Part shown: one piece after another, positions 1 through 5,663 of the stretch | Position numbering within the stretch: position 1 is the stretch's first letter | How the letters are laid out: the number at the start of each line of letters is the position of its first letter | Virus record (IMG/VR): IMGVR_UViG_2703718818_000005 | Span: 1-5,663 of that record | Source of the DNA: a virus | Taxonomy: Duplodnaviria > Heunggongvirae > Uroviricota > Caudoviricetes | Length of the DNA: 5,663 nt | Strand: one strand, 5' to 3' | Position numbers and translations under genes: made by a program | Notes under the pieces: generated by a model | Seen by the model: the letters and a program-made list of their open reading frames with translations, nothing else | Told to the model about the DNA's origin: nothing | The model's database searches: none

Positions 1-60
1 GGTCAGGTATCCCGTCGTGACCAGGAGCGCGCGCTGGCGTGCTGGGGAATCGACAGATAA
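1..60 (+). CDS. 3' end of an upstream gene, probably a phage endolysin (lysozyme-like C-terminus); 5' part lies outside the window
   Basis: Frame 1 reads GQVSRRDQERALACWGIDR then TAA at 58-60. The RR-x-x-ER-x-x-x-C-W-G tail resembles C-termini of lambdoid prophage lysozymes such as RrrD/R21-type, recalled from memory. Its position upstream of Rz/Rz1 fits a lysis cassette. Only 19 codons are visible, so the call is weak. Confidence 0.4.
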   Translation, partial: GQVSRRDQERALACWGIDR

Positions 61-166
61 GCAGAATATTTTGCTGAAAAATGACGTTGATCAACGCGGG
101 CAGATAACACGAAATCCTGCAAACTGGCAAAATGTAAGTGAATAAAGTCAGGCAGATTGTTTCACG

Positions 167-199
167 CAGAGGCACCGTAATGGTGCCTTTGTCATTTAT
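167..199 (+). terminator. Terminator-like hairpin downstream of the endolysin-like gene
   Basis: Inverted repeat AGGCACC (170-176) / GGTGCCT (182-188) with loop GTAAT, extendable to a 10-bp stem (167-191) with one G-U pair, followed by the T-rich run TTGTCATTTAT. The U-tract is interrupted, so this is at best a weak intrinsic terminator. Confidence 0.3.
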
Positions 200-333
200 G
201 CGCTTCGCACAAGCGTAAATAAACCAAAGAACCTTTCAGGATGAGCCCTGGTGGATAACCGGCAGTGGTCTGGTTAACCCTCTTTGGGCTGGTTATTCCT
301 GTGCGCAGGGTTCATCACTAAAAGGAATCAACC

Positions 334-1029
334 ATGAAAGAGATGATTTCTGTCGATCATGAAATATCCATGAGTAGTCTGGATTTTCTGAATAACATTA
401 TTAACCCTATCCGGGTTGAGGCAGGGAAACCACCTCATGAACCGCGTAAGTTCCTTGCAAAAATTGAGGACGAACTTGAGCTTGAGGTAACCTGGAAAAA
501 ATTCCGGTTAAACAATAACCAGACAAGAACGGCATACTATGATCTGGATTTTGACCAGATGATGCTCGTTGGCATGAGAGAGTCAAAGGCCGTTCGTCGT
601 TCTGTGCTGGCAAGGCTCAAAGCGATGCATGGTATTCAGATCCCCCGGACTTTACCTGAGGCGTTGCGATTTGCGGCAAAACTGGCAGAACAGAAAGCAG
701 TGCTGGAAAATCAACTGGCAATAGCAGCGCCGAAGGCTGAATTTGTTGATAACTATGTTGAAGCATCTGGTCTGATGGGATTCCGGGAAGTTGCTAAGTT
801 ACTCGGTATCAAAGAAACCGATTTCCGGCTGTTTTTGTTGGAGAACGGAATAATGTATCGCCTCGCTGGAAAAATGACGCCTTACTCGCATCACCTGGAT
901 GCGGGGCGGTTTAGCGTGAAAACGGGCGAGGCGGGCAATGGTCATGCTTTTACGCAGGTTAAATTCACCCCAAAAGGTGTTCAGTGGATTGCTGGTCTGC
1001 TTGCTGCATGGAGAGCTACCGCAGCATGA
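334..1029 (+). CDS. Phage antirepressor-like protein with a C-terminal KilAC (ANT) domain; N-terminal domain unassigned (possibly Rha/AntA-like)
   Basis: 231-aa ORF with ATG at 334 and an AAGGA Shine-Dalgarno 7 nt upstream. The C-terminal half (VAKLLGI...FRLFLLENGIMY...PYSHHLDAGRFSVK...FTQVKFTPKGVQWIAGLL) matches the pattern I recall for KilAC domains (AK-LG, P-x-Q/H, G-F, T-x-KG-x-x-I). Needs an HMM search to confirm. Confidence 0.75.
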   Translation: MKEMISVDHEISMSSLDFLNNIINPIRVEAGKPPHEPRKFLAKIEDELELEVTWKKFRLNNNQTRTAYYDLDFDQMMLVGMRESKAVRRSVLARLKAMHGIQIPRTLPEALRFAAKLAEQKAVLENQLAIAAPKAEFVDNYVEASGLMGFREVAKLLGIKETDFRLFLLENGIMYRLAGKMTPYSHHLDAGRFSVKTGEAGNGHAFTQVKFTPKGVQWIAGLLAAWRATAA

Positions 1030-1121
1030 AGATGATAAAAATGGACTGGAAATTTTTGCTGGTCTGGCTGATTCCGTTTTTATGGGTGGTTGCCCGGTTA
1101 ATTACTGCTATTAATGGGTAA
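1026..1121 (+). CDS. Candidate micro-ORF, 31-aa single-pass membrane peptide (MKMIKMDWKFLLVWLIPFLWVVARLITAING)
   Basis: ATG at 1026 overlaps the stop of the upstream gene (ATGA). It has a Lys-rich N-terminus followed by a ~20-residue hydrophobic helix and a TAA stop at 1119-1121. No clear Shine-Dalgarno; translational coupling would be needed. Not in the ORF track because of its size. Confidence 0.3.
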   Translation: MKMIKMDWKFLLVWLIPFLWVVARLITAING

Positions 1122-1123
1122 AG

Positions 1124-1255
1124 ATGTCAGACAAACTCATAATGCTGGCGAAGGGCCTTTGTGTAATCGTCGGTATTTCATTTTCACTAATGCTGGTTGT
1201 TCTTTTTCTTTCCATAGCCTGGATGGCGTTGAGTTCGGCAGGGCTGGTGGGGTGA
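1124..1255 (+). CDS. Candidate micro-ORF, 43-aa hydrophobic peptide (MSDKLIMLAKGLCVIVGISFSLMLVVLFLSIAWMALSSAGLVG)
   Basis: ATG at 1124 lies 2 nt after the stop of the previous micro-ORF; TGA at 1253-1255. Almost entirely hydrophobic, giving one long or two short transmembrane segments. It competes with the N-terminal part of the 86-aa track ORF 1114-1374 in another frame. Confidence 0.35.
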   Translation: MSDKLIMLAKGLCVIVGISFSLMLVVLFLSIAWMALSSAGLVG

Positions 1256-1257
1256 CA

Positions 1258-1374
1258 GTGACTGATGACGACAATTTATTTAAACAGATGAGTACTGAAT
1301 TTATTCGGGCAACGGCATTTGCCATTCGCATTGTGGCAATTGCGGTTCTAATCCGGGAAATCCGCTGGTGGTGA
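1258..1374 (+). CDS. Candidate third micro-ORF (GTG start at 1258 or ATG at 1288), amphipathic/hydrophobic peptide ending ...MSTEFIRATAFAIRIVAIAVLIREIRWW
   Basis: Same frame as the 86-aa track ORF. GGTGGGG lies just upstream of GTG 1258. Its stop TGA 1372-1374 sits 1 nt before the methylase ATG. Start and reality are uncertain. Confidence 0.2.
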   Translation: MTDDDNLFKQMSTEFIRATAFAIRIVAIAVLIREIRWW

Positions 1375-1375
1375 A

Positions 1376-2143
1376 ATGAATAATAACTCTGCAAAACCGT
1401 TTCTCCCGTGGTTAGGAGGGAAGCGTCGTCTGGCAAAACATATTCTGCCGTTATTTCCTGAGCACACTCTGTATGTGGAACCGTTCTGTGGCGGTGCGGC
1501 ACTGTTCTTTATGAAAAAACCGAGCTGCGCTGAAATCATCAACGATATAAACAGTGATATCGTTAATCTCTACCGTGTGGTGAAGTACCACCAGGAGGAA
1601 TTTTCCCGCCAGTTTCAGTGGATGCTCGCCAGTCGTGAGATGTGGAATGAGGTGATAAATCAGCACACGGAGTACATGACGGATATCCAGCGGGCTGTCC
1701 GTTTCTTTTTTATCCAGAAGTGCGCGTATGGCGGAAGAGCATACAGTCGGGCATTTGGAGTTAAAACTCACAGACCGCAGATAATCCCCGGGAATACAGA
1801 GCAGTTATTGCAGGAAGCCCGTGATCGGCTGGCGCGGGCAACTATTGAACACCTTGACTGGGAGGTCTGTATCGCACGGTATGACCGCCCGACAACGCTG
1901 TTTTACTGCGATCCTCCGTATTGGTTGGATGGTGGTTACGGCATTGATTTTTCATTCTGCAATTATGAGCGCATGGCAGAACTTGCCCGCACAATAAAAG
2001 GCAAAATGATTATATCCCTGAACGATACGCAGGAAATGAGACGATTGTTTGAGGGGATGAATATTCATCATGTTGCTCATCGTTATACTGTACCACGTGG
2101 TAAGACAAGCAGTGTCAGCGAGCTGATAATCTGCAATTTCTGA
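1376..2143 (+). CDS. Dam-family (D12 class) N6-adenine DNA methyltransferase, phage-borne orphan methylase
   Basis: 255-aa ORF. N-terminal PWLGGKRRL, AdoMet-binding motif I FCGGAALFF (about 1485-1511) and catalytic motif IV DPPY at codons 179-182 (nt 1910-1921). No restriction endonuclease partner is visible in the window. Confidence 0.9.
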   Translation: MNNNSAKPFLPWLGGKRRLAKHILPLFPEHTLYVEPFCGGAALFFMKKPSCAEIINDINSDIVNLYRVVKYHQEEFSRQFQWMLASREMWNEVINQHTEYMTDIQRAVRFFFIQKCAYGGRAYSRAFGVKTHRPQIIPGNTEQLLQEARDRLARATIEHLDWEVCIARYDRPTTLFYCDPPYWLDGGYGIDFSFCNYERMAELARTIKGKMIISLNDTQEMRRLFEGMNIHHVAHRYTVPRGKTSSVSELIICNF

Positions 2144-2151
2144 CAGGGGGC

Positions 2152-2628
2152 ATGGTGAGCATAAACCGAATTCTTTCCGCGTTTACTGTTATTCTGCTGG
2201 TGGTCTGTGGTGCGCTTAGTCTGGGGCTGAATCATTACCGCGATAACGCCATCACCTACAAAGCGCAGCGCGATAAAAAAGCCAGAGAGCTGGAACAGGC
2301 GAATGCCACCATTACTGACATGCAGGTGCGCCAGCGTGATGTTGCTGCGCTCGATGCAAAATACTCGAGGGAATTAGCCGATGCGAGAGCTGAAAATGAA
2401 ACTCTGCGCGCTGATGTTGCCGCTGGTCGTAAGCGCCTGCGGATCAACGCCACCTGCTCCGGTACCGTGCGTGAAGCCACCGGCACCTCCGGCGTGGGCA
2501 ATGATGCCGCCGTCGAACTCTCTCCGGTTGCTGGACGAAACGTTCTCGGTATCAGAGACGGAATCATCAGCGACCTGGCTGCATTGAGAATGCTTCAGGA
2601 ATATATCCGCACTCAGTGTATTAACTAG
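2152..2628 (+). CDS. Rz: Rz-like i-spanin (inner-membrane spanin subunit)
   Basis: 158 aa. An N-terminal transmembrane helix (ILSAFTVILLVVCGALSLGL) is followed by NHYRDNAITYKAQRDK...MQVRQRDVAALDAKY...DVAAGRKRL, which is near-colinear with lambda Rz as recalled. GGGGG Shine-Dalgarno before ATG 2152, 8 nt after the methylase stop. Confidence 0.92.
   Translation: MVSINRILSAFTVILLVVCGALSLGLNHYRDNAITYKAQRDKKARELEQANATITDMQVRQRDVAALDAKYSRELADARAENETLRADVAAGRKRLRINATCSGTVREATGTSGVGNDAAVELSPVAGRNVLGIRDGIISDLAALRMLQEYIRTQCIN
2381..2587 (+). CDS. Rz1: Rz1-like o-spanin (outer-membrane lipoprotein), embedded in the +1 frame of Rz
   Basis: 68-aa ORF wholly inside Rz. Signal peptide MRELKMKLCALMLPLVVSAC with lipobox V-S-A-C (Cys codon 2438-2440), then a proline-rich mature part CGSTPPAPVPCVKPPAPPAW that parallels lambda Rz1 CVKPPPPPAW. 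GAGGGA lies 8 nt upstream of ATG 2381; ATG 2396 is an alternative start. Confidence 0.85.
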   Translation: MRELKMKLCALMLPLVVSACGSTPPAPVPCVKPPAPPAWAMMPPSNSLRLLDETFSVSETESSATWLH

Positions 2629-2651
2629 TATTTTTGTTATTCGGAGAATGC

Positions 2652-2864
2652 ATGAAGAAATTACTGGTAACCGTAAAGCCTTTTCAGGGAACAATTCCGT
2701 TCCGTATTTTGCAGCGTGGTCGTGTTCTTGTTGAAGGTTCGTTCAGTGGTAAATGTACGCAATTACACTCCCGGACCTTTCAGGTGAATGCCACGAATGA
2801 AGAGCTAACCGTTGAGTGTACGATGAATGCCGCTAAATGCCGCATGGTATCCGCTGCATTTTGA
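2652..2864 (+). CDS. Hypothetical 70-aa protein between the spanins and cos (MKKLLVTVKPFQGTIPFRILQRGRVLVEGSFSGKCTQLHSRTFQVNATNEELTVECTMNAAKCRMVSAAF)
   Basis: ATG at 2652 with a GGAGAA Shine-Dalgarno 6 nt upstream; the track ORF begins at an in-frame TTG at 2634. No family recognised by eye. Three Cys, no obvious signal peptide. Confidence 0.5.
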   Translation: MKKLLVTVKPFQGTIPFRILQRGRVLVEGSFSGKCTQLHSRTFQVNATNEELTVECTMNAAKCRMVSAAF

Positions 2865-3087
2865 GCGACCTTATTATCCATGCGCGGTATTGTCGCCGTA
2901 TTCCCGTATTAACAGAGACCGCAGCCCGACAGGGAGACTCCTCTGCGCGAGTGTGCGGGGATAATCAAAAACGATACACACCGGGGTTTACCGCGTTAAC
3001 GGAGCGCGGCGTTGTCCCCTCATGGTCGCTGGTCCGGTGCGATGGTGGAAGAAACTGGATTTTGTTGCAACTGATAACCATTATCAT

Positions 3088-3117
3088 TTTCGCGGGTCCT
3101 TTCCGGCGATCCGGGCC
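3088..3117. other. cosQ-like cos-proximal segment upstream of cosN
   Basis: TTTCGCGGGTCCTTTCCGGCGATCCGGGCC is near-identical to the lambda right-end sequence TTTACGGGTCCTTTCCGGTGATCCGACAGG that I recall preceding cosN, where cosQ resides. Exact cosQ boundaries are not determinable from memory. Confidence 0.4.
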
Positions 3118-3139
3118 GTTACGGGGCGGCGACCTCGCG
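3118..3139. other. cosN, terminase nicking site; 12-nt cohesive end GGGCGGCGACCT at 3124-3135
   Basis: GTTACGGGGCGGCGACCTCGCG matches the lambda cosN core as recalled, and the 12-mer at 3124-3135 equals the lambda cohesive end. The following ~25 nt (CGCGCGTTTTCACTATTTATGAGATTTT) also track the lambda left end. It sits immediately upstream of a Nu1/A terminase pair. Confidence 0.85.
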
Positions 3140-3174
3140 CGTTTTCACTATTTATGAGATTTTTTGAGGGGGGT

Positions 3175-3183
3175 GGTTGTTGT
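3175..3183 (+). repeat. R3-like repeat GGTTGTTGT
   Basis: Exact 9-mer, about 50 nt to the right of the cohesive-end start, analogous in position to lambda R3. Confidence 0.5.
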
Positions 3184-3233
3184 TTAATTGTTTGGTATAT
3201 CTAATTGATAAGTAAGGTGAAAATAAAATAAAT

Positions 3234-3242
3234 ACAACAACC
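3234..3242 (-). repeat. R2-like repeat, inverted copy (ACAACAACC on the top strand)
   Basis: Exact reverse complement of GGTTGTTGT, 59 bp from the first copy. Confidence 0.5.
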
Positions 3243-3311
3243 TTACGATGTGTTTTGATGTCGTCAATGCGAAAAATGTCAATGATATCAAATGGTTTTG
3301 CAAAAACACAT

Positions 3312-3320
3312 GGTTGTTGT
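3312..3320 (+). repeat. R1-like repeat GGTTGTTGT
   Basis: Exact 9-mer, 33 bp upstream of the proposed Nu1 start codon. Confidence 0.5.
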
Positions 3321-3352
3321 ATCGCTTTTTATCGATGACTTATGGAGAGGAG

Positions 3353-3859
3353 ATGGCCTTTTTATTGAATAAAAGTGATATGGCCTCCTCCATCGGTATC
3401 TCTGTTCAGGCATTTGATAAATGGGGCGTTCCTCCTGTTGAACGTCGGGGGAGGGAAGTTTTATATGACGTTAAAACTGTACTGGAGATAGATCGCGAGC
3501 GGCGACAACACAATCAGAGAACACCTGATGACGGGGGAGAACTGGAGGAAAGGCTGCTTCGGGCCAGAGCTGAACTGACAGAAGAACAGGCTGTAGCTCA
3601 AAAACTTAAAAATCAGGTAACCGAAGGTAAGCTCATTGATTCAGACTTCTGCGTTTTCGCCCTCAGCAAACTGGCGATGGCATTGTCCAGTACGCTTGAT
3701 TCCATTCCGTTATCCATGCAGCGACAGTTCCCGGATTTAACGCCACGTCATATTGACCATCTGAAAACCCTTATTGCAAAGGGCGCAAATCAGTGTGCGC
3801 GGGCAGGGGATAAATTACCGGATTTGCTGGATGAATATATCAGAGCAACAACTGAATAA
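3353..3859 (+). CDS. nu1: Terminase small subunit, Nu1-like
   Basis: 168 aa from ATG 3353, preceded by GGAGAGGAG. Aligns by eye with lambda Nu1: EVLYD, FCVFALSKLAMALSSTLDSIPLSMQRQFPDLTPRHIDHLK versus lambda FCTFVLSRIAGEIASILDGLPLSVQRRFPELENRHVDFLK, and an EYI motif near the C-terminus. The track ORF start at 3248 is an in-frame upstream extension running into cosB; 3335 is another in-frame ATG without a Shine-Dalgarno. Confidence 0.88.
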   Translation: MAFLLNKSDMASSIGISVQAFDKWGVPPVERRGREVLYDVKTVLEIDRERRQHNQRTPDDGGELEERLLRARAELTEEQAVAQKLKNQVTEGKLIDSDFCVFALSKLAMALSSTLDSIPLSMQRQFPDLTPRHIDHLKTLIAKGANQCARAGDKLPDLLDEYIRATTE

Positions 3860-5663
3860 TATGATGGCTGCCGTTTCGGTTGCGCTGCAGCCTCTGGTCA
3901 GAGTTGTACCGATGACGGCAGTTGAATGGGCTGATCAAAATTATTATTTGCCTAAAGACTCCTCATACGGTGACGGCGAATGGAAAACGCTGCCATTCCA
4001 GATCGCCATCATGAACAGCATGGGGAATGATCAGATCCGCACTGTTAATCTGATTAAATCTGCCCGTGTTGGCTATACAAAGATGTTGCTGGGGGTGGTC
4101 GGGTATTTTATTGAGCATAAATCCCGAAACAGTCTGCTTTTTCAGCCCACGGATTCTGCCGCTGAAGATTTTATGAAGTCTCACGTGGAGGCGACGATTC
4201 GGGACGTGGCATGCCTGAAAGATCTTTCCCCGTGGCTGGGTCGTAAACATCGTGACAATACTCTCACGCTGAAACGCTTTTCATCGGGGGTGGGCTTCTG
4301 GTGCCTGGGTGGTGCGGCAGCAAAAAACTACCGTGAAAAATCCGTGGACGTGGTCTGCTATGACGAACTTTCCTCGTTCGAGCCGGATGTCGAAAAAGAG
4401 GGCTCGCCAACCCTGCTGGGGGATAAGCGTATTGAGGGGTCGGTGTGGCCAAAATCCATTCGCGGCTCGACGCCTAAAATCAAAGGCTCCTGCCAGATCG
4501 AAAAAGCGGCCAACGAGTCGGCGCATTTCATGCGTTTTTATGTGCCCTGCCCGCACTGTGGGGAGGAGCAGTATCTGAAATTTGGCGATGAATCCACGCC
4601 TTTTGGCCTTAAATGGGAGAAGGACAGCCCCGAAAGCGTTTTCTACCTCTGTGAACATCATGGCTGCGTGATCCATCAGTCTGAGCTTGACCAGAGCAAC
4701 GGGCGGTGGATCTGTGAAAATACGGGGATGTGGACCCGTGACGGTCTGACGTTTTTCAGCGCCGCGGATAATGAAATTCCGCCGCCGCGCTCCATCACGT
4801 TCCACATCTGGACGGCGTACAGTCCGTTCACCACCTGGGTACAGATAGTCTATGACTGGCTGGATGCACTGAAAGATCCCAACGGCGTGAAAACCTTTGT
4901 GAACACCACGCTGGGCGAGACCTGGGAAGAGGCCGTGGGCGAAAAACTCGATCACCAGGTACTGATGGATAAGGTTGTGCGTTACACGGCGGCGGTGCCT
5001 GCCCGGGTGGTTTATCTGACGGCGGGCATTGACTCGCAGCGAAACCGTTTTGAGATGTATGTCTGGGGATGGGCACCGGGAGAGGAAGCCTTTCTGGTGG
5101 ATAAAATCATCATTATGGGGCGTCCCGATGAGGAAGAGACGCTGTTACGTGTGGATGCGGCGATCAACAAAAAATACCGTCATGCAGACGGAACCGAAAT
5201 GACCATTTCCCGTGTCTGCTGGGACACCGGGGGGATCGATGGCGAAATCGTTTATCAGCGGTCAAAAAAACACGGTGTTTTCCGGGTGCTGCCGGTAAAA
5301 GGCGCATCTGTCTATGGCAAGCCGGTGATCACCATGCCAAAAACCCGCAATCAGCGGGGCGTGTATCTGTGTGAAGTGGGGACGGACACCGCAAAAGAAA
5401 TTCTCTATGCCCGTATGAAAGCCGATCCCACGCCTGCGGATGAAGCCACGTCGTATGCCATCCGTTTTCCTGATGATCCGGAGATTTTTTCGCAGACAGA
5501 GGCGCAGCAACTGGTGGCGGAGGAGCTGGTGGAGAAGTGGGAAAAAGGAAAGATGCGTCTGTTGTGGGATAACAAAAAGCGGCGTAACGAAGCGCTGGAC
5601 TGCCTGGTGTATGCCTACGCGGCATTACGTGTGTCTGTGCAACGCTGGCAGCTTGATCTGGCT
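3831..5663 (+). CDS. A: Terminase large subunit, gpA-like; 3' end beyond the window
   Basis: Open frame from ATG 3831 to the window end with no stop (611 codons). It starts MNISEQQ (lambda A starts MNISNSQ) and contains the P-loop-like KSARVGYTK (nt 4056-4082), VDVVCYDEL, the Cys/His cluster CPHCGEEQYLKFGD...FYLCEHHGC, HIWTAYSPFTTWVQIV and KKRRNEALDC, all colinear with lambda gpA as recalled. It overlaps the Nu1 3' end by 29 nt. Confidence 0.93.
   Translation, partial: MNISEQQLNNMMAAVSVALQPLVRVVPMTAVEWADQNYYLPKDSSYGDGEWKTLPFQIAIMNSMGNDQIRTVNLIKSARVGYTKMLLGVVGYFIEHKSRNSLLFQPTDSAAEDFMKSHVEATIRDVACLKDLSPWLGRKHRDNTLTLKRFSSGVGFWCLGGAAAKNYREKSVDVVCYDELSSFEPDVEKEGSPTLLGDKRIEGSVWPKSIRGSTPKIKGSCQIEKAANESAHFMRFYVPCPHCGEEQYLKFGDESTPFGLKWEKDSPESVFYLCEHHGCVIHQSELDQSNGRWICENTGMWTRDGLTFFSAADNEIPPPRSITFHIWTAYSPFTTWVQIVYDWLDALKDPNGVKTFVNTTLGETWEEAVGEKLDHQVLMDKVVRYTAAVPARVVYLTAGIDSQRNRFEMYVWGWAPGEEAFLVDKIIIMGRPDEEETLLRVDAAINKKYRHADGTEMTISRVCWDTGGIDGEIVYQRSKKHGVFRVLPVKGASVYGKPVITMPKTRNQRGVYLCEVGTDTAKEILYARMKADPTPADEATSYAIRFPDDPEIFSQTEAQQLVAEELVEKWEKGKMRLLWDNKKRRNEALDCLVYAYAALRVSVQRWQLDLA

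What the first reader, a model, noticed from the sequence alone, without database searches (positions are those of the whole stretch)
1..2151. Lysis cassette split by a ~2.1 kb cargo module between the endolysin-like gene and the spanins
In canonical lambdoid late operons, holin, endolysin and Rz/Rz1 are contiguous. Here the endolysin-like ORF ends at 60 and Rz starts at 2152. The interval holds a KilAC-domain antirepressor-like gene, two or three micro-ORFs for hydrophobic peptides and a Dam-family methylase, all on the same strand. From 1026 to 1378 the stop/start junctions overlap or are 1-2 nt apart (except one 32-nt gap if the third micro-ORF starts at ATG 1288), and only 8 nt separate the methylase stop from the Rz start. 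That packing suggests one translationally coupled unit carried on the late transcript. I recall ant-like genes between R and Rz in some Stx-type lambdoid phages, but I know of no assigned function for such modules, and the micro-ORF plus methylase combination is not something I can place. Candidate roles are anti-restriction, superinfection exclusion or modulation of lysis timing.
Basis: partly seen in the sequence, partly recalled or inferred. Interest (0 to 1): 0.65.

Follow-up and report, generated by a model that had tools for sequence, protein, structure and literature searches.

The report
Swappable cargo slot inside phage lysis cassette
Between the cell-wall enzyme gene and the outer-membrane-disruption genes of an E. 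coli lambda-like prophage lies a known variable cargo site, here holding a rare mix of an "antirepressor-like" gene, three tiny membrane-peptide genes and a lone DNA adenine methylase; the layout is real, but it is a mosaic of interchangeable parts, not one new machine.

Summary
Bases 1-60 are the end of a lysozyme R gene. Rz/Rz1 start at 2152.

R-ant-Rz has been annotated in 933W, Stx2 phage II and phi-O153 for years. The 2.1 kb interval is not one unit. It is a mosaic of at least three parts that assort independently:
- a conserved structured leader (147-333) plus an ant gene, which can be either of two unrelated types;
- small single-helix membrane peptides (m1, m2, m3), where m3 is a deletion fusion of two tandem paralogues;
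- an orphan Dam-family methylase, always placed directly upstream of Rz.

The same arrangement occurs at 99.3% identity in other E. coli assemblies. The exact Dam protein is on about 990 public contigs. It is in only 3 of 5,426 complete E. coli genomes and in none of 50,697 phage records.

No internal promoter, LexA box, restriction partner or defence-system match was found. The most likely reading is late-operon cargo transcribed by Q-antiterminated polymerase. Functions are inferred, not shown: methylation of progeny DNA, SOS or repressor modulation, and membrane or lysis modulation. GATC specificity is unproven.

Verdict: a new variant of a known kind, of modest interest.

The parts
1..60 (+). 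3' end of lysozyme R. In related loci this is a SAR-type endolysin that follows a 71-aa class II holin.
   Evidence: The translation matches the C-terminus of annotated 177-aa lysozymes. PF00959 and PF04971 are found on the upstream genes of related loci.
61..146 (+). R-proximal spacer shared by almost all variants of this site, including those without an ant gene.
   Evidence: Matches of 86-92% identity limited to the first 86 nt of the leader (H194-H200). L006 aligns to window 1-146 only.
147..333 (+). Leader of the ant cassette. It holds a terminator-like hairpin (166-192; core stem 171-187 followed by TTTGTCATTT), a second hairpin (about 200-216), and a long hairpin (232-325) whose base pairs CCUUU (232-236) with AAAGG (321-325). 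AAAGG is the Shine-Dalgarno sequence of ant.
   Evidence: RNA fold of 61-333 gives z=-3.9. Hairpin 1 has dG -18.8 and z -5.5; the long hairpin has dG -43 and z -3.5. The base stem is invariant and one pair is compensatory (CG to UA). Phage ECP1 has a non-homologous hairpin plus U-run at the same position, and there the leader precedes an HNH gene. There is no Rfam match.
334..1029 (+). KilAC (ANT) domain protein of 231 aa, annotated 'antirepressor'. No recognisable N-terminal regulatory domain.
   Evidence: PF03374 2.7e-28 over residues 125-224. phrog_63 'anti-repressor Ant' 3.6e-56, matching only profile positions 122-359 of 431. No Pfam hit in residues 1-124 even at E<=10. No PDB relative by sequence.
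1026..1121 (+). m1: 31-aa single-helix membrane peptide. Its start overlaps the ant stop (ATGA).
   Evidence: GRAVY 1.16; T at 55% of second codon positions. phrog_6632, 8e-4. Deposited as 'membrane protein' or 'prophage protein'. It forms the C-terminal part of a 70-aa ORF in the 569R3-type variant.
1124..1255 (+). m2: 43-aa single-helix membrane peptide, the most widespread of the micro-ORFs.
   Evidence: phrog_4906, 1.7e-23. The frame is open with the same stop in 10 of 10 distinct variants, whereas the overlapping 86-aa frame lacks its start or has stops in 5 of 10. GRAVY 1.80. Found in 30 Escherichia phage records by tblastn.
1258..1374 (+). m3: 38 aa from GTG 1258, or 28 aa from ATG 1288. 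It fuses the first codons of m3a to the paralogue m3b.
   Evidence: PhiR5_1 and 569R3 carry m3a (38 aa) and m3b (28 aa) in tandem; the window lacks the body of m3a. m3a and m3b are similar (local score z 5.1; 0 of 500 shuffles reach it). RefSeq marks the homologue as a partial pseudogene.
1376..2143 (+). Orphan Dam-family (D12 class, alpha-type motif order) N6-adenine DNA methyltransferase, 255 aa.
   Evidence: PF02086 4.4e-27. TIGR00571 scores 115.2 against a cutoff of 114.85. PADLOC MTase_II 3.8e-92, with no neighbouring nuclease hit. Best PDB matches are DpnM at 1e-17 and EcoDam at 3e-15, with EPFCGGAALF and DPPY aligned.
1251..1255 (+). GGTGA, left copy of a 5-bp direct repeat that bounds the 903-bp segment absent from the common Dam-less variant.
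   Evidence: Alignment with L001 and L004...GGCTGGTGGGGTGA|GCATAAACC.
2154..2158 (+). GGTGA, right copy of the same repeat, inside the Rz start region.
2152..2628 (+). Rz i-spanin. The start may be ATG 2152 or GTG 2155.
   Evidence: PF03245 3.2e-39.
2381..2587 (+). Rz1 o-spanin lipoprotein embedded in Rz in the +1 frame (lipobox VSAC).
   Evidence: PF06085 6.8e-21; sequence.

Best explanation
The interval between lysozyme R and spanins Rz/Rz1 in 933W/phage-21-type lambdoid prophages of E. coli is a recombination-prone cargo site inside the late operon. The window carries a rare mosaic built from three interchangeable cassettes.

1. A leader-plus-ant cassette (147-1029, with m1). An intrinsic-terminator-like hairpin and a long hairpin that buries the ant ribosome-binding site would keep the gene silent unless Q-modified, terminator-resistant polymerase arrives from pR'.
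2. Small single-pass membrane peptides (m1, m2, and m3 = an m3a/m3b fusion).
3. An orphan Dam-family adenine methylase, always placed directly upstream of Rz.

Shown here: the anatomy, the domain identities, the independent assortment of the parts, and the breakpoints at gene boundaries (a GGTGA microhomology, and the shared m3b stop/next-gene start motif GGTGGTGA-N-ATGAA, where N is A or T).

Inferred:
- All genes are made late, together with the lysis proteins, by read-through and by re-initiation at closely spaced starts.
- The methylase modifies progeny genomes just before packaging. This would protect them from restriction in the next host, or ensure full methylation when host Dam is outpaced.
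- The KilAC protein acts on the host SOS/RecA system or on repressors.
- The peptides act at the inner membrane, either on lysis timing of the pinholin/SAR-endolysin system or on exclusion.
For: - Slot variants. R-KilAC-m1-m2-Rz (L001, L004). R-KilAC-m1-m2-m3a-m3b-Rz (L005). R-P22_AR_N ant-m2'-Rz (933W, Stx2 II, L007). R-P22_AR_N ant-m2'-m3-Dam-Rz (L002, L003, most places). R-70aa-m2-m3a-m3b-Rz (L006), and the same with Dam added (L011). The window's type occurs in L015 and L017 (99.3% over 1-2618).
- Breakpoints lie at start and stop codons.
- All 10 sampled genomic places of the exact Dam protein are in this slot directly before Rz, four of them downstream of stx genes.
- All genes are on one strand. 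The promoter scan finds fewer sites than shuffles give and none in 61-333. No LexA box is present in the leader.
- The terminator-like hairpin and the SD-sequestering hairpin are supported by fold statistics, by one compensatory pair, and by a positionally equivalent but unrelated terminator in ECP1.
- Catalytic motifs of the methylase are intact, and the identical protein is seen on 992 contigs.
- Homologous methylases (45-58% aa) lie near late or lysis genes in other temperate phages: after tail gene D in VP882, and two genes from the holin, on the opposite strand, in KP12. In B3 the match lies over features annotated as Dam methylase and Com translational regulator.
- The KilAC domain of Listeria phage protein AriS was shown experimentally to inhibit the SOS response (PMC9043618).
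Against: - No expression data. Late co-transcription is inferred only from strand, spacing and the absence of consensus promoters.
- The promoter scan covers sigma-70 consensus only.
- The micro-ORFs show only weak coding constraint (pN/pS 0.78 for m2, no better than a non-coding frame).
- m3 is a deletion product that RefSeq calls a pseudogene.
- The residues EcoDam uses to read GATC (K9 and the NGLxR...FNVPxGRYK hairpin, per my recollection of the EcoDam-DNA structure paper) are not conserved in the alignment. The methylase target is therefore unknown.
- The E. coli host already has Dam, which weakens a simple GATC anti-restriction role.
- Support for the leader structure rests on three sequence classes and a single compensatory pair.
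Confidence: 0.6

Rival explanations
1. One reading: 334-2143 is one translationally coupled functional unit with a single purpose (anti-restriction, exclusion or lysis timing), inherited as a block.
For: Junctions of -4, 2, 2, 1 and 8 nt on one strand. The block 1-2618 recurs intact at 99.3% identity in L015 and L017.
Against: Each part is found without the others. The KilAC gene occurs without Dam in at least 166 complete E. coli genomes at 99% identity or more. Dam occurs with an unrelated ant gene or with none. m3b directly abuts Rz in PhiR5_1. Close spacing is the norm in phage operons and is kept at every recombinant joint.
Confidence: 0.1
2. Largely inert passenger DNA. The micro-ORFs are not genes, and the cargo is decaying sequence in defective prophages without selective value.
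For: pN/pS of about 0.8 for m2. m3 is a deletion fusion flagged as a pseudogene. One PHROG family (3246) appears to be built on a frame that is broken in half of the variants. The Dam-less deletion variant is far more common.
Against: The m2 frame is open with conserved length in 10 of 10 variants down to 74% aa identity, and is strongly hydrophobic with T-rich second codon positions. The Dam and KilAC ORFs are intact and identical on hundreds of contigs. The slot is present in inducible, plaque-forming phages such as 933W, Lys8385Vzw and PhiR5_1.
Confidence: 0.15
3. A defence or restriction-modification element: the methylase protects the prophage and host from a partner toxin or nuclease encoded nearby, for example by the small ORFs.
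For: The best PADLOC model is 'Type II methyltransferase' (3.8e-92), with a weak hit to PD-Lambda-5_B (3e-18).
Against: No neighbouring ORF on either strand matches any nuclease or defence family. Neighbours of Dam vary between loci, while Rz is always next. Peptides of 31-43 aa cannot be restriction enzymes.
Confidence: 0.05

Closest known systems
R-ant-Rz arrangement of Stx phages (933W ST933Wp46, Stx2 phage II 'ant', phi-O153, YYZ-2008)
   Same: Same site, the same conserved leader after R (79-97% identity in 265 phage records), the same strand, and a following m2-type small ORF before Rz.
   Different: Those phages carry a 189-aa P22_AR_N/ORF11CD3 protein (258 phage records). The window carries an unrelated 231-aa KilAC protein (7 phage records), plus m1, m3 and a methylase that no phage record has at nucleotide level.
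Orphan Dam-family methylases of temperate phages (VP882, phiHAP-1, phiE125 gp27, B3, KP12). More distantly EcoDam, DpnM and T4 Dam.
   Same: D12-class fold motifs. No cognate nuclease. In VP882 and KP12 the gene lies near late or lysis genes.
   Different: Only 45-58% aa identity. The best species-representative genomes reach at most 59%. Insertion inside a lysis cassette. The GATC-reading hairpin of EcoDam/DpnM is not conserved. This is not the Stx-phage methylases M.EcoVT2Dam or M.EcoGV described in STEC methylomes (PMC6602927). I infer that from its absence at nucleotide level in all but 3 complete genomes.
Listeria phage AriS and other KilAC-domain regulators
   Same: C-terminal PF03374 domain. 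In AriS that domain alone inhibits the SOS response (PMC9043618).
   Different: AriS-like proteins carry an AntA/B, Bro-N or pRha N-terminal domain. None is detectable here. Different host phylum. No activity has been tested.
P2 lysA, a membrane protein gene between endolysin K and spanins lysB/lysC that shifts lysis timing (from my own knowledge; not checked with tools)
   Same: Membrane protein gene(s) placed between the endolysin and spanin genes.
   Different: No sequence relationship. P2 LysA is larger with several helices, whereas m1-m3 are 31-43 aa single-helix peptides. The lysis system is also different (pinholin plus SAR endolysin).
Morons of lambdoid phages (Hendrix/Juhala sense)
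   Same: Dispensable genes inserted between essential late genes, variable between relatives, with slightly lower G+C (0.43-0.50 against 0.53-0.58 in Rz).
   Different: No own promoter was detected and there is no terminator downstream. Instead a terminator-like hairpin sits upstream.

Membership tests
Lambdoid lysis cassette (holin - endolysin - Rz/Rz1) | Endolysin gene immediately upstream on the same strand | tested here: met
   Bases 1-60 match the C-terminus of annotated 177-aa lysozymes (PF00959 in related loci).
Lambdoid lysis cassette (holin - endolysin - Rz/Rz1) | Rz i-spanin with an embedded +1-frame Rz1 lipoprotein | tested here: met
   PF03245 3e-39 and PF06085 7e-21. Rz1 lies at 2381-2587 inside Rz at 2152-2628, with lipobox VSAC.
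Lambdoid lysis cassette (holin - endolysin - Rz/Rz1) | Holin gene upstream of the endolysin | not testable with these tools
   It lies outside the window. Loci matching window 1-2618 at 99.3% identity have a 71-aa PF04971 holin upstream.
Dam family / D12-class N6-adenine DNA methyltransferase | Significant match to the family models above curated cutoffs | tested here: met
   PF02086 scores 95.9 bits (cutoff 22). TIGR00571 scores 115.2 bits (cutoff 114.85, so barely above).
Dam family / D12-class N6-adenine DNA methyltransferase | AdoMet-binding motif near the N-terminus and catalytic DPPY near the C-terminus (alpha order) | tested here: met
   EPFCGGAALF aligns to EPFVGGGALF of DpnM. CDPPYW aligns to DPPY of DpnM and EcoDam.
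Dam family / D12-class N6-adenine DNA methyltransferase | GATC target specificity (EcoDam K9 and the hairpin residues L122, R124 and P134 that contact the bases; contacts recalled from the EcoDam-DNA structure paper) | tested here: inconclusive
   In the HMMER alignment K9 aligns to Pro, R124 falls in a gap, and FNVPFGRYK aligns to AFGVKTHRPQ. A different loop could still read GATC. No characterised close relative was found.
Dam family / D12-class N6-adenine DNA methyltransferase | Orphan status (no cognate restriction enzyme) | tested here: met
   No nuclease or defence family on neighbouring ORFs of either strand.
KilAC/ANT 'antirepressor' proteins | PF03374 domain | tested here: met
   E=2.7e-28, residues 125-224.
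KilAC/ANT 'antirepressor' proteins | N-terminal regulatory domain (AntA/B, Bro-N or pRha) as in AriS-like and P1 Ant proteins | tested here: not met
   No Pfam domain in residues 1-124 at E<=10. The phrog_63 match starts at profile position 122.
KilAC/ANT 'antirepressor' proteins | Binding or inactivation of a phage repressor, or inhibition of SOS | not testable with these tools
   Needs experiment. The only functional data found are for Listeria AriS.
Moron (autonomous transcription unit inside a late operon) | Own promoter upstream and terminator downstream | tested here: not met
   No sigma-70-like site in 61-333, and the total found is below what shuffles give. No terminator between dam and Rz. 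The terminator-like hairpin lies upstream.
P22 immI-type ant region | Ant of the P22 type with Mnt/Arc repressors and sar antisense RNA | tested here: not met
   The window's protein is KilAC, not P22_AR_N. There are no small repressor ORFs and no Rfam match.

The most novel reading that the evidence does not exclude
The R-Rz site is a dedicated late-expression dock. A portable RNA leader (terminator plus a hairpin that buries the ribosome-binding site) gates interchangeable host-manipulation genes. The tiny membrane peptides m1-m3 are a new class of modulators of pinholin/SAR-endolysin lysis timing or of superinfection exclusion. The methylase, with a non-canonical recognition loop, marks progeny DNA with a motif other than GATC to evade restriction in new hosts.
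Probability: 0.15. Interest if true: 0.55.

Novelty: new variant of a known kind. Interest (0 to 1): 0.3.

Why it matters
Stx-type prophages drive the evolution of pathogenic E. coli, and their late operon also carries the toxin genes. This analysis shows that the R-Rz interval is a combinatorial cargo site, not a fixed 'ant' gene. It separates that cargo into leader, ant, peptide and methylase cassettes, which gives a clear map for deletion and expression experiments. It also flags likely annotation problems:
- The label 'antirepressor' rests on domain names only.
- One PHROG family is probably built on a wrong reading frame.
- m3 is a fusion remnant.

If the methylase turns out to have a new specificity, or the peptides affect lysis timing, that would matter for phage release and toxin release. 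As it stands the finding is an unusual assortment of known kinds of parts.

Tried and rejected
- Rfam scan of the whole window at E<=1: no match, so the leader is not a described RNA family.
- Sigma-70 promoter and terminator scan: nothing above the shuffle expectation. The scan also missed hairpin 166-192, which I then folded directly.
- LexA-box search: no site in the leader.
- Codon-position and pN/pS tests on m2: not decisive. A frame full of stops gave a similar ratio. I relied instead on whether each ORF stays open across variants.
- PADLOC: only methylase models matched, with no defence partner.
- PDB by sequence for the KilAC protein: nothing significant.
- Minus-strand ORFs at 1137-1502, 1451-1771, 407-613 and 1348-1542: no PHROG match. 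They mirror the hydrophobic coding frames.
- Known prophage sRNAs (AgvB/AsxR, Pas): the papers place them downstream of pR' or between the esterase and holin genes, not after R.
- Literature on a function for the R-Rz ant gene, or on a Dam gene at this place: none found.
- The phiE125 paper that I recall as showing N6-methyladenine in phage DNA is not held, so that point stays a recollection.
- Structure prediction was not run. A Dam fold would not settle specificity, and alignments built from fetched loci are not accepted by that tool.
Full report
**What is in the window.** All features below are on the + strand.
- Bases 1-60 end an ORF whose translation (…RRDQERALACWGIDR*) matches the C-terminus of the 177-aa lysozyme R annotated in Stx-type phages and E. 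coli prophages.
- A 273-nt non-coding stretch follows.
- 334-1029 encodes a 231-aa protein with a C-terminal KilAC/ANT domain.
- Three micro-ORFs follow: m1 at 1026-1121, m2 at 1124-1255, and m3 at 1258 or 1288 to 1374.
- 1376-2143 encodes a 255-aa D12-class adenine methylase.
- Rz (2152-2628) has Rz1 embedded at 2381-2587.
- Downstream are a 70-aa ORF, a lambda-type cohesive-end site (GGGCGGCGACCT at 3124-3135), Nu1 and the large terminase.

**The site is a known variable slot.**
Stx2 phage II, YYZ-2008 and phi-O153 are annotated the same way.
- That classical ant is a 189-aa P22_AR_N/ORF11CD3 protein present in 258 phage records.
- The window's KilAC gene is unrelated and is in only 7 phage records. 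It matches at 99% or more in 166 complete E. coli genomes.
- No phage record and no complete E. coli genome covers 80% of window 1-2700.

**The interval is a mosaic.** Alignment with two reference variants shows three segments.
- Window 1-1118 follows the 'KilAC' variant (L004).
- From 1119 onward the window follows the 'P22_AR_N + Dam' variant (L002).
- Relative to the Dam-less variant, 903 bp (1256-2158, equivalently 1251-2153) are an indel bounded by a GGTGA direct repeat.

More variants exist.
- PhiR5_1 has KilAC-m1-m2-m3a-m3b-Rz.
- 569R3 has a 70-aa ORF, m2, m3a, m3b and Rz, with no ant gene.
- PPyecE_EH1910 has P22_AR_N ant, m2' and Rz.
- A look-up of the exact Dam protein found it in 1,213 index blocks. 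All ten places shown lie in this slot directly upstream of Rz, four of them downstream of stx genes. Its partners there are the P22_AR_N ant, the KilAC ant (L015 and L017, which match window 1-2618 at 99.3%), or no ant gene (L011).

So the ant type, the peptides and the methylase assort independently, and the joints fall at start and stop codons. One example is the motif GGTGGTGA-N-ATGAA (N = A or T), which is shared by the m3b-to-Dam joint and the m3b-to-Rz joint.

**The micro-ORFs.**
- All three are strongly hydrophobic single-helix peptides with T-rich second codon positions.
- They match PHROG families of unknown function: m2 matches phrog_4906 at 1.7e-23. They have been deposited as 'membrane protein' or 'hypothetical protein'.
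- The m2 frame is open, with the same length, in 10 of 10 distinct variants down to 74% aa identity.
- The overlapping 86-aa ORF (1114-1374) matches phrog_3246 at 2e-36. However, it lacks its start or contains stops in half of the variants, so it is probably a wrong-frame call.
- Substitution ratios are uninformative (pN/pS 0.78).
- m3a and m3b are tandem paralogues (z 5.1). The window's m3 joins the first codons of m3a to m3b. This explains RefSeq's 'partial' flag.

**The methylase.**
- It passes Pfam PF02086 and, barely, TIGR00571 'dam'.
- It has the AdoMet motif and DPPY in alpha order. Its best solved relatives are DpnM and EcoDam.
- It has no nuclease partner.
- The closest phage proteins are 45-58% identical. 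In VP882 the homologue follows tail gene D. In KP12 it lies two genes from the holin on the opposite strand. In B3 the match lies over features annotated as Dam methylase and Com translational regulator.
- Among species-representative genomes nothing exceeds 59%, so the E. coli lineage is isolated.
- The K9 and hairpin residues that, as I recall from the EcoDam-DNA structure paper, read GATC are not conserved in the alignment. GATC specificity is therefore a guess.
- GATC is not depleted in the window: 25 sites against about 22 expected.

**The KilAC protein.**
- Only the C-terminal domain is recognisable. Residues 1-124 have no Pfam match. The protein aligns to the middle and end of a longer Ant profile.
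- The only experimental result I found for this domain is that the KilAC domain of Listeria phage AriS inhibits the bacterial SOS response (PMC9043618).
- The label 'antirepressor' is therefore unverified.

**The leader.**
- Positions 61-146 are shared with nearly all variants.
- Positions 147-333 accompany both ant types, and in phage ECP1 they precede an HNH gene.
- The region folds well below shuffled controls (z -3.9).
- A GC-rich hairpin followed by TTTGTCATTT looks like an intrinsic terminator (dG -18.8). ECP1 has an unrelated hairpin plus U-run at the same place.
- A long hairpin pairs CCUUU (232-236) with AAAGG (321-325), which is the ant ribosome-binding site. Its base stem is invariant and it has one compensatory pair.
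- No promoter, LexA box or Rfam family was found.

My inference is a double lock that keeps the cargo silent unless Q-antiterminated polymerase reads through.

**Most likely mechanism and verdict.** The cargo is probably expressed late with the lysis genes.
- The methylase would modify progeny DNA before packaging.
- The KilAC protein would act on SOS or on repressors.
- The peptides would act at the membrane.

The anatomy and the assortment are shown here. The timing and the functions are inferred. The one-module reading is weakened, and the junk-DNA and defence-system readings are less likely.

This is a rare combination within a long-annotated variable site: a new variant of a known kind, of modest interest.

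Noticed in passing
window 147-333; L022 (phage ECP1) 2501-2633: The structured leader (terminator-like hairpin plus a hairpin that buries the ribosome-binding site) travels with two unrelated ant genes. In ECP1 it sits directly upstream of an HNH endonuclease gene. It therefore behaves like a portable regulatory element. No Rfam family matches it.
   Followed up: partly
window 1114-1374: An 86-aa ORF overlapping m2 in another frame matches phrog_3246 at 2e-36. Its start is missing or it has in-frame stops in 5 of 10 variants, so that PHROG family seems to rest on wrong-frame gene calls.
   Followed up: yes
L005 2758-2972 and L006 961-1175, compared with window 1258-1374: m3a and m3b are tandem paralogous peptides sharing the core RAxAFAIxxVA. 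The window keeps only a fusion of the two.
   Followed up: yes
window 3124-3135: Lambda-type cohesive end GGGCGGCGACCT, followed by Nu1 (3353-3859) and terminase A. The cargo therefore lies about 1 kb from the right end of the virion DNA. A GATC site (3108-3111) sits 13 nt before the cohesive-end sequence.
   Followed up: no
window 2652-2864: A 70-aa ORF right after Rz (phrog_2571, unknown function, 2.8e-27). It is conserved and annotated 'hypothetical' in related prophages. 933W has bor on the opposite strand at this position instead.
   Followed up: no
L002 1933-2490, L004 1225-2392, L005 72-915 (related loci): The interval between holin S and lysozyme R is a second variable cargo site. It is empty in some loci and holds a 185-aa hypothetical gene, a DUF1327 gene, or DUF1327 plus other ORFs in others.
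   Followed up: no
window 2152-2170 compared with L004 4251-4270: The Rz start differs between variants. The window has ATG 2152 or GTG 2155 behind AGGGGG. In the Dam-less variant the m2 stop overlaps a GTG (GTGA), and annotators start Rz 16 nt further down.
   Followed up: partly

Follow-up and report, generated by a model that had tools for sequence, protein, structure and literature searches.

A chain of short open reading frames between an antirepressor gene and a methyltransferase gene in the lysis region of an Stx-type lambdoid prophage

Gene content of the lysis region

The DNA analyzed here (the window; 5,663 nucleotides, IMG/VR record IMGVR_UViG_2703718818_000005) is part of the late/lysis region of an Stx-type lambdoid prophage of E. 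coli. Its gene order is the 3' end of lysozyme gene R, a KilAC-domain gene, a series of micro-ORFs, Dam, Rz/Rz1, cos and terminase. The features referred to below are as follows.

1 to 60, plus strand: 3' end of endolysin gene R (R21-like lysozyme, ending in GQVSRRDQERALACWGIDR and a stop), matching the 3' end of the annotated "lysozyme R" of locus L004 and of other loci
166 to 192, plus strand: terminator-like element 3' of R, in which a U-rich tail follows a G+C-rich hairpin (on folding, 11-bp stem with z = -2.5 relative to shuffled sequences)
334 to 1029, plus strand: KilAC-domain antirepressor gene (Pfam PF03374, E = 2.7e-28; annotated as such in locus L002)
1026 to 1121, plus strand: ORF1, 31 aa, MKMIKMDWKFLLVWLIPFLWVVARLITAING, with a single hydrophobic span and an ATGA overlap with the KilAC stop
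1124 to 1255, plus strand: ORF2, 43 aa, MSDKLIMLAKGLCVIVGISFSLMLVVLFLSIAWMALSSAGLVG, a conserved, predicted single-helix inner-membrane peptide (phrog_4906; WP_001280923.1 family)
1258 to 1374, plus strand: ORF3, 38 aa from GTG 1258, or a 28-aa core, MSTEFIRATAFAIRIVAIAVLIREIRWW, from ATG 1288; paralogue of ORF3b
1114 to 1374, plus strand: 86-aa composite ORF (the ORF2 region out of frame, plus ORF3), judged not to be a gene
1376 to 2143, plus strand: D12-class N6-adenine DNA methyltransferase gene, Dam (Pfam PF02086, E = 4.4e-27)
2152 to 2628, plus strand: i-spanin gene Rz (Pfam PF03245, E = 3.2e-39)
2396 to 2587, plus strand: o-spanin gene Rz1, identified by translation within Rz in the +1 frame (MKLCALMLPLVVSAC..., with a lipobox and a proline-rich sequence)

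The position of the R 3' end at the start of the window places the window 3' of the holin-endolysin pair. Related loci have the order holin, (moron), lysozyme R, ant, micro-ORFs, (dam) and Rz; a class II holin gene is located upstream of R in these loci, together with lysozyme and Rz, and Pinto et al. 2021 (PMC8136144) classed these as pinholin/SAR endolysin. In related phages, a different terminator-like hairpin occupies the same place after R. The KilAC antirepressor gene is a moron inserted between R and Rz. Dam is likewise a moron, one that came in together with ORF3; the segment 1256-2158 is missing from Stx1-type loci and shows GGTGA microhomology at both flanks. The 900-1500 region of the window was matched in 925 of 5,426 complete E. 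coli genomes, and the combination of KilAC, ORF1, ORF2, ORF3 and Dam was found in none of these genomes and in none of 50,697 phage records.

Geometry, conservation and coding potential of the micro-ORFs

The first-pass annotation of this DNA described a chain of tightly coupled micro-ORFs in the gap between KilAC and Dam, and this description is confirmed by reading of the sequence. The KilAC TGA (1027-1029) overlaps the ORF1 ATG (1026-1028) as ATGA, and ORF1 ends at bp 1121 after 31 codons. ORF2 runs for 43 codons from an ATG at 1124, 2 nt after the ORF1 stop, to a TGA at 1253-1255. ORF3 begins 2 nt later with a GTG at 1258 (38 codons) or with an ATG at 1288 (28 codons), and its stop (1372-1374) lies 1 nt before the Dam ATG at 1376. 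The coupling is thus as tight as had been claimed, with one ATGA overlap and spacers of 2, 2 and 1 nt. Spacers are at most 3 nt within this chain and at most 11 nt in every context examined, where neighboring genes do not instead overlap as ATGA or GTGA. In composition-matched Markov-1 sequences, the chance that 349 nt would be fully tiled by ATG/GTG ORFs of at least 25 codons is approximately 1/5000. The further statement that these ORFs are too short for a standard ORF finder holds in part: PGAP does call ORF2 (WP_001280923.1), and all of the micro-ORFs are annotated in PhiR5_1.

Kyte-Doolittle analysis (best 19-residue window; usual membrane-span threshold 1.6) bore out the basic N-terminus and single hydrophobic span proposed for the first two peptides, with maxima of 2.26 for ORF1 (residues 11-29) and 2.77 for ORF2 (residues 13-31). 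The best ORF3 window scored 1.90, and arginines at positions 7, 14, 23 and 26 make this peptide amphipathic rather than a clean membrane span. ORF2 was modeled by AlphaFold2 as a single helix over residues 2-38 (mean pLDDT 90).

ORF2 is already catalogued, as an entry lacking a function, and the chain is a real and modestly new finding. The peptide has a full-length match to phrog_4906 (residues 1-43, E = 1.7e-23) and is 95% identical to WP_001280923.1, a 43-aa CDS annotated by PGAP in L002, and 63-67% identical to the 933W/Sakai type (XECs191, EDL933_1392). These four entries share with ORF2 its family, its place before Rz and one predicted membrane helix. They differ from the window's ORF2 in having an N-terminal extension of 1-6 residues, a consequence of the other Ant type being the gene upstream. 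EDL933_1392 is annotated immediately 5' of Rz (PMC4765031). XECs191 of E. coli O157:H7 Sakai is predicted to be an inner-membrane protein with one span and has ribosome footprints (RPKM 12.6, ribosomal coverage value 0.43) (Hücker et al. 2017, PMC5597208); this signal is low and comes from uninduced cultures. WP_001280923 was not found in the literature searched, and the micro-peptides are not covered in a review of phage small proteins. When 5.8 billion protein sequences were searched, the ORF2 family fell into 64 clusters, exclusively from E. coli or Shigella, with all relatives at 70% identity or more and no distant or named homologues. When contigs were scanned with one genome per species, the sole match was a 328-nt contig labelled Xanthomonas pisi, which is most likely contamination, and the scan did not extend the family beyond E. 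coli. Among phage records, 192 carry ORF2, 391 carry this R and 667 carry this Rz; ORF2 is therefore present in roughly half of the records with this endolysin and is still an unstudied "hypothetical protein".

The 43-codon frame and its stop are kept in 124 of 126 related loci and disrupted in the other two, and no locus lacks an ATG at codon 1 or -1, usually with a Shine-Dalgarno site. The Shine-Dalgarno duplex is as strong as -11.3 kcal/mol in one context, while that of the window is weakened by a SNP (-3.7 versus -8.4 kcal/mol). In these loci, which were gathered with a degenerate DNA pattern inside ORF2 so that their diversity is ascertained, ORF2 has a pN/pS of 0.53, with the 86-aa frame at 1.11 and the Rz control at 0.48; the value becomes 0.67 when codons under the search pattern are dropped. 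Variable columns number 22, 18 and 25 at codon positions 1, 2 and 3, respectively. Spanning-tree counts, which are confounded by recombination, gave no stop-creating substitution among 139 inferred events (3.8 expected, P = 0.013) and five substitutions that place a polar or charged residue within the membrane span (12.1 expected, P = 0.01), with a synonymous excess reaching only P = 0.057. The block V14..G17-I-S-F-S-L-M23 is invariant across 26 protein clusters, a conservation that is partly ascertained. Purifying selection on the peptide itself is weak. Taken as a gene, ORF2 is very probably translated.

ORF2 is found in at least six gene contexts, with homology breakpoints (recombination joints) at its ends. 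Its upstream partners are ORF1, ORF3b, two Ant types and a broken ant (L130, where ORF2 itself is intact), and its downstream partners are Rz, ORF3b, ORF3 and a second methylase. In all architectures it lies between R and Rz, and its end coincides with or closely precedes the next gene's start codon. The next gene is usually Rz, and the window differs from the usual adjacency in that ORF3 and Dam come between. The overlap of ORF2 with the Rz GTG in Stx1-type loci is exactly that of R with Rz in L132, in which the same R and Rz are joined by a GTGA overlap with no micro-ORF between them. ORF2 shows no similarity to the N-terminal membrane span of Rz, to ORF1 or to ORF3, and an origin of ORF2 from the Rz span was rejected for lack of similarity.

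ORF1 and ORF3 are probably translated genes as well, with evidence that in each case rests on essentially two haplotype groups. ORF1 retains 31 codons and an ATG in two unrelated 5' contexts: after KilAC it begins MKMIKMD..., and after R it begins MISQLPN... with its own AGGGAG Shine-Dalgarno site. The pN/pS of the ORF1 core is lowest in the proposed frame (0.32, compared to 0.87 and 0.95 in the other two), and a premature stop is present in 4 of 50 loci. The third frame is also present as first described, with the correction that its conserved core is the 28-codon frame from ATG 1288. The first 10 codons from GTG 1258 consist of four codons remaining from the start of a deleted ORF3b and six leader codons, which in other phages are non-coding sequence 5' of the ORF3 ATG. 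GTG 1258 has a Shine-Dalgarno duplex of -6.8 kcal/mol and ATG 1288 has no such site. ORF3 and ORF3b are paralogues (z = 6.5). The pN/pS of ORF3 is again lowest in the proposed frame (0.32), and ORF3 is truncated in three loci and ORF3b frameshifted in at least three. The final codons of ORF3, GGTGGTGA, double as the Shine-Dalgarno site for whatever gene follows, Dam in the window and Rz in other phages. On thinner support than for ORF2, ORF1 and ORF3 appear to belong to the same set of shuffled micro-genes.

Comparison with known small lysis proteins

Small inner-membrane proteins of the lysis cassette include the holins and antiholins (lambda S105/S107, S21 68/71), and in size and location the micro-peptides are similar to these. 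ORF1 begins Met-Lys-Met, as does the lambda S dual start, but this motif is missing from the ORF1 version directly after R. In contrast to holins, the micro-peptides have one span and no charged C-terminal tail (ORF1 ends ...LITAING and ORF2 ends ...SSAGLVG), and their genes are located 3' of R and ant in phages whose relatives already have a class II holin 5' of R. They are also unlike spanins, as they have no lipobox, no periplasmic domain and no similarity to the N-terminal span of Rz, and Rz and Rz1 are encoded separately.

Two accessory lysis proteins invite comparison. Lcc6 of Shewanella phage LambdaSo is a small membrane protein that acts with a pinholin/SAR endolysin (bioRxiv 10.1101/2024.01.23.576932). 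By its description, Lcc6 resembles ORF1-3 in being a short (65 aa), single-span protein with a membrane-step role in a lambdoid phage with a pinholin, SAR endolysin and Rz/Rz1, the phage type indicated here by the class II holin, lysozyme and Rz of related loci. However, lysis strictly depends on Lcc6, a protein with a cytoplasmic tail of 43 aa and a gene located far away from the lysis cassette; ORF1-3, in contrast, are nearly devoid of soluble sequence, are encoded within the cassette and appear to be dispensable. The presence of the same R and Rz without any micro-ORF in L132 argues against a strict requirement in lysis. The Mu releasin gp25 (DUF2730), a small membrane-tethered protein whose gene neighbors the spanin genes, governs the release of a SAR endolysin (Chamblee et al. 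2022, PMC9239132). It includes a cytoplasmic domain and belongs to a phage with no holin, while ORF1-3 are too short for such a domain, have no match to DUF2730 or any other Pfam family (E ≤ 1) and occur in phages with a class II holin.

Candidate functions of the micro-peptides

The best overall explanation, which we favor by a modest degree, is that these are separate, co-transcribed micro-genes of the late operon with an accessory role in lysis. ORF1, ORF2, ORF3 and ORF3b would constitute a small pool of shufflable micro-genes, restricted to Stx-type lambdoid E. coli prophages, that fill the space from R (SAR-type endolysin) to Rz (i-spanin), a site prone to moron insertion. Translation would be relayed down the chain by termination-reinitiation, with the last codons of each ORF acting as the Shine-Dalgarno site for the next gene, and the position of the ORF2 end at the Rz start would have kept Rz translation coupled after the ant and dam morons entered between R and Rz. 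It is predicted that ORF1 and ORF2 each enter the inner membrane as one helix whose N-terminus stays inside and that ORF3 forms a short amphipathic or hydrophobic helix; the conserved ORF2 face G17-x-S19-x-S21 is a candidate helix-packing surface. The peptides are most likely non-essential and may influence the pinholin, SAR-endolysin or spanin steps from within the inner membrane, where they would tune the timing or efficiency of lysis.

That the peptides do modulate lysis is the more tentative part of this explanation. None of the three has a match in Pfam (E ≤ 1), NCBIfam or PADLOC, and no homology ties them to lysis. The holin-accessory role suggested in the first-pass annotation is plausible, but as the R-Rz cassette of L132 has no micro-ORF, any such role would be accessory. 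Shiga toxin has no secretion signal and exits the cell upon prophage lysis, so any tuner of the pinholin/SAR-endolysin/spanin pathway in Stx phages would tune toxin release. These cassette-shuffled micro-genes, which invariably run up to the next gene's start and are missing altogether from one natural phage, are a clean and inexpensive genetic target. A bolder proposal, which we consider unlikely, is that ORF2 and the interchangeable ORF1, ORF3 and ORF3b represent a fourth, previously unrecognized class of lysis-cassette component in Stx phages. Single-helix peptides of this class would pack onto a partner helix (pinholin, endolysin SAR anchor or Rz membrane span), would set lysis timing and hence Shiga toxin release, and would be exchanged among phages as micro-cassettes.

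A different explanation, to which we likewise assign a low probability, is that the micro-ORFs are translated but their peptides are functionless, the selected trait being an open, ribosome-covered frame ending at the next start that keeps Rz (and Dam) coupled following moron insertion between R and Rz. If so, the result would be an ordinary one. This would account for the identical overlaps with the Rz GTG made by R in L132 and by Stx1-type ORF2, for the Shine-Dalgarno site at the 3' end of each ORF and for the weak constraint on the ORF2 peptide, whose best-conserved features are ORF integrity and stop position. A relay, however, requires neither 43 codons nor a membrane span, yet ORF2 hydrophobicity is kept beyond expectation and the V14-M23 block is invariant. 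Furthermore, each of the three ORFs has its lowest pN/pS in the proposed frame, and Rz carries a Shine-Dalgarno site of its own, with an 8-nt spacer, in several contexts.

Somewhat less likely again is that the peptides are moron-type factors that benefit the host (through superinfection exclusion, membrane-stress or fitness effects) and travel with ant and dam, unrelated to lysis. The region after R is a recognized moron insertion hot-spot with antirepressor genes, methylase genes and terminator-like hairpins; the micro-genes are patchily distributed over a narrow range (E. coli and Shigella, apart from the stray Xanthomonas-labelled contig), and RNA as well as ribosome footprints are detected at a low level in uninduced Sakai cultures. 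Spontaneous induction can account for the Sakai signal, however, and the peptides have no PADLOC match. ORF2 also keeps to Rz whatever moron is present, and it remains intact where ant is broken. Simple consensus scans found no sigma-70-like promoter close upstream, whether in 1026-1374, in 587-2101 or in the R-to-KilAC spacer.

The scans also bear on the suggestion in the first-pass annotation that the peptides are type I toxin-like, which is not supported. The peptides do resemble Hok, Ldr, TisB, Ibs and Zor in size (31-43 aa), basic N-terminus and single hydrophobic helix, but we consider it very improbable that they are depolarizing toxins held in check by an antisense RNA. On both strands of bp 1-3400 there are only two promoter-like matches, 586-559 (minus) and 2102-2130 (plus), fewer than shuffled sequences give, and none in or adjacent to 1026-1374. 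The terminator scan found nothing within 1026-1374 and Rfam gave no match in the window at E ≤ 1, although the promoter and Rfam scans are simple and their negative result is not absolute. Type I toxins are stand-alone loci with long, structured 5' UTRs, whereas these ORFs are packed into a polycistronic late operon, and neither an antisense RNA nor a promoter of their own was found by these scans. An open antisense frame at 1137-1502 (121 aa, pN/pS 0.54), stop-free in all variants, was rejected as a gene, as it has no conserved start and runs into Dam; it is a by-product of ORF2 codon content, staying open because ORF2 has no Tyr, His or Gln codons, the sole sources of antisense stops there.

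Least credible of all is that the 86-aa frame at 1114-1374 is the genuine product and that the micro-ORFs are spurious: the frame matches phrog_3246 (E = 2.3e-36) and in one architecture is open for 90 codons and annotated by gene callers, but its ATG at 1114 is a SNP private to the window (AAG in the other 115 loci), its Shine-Dalgarno duplex is weak (-2.4 kcal/mol), it is interrupted by stops in 9 of 35 ORF2-region variants and takes five stop-creating events, nothing corresponds to its N-terminal half in arrangements where ORF2 directly adjoins Rz, and phrog_3246 was assembled from automatic gene calls on near-identical prophages. With its pN/pS of 1.11, this frame is the implausible composite that it had been taken for, and the conserved units are the micro-ORFs, strongly so for ORF2 and moderately for ORF1 and ORF3. 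Similarly, a 70-aa "ORF1long" (annotated as a "TPR_REGION" protein in 569R3) was rejected as the true ORF1, because its N-terminal half crosses the terminator-like hairpin 3' of R and the 31-codon ORF with the AGGGAG site fits the data better. Caution is warranted in annotating this region, as phrog_3246 and the 70-aa ORF are gene calls made in the wrong frame or across a terminator hairpin.

Layout of the micro-ORF chain

The gap between the KilAC antirepressor gene and the Dam methyltransferase gene is filled by a real chain of micro-genes (ORF1, ORF2 and ORF3), most of it already catalogued. The coordinates and junctions assigned to this chain in the first-pass annotation were all correct when re-read from the sequence, and the basic N-termini and hydrophobic stretches described for ORF1 and ORF2 are present (Kyte-Doolittle maxima of 2.26 and 2.77, respectively).

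Features of the window
5' end: 3' end of the endolysin R gene, last 60 nt (...WGIDR, stop)
166-192: terminator-like hairpin, just 3' of R, within the late operon
334-1029: KilAC antirepressor gene (PF03374)
1026-1029: KilAC/ORF1 ATGA overlap, by direct reading
1026-1121: ORF1, 2-nt gap to ORF2
1124-1255: ORF2, 2-nt gap to GTG 1258
GTG 1258 or ATG 1288 to stop 1372-1374: ORF3, 1-nt gap to Dam ATG 1376
1376-2143: D12-class Dam methyltransferase (PF02086)
2152-2628: i-spanin Rz (PF03245)
2381/2396-2587: o-spanin Rz1, +1 frame, embedded in Rz (MKLCALMLPLVVSAC..., lipobox, proline-rich mature part)
2652-2864: 70-aa ORF after Rz (MKKLLVTVKPFQGTIPFRILQRGR...), no match in Pfam; IBS28 counterpart annotated hypothetical (WP_000736383.1)
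3' of this 70-aa ORF: cos-like region, then lambda-type small and large terminase genes

ORFs of ≥25 codons rarely tile a full 349 nt, doing so in approximately 1 in 5000 composition-matched random sequences. Across all contexts examined, the ORFs are separated by spacers of ≤11 nt or joined by ATGA/GTGA overlaps, and the 3' end of each contains the Shine-Dalgarno site of the next gene. Neither promoter-like nor terminator-like sites were found within or immediately beside 1026-1374. Related annotated loci supply the full order: a class II holin gene is followed by lysozyme R (with a moron between them in some loci), ant, the small ORFs, dam where present, and Rz. Based on this gene order, the micro-ORFs belong to the late lysis operon of a lambdoid, Stx-type E. 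coli prophage, in the R-Rz stretch that is a frequent target of extra-gene insertion. The holin/endolysin pair has been classed as a pinholin and SAR endolysin, with the small ORFs unmentioned (Pinto et al. 2021, PMC8136144).

The 86-aa composite frame (1114-1374), considered implausible in the first-pass annotation, is an artefact: its ATG is specific to the window, it contains stops in variants and its pN/pS is 1.11. This ATG (1114-1116) arises from a G-to-T change, with AAG found in the other 115 loci. The same change converts the penultimate residue of ORF1 from K to N (...AIKG to ...AING) and weakens the ORF2 Shine-Dalgarno site from AAGGGG to AATGGG (-8.4 to -3.7 kcal/mol). Stops are present in 9 of 35 variants, and five stop-creating events fall in this frame. 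The frame matches phrog_3246 (E = 2e-36) because of automatic gene calls in an architecture where it is open into ORF3b, a paralogue of ORF3.

ORF2

ORF2 is a genuine gene that was catalogued already, a member of an existing family whose existence is not new. It matches phrog_4906 (E = 1.7e-23) and is annotated by PGAP as WP_001280923.1; the family comprises 64 protein clusters; every one comes from E. coli or Shigella, shares at least 70% identity and is named "hypothetical protein". The Sakai homologue, XECs191, was classed as "real" by Hücker et al. (2017, PMC5597208), with an RNA RPKM of 30, a ribosome-footprint RPKM of 12.6, a ribosomal coverage value of 0.43 and a coverage of 0.55 in LB, and was predicted to be an inner-membrane protein with one span (PMC5597208). 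Following re-annotation of EDL933, the homologue is EDL933_1392, beside Rz (EDL933_1393) and Bor (PMC4765031).

Our comparative set contained 119 IMG/VR loci, identified with a degenerate DNA pattern, and 9 GenBank loci. An ATG is found in every locus, either as codon 1 or as the codon just before it, and in 124 of 126 loci the frame is precisely 43 codons long with an unchanged stop, the two exceptions having a 14-nt deletion in common. In a spanning tree of the 35 unique variants, stop-creating substitutions in the ORF2 frame number 0 of 139 (3.8 expected, P = 0.013) and substitutions that introduce a polar or charged residue into the membrane span are fewer than expected (5 vs 12.1, P = 0.01), with these counts being approximate because the loci are recombinant and were ascertained by similarity. 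Core hydropathy is kept at 1.9-2.5 in all 30 protein variants. The codon-level comparison suggested in the first-pass annotation gave, for all three micro-ORFs, the lowest pN/pS in the proposed frame. For ORF2 the value is 0.53 (other forward frames, 1.11 and 0.81; controls, 0.48 for Rz and 0.10 for R), rising to 0.67 with codons covered by the search pattern removed. Synonymous changes are only marginally in excess (P = 0.057), and the peptide sequence is under weak constraint. Using an alignment of 26 homologues, AlphaFold2 predicts one helix (residues 2-38, pLDDT 90).

ORF2 is found in at least six architectures:
R-ORF1-ORF2-ORF3b-ORF3-Rz
R-(60-aa ORF3b-type protein)-ORF2-Rz
R-AntN-ORF2-Rz
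R-KilAC-ORF1-ORF2-Rz
R-AntN-ORF2-ORF3-Dam-Rz
R-KilAC-ORF1-ORF2-ORF3b-ORF3-Rz

Its ends are homology breakpoints. Stx1 phages match the window at 900-1255 and then continue directly into Rz, while the match of strain IBS28 begins at 1119 and continues onward. Following ORF3b, ORF2 has a strong Shine-Dalgarno site (AAGGGAGGA, duplex energy -11.3 kcal/mol); AAGGGG (-8.4 kcal/mol) is the usual site when it follows ORF1. In Stx2d phage Stx2_112808 (L130, 3300-3870), the Ant gene is frameshifted into two CDSs and the ORF2 homologue directly downstream is intact. In locus L038, a different DPPY-motif methylase (MKCVLYSGDCLDV...) is directly 3' of ORF2, the position of the ORF3 and Dam module.

A 121-aa antisense ORF (minus strand, 1137-1502) extends across ORF2, ORF3 and the Dam start and is open in 35 of 35 ORF2 variants (pN/pS 0.54 opposite ORF2). 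We regard it as a by-product: stops in that register require a Tyr, His or Gln codon on the opposite strand, and the frame is open because ORF2 has none of these. ORF2 sequence from an E. coli prophage is also carried on a 328-nt contig of a Xanthomonas pisi assembly (NZ_JPLE01000251.1), most likely as assembly contamination.

ORF1, ORF3 and the Dam module

ORF1 and ORF3 are annotated in a few GenBank phage records and not by PGAP. Ant-less phages have a different terminator-like hairpin (AAAAACCCCGTTTGTTGGCAGCAAGCGGGGTTTTGTGTTT) at the same position after R (approximately 210-250 in locus L004). An automatically annotated 70-aa ORF ("TPR_REGION") in these phages is unlikely to be real, as its frame reads through this hairpin. 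Located 3' of the hairpin is an AGGGAG Shine-Dalgarno site, 9 nt before an ATG opening MISQLPNWKFLLVWSIPFLWVVSQLIVAIKG, which at 31 aa is the same length as ORF1 of the window. The two versions have residues 8-31 in common and the ATG at the same distance, with the first seven codons unrelated. pN/pS of the ORF1 core is 0.32 (0.87 and 0.95 in other frames), and in 4 of 50 loci the frame stops prematurely, six codons from its end. The case for ORF1 as a gene is moderate, resting on two haplotype groups. ORF1 of the window begins Met-Lys-Met-Ile-Lys-Met (1026-1043). Lambda holin S has Met-Lys-Met as its dual-start motif; this resemblance is probably coincidental, because the post-R version (MISQLPN...) lacks the motif.

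The conserved ORF3 unit is a 28-codon frame from ATG 1288 (MSTEFIRATAFAIRIVAIAVLIREIRWW in the window, MSAELIRAMAFAIRIVAIAVLVWAIRWW in phages with ORF3 before Rz), with a pN/pS of 0.32 vs 0.57 and 1.12 in other frames. It is paralogous to ORF3b (VTDDISRALAFAIKWVAVGIAVSPMLYGLAKLVIALKS; z = 6.5 vs shuffles, alignment from residue 1). GTG-ACT-GAT-GAC at 1258 is an ORF3b start whose body has been deleted, resulting in an in-frame fusion to the ORF3 leader. As GTG 1258 has a Shine-Dalgarno site from the last codons of ORF2 (-6.8 kcal/mol) and ATG 1288 has none (+0.4 kcal/mol), a 38-aa product is plausible in the window. The last ORF3 codons (CGC-TGG-TGG-TGA) provide the Shine-Dalgarno site GGTGGTGA for the following gene, either Dam or Rz. 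Disrupted copies exist, with truncations of ORF3 in three loci and frameshifts of ORF3b in three or more. In L010, L013, L038 and similar loci (R-X-ORF2-Rz), the ORF3b helix forms the C-terminus of a 60-aa protein with a basic cytoplasmic head (MAK(C/Y)KRILLRLTMKNGLELKAPVTDD...); the helix thus occurs in two forms, one a free-standing micro-ORF and the other the tail of a longer protein.

The ORF3 and Dam segment (1256-2158) behaves as one inserted module with GGTGA microhomology at its flanks (...GGGGTGA/CAGTGACTG ... CATGGTGA/GCATAAACC, slashes marking the junctions). Stx1-type loci read ...GGGGTGAGCATAAACC at this site, with nothing between. The combination KilAC-ORF1-ORF2-ORF3-Dam was absent from 5,426 complete E. 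coli genomes and the phage collection, and is new only as a mosaic of known modules. Also new here are the resolved frame conflicts with phrog_3246 and the 70-aa call, the shuffled micro-gene pool with ends coinciding with recombination joints, and the relationship of the micro-genes to Rz coupling.

Putative roles of the micro-peptides

The micro-ORFs would be read from the Q-antiterminated late transcript, with reinitiation carrying translation from one ORF to the next. The peptides would be located in the inner membrane, N-terminus inside, based on the positive-inside rule and consistent with the XECs191 prediction. In phage vB_EcoS-689R5 (L132, 3025-3040), R runs directly into Rz through a GTGA overlap, with no gene between them. 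This junction is presumably ancestral, and Stx-type phages would have acquired their ant, dam and micro-ORF segment there. In Stx1-type loci, ORF2 forms this overlap with the Rz GTG, as R does in vB_EcoS-689R5; ORF2 has therefore replaced R as the upstream partner of Rz.

We slightly favour the micro-peptides being accessory membrane peptides that may modulate pinholin, SAR-endolysin or spanin steps. Mu releasin is a precedent for such peptides (PMC9239132), as is LambdaSo Lcc6, a membrane protein of 65 aa that is needed in addition to a pinholin, a SAR endolysin and Rz/Rz1. For Stx phages, a role in lysis timing resembling that of Lcc6 is the most interesting possibility, at low probability. 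The defining features of holins, releasins and spanins were not found in the micro-peptides. Somewhat less favoured is that the micro-ORFs are mere translational relays. The retained hydrophobicity, the invariant (partly ascertained) block V14..G17-I-S-F-S-L-M23 and the pN/pS minimum in the proposed frame argue against a relay alone and tilt slightly towards accessory peptides, bearing on sequence rather than function. The type I toxin-like reading of the first-pass annotation does not fit the locus organisation.

The micro-peptides are non-essential, since vB_EcoS-689R5 lacks them and ORF2 is rarer in phage records (192) than this R (391) or this Rz (667).

What the first reader, a model, noticed from the sequence alone, without database searches (positions are those of the whole stretch)
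334..1029. KilAC-domain antirepressor-like gene located inside the lysis region rather than the immunity region
The C-terminal half has the KilAC/ANT signature as I recall it, while the N-terminal ~100 residues are not confidently assignable. Antirepressors normally act on the prophage repressor from early or immunity-associated loci. One sitting in the Q-dependent late operon between endolysin and spanins would be expressed only late, when derepression is moot. That suggests a different target, such as a heterologous repressor in a co-resident prophage (cross-induction) or a host factor.
Basis: partly seen in the sequence, partly recalled or inferred. Interest (0 to 1): 0.45.

Follow-up and report, generated by a model that had tools for sequence, protein, structure and literature searches.

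The report
Ant-like gene with hidden RNA leader
The gene is a real and already annotated antirepressor-like gene sitting among a prophage's lysis genes, and the new point is that a conserved folded RNA, also found in front of phage P22 rha, precedes it and probably keeps its translation switched off by default.

Summary
ORF 334-1029 (231 aa) has a KilAC/ANT domain (Pfam E=2.7e-28, residues 125-224). It lies between the R endolysin stop (58-60) and Rz/Rz1 (2152-2628).

The arrangement is not new. The same R-ant-Rz layout is annotated in Stx1 phages, and the gene occurs in 229 of 5,426 complete E. coli genomes.

The unassigned N-terminal half has no Pfam match but is homologous to phage P1 antirepressor Ant1 (37% identity over 220 aligned columns).

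The premise that such genes belong near immunity regions fails for this family. Eight of 11 sampled relatives sit right after non-homologous lysis genes. In addition, 99%-identical copies ride with unrelated repressors.

The unexpected result lies upstream. A terminator-like hairpin (168-197) is followed by a ~140-nt conserved pseudoknotted leader (195-336) that pairs the Shine-Dalgarno sequence with an anti-SD. Covariation is strong, and no Rfam family matches.

The same leader precedes other Ant/Rha-type genes, including P22 rha. Its core there equals the 89-nt RNA "P22F", reported in 2026 with no known function.

The protein's target and the leader's trigger remain untested.

The parts
1..60 (+). 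3' end of the R endolysin (lysozyme) gene, stop codon at 58-60
   Evidence: Aligned to annotated lysozyme genes ending at this position in Lys8385Vzw, PhiR5_1 and phi-O153; sequence read
61..146 (+). Spacer after R that is also present in prophages whose R-Rz slot is empty
   Evidence: The empty-site prophage L015 matches window 1-146 and then resumes at window 2194
147..346 (+). 5' flank of the cassette, shared by the KilAC-type and the P22_AR_N-type ant genes
   Evidence: L014 and L012 (P22_AR_N-type ant) match window 1-346 and 1-338 at 93-94% identity, then diverge
168..197 (+). Terminator-like hairpin (GGCACC/GGTGCC stem) followed by TTTGTCATTT
   Evidence: Read. A hairpin plus T-run stands at the same place in all 8 lysis-linked loci, with different stem sequences. 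The consensus terminator scan did not report it
195..336 (+). Conserved structured RNA leader (~140 nt) that ends at the ant start codon
   Evidence: Covariance model R1: 121 bits, E=1e-25. Covariation: 92.8% of cells paired against 74.9% in shuffles, 26 of 34 pairs with double changes; 90.9% against 70.5% and 28 of 34 on an independent IMG/VR set. No Rfam family
200..216 (+). Leader hairpin H1 (GCGCT...AGCGT)
   Evidence: Helix 1. It is mostly invariant GCGC/GCGC, so it could equally be a DNA inverted repeat
224..230 (+). 5' strand of the pseudoknot (CCAAAGA); pairs with 281-287
   Evidence: A 6-8 bp helix in 23 of 24 distinct leaders, with 14 different helix sequences; pairing score 6.7 within a sequence, 4.4 across sequences, 3.7 shuffled
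281..287 (+). 3' strand of the pseudoknot (TCTTTGG), in the apical loop of the long hairpin
232..236 (+). Anti-Shine-Dalgarno sequence CCTTT
   Evidence: Pairs with 321-325 in the RNAalifold and covariance-model structures
321..326 (+). Shine-Dalgarno sequence AAAGGA, 8 nt upstream of the ATG, predicted to be paired
   Evidence: Probability that the SD is unpaired: 0.005 against 0.33 with shuffled upstream sequence
334..1029 (+). ant-like gene, 231 aa: N-terminal domain, linker helix, KilAC domain
   Evidence: AlphaFold2 model with mean pLDDT 75.7 and two domains
370..630 (+). N-terminal domain (residues 13-99). No Pfam family; homologous to P1 Ant1 residues ~124-205
424..558 (+). Swappable sub-segment of the N-terminal domain (residues ~31-75), found as two alleles
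   Evidence: Identity in these blocks drops to 13-46% while nearly all flanking blocks stay at 73-100% identity
706..1005 (+). KilAC/ANT domain (residues 125-224)
   Evidence: Pfam PF03374, E=2.7e-28
1124..1255 (+). 43-aa hydrophobic ORF (phrog_4906); forms the 3' flank of the cassette
   Evidence: PHROG E=1.7e-23. Window 1115-1268 matches the region downstream of the P22_AR_N-type ant at 76% identity. Annotated in several records
1376..2143 (+). Dam-type D12 N6-adenine DNA methyltransferase, a separate insertion (about 1256-2153)
   Evidence: Pfam PF02086 E=4.4e-27 and TIGR00571. Absent from L013 and present in L012
2152..2628 (+). Rz i-spanin, with the Rz1 o-spanin embedded at 2381-2587
   Evidence: Pfam PF03245 E=3.2e-39 and PF06085 E=6.8e-21

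Best explanation
ORF 334-1029 encodes a functional two-domain phage regulator of the P1-Ant/KilAC class. It is one interchangeable occupant of a mobile cassette: terminator-like hairpin, ~140-nt leader RNA, regulator gene, small membrane ORF. The cassette sits just after the endolysin in late operons of enterobacterial temperate phages.

Proposed mechanism:
- Transcription comes from read-through of the Q-antiterminated late transcript across the upstream hairpin. No promoter of its own was found.
- The leader then folds into a long hairpin closed by an anti-SD:SD helix and locked by a pseudoknot. The default state is therefore little or no Ant translation. An unknown cue (a host factor, a metabolite or RNA processing) would be needed to open it.
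- Once made, the protein most likely binds and inactivates a repressor-type DNA-binding protein by protein-protein contact, as P1 Ant does. Residues ~31-75 of the N-terminal domain would act as the exchangeable specificity element.
- The same allele travels with unrelated immunity regions. The target is therefore probably not restricted to the cognate repressor. It could be a broad set of lambdoid repressors, or the repressor of a co-resident prophage.

Shown here: gene identity, domain homology, purifying selection, cassette structure, the leader's conservation and covariation, and the predicted SD occlusion.

Inferred: late read-through transcription, translational gating, antirepressor activity and the target.
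For: Domain and family:
- Pfam ANT E=2.7e-28; PHROG 63 'anti-repressor Ant' over the full length.
- 37% identity to P1 Ant1 residues 124-341, covering both domains, E=3e-35. P1 Ant1/Ant2 are cited as known antirepressors in PMC9043618.
- dN/dS 0.05-0.24.

Cassette:
- Identical 5' and 3' flanks around two non-homologous Ant types in the same R-Rz slot.
- 8 of 11 sampled family members sit after lysis genes of at least four endolysin families and before different terminases.

Leader:
- Covariance-model hits end exactly at start codons in 27 + 53 places.
- Covariation 92.8% and 90.9% paired against 74.9% and 70.5% in shuffles, and 31-43% in slid controls.
- Covarying pseudoknot.
- SD unpaired probability 0.005 in the window, and a mean of 0.12 against 0.46 across 23 leaders.
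- The leader is present upstream of P22 rha. Its core equals the experimentally detected 89-nt RNA P22F (PMC13397905).

No promoter and no LexA box upstream.

Same Ant allele (99% identical) with unrelated repressors.

The N-terminal sub-segment exists as two swapped alleles.
Against: - No experiment addresses this protein. The only tested Stx-phage 'Ant' (phi24B, PMC3064807) is a different gene upstream of qut.
- KilAC is not diagnostic of antirepression. In Listeria AriS it inhibits the SOS response. Roi and KilA carry it too.
- SD occlusion is a thermodynamic prediction and is weak in some leaders (L018 0.52, L020 0.41).
- The promoter scan is a crude consensus search, so an atypical promoter is not excluded.
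- The 89-nt P22F RNA could simply be a stable decay product.
Confidence: 0.5

Rival explanations
1. SOS/RecA dampener. As in Listeria AriS, the KilAC domain would down-regulate the host SOS response. Made late, it would stop further RecA-dependent induction of co-resident prophages. That is competition, the opposite of cross-induction.
For: Azulay et al. 2022 (PMC9043618): the KilAC domain alone blocks SOS gene induction and lysis when overexpressed, and this is conserved in AriS-like proteins with different N-terminal domains. The window protein has a bona fide KilAC domain. Its linkage to the late module rather than to a particular repressor fits a host target.
Against: The AriS effect was seen only on overexpression; deletion mutants showed wild-type SOS levels. 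The evidence comes from Firmicutes. The full-length similarity here is to P1 Ant, not to AriS-type architectures (AntA, Bro-N or pRha N-terminal domains; none detected).
Confidence: 0.15
2. DNA-binding transcription regulator of the Rha/Roi type. The protein would bind DNA through winged-helix domains and alter host or phage transcription late in infection. It would be harmful if over-made, which would explain the tight translational leash.
Against: The fold matches are modest and Foldseek found nothing significant. There is no detectable pRha or KilA-N domain. The closest characterised full-length relative is an antirepressor.
Confidence: 0.2
3. The leader is not a regulatory switch. It would be a structured spacer that protects a long untranslated stretch of the late mRNA from Rho and RNases, or a recombination linker. 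The 89-nt RNA would be only a stable decay remnant, and Ant would be translated constitutively at a low level.
For: The leader precedes functionally unrelated genes (TerB-like, HNH_3, a 66-aa ORF), which argues against gene-specific feedback. P22F was found by small-RNA sequencing, with no function shown. The cassette flanks coincide with mosaic joints.
Against: Simple spacers or linkers do not need a covarying pseudoknot plus invariant anti-SD:SD pairing that ends exactly at start codons. Copies of the same gene family in early operons do without it.
Confidence: 0.15

Closest known systems
Phage P1 antirepressor Ant1/Ant2 (immI operon)
   Same: 37% identity over 220 aligned columns (window residues 22-223), covering both the N-terminal domain and the KilAC domain. 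Control by RNA at the translation step is a shared theme; in P1 this is the c4 RNA, which I recall from established knowledge.
   Different: P1 ant lies in immI behind icd, not in a lysis cassette. Ant1 has ~120 extra N-terminal residues. No C4-type RNA is detected here (Rfam). The leader acts in cis by SD pairing, not through an antisense RNA.
Phage P22 Rha (orf201), a late-operon gene between lysis gene 15 and terminase gene 3
   Same: Same genomic slot and the same leader RNA (101.7 bits). It is a late-operon regulator-like protein whose mis-expression is harmful.
   Different: Different protein: pRha + ORF11CD3 domains against novel N-terminal domain + KilAC.
P22_AR_N-type 'Ant' between R and Rz in O157:H7 and other E. 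coli prophages
   Same: Exactly the same slot, the same 5' flank and leader, and the same downstream small ORF.
   Different: Non-homologous protein of 189 aa with P22_AR_N + ORF11CD3 domains.
Listeria phage AriS and AriS-like KilAC proteins
   Same: C-terminal ANT/KilAC domain joined to an exchangeable N-terminal regulatory domain.
   Different: AriS N-terminal domains are AntA/AntB, Bro-N or pRha; none is detected here. The shown activity is SOS inhibition in a Gram-positive host. The genomic position differs.
phi24B Ant / Roi-type proteins of Stx phages (nin region, upstream of qut)
   Same: C-terminal half related (about 40% identity to residues 102-219). Proposed to speed up derepression after induction.
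   Different: Different locus (delayed-early, before pR'), different N-terminal half, no leader motif.

Membership tests
Pfam ANT / KilAC domain (PF03374) | HMM match above the curated gathering score | tested here: met
   98.9 bits against a cut-off of 25.3; residues 125-224 cover profile positions 1-106 of 108
P1 Ant1/Ant2-type antirepressor | Full-length sequence homology, beyond the KilAC domain | tested here: met
   BLASTP 37% identity, E=3e-35, query residues 22-223 against Ant1 124-341. P1 KilA aligns only from residue 103
P1 Ant1/Ant2-type antirepressor | immI-type context: c4 antisense RNA, icd, then ant | tested here: not met
   The gene lies between R and Rz. No icd-like ORF. No Rfam C4 match at E<=10
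P1 Ant1/Ant2-type antirepressor | Non-covalent binding and inactivation of the phage repressor | not testable with these tools
   Needs pull-down, two-hybrid or reporter assays
P22 Ant (P22_AR_N / P22_AR_C) | P22_AR_N and P22_AR_C domains | tested here: not met
   Only PF03374 is found in the window protein. P22_AR_N is found in the alternative occupant of the slot
Rha family (Phage_pRha, PF09669) | pRha domain at the N-terminus | tested here: not met
   No Pfam hit for residues 1-133 at E<=10. hhalign against pRha proteins aligns only the KilAC part
AriS-like dual-function regulators | KilAC C-terminal domain plus an AntA/AntB, Bro-N or pRha N-terminal domain; SOS inhibition | tested here: inconclusive
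   KilAC is present. The N-terminal domain is none of the three. The activity is not testable here
Classical moron (own promoter, gene, downstream terminator) | Sigma-70 promoter immediately upstream and a terminator downstream | tested here: not met
   No + strand promoter-like site in 1-333 and no terminator-like site reported between 1029 and 1376. The terminator-like hairpin lies upstream of the gene
LexA-controlled antirepressors (Gifsy / 186 Tum type) | LexA box in the upstream region | tested here: not met
   CTGT-N8-ACAG with up to 1 mismatch: none in 1-333
Any Rfam 15 RNA family (for the leader) | Covariance-model match at or near the gathering score | tested here: not met
   No hit at E<=1 in the whole window. 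Only far sub-threshold noise at E<=10 in the leader and in the P22 copy
SD-sequestering translational leader (riboswitch-, thermometer- or operator-like) | Conserved structure that pairs the SD, supported by covariation | tested here: met
   Anti-SD:SD pairs are invariant or change on one side only (C-G to U-G); 26-28 of 34 pairs show compensatory changes; SD unpaired probability 0.005
SD-sequestering translational leader (riboswitch-, thermometer- or operator-like) | A defined ligand, factor or condition that opens the structure | not testable with these tools
   Needs probing and reporter assays. IHF dependence of P22 rha is only a lead

The most novel reading that the evidence does not exclude
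The ~140-nt pseudoknotted leader is a new class of cis-acting translational switch, responsive to a ligand or a host factor. It would gate a whole set of interchangeable late-operon regulators (KilAC-Ant, P22_AR_N-Ant, Rha, AntA, TerB-like) in P22-like, Stx and other enterobacterial temperate phages. It would be the missing molecular basis of the old observation that Rha expression depends on host state (IHF). It would also decide whether an induced prophage releases antirepressor-type proteins that act on co-resident prophages.
Probability: 0.3. Interest if true: 0.75.

Novelty: new variant of a known kind. Interest (0 to 1): 0.55.

Why it matters
The gene itself is ordinary: an annotated Ant-like gene common in STEC prophages. 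Two things make the locus worth attention.

First, pathogenic E. coli carry many lambdoid prophages, and Shiga toxin output depends on prophage induction. A late-expressed, non-cognate antirepressor or SOS modulator would be a direct route for prophage-prophage cross-talk.

Second, the leader is a strongly covarying, pseudoknotted RNA that hides the SD and is absent from Rfam. It sits in some of the best-studied phages (P22, Stx phages). It has been seen experimentally only as an unexplained 89-nt RNA. It is short and is found in phages that can be manipulated genetically. It precedes genes whose mis-expression is reported as harmful (Rha). These features make it readily testable as a new regulatory RNA. 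It also corrects a likely mis-annotated start codon of P22 rha.

Tried and rejected
- LexA box upstream, as in Gifsy or 186 antirepressors: none.
- Sigma-70 promoter upstream: none on the + strand by consensus scan. By eye the -10-like stretch after hairpin H1 is not conserved.
- Rfam, including C4 and IsrK-type RNAs: nothing.
- PDB sequence search: no relative, best E=0.24.
- Foldseek against PDB: nothing at E<=0.001.
- pRha or KilA-N identity for the N-terminal domain: not detected.
- NCBIfam: no family for Ant.
- Known EHEC prophage sRNAs: AgvB/AsxR paper has no mention of lysis, endolysin or antirepressor genes; Pas sRNAs flank the esterase/holin region, not this intergenic region.
- The phi24B 'Ant' experiments turned out to concern a different gene upstream of qut.
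- Stx-phage genome surveys mention Ant only as an annotation.
- Leader peptides in 199-333: the short ORFs are not conserved across loci (read).
- The Henthorn and Friedman 1995 rha paper could not be retrieved.

Full report
**What is in the window.** All clear genes are on the + strand and form the late region of a lambdoid, Stx-phage-like prophage.
- The last 60 bases of the R lysozyme gene, with the stop at 58-60.
- A 273-bp non-coding gap.
- ORF 334-1029 (231 aa).
- Two tiny ORFs (1026-1121 and 1124-1255).
- A Dam-type methylase (1376-2143).
- Rz (2152-2628) with Rz1 embedded (2381-2587).
- After a further gap, Nu1 and the large terminase subunit.

**The observation.** It is confirmed.
- Pfam places residues 125-224 in ANT/KilAC (PF03374) at E=2.7e-28.
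- The first 133 residues match no Pfam family even at E<=10.
- The gene is real. It has over a thousand database homologs with the same 231-aa architecture across Enterobacterales.
- dN/dS against relatives is 0.05-0.24.

**The N-terminal half can be assigned by homology.**
- The whole protein aligns to PHROG 63 'anti-repressor Ant'.
- It aligns to residues 124-341 of phage P1 Ant1 at 37% identity, E=3e-35, starting at query residue 22.
- P1 KilA shares only the KilAC part.
- An AlphaFold2 model (mean pLDDT 75.7) shows two compact alpha/beta domains, residues 13-99 and 147-230, joined by a long helix.
- Foldseek finds nothing significant in the PDB.
- No solved structure is related by sequence.

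**The arrangement is not new.**
- The same R-ant-Rz layout at 96-97% identity is annotated as 'ant' or 'putative antirepressor' in Stx1-converting phages such as phi-O153 and Lys8385Vzw.
- The gene is present in 229 of 5,426 complete E. coli genomes, including EDL933.
- The R-Rz slot exists in three states:
  - empty;
  - occupied by this KilAC gene;
  - occupied by a non-homologous 189-aa 'Ant' with P22_AR_N + ORF11CD3 domains.
- Both occupants share the same 5' flank (window 147-346) and the same 3' flank (the small ORF at about 1115-1268). This is a cassette with exchangeable cargo.
- The Dam gene is a separate insertion. No complete E. coli genome holds 80% of window 1-2700 in one place.

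**The premise that such genes belong near the immunity region does not hold for this family.**
- I sampled 11 contexts. Eight lie directly after lysis genes and before the terminase.
- Those modules are otherwise unrelated. The endolysins are GH24 lysozyme, M15 peptidase, GH108 and GH19, and there are at least five terminase types.
- Three lie in early or nin regions.
- Ant proteins that are 99% identical sit in an EDL933 prophage with a 139-aa HTH repressor and in an O145:H28 prophage with an unrelated 234-aa XRE/cI-type repressor.
- The gene therefore travels with the late module and not with a particular immunity specificity.

**The unexpected part is upstream of the gene.**
- Lysis-linked copies always have 160-320 bp of non-coding DNA in front. 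Early-operon copies have at most 76 bp.
- This upstream DNA is conserved across genera although the neighbouring lysis genes are not.
- It consists of a terminator-like hairpin with a T-run (window 168-197) followed by a ~140-nt element.
- RNAalifold folds the element into a short hairpin plus a long interrupted hairpin. The base of the long hairpin pairs CCUUU (232-236) with the Shine-Dalgarno AAAGG (321-325).

**Covariance-model searches (model R1, built from eight sequences).**
- It found 27 matches in 98 loci and 53 matches in 80 IMG/VR loci.
- All matches are on the coding strand and end at a start codon.

**Covariation.**

| Set | Cells paired | Shuffled | Partner slid | Pairs with changes on both sides |
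|---|---|---|---|---|
| First set | 92.8% | 74.9% | 31-43% | 26 of 34 |
| IMG/VR set | 90.9% | 70.5% | 34-43% | 28 of 34 |

One caveat applies: these alignments were fitted to the model. However, the first RNAalifold run on a plain MAFFT alignment already showed 15 of 31 pairs with compensatory changes.

**Pseudoknot.**
- The 6-8 nt just 5' of the anti-SD pair with the apical loop, at window 224-230 with 281-287.
- This helix is present in 23 of 24 distinct sequences, with 14 different helix sequences.
- The pairing score is 6.7 within a sequence, 4.4 across sequences and 3.7 for shuffled sequences.

**SD occlusion.**
- In the window the predicted probability that the SD is unpaired is 0.005, against 0.33 with shuffled upstream sequence.
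- Over 23 leaders the means are 0.12 and 0.46.

No Rfam family matches.

**The leader is not specific to this gene.** It also precedes the following genes.

| Downstream gene | Where |
|---|---|
| P22_AR_N-type Ant | L012, L014 |
| Rha-family gene after Rz, in the same Stx1 phage | L001 5765-5904 |
| AntA-domain gene | L016 |
| pRha-KilAC gene | L069 |
| HNH_3 gene | L020 |
| TerB-like gene downstream of Q and the tRNAs | L104, L105, L076 |
| Phage P22 rha | L103 3004-3147, 101.7 bits |

- In P22 the motif ends at an in-frame ATG (L103 3145), 23 codons inside the annotated rha ORF. The true start is therefore probably that ATG.
- A 2026 small-RNA survey of P22 infection reports an 89-nt RNA, P22F. 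Its sequence is exactly the core of this motif, and its 3' end lies 6 nt from the rha start. It is listed as 'no known function' (PMC13397905).
- P22 rha is described as a late-operon gene that is detrimental to lytic growth without IHF, which regulates it (PMC4936722).

**How it most likely works.**
- No sigma-70 promoter or LexA box is detectable upstream.
- The gene is therefore most simply transcribed by Q-modified polymerase reading through the upstream hairpin. This step is inferred.
- The leader then hides the ribosome-binding site, so translation is off or low unless something opens the fold. This is also inferred; the structure itself is shown.
- The protein resembles the P1 antirepressor over its full length and has a swappable 45-residue sub-segment in its N-terminal domain. 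It is best read as a trans-acting inhibitor of repressor-type proteins that is not tied to the cognate repressor.

**Alternatives I cannot exclude.**
- AriS-like dampening of the SOS response by the KilAC domain (PMC9043618).
- A Rha/Roi-like DNA-binding role.
- The only experimental work on a Stx-phage 'Ant' (phi24B) concerns a different gene upstream of qut (PMC3064807).

**Verdict.**
- The real addition is the conserved leader RNA shared with P22 rha. It changes the expectation from 'expressed late' to 'transcribed late, translation gated'.

Noticed in passing
window 195-336 (also L103 3004-3147, L001 5765-5904, L016 7354-7483, L020 2488-2621, L104 15439-15572): A ~140-nt pseudoknotted, SD-sequestering leader RNA stands in front of many different late-operon accessory genes (KilAC-Ant, P22_AR_N-Ant, Rha, AntA, HNH_3, TerB-like). 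It is not in Rfam. Its core equals the 89-nt P22F RNA reported in 2026.
   Followed up: yes
L103 3076-3681 (phage P22 rha, NC_002371 39575-40180): The annotated rha start lies inside the conserved leader. The motif ends at an in-frame ATG 23 codons downstream (L103 3145), preceded by the SD, so this ATG is probably the real start.
   Followed up: partly
window 253-299: GGATAACCGG (253-262) can pair either with the nearby CTGGTTAAC (271-279) or with the distal CTGGTTATTCC (290-299). The same duplicated partner is visible by eye in divergent leaders, which hints at two mutually exclusive folds (a switch).
   Followed up: no
window 424-558 (Ant residues ~31-75): This sub-segment of the N-terminal domain occurs as two very different alleles (13-46% identity per block) inside otherwise 73-100% identical proteins. 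It may be an exchangeable specificity element.
   Followed up: partly
window 1256-2153: A Dam-type adenine methylase is inserted inside the lysis cassette between the small ORF and Rz. The combination KilAC-ant + dam was not found in any of 5,426 complete E. coli genomes; dam occurs there with the P22_AR_N-type ant instead.
   Followed up: partly
window 1124-1255 (and 1026-1121): A 43-aa hydrophobic ORF (phrog_4906, unknown function) is conserved downstream of both ant types and forms the 3' edge of the cassette. A 31-aa ORF overlapping the ant stop is annotated in one phage record.
   Followed up: no
window 168-197: A hairpin plus T-run stands in front of the leader in all eight lysis-linked loci compared, with different stem sequences. 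It looks like an intrinsic terminator placed inside the late operon, upstream rather than downstream of the accessory gene.
   Followed up: partly
L104 and L105, about 15.4-16.0 kb: In non-Stx lambdoid prophages a TerB-family gene carrying the same leader lies downstream of Q and the tRNA genes, ahead of the esterase and holin genes.
   Followed up: no

Follow-up and report, generated by a model that had tools for sequence, protein, structure and literature searches.

The window analysed here (5,663 nucleotides of a caudovirus, positions 1 to 5,663 of IMG/VR record IMGVR_UViG_2703718818_000005) carries a gene that family assignment, motifs and predicted fold confirmed as a real and complete D12-class (Dam-fold) N6-adenine methyltransferase. 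The gene has no restriction partner and forms a promoter-less splice inside the lysis cassette of a lambda-like E. coli prophage; as a phage gene it is of an ordinary kind, but its position is rare. Its product is probably an active orphan methylase, made late in the lytic cycle, which methylates progeny DNA before packaging and so acts against restriction. The features on which this reading rests are listed in Table 1.

Table 1. Methylase gene, its motifs and its neighbors in the window (positions count from the first letter of the window; aa numbers refer to the methylase)
Feature	Positions	Strand	Remarks
Antirepressor (KilAC domain), late region upstream of cassette	334..1029	+	Pfam ANT 2.7e-28
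43-aa hydrophobic small ORF, lambdoid lysis region (backbone, not cassette)	1124..1255	+	
28-aa membrane-like small ORF, MSTEFIRATAFAIRIVAIAVLIREIRWW	1288..1374	+	Stop 1 nt before methylase ATG
D12-class (alpha-type) N6-adenine DNA methyltransferase gene, orphan	1376..2143	+	255 aa, ATG start, TGA stop
N-terminal WLGGK motif, cofactor and DNA loop (aa 12-16)	1409..1423	+	Equivalent of EcoDam W10-K14
Motif I EPFCGGAALFF, AdoMet binding (aa 35-45)	1478..1510	+	Pairs with EcoDam EPFVGAGSVFL
Motif II NDIN (aa 56-59)	1541..1552	+	Pairs with EcoDam ADIN; acidic residue corresponds to EcoDam D54
Predicted target-recognition hairpin region (aa 113-146), first allele divergence patch	1712..1813	+	Aligns to EcoDam hairpin 118-139
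Motif IV, catalytic DPPY (aa 179-182)	1910..1921	+	Codons GAT CCT CCG TAT
Loop after DPPY (aa 183-192), second allele divergence patch	1922..1951	+	7 residues shorter than EcoDam's
C-terminal beta-hairpin (aa 226-255), third divergence patch versus JNEC-KY176 allele	2051..2140	+	
Rz i-spanin	2152..2628	+	Pfam Phage_lysis 3.2e-39
Rz1 o-spanin embedded in Rz	2381..2587	+	Pfam Rz1 6.8e-21
cosN, exact lambda-type cohesive-end sequence GGGCGGCGACCT	3124..3135	+	0 mismatches
Terminase small subunit Nu1	3248..3859	+	Pfam Phage_Nu1 2.9e-21
Terminase large subunit gpA, 5' part, runs off window	3831..5663	+	GpA_ATPase 1.1e-53, GpA_nuclease 6.1e-71

The encoded protein matched the Pfam family MethyltransfD12 (PF02086; E-value = 4.4e-27, 95.9 bits against a cutoff of 22) over profile positions 1-252 of 253, as well as phrog_56 (E-value = 3.2e-90) and the PADLOC Type II MTase model MTase_II (E-value = 3.8e-92), all far above chance, and it barely passed the TIGR00571 'dam subfamily' model (115.2 bits; cutoff 114.85). 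Its DNA is 100% identical to the gene of E. coli strain 48 for WP_021574144.1, which is annotated 'DNA adenine methylase'. The motifs follow the alpha-type order (WLGGK, EPFCGGA at aa 35-41, NDIN, the hairpin and then DPPY), and a 29-sequence family alignment shows no variation at any cofactor or catalytic residue of the subfamily: W12, G14, G15 and K16 of the N-terminal loop, which pairs with WAGGK of EcoDam; E35, F37 and G39 of motif I; N56, D57 and N59 of motif II; and D179, P180, P181 and Y182 of motif IV. A reading made earlier from the sequence alone had taken the D12-class motifs to be complete (FCGGAALFF, here at aa 37-45, and DPPY) and the protein to belong to the Dam family. Both points are borne out, but family membership does not make the protein an ortholog of the GATC-specific Dam.

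No restriction enzyme accompanies the gene. The PADLOC defence and nuclease models had no match in the other ORFs of the window, in which the terminase was the only nuclease recognized with Pfam, and no nuclease partner was found in the six loci carrying the near-identical (1-aa variant) representative protein, in the four loci with the 87% allele, in the loci of the Mu-like prophage homologs, or across the whole 49-kb Stx1c prophage that bears a 100% identical copy of the gene. The methylase is thus an orphan rather than part of a Type II restriction-modification system, and the earlier statement that no restriction enzyme gene lies nearby extends from the window to the related loci.

The location previously described, in the late operon and directly before the spanins and cos, was also verified: Rz and Rz1 follow directly, and cosN lies about 1 kb downstream of the methylase and about 110 bp upstream of Nu1. 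This cosN-to-Nu1 layout is that of lambda. The terminase gpA of the window, which by analogy with lambda gpA would start at MNISEQQ, has about 92% DNA identity to the terminase of phage 21. The methylase ATG occupies the site where Rz starts in related phages, and a junction alignment indicates that Rz restarts 8 nt past the methylase stop, at a start codon formed by the right junction. In phage PhiR5_1, the homolog of the 28-aa ORF ends right before the Rz ATG (TGGTGGTGATATGAAC there, TGGTGGTGAAATGAAT in the window), and the counterpart of the 43-aa ORF in the 'empty' locus L002 is a hypothetical protein directly abutting Rz. Neither a promoter-like site upstream nor a terminator-like site downstream of the methylase was recognized; a terminator-like short hairpin inside the gene (1689-1703) occurs at chance frequency. 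The GC content of the cassette (0.475) equals that of its flanks, so that composition gives no hint of a recent foreign origin. Like a classical 'moron', the gene is present or absent between genes that are adjacent in relatives, but it lacks a promoter and terminator of its own, and it does not form a Com-controlled mom-type module, the hydrophobic 43-aa and 28-aa peptides upstream having no Cys pairs. Rfam and tRNA scans of the window gave no matches. In the Stx1c prophage, the methylase is downstream of Q-stx-holin-lysozyme, on the same strand as these genes and as Rz-terminase.

Because the splice is seamless, brings neither promoter nor terminator, and is followed 1 kb downstream by an exact cosN, late and Q-dependent expression is the natural expectation. 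We propose that a lambdoid prophage gained the methylase by insertion, without a promoter, precisely where Rz formerly started in the R...Rz cassette. Transcription would most likely occur only on the Q-antiterminated late (pR') transcript, with translation most likely coupled to the preceding 28-aa ORF; the AdoMet-dependent enzyme would then appear with the lysis and packaging proteins, and replicated phage genomes would be methylated ahead of terminase cutting at cos and packaging. The likely benefit is that virions would arrive pre-methylated at the next host and escape restriction of unmethylated sites, which is in line with the protection of progeny DNA that is thought to be the function of late or cryptic phage DNA modifiers (PMC3299994; PMC7556043; PMC5778455).

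The AF2 model of the methylase (pTM 0.80) predicts a Dam-type three-dimensional fold: the top 26 PDB structural matches were EcoDam, DpnM, Mcbe1 and T4Dam, all at probability 1.00, and TM was about 0.76 to EcoDam and about 0.66 to T4Dam. From the structures of Horton et al., EcoDam reportedly reads GATC with K9, L122, R124, P134 and Y138. The K9 position is Pro in the window methylase; none of the alignments gives conserved counterparts for L122, P134 and Y138; and R124 may match R121 when the alignment is guided by DpnM, but not when it is guided by EcoDam. The score against the E. coli Dam equivalog NF008152 was 72 bits (cutoff 441). Because the score falls short of this cutoff and most of the GATC-reading residues are not conserved, the window methylase, judged by sequence, is not a Dam ortholog and would not read DNA as canonical Dam does. 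As the sequence-only reading had held, the target cannot be read from the letters: pLDDT is below 50 at aa 118-133, so that the hairpin is not resolved in the AF2 model, and the sequence alignments of the hairpin disagree among themselves. Our best guess, close to an even call, is a short GAT-containing site, of which GATC is the single most likely. Counts of GATC and other palindromes (25 observed versus 29.8 expected) are uninformative over a mere 5.6 kb. Lambda virions carry DNA in which host Dam has methylated only about 50% of the GATC sites (PMC3299994), which would provide a rationale for a phage enzyme if its target is GATC; in that case, the enzyme could do no more in a Dam+ host than complete the methylation. 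The costs would be abortive infection by retron-Sen2, which is triggered by Dam activity (bioRxiv 10.1101/2020.06.22.160242), and cutting by m6A-dependent nucleases.

Two alleles, about 87% identical, exist in the lysis-cassette clade, and three recombinant patches, which cover likely DNA-contact elements, set them apart. Against the 87% allele of JNEC-KY176 and P0002, nucleotide identity is 0.91-0.93 in the backbone, 0.65 in the hairpin patch and 0.57 in the patch of the post-DPPY loop. The C-terminal patch, in which the AF2 model places beta-hairpin strands at 229-238 and 244-253, has a nucleotide identity of 0.71 to the JNEC-KY176 allele, with 14 of 30 amino acids different. The DNA-reading elements (hairpin, post-DPPY loop and C-terminal hairpin) may have been swapped as modules between alleles with different targets, possibly non-GATC or relaxed, but we hold this to be a doubtful proposition. 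If true, it would describe a specificity-shuffling anti-restriction device co-expressed with lysis genes in lambdoid and Stx prophages. The two alleles, which differ almost only in probable DNA-contact segments, constitute a natural pair for studying target change in the Dam fold.

The window methylase belongs to a subfamily of temperate-phage methylases that includes ORF48 of Pseudomonas B3, gp27 of phiE125, the VP882 enzyme and, probably, M.EcoMIV (50-58% identity), and whose members are usually located at late-operon ends or at the Mu mom position: the phiE125 homolog follows Rz/Rz1, the VP882 homolog is at the end of the tail operon, the B3 homolog is among late genes with Com, the MuM16-1 homolog is at the Mu right end, and the Salmonella homolog sits after a Gin-like invertase. 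No recognition site for any subfamily member was found in the accessible literature, and no motif is linked to a clear subfamily member in the SMRT methylome papers on Hamiltonella and Burkholderia; the VP882 methylase is described as functional in secondary sources, which say no more.

The occupation of the mom position in several Mu-like phages, accompanied by Com in B3, favors the view that the enzyme is a relaxed or non-specific adenine methyltransferase, namely, a Dam-fold analogue of Mu Mom, Hia5 and M.EcoGII that would give blanket methylation of progeny against many restriction systems. The missing equivalents of EcoDam K9, L122 and P134, together with a hairpin about 3 residues shorter than that of EcoDam, point in the same direction. 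In ARM81ld, moreover, the niche directly before the lysis genes is filled by an unrelated promiscuous methylase with a Com-like gene (PMC7556043), and the Hia5-type enzymes are examples of promiscuity in the alpha architecture (PMC3299994; PMC5778455). However, Com-like ORFs are absent upstream of the window gene and of the ST131, Enterobacterales Mu-like, phiE125 and VP882 homologs, Com being found only in B3, and some residues of the hairpin region hardly vary (F118-G-G-K/R and F127-G128 in the 29-sequence alignment), as expected of a defined contact. The known non-specific enzymes are also remote. Serratia OS31_p25 is encoded immediately before a lysis cassette, and its authors list phiP27 L24 and 'many Escherichia phages' as homologs (PMC7556043); a link of the window protein to phiP27 L24, ARM81ld and OS31_p25 was nevertheless rejected, as these are beta-class proteins of about 350 aa, and BLASTP against phiP27 L24 gave an E-value of 0.83, with only the DPPY tetrapeptide in common. 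The Hia5 family was set apart through the literature on the relative B3 ORF48: according to Drozdz et al., B3 ORF48 (a 50% relative of the window protein) is outside the 1,000 nearest relatives of Hia5. All in all, non-specific methylation appears unlikely. Among GATC enzymes of phages, the 'Dam' of ARM81mr is a 192-aa mini-Dam unrelated to the window protein, and M.EcoGV ('Dam homolog, GATC', Stx2 prophages) probably represents a different family, since the organism groups leading the tblastn matches do not include Stx2-converting phages; the M.EcoGII paper contains no description of M.EcoGV.

Somewhat less likely again is a main role in the lysogen, where the methylase would regulate host or prophage genes epigenetically or protect the host chromosome as a 'vaccine'. 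The lysogen of Burkholderia phi1026b clearly expresses its homolog (RPKM 21,563), independently of neighboring structural genes (PMC2920897), and thus late-only expression is not a rule in the subfamily; in addition, a Burkholderia prophage needs a prophage methylase, a candidate relative, to stay lysogenic (bioRxiv 10.1101/2020.03.09.983379). The window gene, however, is spliced between late genes with no promoter-like site, and M.EcoMIV, its probable homolog, is poorly transcribed in the EC958 lysogen, where no motif was found (PMC4659465). Late production with methylation of progeny DNA is preferred.

The lysis-cassette clade is present in only five of 5,426 complete E. coli genomes (about 0.1%) and has no phage record at the DNA level. 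Such rarity would suit a passenger gene, inactive or decaying and without any contribution, and RefSeq marks the adjacent stub as a pseudogene. This 'pseudogene', however, is really the 28-aa ORF that precedes Rz in other phages, the methylase frame runs its full length and has lost none of its catalytic and cofactor residues, and the intact gene is 100% identical in independent genomes of unrelated strains and is found in several phage backbones with different terminase types, which we count as a sign of selection; a passenger gene is improbable. Methylation of cytosine N4 instead of adenine N6 is suggested by the structural neighbor 7m6b 'Mcbe1', which is probably M.CbeI, an alpha-class N4-cytosine enzyme, but it is very improbable, as the closest sequence and structure matches are all adenine enzymes and DPPY in motif IV is the adenine-type signature.

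Orphan phage methylases are already known as counter-defence, and the window gene alone changes little. The Dam-like temperate-phage subfamily is widespread, being present in about 10% of the complete E. coli genomes, ST131 among them, and a recognition motif for it would annotate thousands of genes. The methylase may also influence which hosts Stx-converting phages can reach across restriction barriers.

Compared with the GATC enzymes of solved structure, EcoDam, DpnM (M1.DpnII of S. pneumoniae) and T4 Dam, the window protein has the same fold and motif order (profile E-value = 2.5e-24 for DpnM and 1.5e-22 for EcoDam), but it is only about 24% identical to them and has a shorter hairpin and post-DPPY loop. 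With Mu Mom, Hia5/Hin1523 and M.EcoGII/ARM81ld_p56/phiP27 L24 it shares the character of a partnerless adenine modifier in a late or lysis-proximal position; Mom, however, is not a methyltransferase, and the beta-class M.EcoGII, ARM81ld_p56 and phiP27 L24 are not homologous in sequence to the window protein, for which there is no evidence of promiscuity. Closer to it are B3 ORF48, phiE125 gp27/phi1026b, VP882 and Halomonas phiHAP-1 (50-55% identity), which are likewise orphans at late-operon ends or beside lysis genes, although they belong to other hosts and phage types, and the translational regulator Com of B3 has no counterpart in the window. Among the closest known systems is M.EcoMIV (EC958_1101, in prophage Phi2 of ST131), to which we probably can assign the JJ2434 locus on the basis of strain type and position. 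This enzyme, an orphan carried by a prophage like the window methylase, is a D12 subfamily member of equal size with 56-58% identity over the full length, the same motifs and a short hairpin, and the enzyme equated with it also occurs in Mu-like prophages across the Enterobacterales (P0117 and Klebsiella phage KP12). The two hairpins, however, have only 4 of 20 residues identical over aa 121-140. Unlike the window gene, that of M.EcoMIV is carried by a transposable prophage of the Mu type, where it is flanked by the repressor and the lysis genes, lies on the opposite strand and has an upstream leader of its own, and enzymes of its type account for the 10% figure given above, whereas the window clade reaches about one-hundredth of it.

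The ORF that the sequence-only reading had assigned to a Dam-family adenine methyltransferase with complete D12-class motifs (FCGGAALFF and DPPY) is borne out as such. It covers the whole domain of Pfam PF02086 (D12-class N6-adenine DNA methyltransferase; E = 4.4e-27), matches PHROG 56 (E = 3e-90) and the PADLOC Type II methyltransferase model (3.8e-92), and barely passes NCBIfam TIGR00571 (115.2 bits, cutoff 114.85); the identification lies far beyond chance. Its motifs stand in the alpha order. The AlphaFold model (pLDDT 78.6, pTM 0.80) has only EcoDam, the Dam of E. coli (TM ~0.76), DpnM, Mcbe1 and T4Dam as strong PDB neighbours, and a family profile search recovered DpnM (2.5e-24) and EcoDam (1.5e-22). 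In short, the gene is that of a rare orphan phage methyltransferase of Dam fold and predicted activity, and an identical gene is already auto-annotated in RefSeq as 'DNA adenine methylase' (WP_021574144.1).

The window is a lambdoid prophage late region, with all listed features on the plus strand and the methylase just upstream of the spanins and cos, where it had been placed at first sight. The lysis and antirepressor part (1-3059) is ~96% identical to Stx1a-converting phages and the terminase part (3913-5663) ~92% identical to phage 21, and the best coverage of the window by any phage record is at most 64%; judged by these matches, the window is a mosaic. An 86-aa ORF (1114-1374) aligns along its entire length with phrog_3246 (E = 2e-36). 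The first half of this ORF overlaps, in a different frame, with the 43-aa ORF, and the final 28 residues are the small pre-Rz ORF; two tiny genes wrongly called as one may underlie this PHROG family. The 76-aa ORF, which matches phrog_2571 (function unknown) only at positions 96-169 of 291, may be the remainder of a truncated gene; in related loci, Rz is followed by a comparable gene of 74 aa.

Features of the window in order of position
Feature	Position	Strand	Remarks
Lysozyme region, tail part	before the antirepressor	+	
KilAC antirepressor	334-1029	+	
43-aa ORF	1124-1255	+	hydrophobic
28-aa ORF	1288-1374	+	hydrophobic, membrane-like
Methylase ORF	1376-2143	+	ATG to TGA, 255 aa
EPFCGGAALFF motif	aa 35-45	+	within methylase ORF
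Divergence patch 1	1712-1813 (aa 113-146)	+	nucleotide identity 0.65; 18 of 34 residues differ; recognition hairpin
DPPY motif	1910-1921 (aa 179-182)	+	within methylase ORF
Divergence patch 2	1922-1951 (aa 183-192)	+	nucleotide identity 0.57; post-DPPY loop
Divergence patch 3	2051-2140 (aa 226-255)	+	nucleotide identity 0.71; C-terminal hairpin
Rz	2152-2628	+	
Rz1	2381-2587	+	embedded in Rz
76-aa ORF	2634-2864	+	3' of Rz
cosN	3124-3135	+	exact lambda match, GGGCGGCGACCT
Nu1	3248-3859	+	
Terminase gpA, 5' part	after Nu1	+	

The window's flanks are present in 4,475 of 5,426 complete E. coli genomes, in the majority without the methylase, and at such an 'empty' locus the 43-aa ORF leads directly into Rz. 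The 28-aa ORF has a homolog in phage PhiR5_1 (1511-1600 of its locus), terminating in TGGTGGTGATATGAAC, whose ATG starts Rz; the ORF of the window (1288-1378) terminates in TGGTGGTGAAATGAAT, whose ATG starts the methylase. The methylase ATG occupies exactly the position of the PhiR5_1 Rz ATG, immediately 3' of the conserved 28-aa ORF, and at the right junction (2141-2160) TTCTGACAGGGGGCATGGTGAGC makes a new Rz start, 8 nt past the methylase stop. The element GGGGGrTATG is found at both junctions in the variant locus of JNEC-KY176. In E. coli strain 48, RefSeq labels the 28-aa ORF as a truncated pseudogene, apparently in error. Because neither a sigma-70-like promoter upstream of the methylase nor a terminator-like hairpin downstream of it was found, and its GC content is that of the flanks, an autonomous moron was rejected. 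The methylase is a promoter-less insert that would use the late transcript, and it probably borrows translational coupling as well.

The Stx1c prophage of strain 48 (NZ_CP166879.1, 3462000-3511000) carries a methylase copy 100.0% identical in DNA, in the order Q, stx1c, esterase, holin, lysozyme, antirepressor, small ORF, methylase, Rz and terminase. Since all of these genes run co-directionally, late, Q-dependent expression is what one would naturally infer. Further genes of this prophage include a HicAB toxin-antitoxin pair and Hok/Gef. The absence of a nearby restriction enzyme gene held in the window, in related loci and throughout this prophage: no defence or nuclease model matches any other window ORF; neither annotation nor search revealed an endonuclease in six loci encoding the representative protein, a near-identical 1-aa variant, in four loci carrying the 87% allele or beside the Mu-like prophage homologs and the phage homologs examined; and neither a restriction gene nor another annotated methyltransferase occurs across the 49 kb of the strain 48 prophage.

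A megablast search of 50,697 phage records gave no match to the methylase DNA, and of the 5,426 complete E. coli genomes three carry it at ≥99% identity, two at 80-90% and 538 carry homologs at 60-80%, mainly the ST131 Mu-like prophage gene. At least four packaging modules occur among the lambdoid backbones that carry the cassette, namely, Nu1/gpA (window), DUF1441/gpA (loci with the near-identical representative protein), a 933W-like podovirus module (strain 48) and HNH plus Terminase_2/TerL (loci with the 87% allele), and the methylase evidently moves together with the lysis cassette via recombination.

With its D12 motifs, orphan status and late-operon placement, the gene supports both the observation and the interpretation of the sequence-only reading, an anti-restriction or epigenetic role. 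After induction, a Q-antiterminated late transcript would yield holin, endolysin, spanins, terminase and, with them, the methylase; the enzyme would act on adenines of concatemeric phage DNA ahead of cos cleavage and packaging, and progeny would therefore already be modified on entering a new host and withstand restriction at the cognate site. A promiscuous Mom-like enzyme is unlikely; pairing with Com, which might point to a toxic promiscuous enzyme, was seen only in B3 among the homolog loci checked. An epigenetic role of a methylase expressed in the lysogen seems quite unlikely; expression of the phi1026b homolog in lysogens speaks in its favour. That the gene is an inactive passenger is improbable; W12, G14, G15, K16, E35, F37, G39, D57 and D179-P-P-Y182, which comprise all of its cofactor and catalytic residues, are invariant among 29 aligned sequences. 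An N4-cytosine enzyme is scarcely credible. For the anti-restriction role, if the target is GATC, the enzyme would bring methylation to completion, host Dam alone reaching ~50% in lambda virions (PMC3299994); among the costs, retron-type sensors that respond to Dam activity could be triggered and the DNA could become sensitive to m6A-dependent nucleases.

The JNEC-KY176 allele (4007-4774 of its locus), which falls in one clade with P0002, the representative of the 87% cluster, shares ~80% amino acid identity with the window methylase, and their DNA is 91-93% identical outside three patches (table). Because silent changes are also elevated inside the patches (6 of 16 codons versus 7 of 56), recombinational replacement rather than point mutation is suggested. 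The patches fall on the recognition hairpin, post-DPPY loop and C-terminal hairpin, which of all parts are the likeliest to touch DNA; they look like swapped DNA-contact modules, and this would allow the two alleles to differ in target.

An ortholog of Dam was ruled out (72 bits against the E. coli Dam equivalog cutoff of 441; ~24% identity to EcoDam). The actual relatives form a temperate-phage subfamily at 50-58% identity, which includes the Mu-like transposable prophage methylase across Enterobacterales (P0117; >2,600 blocks of the collection; Klebsiella phage KP12), the ST131 prophage Phi2 enzyme (56%), very probably M.EcoMIV, and the methylases of Vibrio VP882, Halomonas phiHAP-1, Burkholderia phiE125 (gp27), phi1026b and KS9, Pseudomonas B3 (ORF48) and Shewanella MuM16-1 (p50). 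In the phage and prophage loci examined, these genes lie at late-operon ends: 3' of Rz/Rz1 in phiE125, downstream of tail genes in VP882, among tail genes together with Com in B3, at the Mu right end in MuM16-1, and at the prophage end after a Gin-like invertase in Salmonella. Phage vB_BpuM-ZY1 (OR820920.1, 690-1436), with Bacillus pumilus as recorded host, encodes a protein 54.6% identical to the window methylase, as close as the proteobacterial phage homologs are; either the gene has spread very widely by horizontal transfer or the host is mis-assigned. A conserved leader of ~150 nt, absent from the window, precedes the Mu-like-prophage homologs of ST131 and other Enterobacterales (L025, 5800-5975, and L012, 5800-6000, two such loci); its spurious ORFs translate alike (...KERPAR...SRPRFSQSRET), and it may be a regulatory element for its methylase. 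Three features lift the case slightly above routine: the gene fits without a seam into the lysis cassette of lambdoid and Stx prophages, right where Rz would start; it belongs to a large subfamily for which no target was found; and its alleles differ mainly in probable DNA-contact segments.

No determined recognition site was found for any subfamily member in the literature searched; according to Forde et al. (PMC4659465), none was known for homologs >65% identical to M.EcoMIV, which itself had a low transcript and no assignable motif in the lysogen. A link to the non-specific phage methylases adjoining lysis genes (OS31_p25, ARM81ld_p56 and phiP27 L24) was rejected, these being dissimilar beta-class proteins of ~350 aa (E = 0.83), and the Hia5 family is reported to be separate from B3 ORF48. 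Since the targets of most characterised D12 enzymes contain GAT, GATC is the single most likely target, with a chance of about even at most. Nevertheless, the window methylase would clearly read DNA differently from Dam, going by the DNA-reading roles of EcoDam residues in published structures: Pro stands in place of K9, L122 and P134 lack counterparts, and R121 (K/R in the family) may stand in for R124 by some alignments but not by others. The recognition hairpin, within which the AlphaFold model falls below pLDDT 50 (aa 118-133), is ~3 residues shorter than that of EcoDam, and the post-DPPY loop is 7 residues shorter.

Follow-up and report, generated by a model that had tools for sequence, protein, structure and literature searches.

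What does a lambdoid prophage encode in the interval between its spanin genes and its packaging genes, and what would such a gene be for? The stretch of DNA analysed here (the window; 5,663 nucleotides, the start of IMG/VR record IMGVR_UViG_2703718818_000005) covers a junction in the late region of an E. coli lambdoid prophage, and at that place it holds a 70-aa open reading frame on the plus strand (Table 1). A preliminary description, made from the letters alone, had placed this frame in no family and had pictured it in a moron position, that of lambda bor; morons, it added, are often expressed in the lysogen from their own promoter, and such positions often carry genes for host interaction or defence.

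Table 1. Features of the window, with the evidence for each where the analysis gives it.
Feature	Position	Strand	Remarks
Endolysin, last codons	1-60		
Ant/KilAC antirepressor	334-1029		
Small ORFs matching phrog_4906 and phrog_3246	1114-1374		
Dam-type D12 methyltransferase	1376-2143	+	
Rz (i-spanin)	2152-2628	+	Pfam Phage_lysis, E 3e-39; phrog_13; left boundary of the slot
Rz1 (o-spanin lipoprotein)	2381-2587	+	Pfam Rz1, E 7e-21; embedded in Rz, +1 frame
Shine-Dalgarno GGAGA	2643-2647	+	from sequence; within the leader of about 25 nt, TTTTTGTTATYCGGAGAATGC, that moves with the target ORF
Target ORF	2652-2864	+	coding gene, 70 aa; predicted soluble all-beta protein; phrog_2571 member
Structured RNA-like element, about 190 nt	2886-3072	+	conserved, unannotated; right boundary of the slot; outside the ORF
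cosN (presumed), GGGCGGCGACCT	3124-3135	.	start of the phage-21-type packaging module; from sequence
Nu1-type small terminase	3353-3859		followed by the large terminase

Several neighbours frame the target. The two small upstream ORFs overlap on the plus strand in different frames (1114-1374 and 1124-1255; phrog_3246 at E 2e-36 and phrog_4906 at E 2e-23), and no more than one of them is likely to be genuine where they overlap. The D12-class Dam methyltransferase gene is an insertion in the lysis cassette, with the antirepressor gene on one side and Rz on the other, and among the matches listed only E. coli IBS28 spans its junction. A 488-nt non-coding stretch lies 3' of the target and includes the segment that we take to be cosN from the lambda cohesive end; the GpA-type large terminase beyond it is about 92% identical to that of phage 21.

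An open frame of 70 codons is by itself weak evidence for a gene; the chance of one is (61/64)^70, about 3.5% per frame by our own estimate. The target stands above chance because its frame, start and Shine-Dalgarno are conserved, because dN/dS stays below 0.5 in deep comparisons, and because its predicted fold is confident. Read from the ATG at 2652, in a frame open since TTG 2634, to the stop codon at 2862-2864, it encodes MKKLLVTVKPFQGTIPFRILQRGRVLVEGSFSGKCTQLHSRTFQVNATNEELTVECTMNAAKCRMVSAAF, and the good Shine-Dalgarno claimed in the preliminary description is there, with GGAG 5 nt from the start. The three cysteines claimed are likewise present (Cys35, Cys56 and Cys63), and the sequence bears out the absence of a signal peptide or transmembrane segment: the longest hydrophobic run is LLVTV, and the N-terminus, MKKLLVTVKPFQGT, has neither a hydrophobic core nor a lipobox Cys. 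An overlapping gene in another frame can be set aside, as the antisense ORFs that overlap the target are all of 33 aa or less, and two plus-strand ORFs in other frames (2827-2964, 45 aa; 2837-3157, 106 aa) share with it no more than its last 38 nt.

Among 5.8 billion proteins, a word-indexed search picked out 64 relatives that are 58-100% identical to the target. Each comes from E. coli or Salmonella and is annotated as hypothetical, the label that PGAP also gives to the product of this ORF (WP_000735655.1). Start, Shine-Dalgarno and frame are kept in 34/34 distinct DNA alleles from the collected loci, and every deep allele pair gives a dN/dS of about 0.16-0.5 with an excess of third-position changes (Nei-Gojobori); the frame is thus conserved in related phages, a point on which the preliminary description had let its own reading depend. 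Relatives are usually 74 aa long and end in LQPVC. The window copy differs from most of them, L001 and L004 for instance, in the in-frame loss of 12 bp, ACAGCCAGTGTG, near 2855-2864, which turns ...SAALQPVC* into ...SAAF* and shortens the protein from 74 to 70 aa. This exact 70-aa variant occurs on 211 public contigs, and other alleles carry different small indels in the same C-terminal tail.

Beyond these close relatives, 45 matches at E <= 0.001 emerged when 1.84 billion cluster representatives were scanned in full with HMMER. This remote family includes proteins of 70-145 aa at 25-40% identity in Xenorhabdus, Yersinia and Salmonella, as well as multi-domain versions of 169-280 aa, and it keeps a protein-like pattern of conservation at that distance. 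In the wider alignment the end of the domain coincides with that of the window protein (...SISAAF / ...VSAAF), and therefore the 12-bp deletion takes off only a tail, beyond the last strand. None of the cysteines is kept in the wider family, which removes metal or disulfide chemistry based on them as a conserved function.

These comparisons also bear on whether the frame is decaying or non-functional, or stays open merely because an overlapping RNA or DNA element is under constraint. The deletion at the 3' end of the window copy, the frameshifted or fused versions in public data (P0003, P0011, L006) and a dN/dS above 1 in one lineage would all suit such a reading. Against it stand the constraint seen over all deep pairs, the protein-like remote family and its common end point with the trimmed protein, the confident AlphaFold2 fold and the lack of any Rfam match, and we regard decay or a borrowed frame as very improbable. 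The target ORF is a genuine conserved prophage gene, catalogued yet uncharacterised.

The lack of a family placement holds for Pfam and NCBIfam, neither of which has a match, and fails for PHROG: residues 1-70 align with profile positions 100-169 of phrog_2571 (E 2.8e-27, 96.6 bits). The match covers the whole window protein, and the remote relatives from Xenorhabdus, Yersinia and Salmonella fall in the same family, to which PHROG assigns no function. The profile has 291 columns because some members carry extra N- and C-terminal domains, so that the window protein corresponds to the central domain alone. The 280-aa P0073 (L103/L104, 5001-5843), for instance, has an additional helical N-terminal domain and a C-terminal domain of about 120 aa, and its gene stands after Rz and a DUF4406 gene; P0066 and P0072 have other C-terminal PHROG domains attached. 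Within these searches phrog_2571 is a phage-specific family, confined to Enterobacterales prophages. Other resources gave little: the window protein and five relatives matched 0 PADLOC-DB families, two profile searches of PDB sequences stayed at chance level (E 0.97, and E 0.039 over 23 residues), and a literature search turned up no papers on WP_000735655, A0A0D6ZJZ6, phrog_2571 or the gene downstream of Rz. A scan of GTDB representative genomes found no copy of the target, probably because the species representatives lack these prophages.

Structure prediction, which the preliminary description had proposed as a check, produced a confident small all-beta model: from an alignment of 18 sequences AlphaFold2 builds seven strands with a single short helix (pLDDT 92, pTM 0.77). 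The product is predicted to be a seven-stranded beta-sandwich of 70-74 aa without an export signal. Conserved positions (F17, Q21, G23, G33-K34, S40-R41 and V45) lie in strands and turns of the first sheet, and the variable parts are the loops and the C-terminal third. In the model, the fold is a generic small sandwich without an informative neighbour.

Genomic context is more telling. Members of the close family lie downstream of Rz in every locus for which upstream DNA is available, 23 nt from the Rz stop in 55 loci and overlapping it by 4 nt (ATGA) in 21. Four loci have a longer gap (27, 85 or about 440 nt) and retain the same leader with its Shine-Dalgarno; the leader is common to the 55 loci with the 23-nt spacer and to those with the 440-nt insertion. 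That insertion (L093, 3559-4000; L099, 3707-4000) contains motifs of an A-run plus hairpin, terminator-like on the opposite strand, and may hold a small opposite-strand gene or sRNA. To the right of the ORF the packaging genes differ: a lambda/21-type Nu1+A module in the window, RM14516 and Salmonella; YnfO, HNH and Terminase_2/TerL in PPyecE_EH1910, Stx2_EH2201, O157:H7 and O55:H7; and a DUF1441+GpA module in strain 2013C-4991. Since it is found next to three different terminase modules, the ORF travels with the lysis module and not with the packaging module.

The gene is common and patchy. It is present in 1244/5426 complete E. coli genomes (23%), in up to six copies per genome, as against 4864 genomes with a match to the Rz-to-Nu1 region (window 2100-3400), and its wide spread extends to pathogenic lineages, O157:H7, O145 and O55:H7 among them. 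Remote members occur between Q and the holin gene in Salmonella (L089-L091, L106) and Xenorhabdus (L092), the 280-aa version occupies the post-Rz position, and one Yersinia homologue lies in the early region beside ParDE. Members of phrog_2571 are thus nearly always in two accessory slots that flank the lysis genes, Q-to-holin and Rz-to-terminase. In the same Xenorhabdus locus the gene directly after Rz (3699-3941) encodes an 80-aa protein with a weak Pfam match to the Acb2/Tad1 hairpin, and is a possible anti-CBASS/Thoeris sponge.

What else can occupy the position after Rz? The most conserved 37-mer of the RNA-like element 3' of the ORF retrieved 119 IMG/VR loci, a sample blind to the ORF, in which 106 Rz-to-element intervals were usable. 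Of these, 27 are empty (median gap 13 nt), 17 hold the target ORF, 15 rha and 12 bor, and the other 35 include genes for DUF4406, DUF6979, KilA-N/ORF11CD3 and a ParE-like toxin. The order Rz-rha-element is found in P13374 and ES18, and PhiR5_1 and Sakai Sp15 have the slot without the target. The lambda-like ev207 and a 933W-like Stx phage have bor in this interval, on the opposite strand, which substantiates the earlier assignment of the position to the bor slot, and the presence or absence of the ORF across related prophages, also proposed as a check, is plain from the counts. The target ORF is one of the interchangeable cargoes that the Rz-to-element slot can take. The intervals also give the bor slot an operational definition, as the stretch that runs from Rz to the conserved RNA-like element.

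Cargo status raises the question of whether the gene is a moron in the full sense. By the definition of Juhala and Hendrix a moron is an extra gene between elements adjacent in related phages, and the empty intervals show the target to be such an insertion. The definition also asks for a flanking promoter and terminator, and a scan for consensus sequences around 2600-2900 found neither, though the scan was crude and therefore not decisive, and a promoter inside Rz could escape it. Because the gene lies on the strand of the late operon, 23 nt from Rz or overlapping it by ATGA, with its own Shine-Dalgarno and no promoter- or terminator-like site at its flanks, late-operon expression is more likely than expression in the lysogen. 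The gene would be co-transcribed from pR' in the Q-antiterminated late transcript and translated from its own Shine-Dalgarno or by coupling to Rz, and the protein would be a cytoplasmic product of late lytic growth and not of the lysogenic state. A strict lysogenic-conversion moron like bor, expressed in the lysogen from its own promoter to the benefit of the host, would fit a gene that sits in exactly the slot in which other lambdoid phages hold bor and that is common in pathogenic E. coli. The strand, the tight junction with Rz and the scan all speak against it; the product also lacks an export signal, so that surface or secreted roles like those of Bor or Lom are unlikely, and we think a strict moron quite unlikely overall. 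Of the preliminary description, then, the observation itself stands, along with the slot and the lack of a Pfam placement; the moron-type expression in the lysogen finds no support.

The element that closes the slot on the right, directly 3' of the ORF, may outrank the ORF in interest. It is nearly invariant among phages whose flanks differ. Four different packaging modules are found downstream of it, and on its other side lies a cargo slot prone to recombination, whose right limit it fixes. Phage records with the element number 398, those of 933W-type Stx phages and Salmonella ES18 among them, and it is present in 2891/5426 complete E. coli genomes, more than half, in up to 9 copies; among the genome matches listed, no annotated feature lies under it. 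RNAalifold places 41 pairs in 7 helices over 44 element copies less than 96% identical, with standard pairs in 97.7% of cells, against 31-61% when the partners are slid. Compensatory changes occur at 11 pairs, compared with 4.4 +/- 1.3 in shuffles, a level reached by 0/500. Covariation in the alignment supports the reading of the element as a structured RNA, and the many U-A/U-G and C-G/U-G alternations argue for the plus strand, that is, for an RNA in the sense of the late transcript. Rfam (E <= 1) and ARAGORN find nothing in the window, and AgvB, AsxR, STnc100 and Esr41, all of them Rfam families, are rejected as its identity by the same search. The crude consensus scan found no promoter or terminator with the element, and the interval between ECs2964 and ECs2965 is absent from the Hfq-CLIP supplement of PMC4104026. 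One locus carries the element twice (L119, 5124-5160 and 6074-6110, 950 nt apart) and in another about 1.26 kb of inserted DNA divides it (L022, 4226-4298 / 5563-5691), which suggests that it may serve as a recombination or insertion point.

What the target protein does must be sought in its evolution and its position. The O55:H7 CB9615-type allele (P0016/P0014) differs from the window allele by 17 non-synonymous changes and 1 synonymous change, and 15/17 nucleotide differences affect the first or second position of a codon. Outside the ORF, the DNA on either side shows only 85% identity between the window and the O55:H7-type locus, and so has diverged further than the ORF itself; therefore the alleles share a recent ancestor and have since gained amino-acid changes. 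Measured against strict neutrality the 17:1 excess is marginal (binomial p about 0.05, our own calculation); set beside a dN/dS of about 0.3 for the family as a whole it is clear, and it is confined to one lineage. Within this lineage, L097 and L232 differ from the window ORF by 13-17 non-synonymous and 1-6 synonymous changes, almost none at third positions. Adenine-specific mutagenesis of the kind driven by a DGR can be dismissed as the cause, with only 7/17 changes at A. Across alleles the net charge runs from about +6 in the window to about -2 in P0047 (our own count). The burst of replacements fits episodic diversifying selection, as in binders of variable antagonists, although relaxed constraint in the O55:H7 lineage may instead account for it.

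Could the product be an accessory of lysis, modulating holin timing, endolysin or spanin action, and kept beside Rz for co-expression? The tight linkage to Rz might mean just that. However, the gene is missing from most prophages with closely related Rz, as in the empty intervals and in Sakai Sp15, the same slot houses the unrelated bor, rha, ParE-like toxin and DUF4406 genes, and one homologue is the early-region gene next to ParDE. Spanins act in the envelope, whereas this protein has no signal peptide or transmembrane segment; a lipoprotein signal and a muralytic domain are likewise absent from it, and it matches no lysis PHROG or Pfam family. The match to XepA is no better than those to dozens of unrelated sandwiches. 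We therefore hold a lysis-accessory role to be unlikely, though it ranks second among the functions considered.

The explanation that we favour, at about an even chance of being right, is an accessory cargo gene for a cytoplasmic binding protein that is made late and acts in conflict between phage and host or between phages. The protein would be dispensable for lysis and packaging, and would most likely serve as a small module for binding a variable partner, either a host factor such as an immunity component or the protein of a competing phage. Binding to a variable partner would explain alleles that vary at the surface, flip in charge and evolve fast in episodes. A conflict role is preferred because the pattern of evolution, the patchy distribution and the location in a cargo slot point the same way; the Xenorhabdus gene with the weak Acb2/Tad1-hairpin match, in the same slot after Rz, was also counted for conflict-type evolution. 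Several observations weigh on the other side: no homology links the family to any function, the PADLOC, Pfam and NCBIfam searches are empty, the non-synonymous excess is limited to one lineage at its marginal p, and the gene is placed late. Anti-defence genes are usually early genes. That the family forms a new class of small, late-expressed factor of counter-defence or inter-phage competition, under episodic diversifying selection, is a stronger claim and a fairly unlikely one; if true, about a quarter of complete E. coli genomes, including those with EHEC O157:H7 prophages, would carry such a conflict factor.

The unplaced ORF has become a defined member of an uncharacterised phage family, with a confident predicted fold and a clear cargo-slot context, and its evolution gives a hint of an arms race. 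Its frequency in complete E. coli genomes, often in Shiga-toxin prophages, makes it a reasonable candidate for functional screens of accessory genes.

How does the protein compare with systems that are known? Among phage beta-sandwiches, the comparison was with the FN3/Ig-like domains of the tail-tip protein J (FNIII-A_GpJ; PDB 8iyk_J). A Pfam signal for gpJ FNIII-A (PF24801) appears in 3/18 relatives, at a best E of 0.02, and is absent from the window protein; hhalign against the FNIII-A domain of Sakai Sp15 J gives a probability of 0.8%, and homology was rejected. Those are domains of a virion protein, unlike the target, which is free-standing and encoded in the lysis region. The scores against CBM35/36/6, LecB, the PNGase F domain and C1q-like jelly-rolls indicate only a generic likeness of fold (identity 5-19%), and these carbohydrate-binding, lectin and C1q-like sandwiches are about twice the size of the target and offer no transferable ligand-binding residues. 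Comparison with characterised inhibitors (Acr, Acb, Tad, Gad and others), made without a dedicated inhibitor library, gave no PDB sequence match and no specific fold match. With the counter-defence sponges of the Acb2/Tad1 type, for which no similarity of sequence or fold to the target was found, the analogy is one of position and size only; they are alike in being small, lying in an accessory slot, and having a patchy distribution and fast evolution. Lambda Bor, an exported lipoprotein encoded on the opposite strand, is the counterpart in place. The target is read in the direction of the late operon, lacks both a signal peptide and a lipobox, and shares no sequence similarity with Bor/Iss proteins (no Pfam Bor match), yet the two occupy the same slot, with Rz to the left and the 190-nt element to the right, and, like bor, the target is probably dispensable cargo.

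Follow-up and report, generated by a model that had tools for sequence, protein, structure and literature searches.

A lambda-identical cut site with N15/Monarch-type recognition elements in the probable cos of a lambda-like Escherichia coli prophage

The cos region described here lies in a 5,663-nt stretch of viral DNA (hereafter the window), which reads as the late region of a lambdoid E. coli prophage. With high probability it is the complete cosQ-cosN-cosB site of a lambda-like E. coli prophage, in which the elements for cutting and for terminating packaging are those of lambda, while the recognition elements belong to the N15/Monarch class. The initial annotation had read the region as a lambda-like cos, and this reading is borne out in that cosQ, cosN, the 12-nt cohesive end, a cosB with three R sites and the Nu1/gpA genes all occur in the right order, spacing and orientation. 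It is an ordinary and apparently intact cos and belongs to the already described Monarch kind. Judging from its elements, the site should be cleavable and the prophage viable.

The cut site was compared without gaps with the true phage ends. The nicking site cosN (GTTACGGGGCGGCGACCTCGCG, positions 3118 to 3139, top strand) shares all 22 positions with those of lambda and phage 21, whereas N15 matches at 19/22, because its cohesive end GGGCGGCGTCCG differs from that of the window at bases 9 and 12. A pattern search for GTTACG-GGGCGGCGACCT-CGCG with up to three mismatches returned this site, an exact match, and no other in the window; 200 dinucleotide-preserving shuffles yielded no match to the 22-mer, which rules out a chance resemblance to lambda. 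The earlier claim of a lambda-identical cosN and 12-nt end at this place is therefore confirmed. Inside the partly symmetric cosN, the 12-mer GGGCGGCGACCT (3124 to 3135, top strand) equals lambda bases 1 to 12 (12/12, and 22/22 with its flanks) and would form the 5' overhang of the left virion end, which would therefore begin at 3124. By analogy, the predicted nicks are 3123/3124 (top strand) and 3135/3136 (bottom strand). A text search of the literature for this 12-mer brought up nothing but single-molecule studies in which lambda-end oligonucleotides were used.

The packaging-termination element cosQ is represented by the heptamer GGGTCCT (3094 to 3100, top strand), a sequence that is labelled cosQ in the phage 21 record; its end lies 23 nt from the nick, a spacing equal to that from cosQ to the right genome end in the same record. 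Over the 30 nt before cosN (3088 to 3117), ungapped identity reaches 22/30 with lambda, 21/30 with phage 21 and 23/30 with N15, and the identical block within this segment, CGGGTCCTTTCCGG, includes the cosQ heptamer. Alignment to the lambda cos region, which the initial annotation had proposed as a check, thus gave 22/22 for cosN, 22/30 for the preceding 30 nt and 7/7 for cosQ, in agreement with its view that a lambda-like right end containing cosQ precedes cosN.

The site runs beyond cosN into a 150-bp cosB that is composed of R3, I1, inverted R2 and R1 and ends at about 3321. The extent first assigned to it, 3088 to 3139, covers cosQ and cosN, but the site for the start of packaging reaches through R3 to R1 of cosB. 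The 9-mer core GGTTGTTGT is present in exactly three copies in the window, at 3175 (top strand), 3234 (bottom strand) and 3312 (top strand), corresponding to cos coordinates +52, +111 (inverted) and +189. All three lie within 146 bp between cosN and the TerS start, with none elsewhere in the 5.6 kb, and 0 of 200 shuffles attained this count. R3 (GTGGTTGTTGTT, 3173 to 3184, top strand, with its core at 3175 to 3183) is predicted to be the main docking site of TerS. It occupies +50 to +61 and matches, at 11 of 12 positions and with a 2-bp shift, the N15 R3 GAGGTTGTTGTT, which was defined by block mutagenesis at bp 48 to 59 (PMC4669245). R2 (AAGGTTGTTGTA, 3233 to 3244, bottom strand) carries an exact inverted copy of the R3 core, and R1 (ATGGTTGTTGTA, 3310 to 3321, top strand) carries the third exact copy. 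An R2 opposite in direction to R3 and R1 is thus present in the window and is kept in its relatives, and R2 is inverted in the phage 21 annotation as well. The putative I1, an IHF-like site (TATCAATTAGATA, 3198 to 3210, bottom strand) flanked 5' by an A/T-rich tract, matches WATCAANNNNTTR at 12 of 13 positions; this consensus is weak and shows no enrichment across the window (7 matches against 5.5 expected). In cos coordinates this match lies at 75 to 87, and the I1 of phage 21, likewise on the bottom strand, is annotated at 74 to 86; the corresponding values for the window and phage 21 are 50 to 61 and 50 to 65 for R3, 110 to 121 and 107 to 122 for inverted R2, 187 to 198 and 150 to 166 for R1, and 230 and 189 for the TerS start codon.

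The spacer between cosN and R3 (3140 to 3172, top strand) is shared at 26/32 positions with phage 21 and at 22/32 with lambda, and the length of the G-run that closes it sets the distance from cosN to R3. This G-run (3165 to 3174) varies among relatives, with the R3 core starting at +50 in 8 loci, +51 in 72 and +52 in 5; the window, likewise at +52, has one extra G compared with most relatives, and its R3 is 1 bp farther from cosN than theirs and 2 bp farther than that of N15. Lambda is reported to tolerate a change of only 1 to 2 bp in this distance (PMC4669245). The spacer between R2 and R1 measures 78 bp from core to core versus 42 bp in lambda, and R1 is 12 bp nearer in 19 related loci. 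This R2-R1 spacer (3245 to 3311) contains a second IHF-like match (TATCAAATGGTTT, 3286 to 3298) that is partly conserved, and R2 and R1 are both located within a longer imperfect inverted repeat (3225 to 3256 with 3303 to 3329). Inside the TerS gene (3353 to 3859) there is no copy of GGTTGTTGT, even with one mismatch, and the N15-type rR2 site is therefore absent. DNA similarity to known phages breaks within this region: the cosQ-cosN side is up to 95% identical to many E. coli phages, and this similarity ends at about 3164. When 3140 to 3900 was compared with 50,697 phage records, almost no DNA match was found outside two parts of the TerS gene, namely its C-terminal half and a 128-bp N-terminal part that matches N15 gene 1 and one Enterobacter phage.

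Behind cosB lie the two terminase genes. TerS, the Nu1 homolog of 168 aa (3353 to 3859, top strand; Pfam Phage_Nu1, E value of 1.4e-21), follows the ribosome-binding site GGAGAGGAG at 3344 to 3352. TerL, the gpA homolog (3831 to 5663, top strand; GpA_ATPase, 1e-53; GpA_nuclease, 6e-71), is cut by the window end, and its frame is open across all 611 visible codons. Both genes are thus real, but the statement that the cos site lies directly upstream of them has to be modified, as 213 bp of cosB intervene before the Nu1 ATG. The list of open reading frames places the TerS start at 3248, while RefSeq, on identical copies, uses the ATG at 3353 that follows GGAGAGGAG. The TerS start is 3353 and not the in-frame ATG upstream; the frame in between is cosB and noncoding. 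The resulting protein is identical to WP_001405844.1, a RefSeq annotation in an Stx2a prophage.

TerS shares 38% overall amino acid identity with lambda Nu1 and 30% with phage 21 gp1. In its N-terminal part of about 45 aa, which includes SVQAFDKWGV, it is near-identical to N15 gp1; ISVQAFDKWGV is the same in both proteins, and SVQAFDKWGV aligns with the recognition helix of lambda. The C-terminal half is about 90% identical to proteins of the PhiR12 phages. TerL is 67% identical to its counterparts in both lambda and N15, and 93% identical to phage 21 gp2 over residues 18 to 611 (93 to 98% beyond the first 50 or so residues), while its first 50 aa show only 42 to 54% identity to any of the reference phages lambda, 21 and N15. 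The C-terminus of TerS would pair specifically with the N-terminus of TerL. The terminase is a mosaic of an N15-like TerS N-terminus, a PhiR12-like TerS C-terminal half, a poorly matched TerL N-terminus and a 21-like TerL body, and this fits the modular scheme in which the N-terminus of TerS reads cosB and its C-terminus binds TerL (PMC9026076). Because phage 21 and lambda have identical cosN sites, a 21-type TerL is expected to cut the cosN of the window. A search of TerS against PDB sequences gave no match at an E value of 0.01 or below, and the domain structure of lambda Nu1 could therefore not be linked to it by sequence.

The segment 3088 to 3900 occurs, at a coverage of at least 80%, in about 220 of 5,426 complete E. 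coli genomes. The Stx2a-converting prophage of strain 2015C-3905 is identical to the window over 3092 to 3867, encodes the identical TerS and carries a full lambda-like set of head and tail genes, in which the tail-tip gene J is frameshifted. Across cos, this strain and E. coli O91 RM7190 are 99 to 100% identical to the window. Related loci were collected with a pattern that required cosN, R3 and inverted R2, and this retrieved 83 IMG/VR viral contigs in addition to loci in E. albertii and another Escherichia species. R1 and I1 were left out of the selection, so that their conservation provides an independent test. The lambda 12-mer GGGCGGCGACCT is present in 85/85 of the pattern-matched loci, and R1 is present in 81/85. 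When 52 distinct sequences were aligned, the blocks that stood out as conserved were cosQ, cosN, the cosN-R3 spacer, R3, I1, R2 and R1; cosN is invariant, and cosQ and every column of the R1 core are at least 95% conserved. In the same alignment, cosB is more conserved than the first TerS codons. The TerS helix is the same in all 63 scorable phage-type loci with such a cosB; in a single one of them, a residue immediately behind the helix is substituted. Therefore, the DNA sites and the protein presumed to read them travel together, and it is directly observed that a cosB of this type goes with a TerS of this type. Among isolated phages, the collection of 50,697 records contains none with the cosB or the full-length TerS of the window, and the partial matches are confined to the cosQ-cosN side, the TerS C-terminus and N15 at 46% amino acid identity. 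Two metagenomic phage contigs with this cos type end close to the predicted nick, one (IMGVR_UViG_3300028982_000003) 4 nt and the other (IMGVR_UViG_3300008491_000050) 3 nt upstream of the start of GGGCGGCGACCT. Although 3 to 4 nt off the expected position, these ends hint at physical DNA ends near cosN in environmental samples.

The points that speak against an active site of this kind are the position of R3, 2 bp farther out than in N15, the weak IHF consensus, the lack of isolated-phage records with this cosB or full-length TerS, the small offset of the contig ends, and the view of 5.6 kb, since the prophage may carry defects outside it. The last of these leads to the reading that this is an idle cos, intact in sequence, in a defective prophage, which would never initiate productive packaging by itself and at most would be cut by a co-resident terminase of the same specificity and yield abortive or host-DNA particles. 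The window holds no more than a part of the prophage, J is frameshifted in the near-identical Stx2a prophage, no record among the 50,697 represents an isolated phage with such a cos type, and interference by prophage cos sites has been discussed (PMC4669245). However, Rz and TerS are full length, TerL is open over its 611 codons, and the element is found in about 220 complete E. coli genomes as well as in the metagenomic viral contigs ending near cosN. Furthermore, cosB is better kept than the adjoining TerS start in many lineages, which argues for continued selection on packaging. On balance, we consider an idle site unlikely.

A second reading is that the window phage has true lambda packaging specificity, so that its terminase and that of lambda would be interchangeable on each other's DNA. 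The lambda sequences of cosN and cosQ, the Nu1 and gpA families of the two genes and the ability of an N15-specific terminase to package lambda DNA (PMC4669245) would be in keeping with this. Yet the R core GGTTGTTGT bears no likeness to the CGTTTCC-type sites of lambda, the recognition helix reads QAFDKWGV versus RTIQNWQE in a TerS only 38% identical to lambda Nu1, and DNA of N15 specificity cannot be packaged by lambda terminase (PMC9026076), which makes the reading very improbable. The designation lambda-type that the region was first given consequently stands for the cut site (22/22) but not for recognition, because cosB and the DNA-binding domain of TerS are of the N15/Monarch type. Finally, although satellites of the EcCICFT073 family carry the same Monarch-type cosB, we rejected the reading that the window holds the cos of a PICI satellite hijacking a helper terminase, to which we give next to no weight, because this cos has Rz on one side and its own TerS and TerL genes on the other, has neither an rpp-like gene nor a second inverted cos in the window (an extra cos is found in none of the TerS-linked loci) and, where an Rpp-dependent PICI cos would show a short cosB, rpp about 100 bp on and no terminase, is followed by TerS and TerL.

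For the preferred reading, a complete lambda-like cos with N15/Monarch-type recognition, homology to lambda, 21 and N15 allows us to propose protein binding, nick positions and virion production for the prophage of the window. After induction, concatemeric DNA would form, and N15-type winged-helix dimers of TerS would dock on R3 and inverted R2. These two sites would be joined through bending of I1 by IHF, and R1 would play an accessory part. The C-terminus of TerS would hold the phage-21-like TerL over cosN, and TerL would then nick the top strand at 3123/3124 and the bottom strand at 3135/3136 to leave 12-nt 5' overhangs of GGGCGGCGACCT. The terminase would remain on the cosB end and dock on the prohead, and the DNA would be pumped in rightward, Nu1 side first. 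Packaging would stop at the next cos, where cosQ (3094 to 3100) and cosN would be required.

The pattern also retrieved 18 loci that lack an adjacent TerS, and three of these were inspected (L010, L025 and L094, the last in E. coli CFT073). They are PICIs of the EcCICFT073 family and encode an integrase, a primase-type protein, SSB, PerC, a capsid-E-like protein and a decoration-D-like protein. All 18 TerS-less loci have two face-to-face cos sites 536 to 772 bp apart (for example, at 2330-3162 in L025, 4161-4758 in L010 and 1530-2345 in L094). In the 771-bp form (8 to 9 loci), one of the two sites has a short cosB with an rpp-like helix-turn-helix gene behind it, and the other has, in the L025 type, a full Monarch/N15-type R3-I1-R2-R1 block; the second cos of EcCICFT073 itself has a 21-like cosB with CATGTCCGG repeats and is not of the Monarch type. 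The 536-bp form (8 loci) is without rpp, and both cosB types are present. Its segment between the two cos sites is oriented one way relative to the flanks in L010, L013, L023 and L030 and the other way in L015, L029, L054 and L089, and is bounded by 72-bp inverted repeats that span cosQ and cosN. Cutting at both cos sites would yield a fragment with two identical 5' overhangs, which could therefore rejoin either way; recombination between the 72-bp inverted repeats is an alternative explanation of the inversion. Other spacings are 542 bp (L070) and 637 bp (L071).

EcCICFT073 has been reported to have two functional cos sites with no phage cosB identified, and the reason for having two was posed as a question (PMC6092414, PMC6739421). 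The cosB types found here suggest that the second satellite cos may be a phage-type cosB cassette matched to the specificity class of the helper, with the class of the window prophage among them. A broader proposal, which we put forward tentatively and regard as rather doubtful, is that N15/Monarch constitutes a third natural packaging class in E. coli, that its prophages serve as direct, Rpp-independent helpers of PICIs, and that the second cos acts as a swappable cassette for helper matching.

The rest of the window contains a KilAC-type antirepressor gene (334-1029), a gene for a D12-class adenine methyltransferase (1376-2143) and Rz (2152-2628). The methyltransferase gene sits in the lysis region with the antirepressor and Rz on either side. 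It is missing in E. coli O91 RM7190, the closest relative examined, and present in others such as IBS28, so it is a variable inserted (moron-like) gene. A +1-frame open reading frame within Rz (2381-2587) has a lipoprotein-like signal (…LPLVVSAC…) and a proline-rich body, and looks like the outer-membrane spanin Rz1 nested in Rz. Two small open reading frames, at 1124-1255 (43 aa, hydrophobic) and in the Rz-cos gap at 2634-2864 (76 aa, no Pfam family), have hypothetical proteins annotated at the matching positions of the RM7190 prophage. The open reading frames that cross cos (2837-3157 and 3022-3204) likewise have no Pfam family, and the NCBI annotation of near-identical prophages leaves the interval from Rz to the terminase free of genes around cos, in line with the earlier statement that these frames are not genes. 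Scanned in full against Rfam at an E value of up to 1, the window gave nothing, hence no described RNA family lies in the Rz-cos gap. Between 2600 and 3500 no promoter-like sites were found, and the only terminator candidate is one weak hairpin-like match at 2688-2703, which is at chance level.

For annotation, these results would place the ends of the virion genome at 3124 and 3135, remove the cos-crossing frames from the list of genes and move the TerS start from 3248 to 3353. None of the findings in the window should surprise a packaging specialist. They do illustrate that a cut site identical to that of lambda is no proof of lambda packaging specificity, and that a prophage family with an Stx2a member combines N15/Monarch-type recognition with a TerL like that of phage 21. 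The range of co-resident prophages, cosmids and satellites that a phage can mobilise is set by its packaging specificity, which in strains with several lambdoid prophages and PICIs is relevant to how toxin genes and islands are transferred.

Among known systems, the closest is the Monarch group, which is described as having lambda-like cohesive ends, an N15-type R3 and recognition helix, and a three-R cosB with an IHF site but no rR2 (Feiss et al., PMC4669245). The window displays these published features, with a candidate for the IHF site, and its membership is judged by them: cosQ and cosN are lambda-like, cosB is complex, and the window has three R sites before the ATG, a putative IHF-like site, an R3 and a TerS recognition helix of the N15 type, and no rR2 in the TerS gene. 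The sister satellites of EcCICFT073 have the same cosQ-cosN and Monarch-type R3-I1-R2-R1 block, but no terminase gene beside this cos and a second cos in opposition, whereas the window has terminase genes and a single cos. N15 proper has the recognition helix of the window; however, its cosB is simple, with R3 and a remote rR2 in gene 1, and without the I1, R2 and R1 that the window possesses in addition to the lambda cohesive end, and its TerS gene starts at bp 89 instead of bp 230. Phage 21 is identical to the window in cosN and cosQ, has a similar spacer (26/32) and cosB layout, and encodes a TerL 93% identical from residue 18 on. Its R sites, in contrast, are of the TGTCGG type, its TerS is 30% identical, and its TerL differs over the first 50 or so residues, the region said to bind TerS, so that only the TerL body of the window is 21-like. 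Lambda agrees with the window in all 22 positions of cosN, in cosQ, in the R3-I1-R2(inverted)-R1 layout and in the location of the site just before Nu1 and A, but its R sequences and TerS recognition helix are unrelated in sequence to those of the window.

Follow-up and report, generated by a model that had tools for sequence, protein, structure and literature searches.

A lambdoid Escherichia coli prophage very probably carries a cosB of the N15 packaging-specificity class in the complex Monarch-type layout

Which DNA a terminase encapsidates depends on its packaging specificity, and so do the prophages, satellites and cos plasmids that a given helper can mobilise. For phage N15, this specificity was described by Feiss et al. 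2015 (PLoS One 10:e0141934). Block mutagenesis by Feiss and colleagues mapped the N15 R3 site to bp 48-59 (GAGGTTGTTGTT), and the block mutants GAGGTT->TGTAGG and GTTGTT->TGTTGT lowered the phage yield about 7- and 100-fold, respectively (PMC4669245). The cosB of N15 is simple: R3 is accompanied solely by a distant, inverted rR2 located in gene 1 (PMC4669245; PMC9026076). N15 DNA is packaged by neither the lambda nor the 21 terminase (PMC4669245); given that the N15-type terminase packages lambda DNA, the specificity is asymmetric. The Monarch group of N15-like prophages is characterised, in the passages of PMC4669245 that describe it, by three R sites with R2 opposite to R3 and R1, an IHF site in the R3-R2 interval, the same recognition helix as in N15 and the lack of an rR2; that Monarch shares its specificity with N15 is presented in these passages as the authors' own inference. 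In phage 21, the curated record places R3 at bp 50-65, I1 at 74-86, R2 at 107-122 in the opposite orientation and R1 at 150-166.

The DNA analysed here, hereafter the window, is the whole stretch of 5,663 nt. Gene annotation and profile matches revealed that it contains the late region of a lambdoid prophage. Its features are as follows, with positions in the window and bp counted from the left cohesive end at 3124.

334-1029: antirepressor gene with a KilAC domain
1376-2143: gene of a D12-class N6-adenine methyltransferase, just upstream of Rz and close to the lysis genes
2152-2628: Rz gene
3094-3100, plus strand: cosQ-like heptamer GGGTCCT (packaging termination signal), the sole GGGTCCT in the window
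3124-3135, plus strand: cosN cohesive-end sequence GGGCGGCGACCT, a 12/12 match to the lambda and 21 left ends
3146-3165 (bp 23-42), plus strand: conserved spacer box CACTATTTATGAGATTTTTT between cosN and R3
3168-3173, plus strand: run of six G directly 5' of R3, the length of which sets the cosN-R3 distance
3171-3185, core 3175-3183 (bp 52-60), plus strand: R3, candidate critical TerS site
3198-3210 (bp 75-87), minus strand: I1, IHF-like site TATCTAATTGATA, which reads TATCAATTAGATA on the minus strand
3232-3244, core 3234-3242 (bp 111-119), minus strand: R2, candidate inverted TerS site, exact reverse complement of the R3 core
3286-3298, plus strand: second IHF-like site TATCAAATGGTTT between R2 and R1, one mismatch to the consensus
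3312-3322, core 3312-3320 (bp 189-197), plus strand: R1, candidate third TerS site, direct (accessory in lambda), exact copy
3353-3859, plus strand: TerS gene (Nu1 homologue), 168 aa, PF07471 match
3831-5663, plus strand: TerL gene (gpA homologue), open to the window end and running off it

An earlier note, made from the letters alone, had reported three copies of a nonamer in this region. Indeed, GGTTGTTGT is present exactly at 3175-3183 and 3312-3320 on the plus strand and as its reverse complement at 3234-3242. The repeats sit between a lambda-type cosN, with the left end at 3124, and the Nu1-family gene at 3353-3859. The conserved repeat unit is longer than 9 bp, about GGTTGTTGTWT. Order, orientation and positions of the subsites fit those of lambda and 21, and the R cores are unrelated to both, which bears out the proposal that the lambda R3-I1-R2-R1 organisation is here combined with a different recognition sequence. 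Given the high A+T content and low complexity of the region, recurrence of GGTTGTTGT by chance in T/G-rich intergenic DNA might be suspected; this was refuted, and we give it practically no credence. About 0.04 exact matches are expected by simple arithmetic in 5.6 kb. With at most one mismatch, the window holds six matches compared with 1.55 +/- 1.33 in shuffled sequence, and 0 of 200 shuffles reach six; moreover, motif, position and spacing are conserved across genera.

On the left of these repeats, the cosQ-like heptamer starts 30 bp before the top-strand nick, which is exactly the lambda distance, and relatives conserve it. The nicks at cosN are predicted at 3123/3124 on the top strand and 3135/3136 on the bottom strand. 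The earlier note had held cosN and the first ~35 nt of the left end to be lambda-identical. This is true of the 12-nt cohesive end; the left end as a whole is only ~84-91% identical, with seven mismatches in bp 1-45 (17, 24, 35, 37 and 42-44), i.e., 38/45 ungapped or 91% by BLAST. Past bp ~45 the cosB has no similarity to lambda, in agreement with the complete downstream divergence that had been claimed. The core of the spacer box, CTATTTATGA, is kept in lambda, 21, N15, the Pseudomonas phages F10 and MD8 and nearly all relatives. The extended form CTATTTATGA(G/A)NTTTT recurs from lambda, 21 and N15 to phages of Pseudomonas, Halomonas and Alteromonas, and is conserved more than its flanks.

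The G run between the box and R3 has five G in most relatives, seven to nine in some and ~15 in contig L043. It differs between otherwise near-identical sequences, the cosN-R3 distance moving by single base pairs. The box-to-R3 distance is 27 in the window; among relatives, it ranges from 25 to 27 and is most often 26. Due to the extra G, R3 is positioned 1 bp past the modal distance and 2 bp past that of N15. Lambda packaging suffers from shifts of more than 1-2 bp (PMC4669245), and the shift in the window is inside the range that lambda tolerates. The displacement of R3 by one G, the prophage-like context and the inserted cargo genes would also suit a relic, in which the layout is real and the function of this copy of cos has been lost with the decay of a defective prophage. 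We consider this unlikely, as neither the Nu1 frame nor any of the cos subsites is disrupted and gpA stays open as far as the window end. In addition, the 6-G variant recurs in three independent contigs (L096, L112 and L151), and 31 complete E. coli genomes contain the cos region with an identity of at least 99%. Over a wider range, the region is present with a coverage of at least 80% in about 220 of the 5426 complete genomes of E. coli, many of them being STEC. In a nearly identical E. coli prophage, the RefSeq start codon of Nu1 is identical. E. coli 2015C-3905 has a near-identical cos region, and Rha-family proteins and proteins with an antirepressor N-terminal domain replace the genes at 334-2143; the neighbourhood is therefore mosaic.

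Between the first two repeats, the IHF-like site that had been pointed out earlier was recovered at 3198-3210 (I1); its minus strand departs from WATCAANNNNTTR at a single position. In strand and location, it corresponds to I1 of lambda and to that of 21, which is at bp 74-86. On the minus strand, the I1 core is preceded on its 5' side by an A/T tract (3220-3233). At the second IHF-like site, AATCA(A/G)NNGGTTT is kept in most of the diverged three-site representatives. The window contains seven matches to the IHF consensus, five of which are inside 3185-3419.

The TerS protein matches Pfam PF07471 with 77.2 bits (cutoff 30) over residues 6-149, and gives a weak but collinear match to the lambda DNA-binding domain 1J9I. 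Its N-terminal winged helix-turn-helix DNA-binding domain spans approximately residues 1-50 (3353-3502). Over residues 1-45, it shares 78% identity with N15 gp1, 33% with lambda and 20% with 21. The N-terminus of N15 gp1, MAVLLNKSDMASSLGISVQAFDKWGV, nearly equals that of the window, MAFLLNKSDMASSIGISVQAFDKWGV, and the recognition helix GISVQAFDKWG is identical in the two. The N-terminal region of Nu1 had been described as diverged from lambda and gpA as much more conserved; the comparison agrees on both counts, since the divergence of the DNA-binding domain (33% identity) parallels that of the repeats and TerL shares 67% identity with lambda gpA. TerL is closest to the phage 21 type (92% to 21 gp2), not to lambda; its identity to N15 gp2 is also 67%.

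The counterpart of the window R3 in N15 is found at nearly the same place. Compared with the mapped N15 R3, GTGGTTGTTGTT at bp 50-61 of the window is identical in 11 of 12 positions, with a shift of +2 bp; in the N15 left end (...ATGAGGTTGTTGTTTAATC...), GGTTGTTGT occupies bp 50-58. Every feature in the published passages on Monarch is present in the window at the level of sequence. No rR2 copy with at most one mismatch was found in the Nu1 gene of the window (3353-3859), and the sole match with two mismatches is at 3845, a long way from where an rR2 would be expected. The likeness to Monarch thus follows from the fit to this description, by which alone the two were compared. Feiss et al. 2015 (Virology 482:260) reportedly display the Monarch sequences. 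Altogether, 3171-3322 is very probably the cosB of a lambdoid E. coli prophage that belongs to the N15 packaging-specificity class and has the complex Monarch-type R3-I1-R2-R1 layout.

This assignment bears on the claim that the specificity differs from that of lambda in the way lambda differs from 21. A different specificity is supported, cosB and the DNA-binding domain being apparently of the known N15 class; the parallel itself needs qualifying, because the N15 relation is asymmetric. Alternatively, the cosB might be interchangeable with that of lambda, the difference in sequence being functionally inconsequential. This appears very unlikely, as the R cores resemble neither CGTTTCC of lambda nor CATGTCGG of 21, and the DNA-binding domain shares just 33% and 20% identity with the respective proteins. 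Furthermore, the published one-way exclusion, in which lambda terminase fails on N15 cos, contradicts functional identity with lambda. The window contains neither R sequences of the CGTTTCC(G/T)TTCT type nor the lambda recognition helix, and neither R sequences of the CATGTCGG type nor the recognition helix of 21.

Two sets of relatives were collected. For the first, termed protein-only, a Nu1 protein scan with one genome per species yielded 26 informative loci at 100 to 34% protein identity, from Escherichia, Trabulsiella, Pluralibacter, Erwinia, Aeromonas, Pseudomonas, Halomonas, Oceanimonas, Marinobacter and other hosts. In this set, 24 of the 26 loci carry GGTTGTTGT without a mismatch and two carry it with a single one, always 25-27 bp after CTATTTATGA. 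The VQAFDKWG helix is invariant among 27 relatives, and VQAFDKWG is also paired with GGTTGTTGT in two isolated phages of Pseudomonas, F10 and MD8. Such joint conservation of helix and DNA motif is what a recognition pair predicts.

For the second set, viral contigs were scanned for the R3...R2 pair, which gave 80 cos-flanked matches, 57 of them unique in a 260-nt interval and 41 unique over the scored cosB span. As exact cores were required by the search, the invariance of the R3 and R2 cores in this set is a consequence of the scan, and only R1, I1 and the spacing count as independent evidence. A gap of exactly 50 bp separates R3 from R2 in 74 of the 80 cos-flanked matches (36 of the 41 unique sequences). 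The I1 core TTGATAA is located at spacer offset 21 in 34/41 unique sequences, and is kept in 10 of 11 diverged representatives with 62-82% DNA identity to the window. R1, which the search did not require, is exact in all 11. R2 and R1 are 78 bp apart, except in one lineage with 66 bp, and the flanks drift throughout. A further 39 pattern matches without cos context were discarded as coincidences in coding sequence, e.g., a family with a 63-nt gap in a membrane-protein gene. Among deposited phage genomes searched with the window cosB, no alignment extended past ~bp 46-69 of the left end, and only that of the N15-like Enterobacter phage MStein-2023a reaches R3; no isolated phage in that collection therefore has the three-site form.

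Other relatives carry fewer sites. In the two-site intermediates (L047/L135, L115, L093, L043, L005 and L011), R3 and an inverted R2 are separated by gaps of 42-59 bp, R1 is missing, the TTGATAA core is often absent, and TerS starts directly after R2. Almost all of the single-R3 relatives (L004, L009-L029) have an inverted copy ACAACAACC with 0-1 mismatch ~200-220 bp downstream. This copy is located in the TerS linker, where it usually encodes KQQP, and its N15 counterpart is at bp 249-260; in L028 and L029, the rR2 DNA motif is retained in a different reading frame. The widespread inverted copies lend sequence-level support to the rR2 proposal of Feiss across a much wider host range. The simple cosB of N15 has been proposed to result from unequal crossing-over in a Monarch-like site. 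As a single R3 with an inverted rR2 is common in hosts ranging from Pseudomonas to Halomonas, the simple form may instead be the ancestral one.

Repeats directly in front of a gene might instead serve its expression, either as operators or as an RNA hairpin that controls Nu1 translation. In favour of the latter, R2 and R1 form an inverted repeat (3225-3242 / 3312-3329; 18 nt, 83% complementary) just upstream of the Nu1 ribosome-binding site. The hairpin arms are invariant, so no covariation backs an RNA structure. In most relatives R3 stands alone, at a distance fixed to cosN and not to the start codon, and mutating R3 of N15 alters the packaging yield (PMC4669245). Moreover, the R3-I1-R2-R1 block is kept in satellite-like elements that have no TerS gene downstream of it. 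A role of the R2/R1 inverted repeat as hairpin or operator was rejected on the grounds that the block persists without TerS and that R3 tracks cosN; we regard an expression function of the repeats as highly improbable.

These satellite-like elements came from the R3...R2 pattern scan, in which 16 of 119 contigs diverge from the window after R1. Nine of the 16 (L049, L061, L075, L084, L087, L089, L091, L120 and L124) encode a convergent RppC homologue of 146 aa, which matches PDB 6HLK with E = 6e-31. The repeats are thus independent of Nu1 expression, the same cosB adjoining an rppC-like gene in place of a downstream TerS gene. In these contigs, exemplified by L049 400-1300, a full N15/Monarch-type R3-I1-R2-R1 cos is present and a terminase gene is lacking. 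A second cos of a different type, with GGTGACACCACCACCAC at the place of R3, lies immediately upstream of rpp on the other strand. The RppC-bearing contigs also carry genes for an integrase, a DUF927 primase, an SSB and capsid E/D-like proteins, and are putative PICI-type satellites. The same arrangement occurs in 34 complete E. coli genomes; CFT073 is not among the genomes listed. For EcCICFT073, cos1 and cos2 have been reported with 'no phage cosB identified' (PMC6739421). We tentatively suggest that such satellites could have two packaging routes, one through a lambda/80-type terminase redirected by Rpp and the other through a direct copy of the cosB of a Monarch-type helper, although the odds are somewhat against this reading. 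If it is true, phages like that of the window would be helpers or victims that need no redirection.

Comparison with the isolated phage PhiR12_1 (PV340549) delimits the part of the window that has been exchanged. The DNA shared with PhiR12_1 and Stx1a-converting phages runs up to 3164 (bp 41), and similarity to PhiR12_1 resumes from 3555 (Nu1 codon ~68) at 85% identity, which places the module junctions at 3164 on the left and ~3555 on the right. PhiR12_1 and the window have a three-repeat cosB in common, as well as the backbone on the left up to bp 41 and on the right beginning at TerS codon ~68 (85-95% DNA identity). It differs in the repeats, which are of the CATGTCCGG type, and in an unrelated TerS DNA-binding domain (VATQTEVARHLSLTDRQLRRLQK...; contig L157, 525-780). 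PhiR12_1 may stand for yet another packaging specificity, one akin to that of phage 21. As cosB and the TerS DNA-binding domain are swapped as a block between 3164 and 3555 in PhiR12_1, the word "cassette" in the earlier note was well chosen. The cosB and the first ~67 TerS codons appear to constitute one exchangeable specificity module on a backbone common to phages of other specificities. In this arrangement, the TerS C-terminus stays with its own TerL, and cosB travels with the TerS DNA-binding domain.

Sequence, layout, conservation, homology and the published mutagenesis of N15 R3 enable us to propose a putative model in which binding, bending and nicking in this prophage are predicted steps. 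By homology to lambda, a dimeric TerS would recognise the GGTTGTTGT core in both R3 and the inverted R2 via its winged helix-turn-helix domains. IHF bound at I1 (3198-3210) would bend the 50-bp spacer into a hairpin, such that both major grooves face one TerS dimer. Anchoring of TerS would then let the 21-like TerL nick cosN 12 bp apart (3123/3124 and 3135/3136). Finally, R1 (3312-3320) would add efficiency, and cosQ (3094-3100) would serve termination.

Finding the N15 specificity in its three-site form in a prophage type that is common in E. coli helps in annotation and in the prediction of cross-packaging. The N15/Monarch-type assignment adds no new principle. Specialists in terminase evolution and in satellites may care about the reach of the VQAFDKWG/GGTTGTTGT pair, the fixed 50-bp R3-R2 spacing and the cassette in Rpp-encoding satellites.

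In summary, the window can be placed among the known systems as follows. Lambda is like the window in the order, orientation and approximate positions of the subsites, in cosQ, cosN and the spacer box, and in the PF07471 family of its TerS; it is unlike the window in the unrelated R sequences (CGTTTCC...) and in a DNA-binding domain that is 33% identical. Phage 21 has the same layout and a TerL that is 92% identical, whereas its R core is CATGTCGG and its DNA-binding domain 20% identical. Judged by the subsite positions, R3, I1 and R2 of the window therefore coincide almost to the base pair with those of 21 and lambda; in contrast, R1 and the start of Nu1 are ~35-40 bp further out than in the plan of these two phages, Nu1 starting at bp 230 compared with bp 191 in lambda. 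N15 differs from the window in having R3 alone with a remote inverted rR2, and no IHF site, R2 or R1, where the window has R3-I1-R2-R1 without rR2. Its cohesive end differs at bp 9 and 12, that of the window being lambda-identical, and outside the DNA-binding domain the two TerS proteins are only ~41% identical. However, N15 shares with the window the R3 core GGTTGTTGT in the same place after cosN, the identical helix ISVQAFDKWG and 78% of the DNA-binding domain. From the Monarch group, as portrayed in its published description, no difference was found. The reading of this locus as a distinct recognition cassette was thus right in kind, and such a cassette had already been described in 2015.
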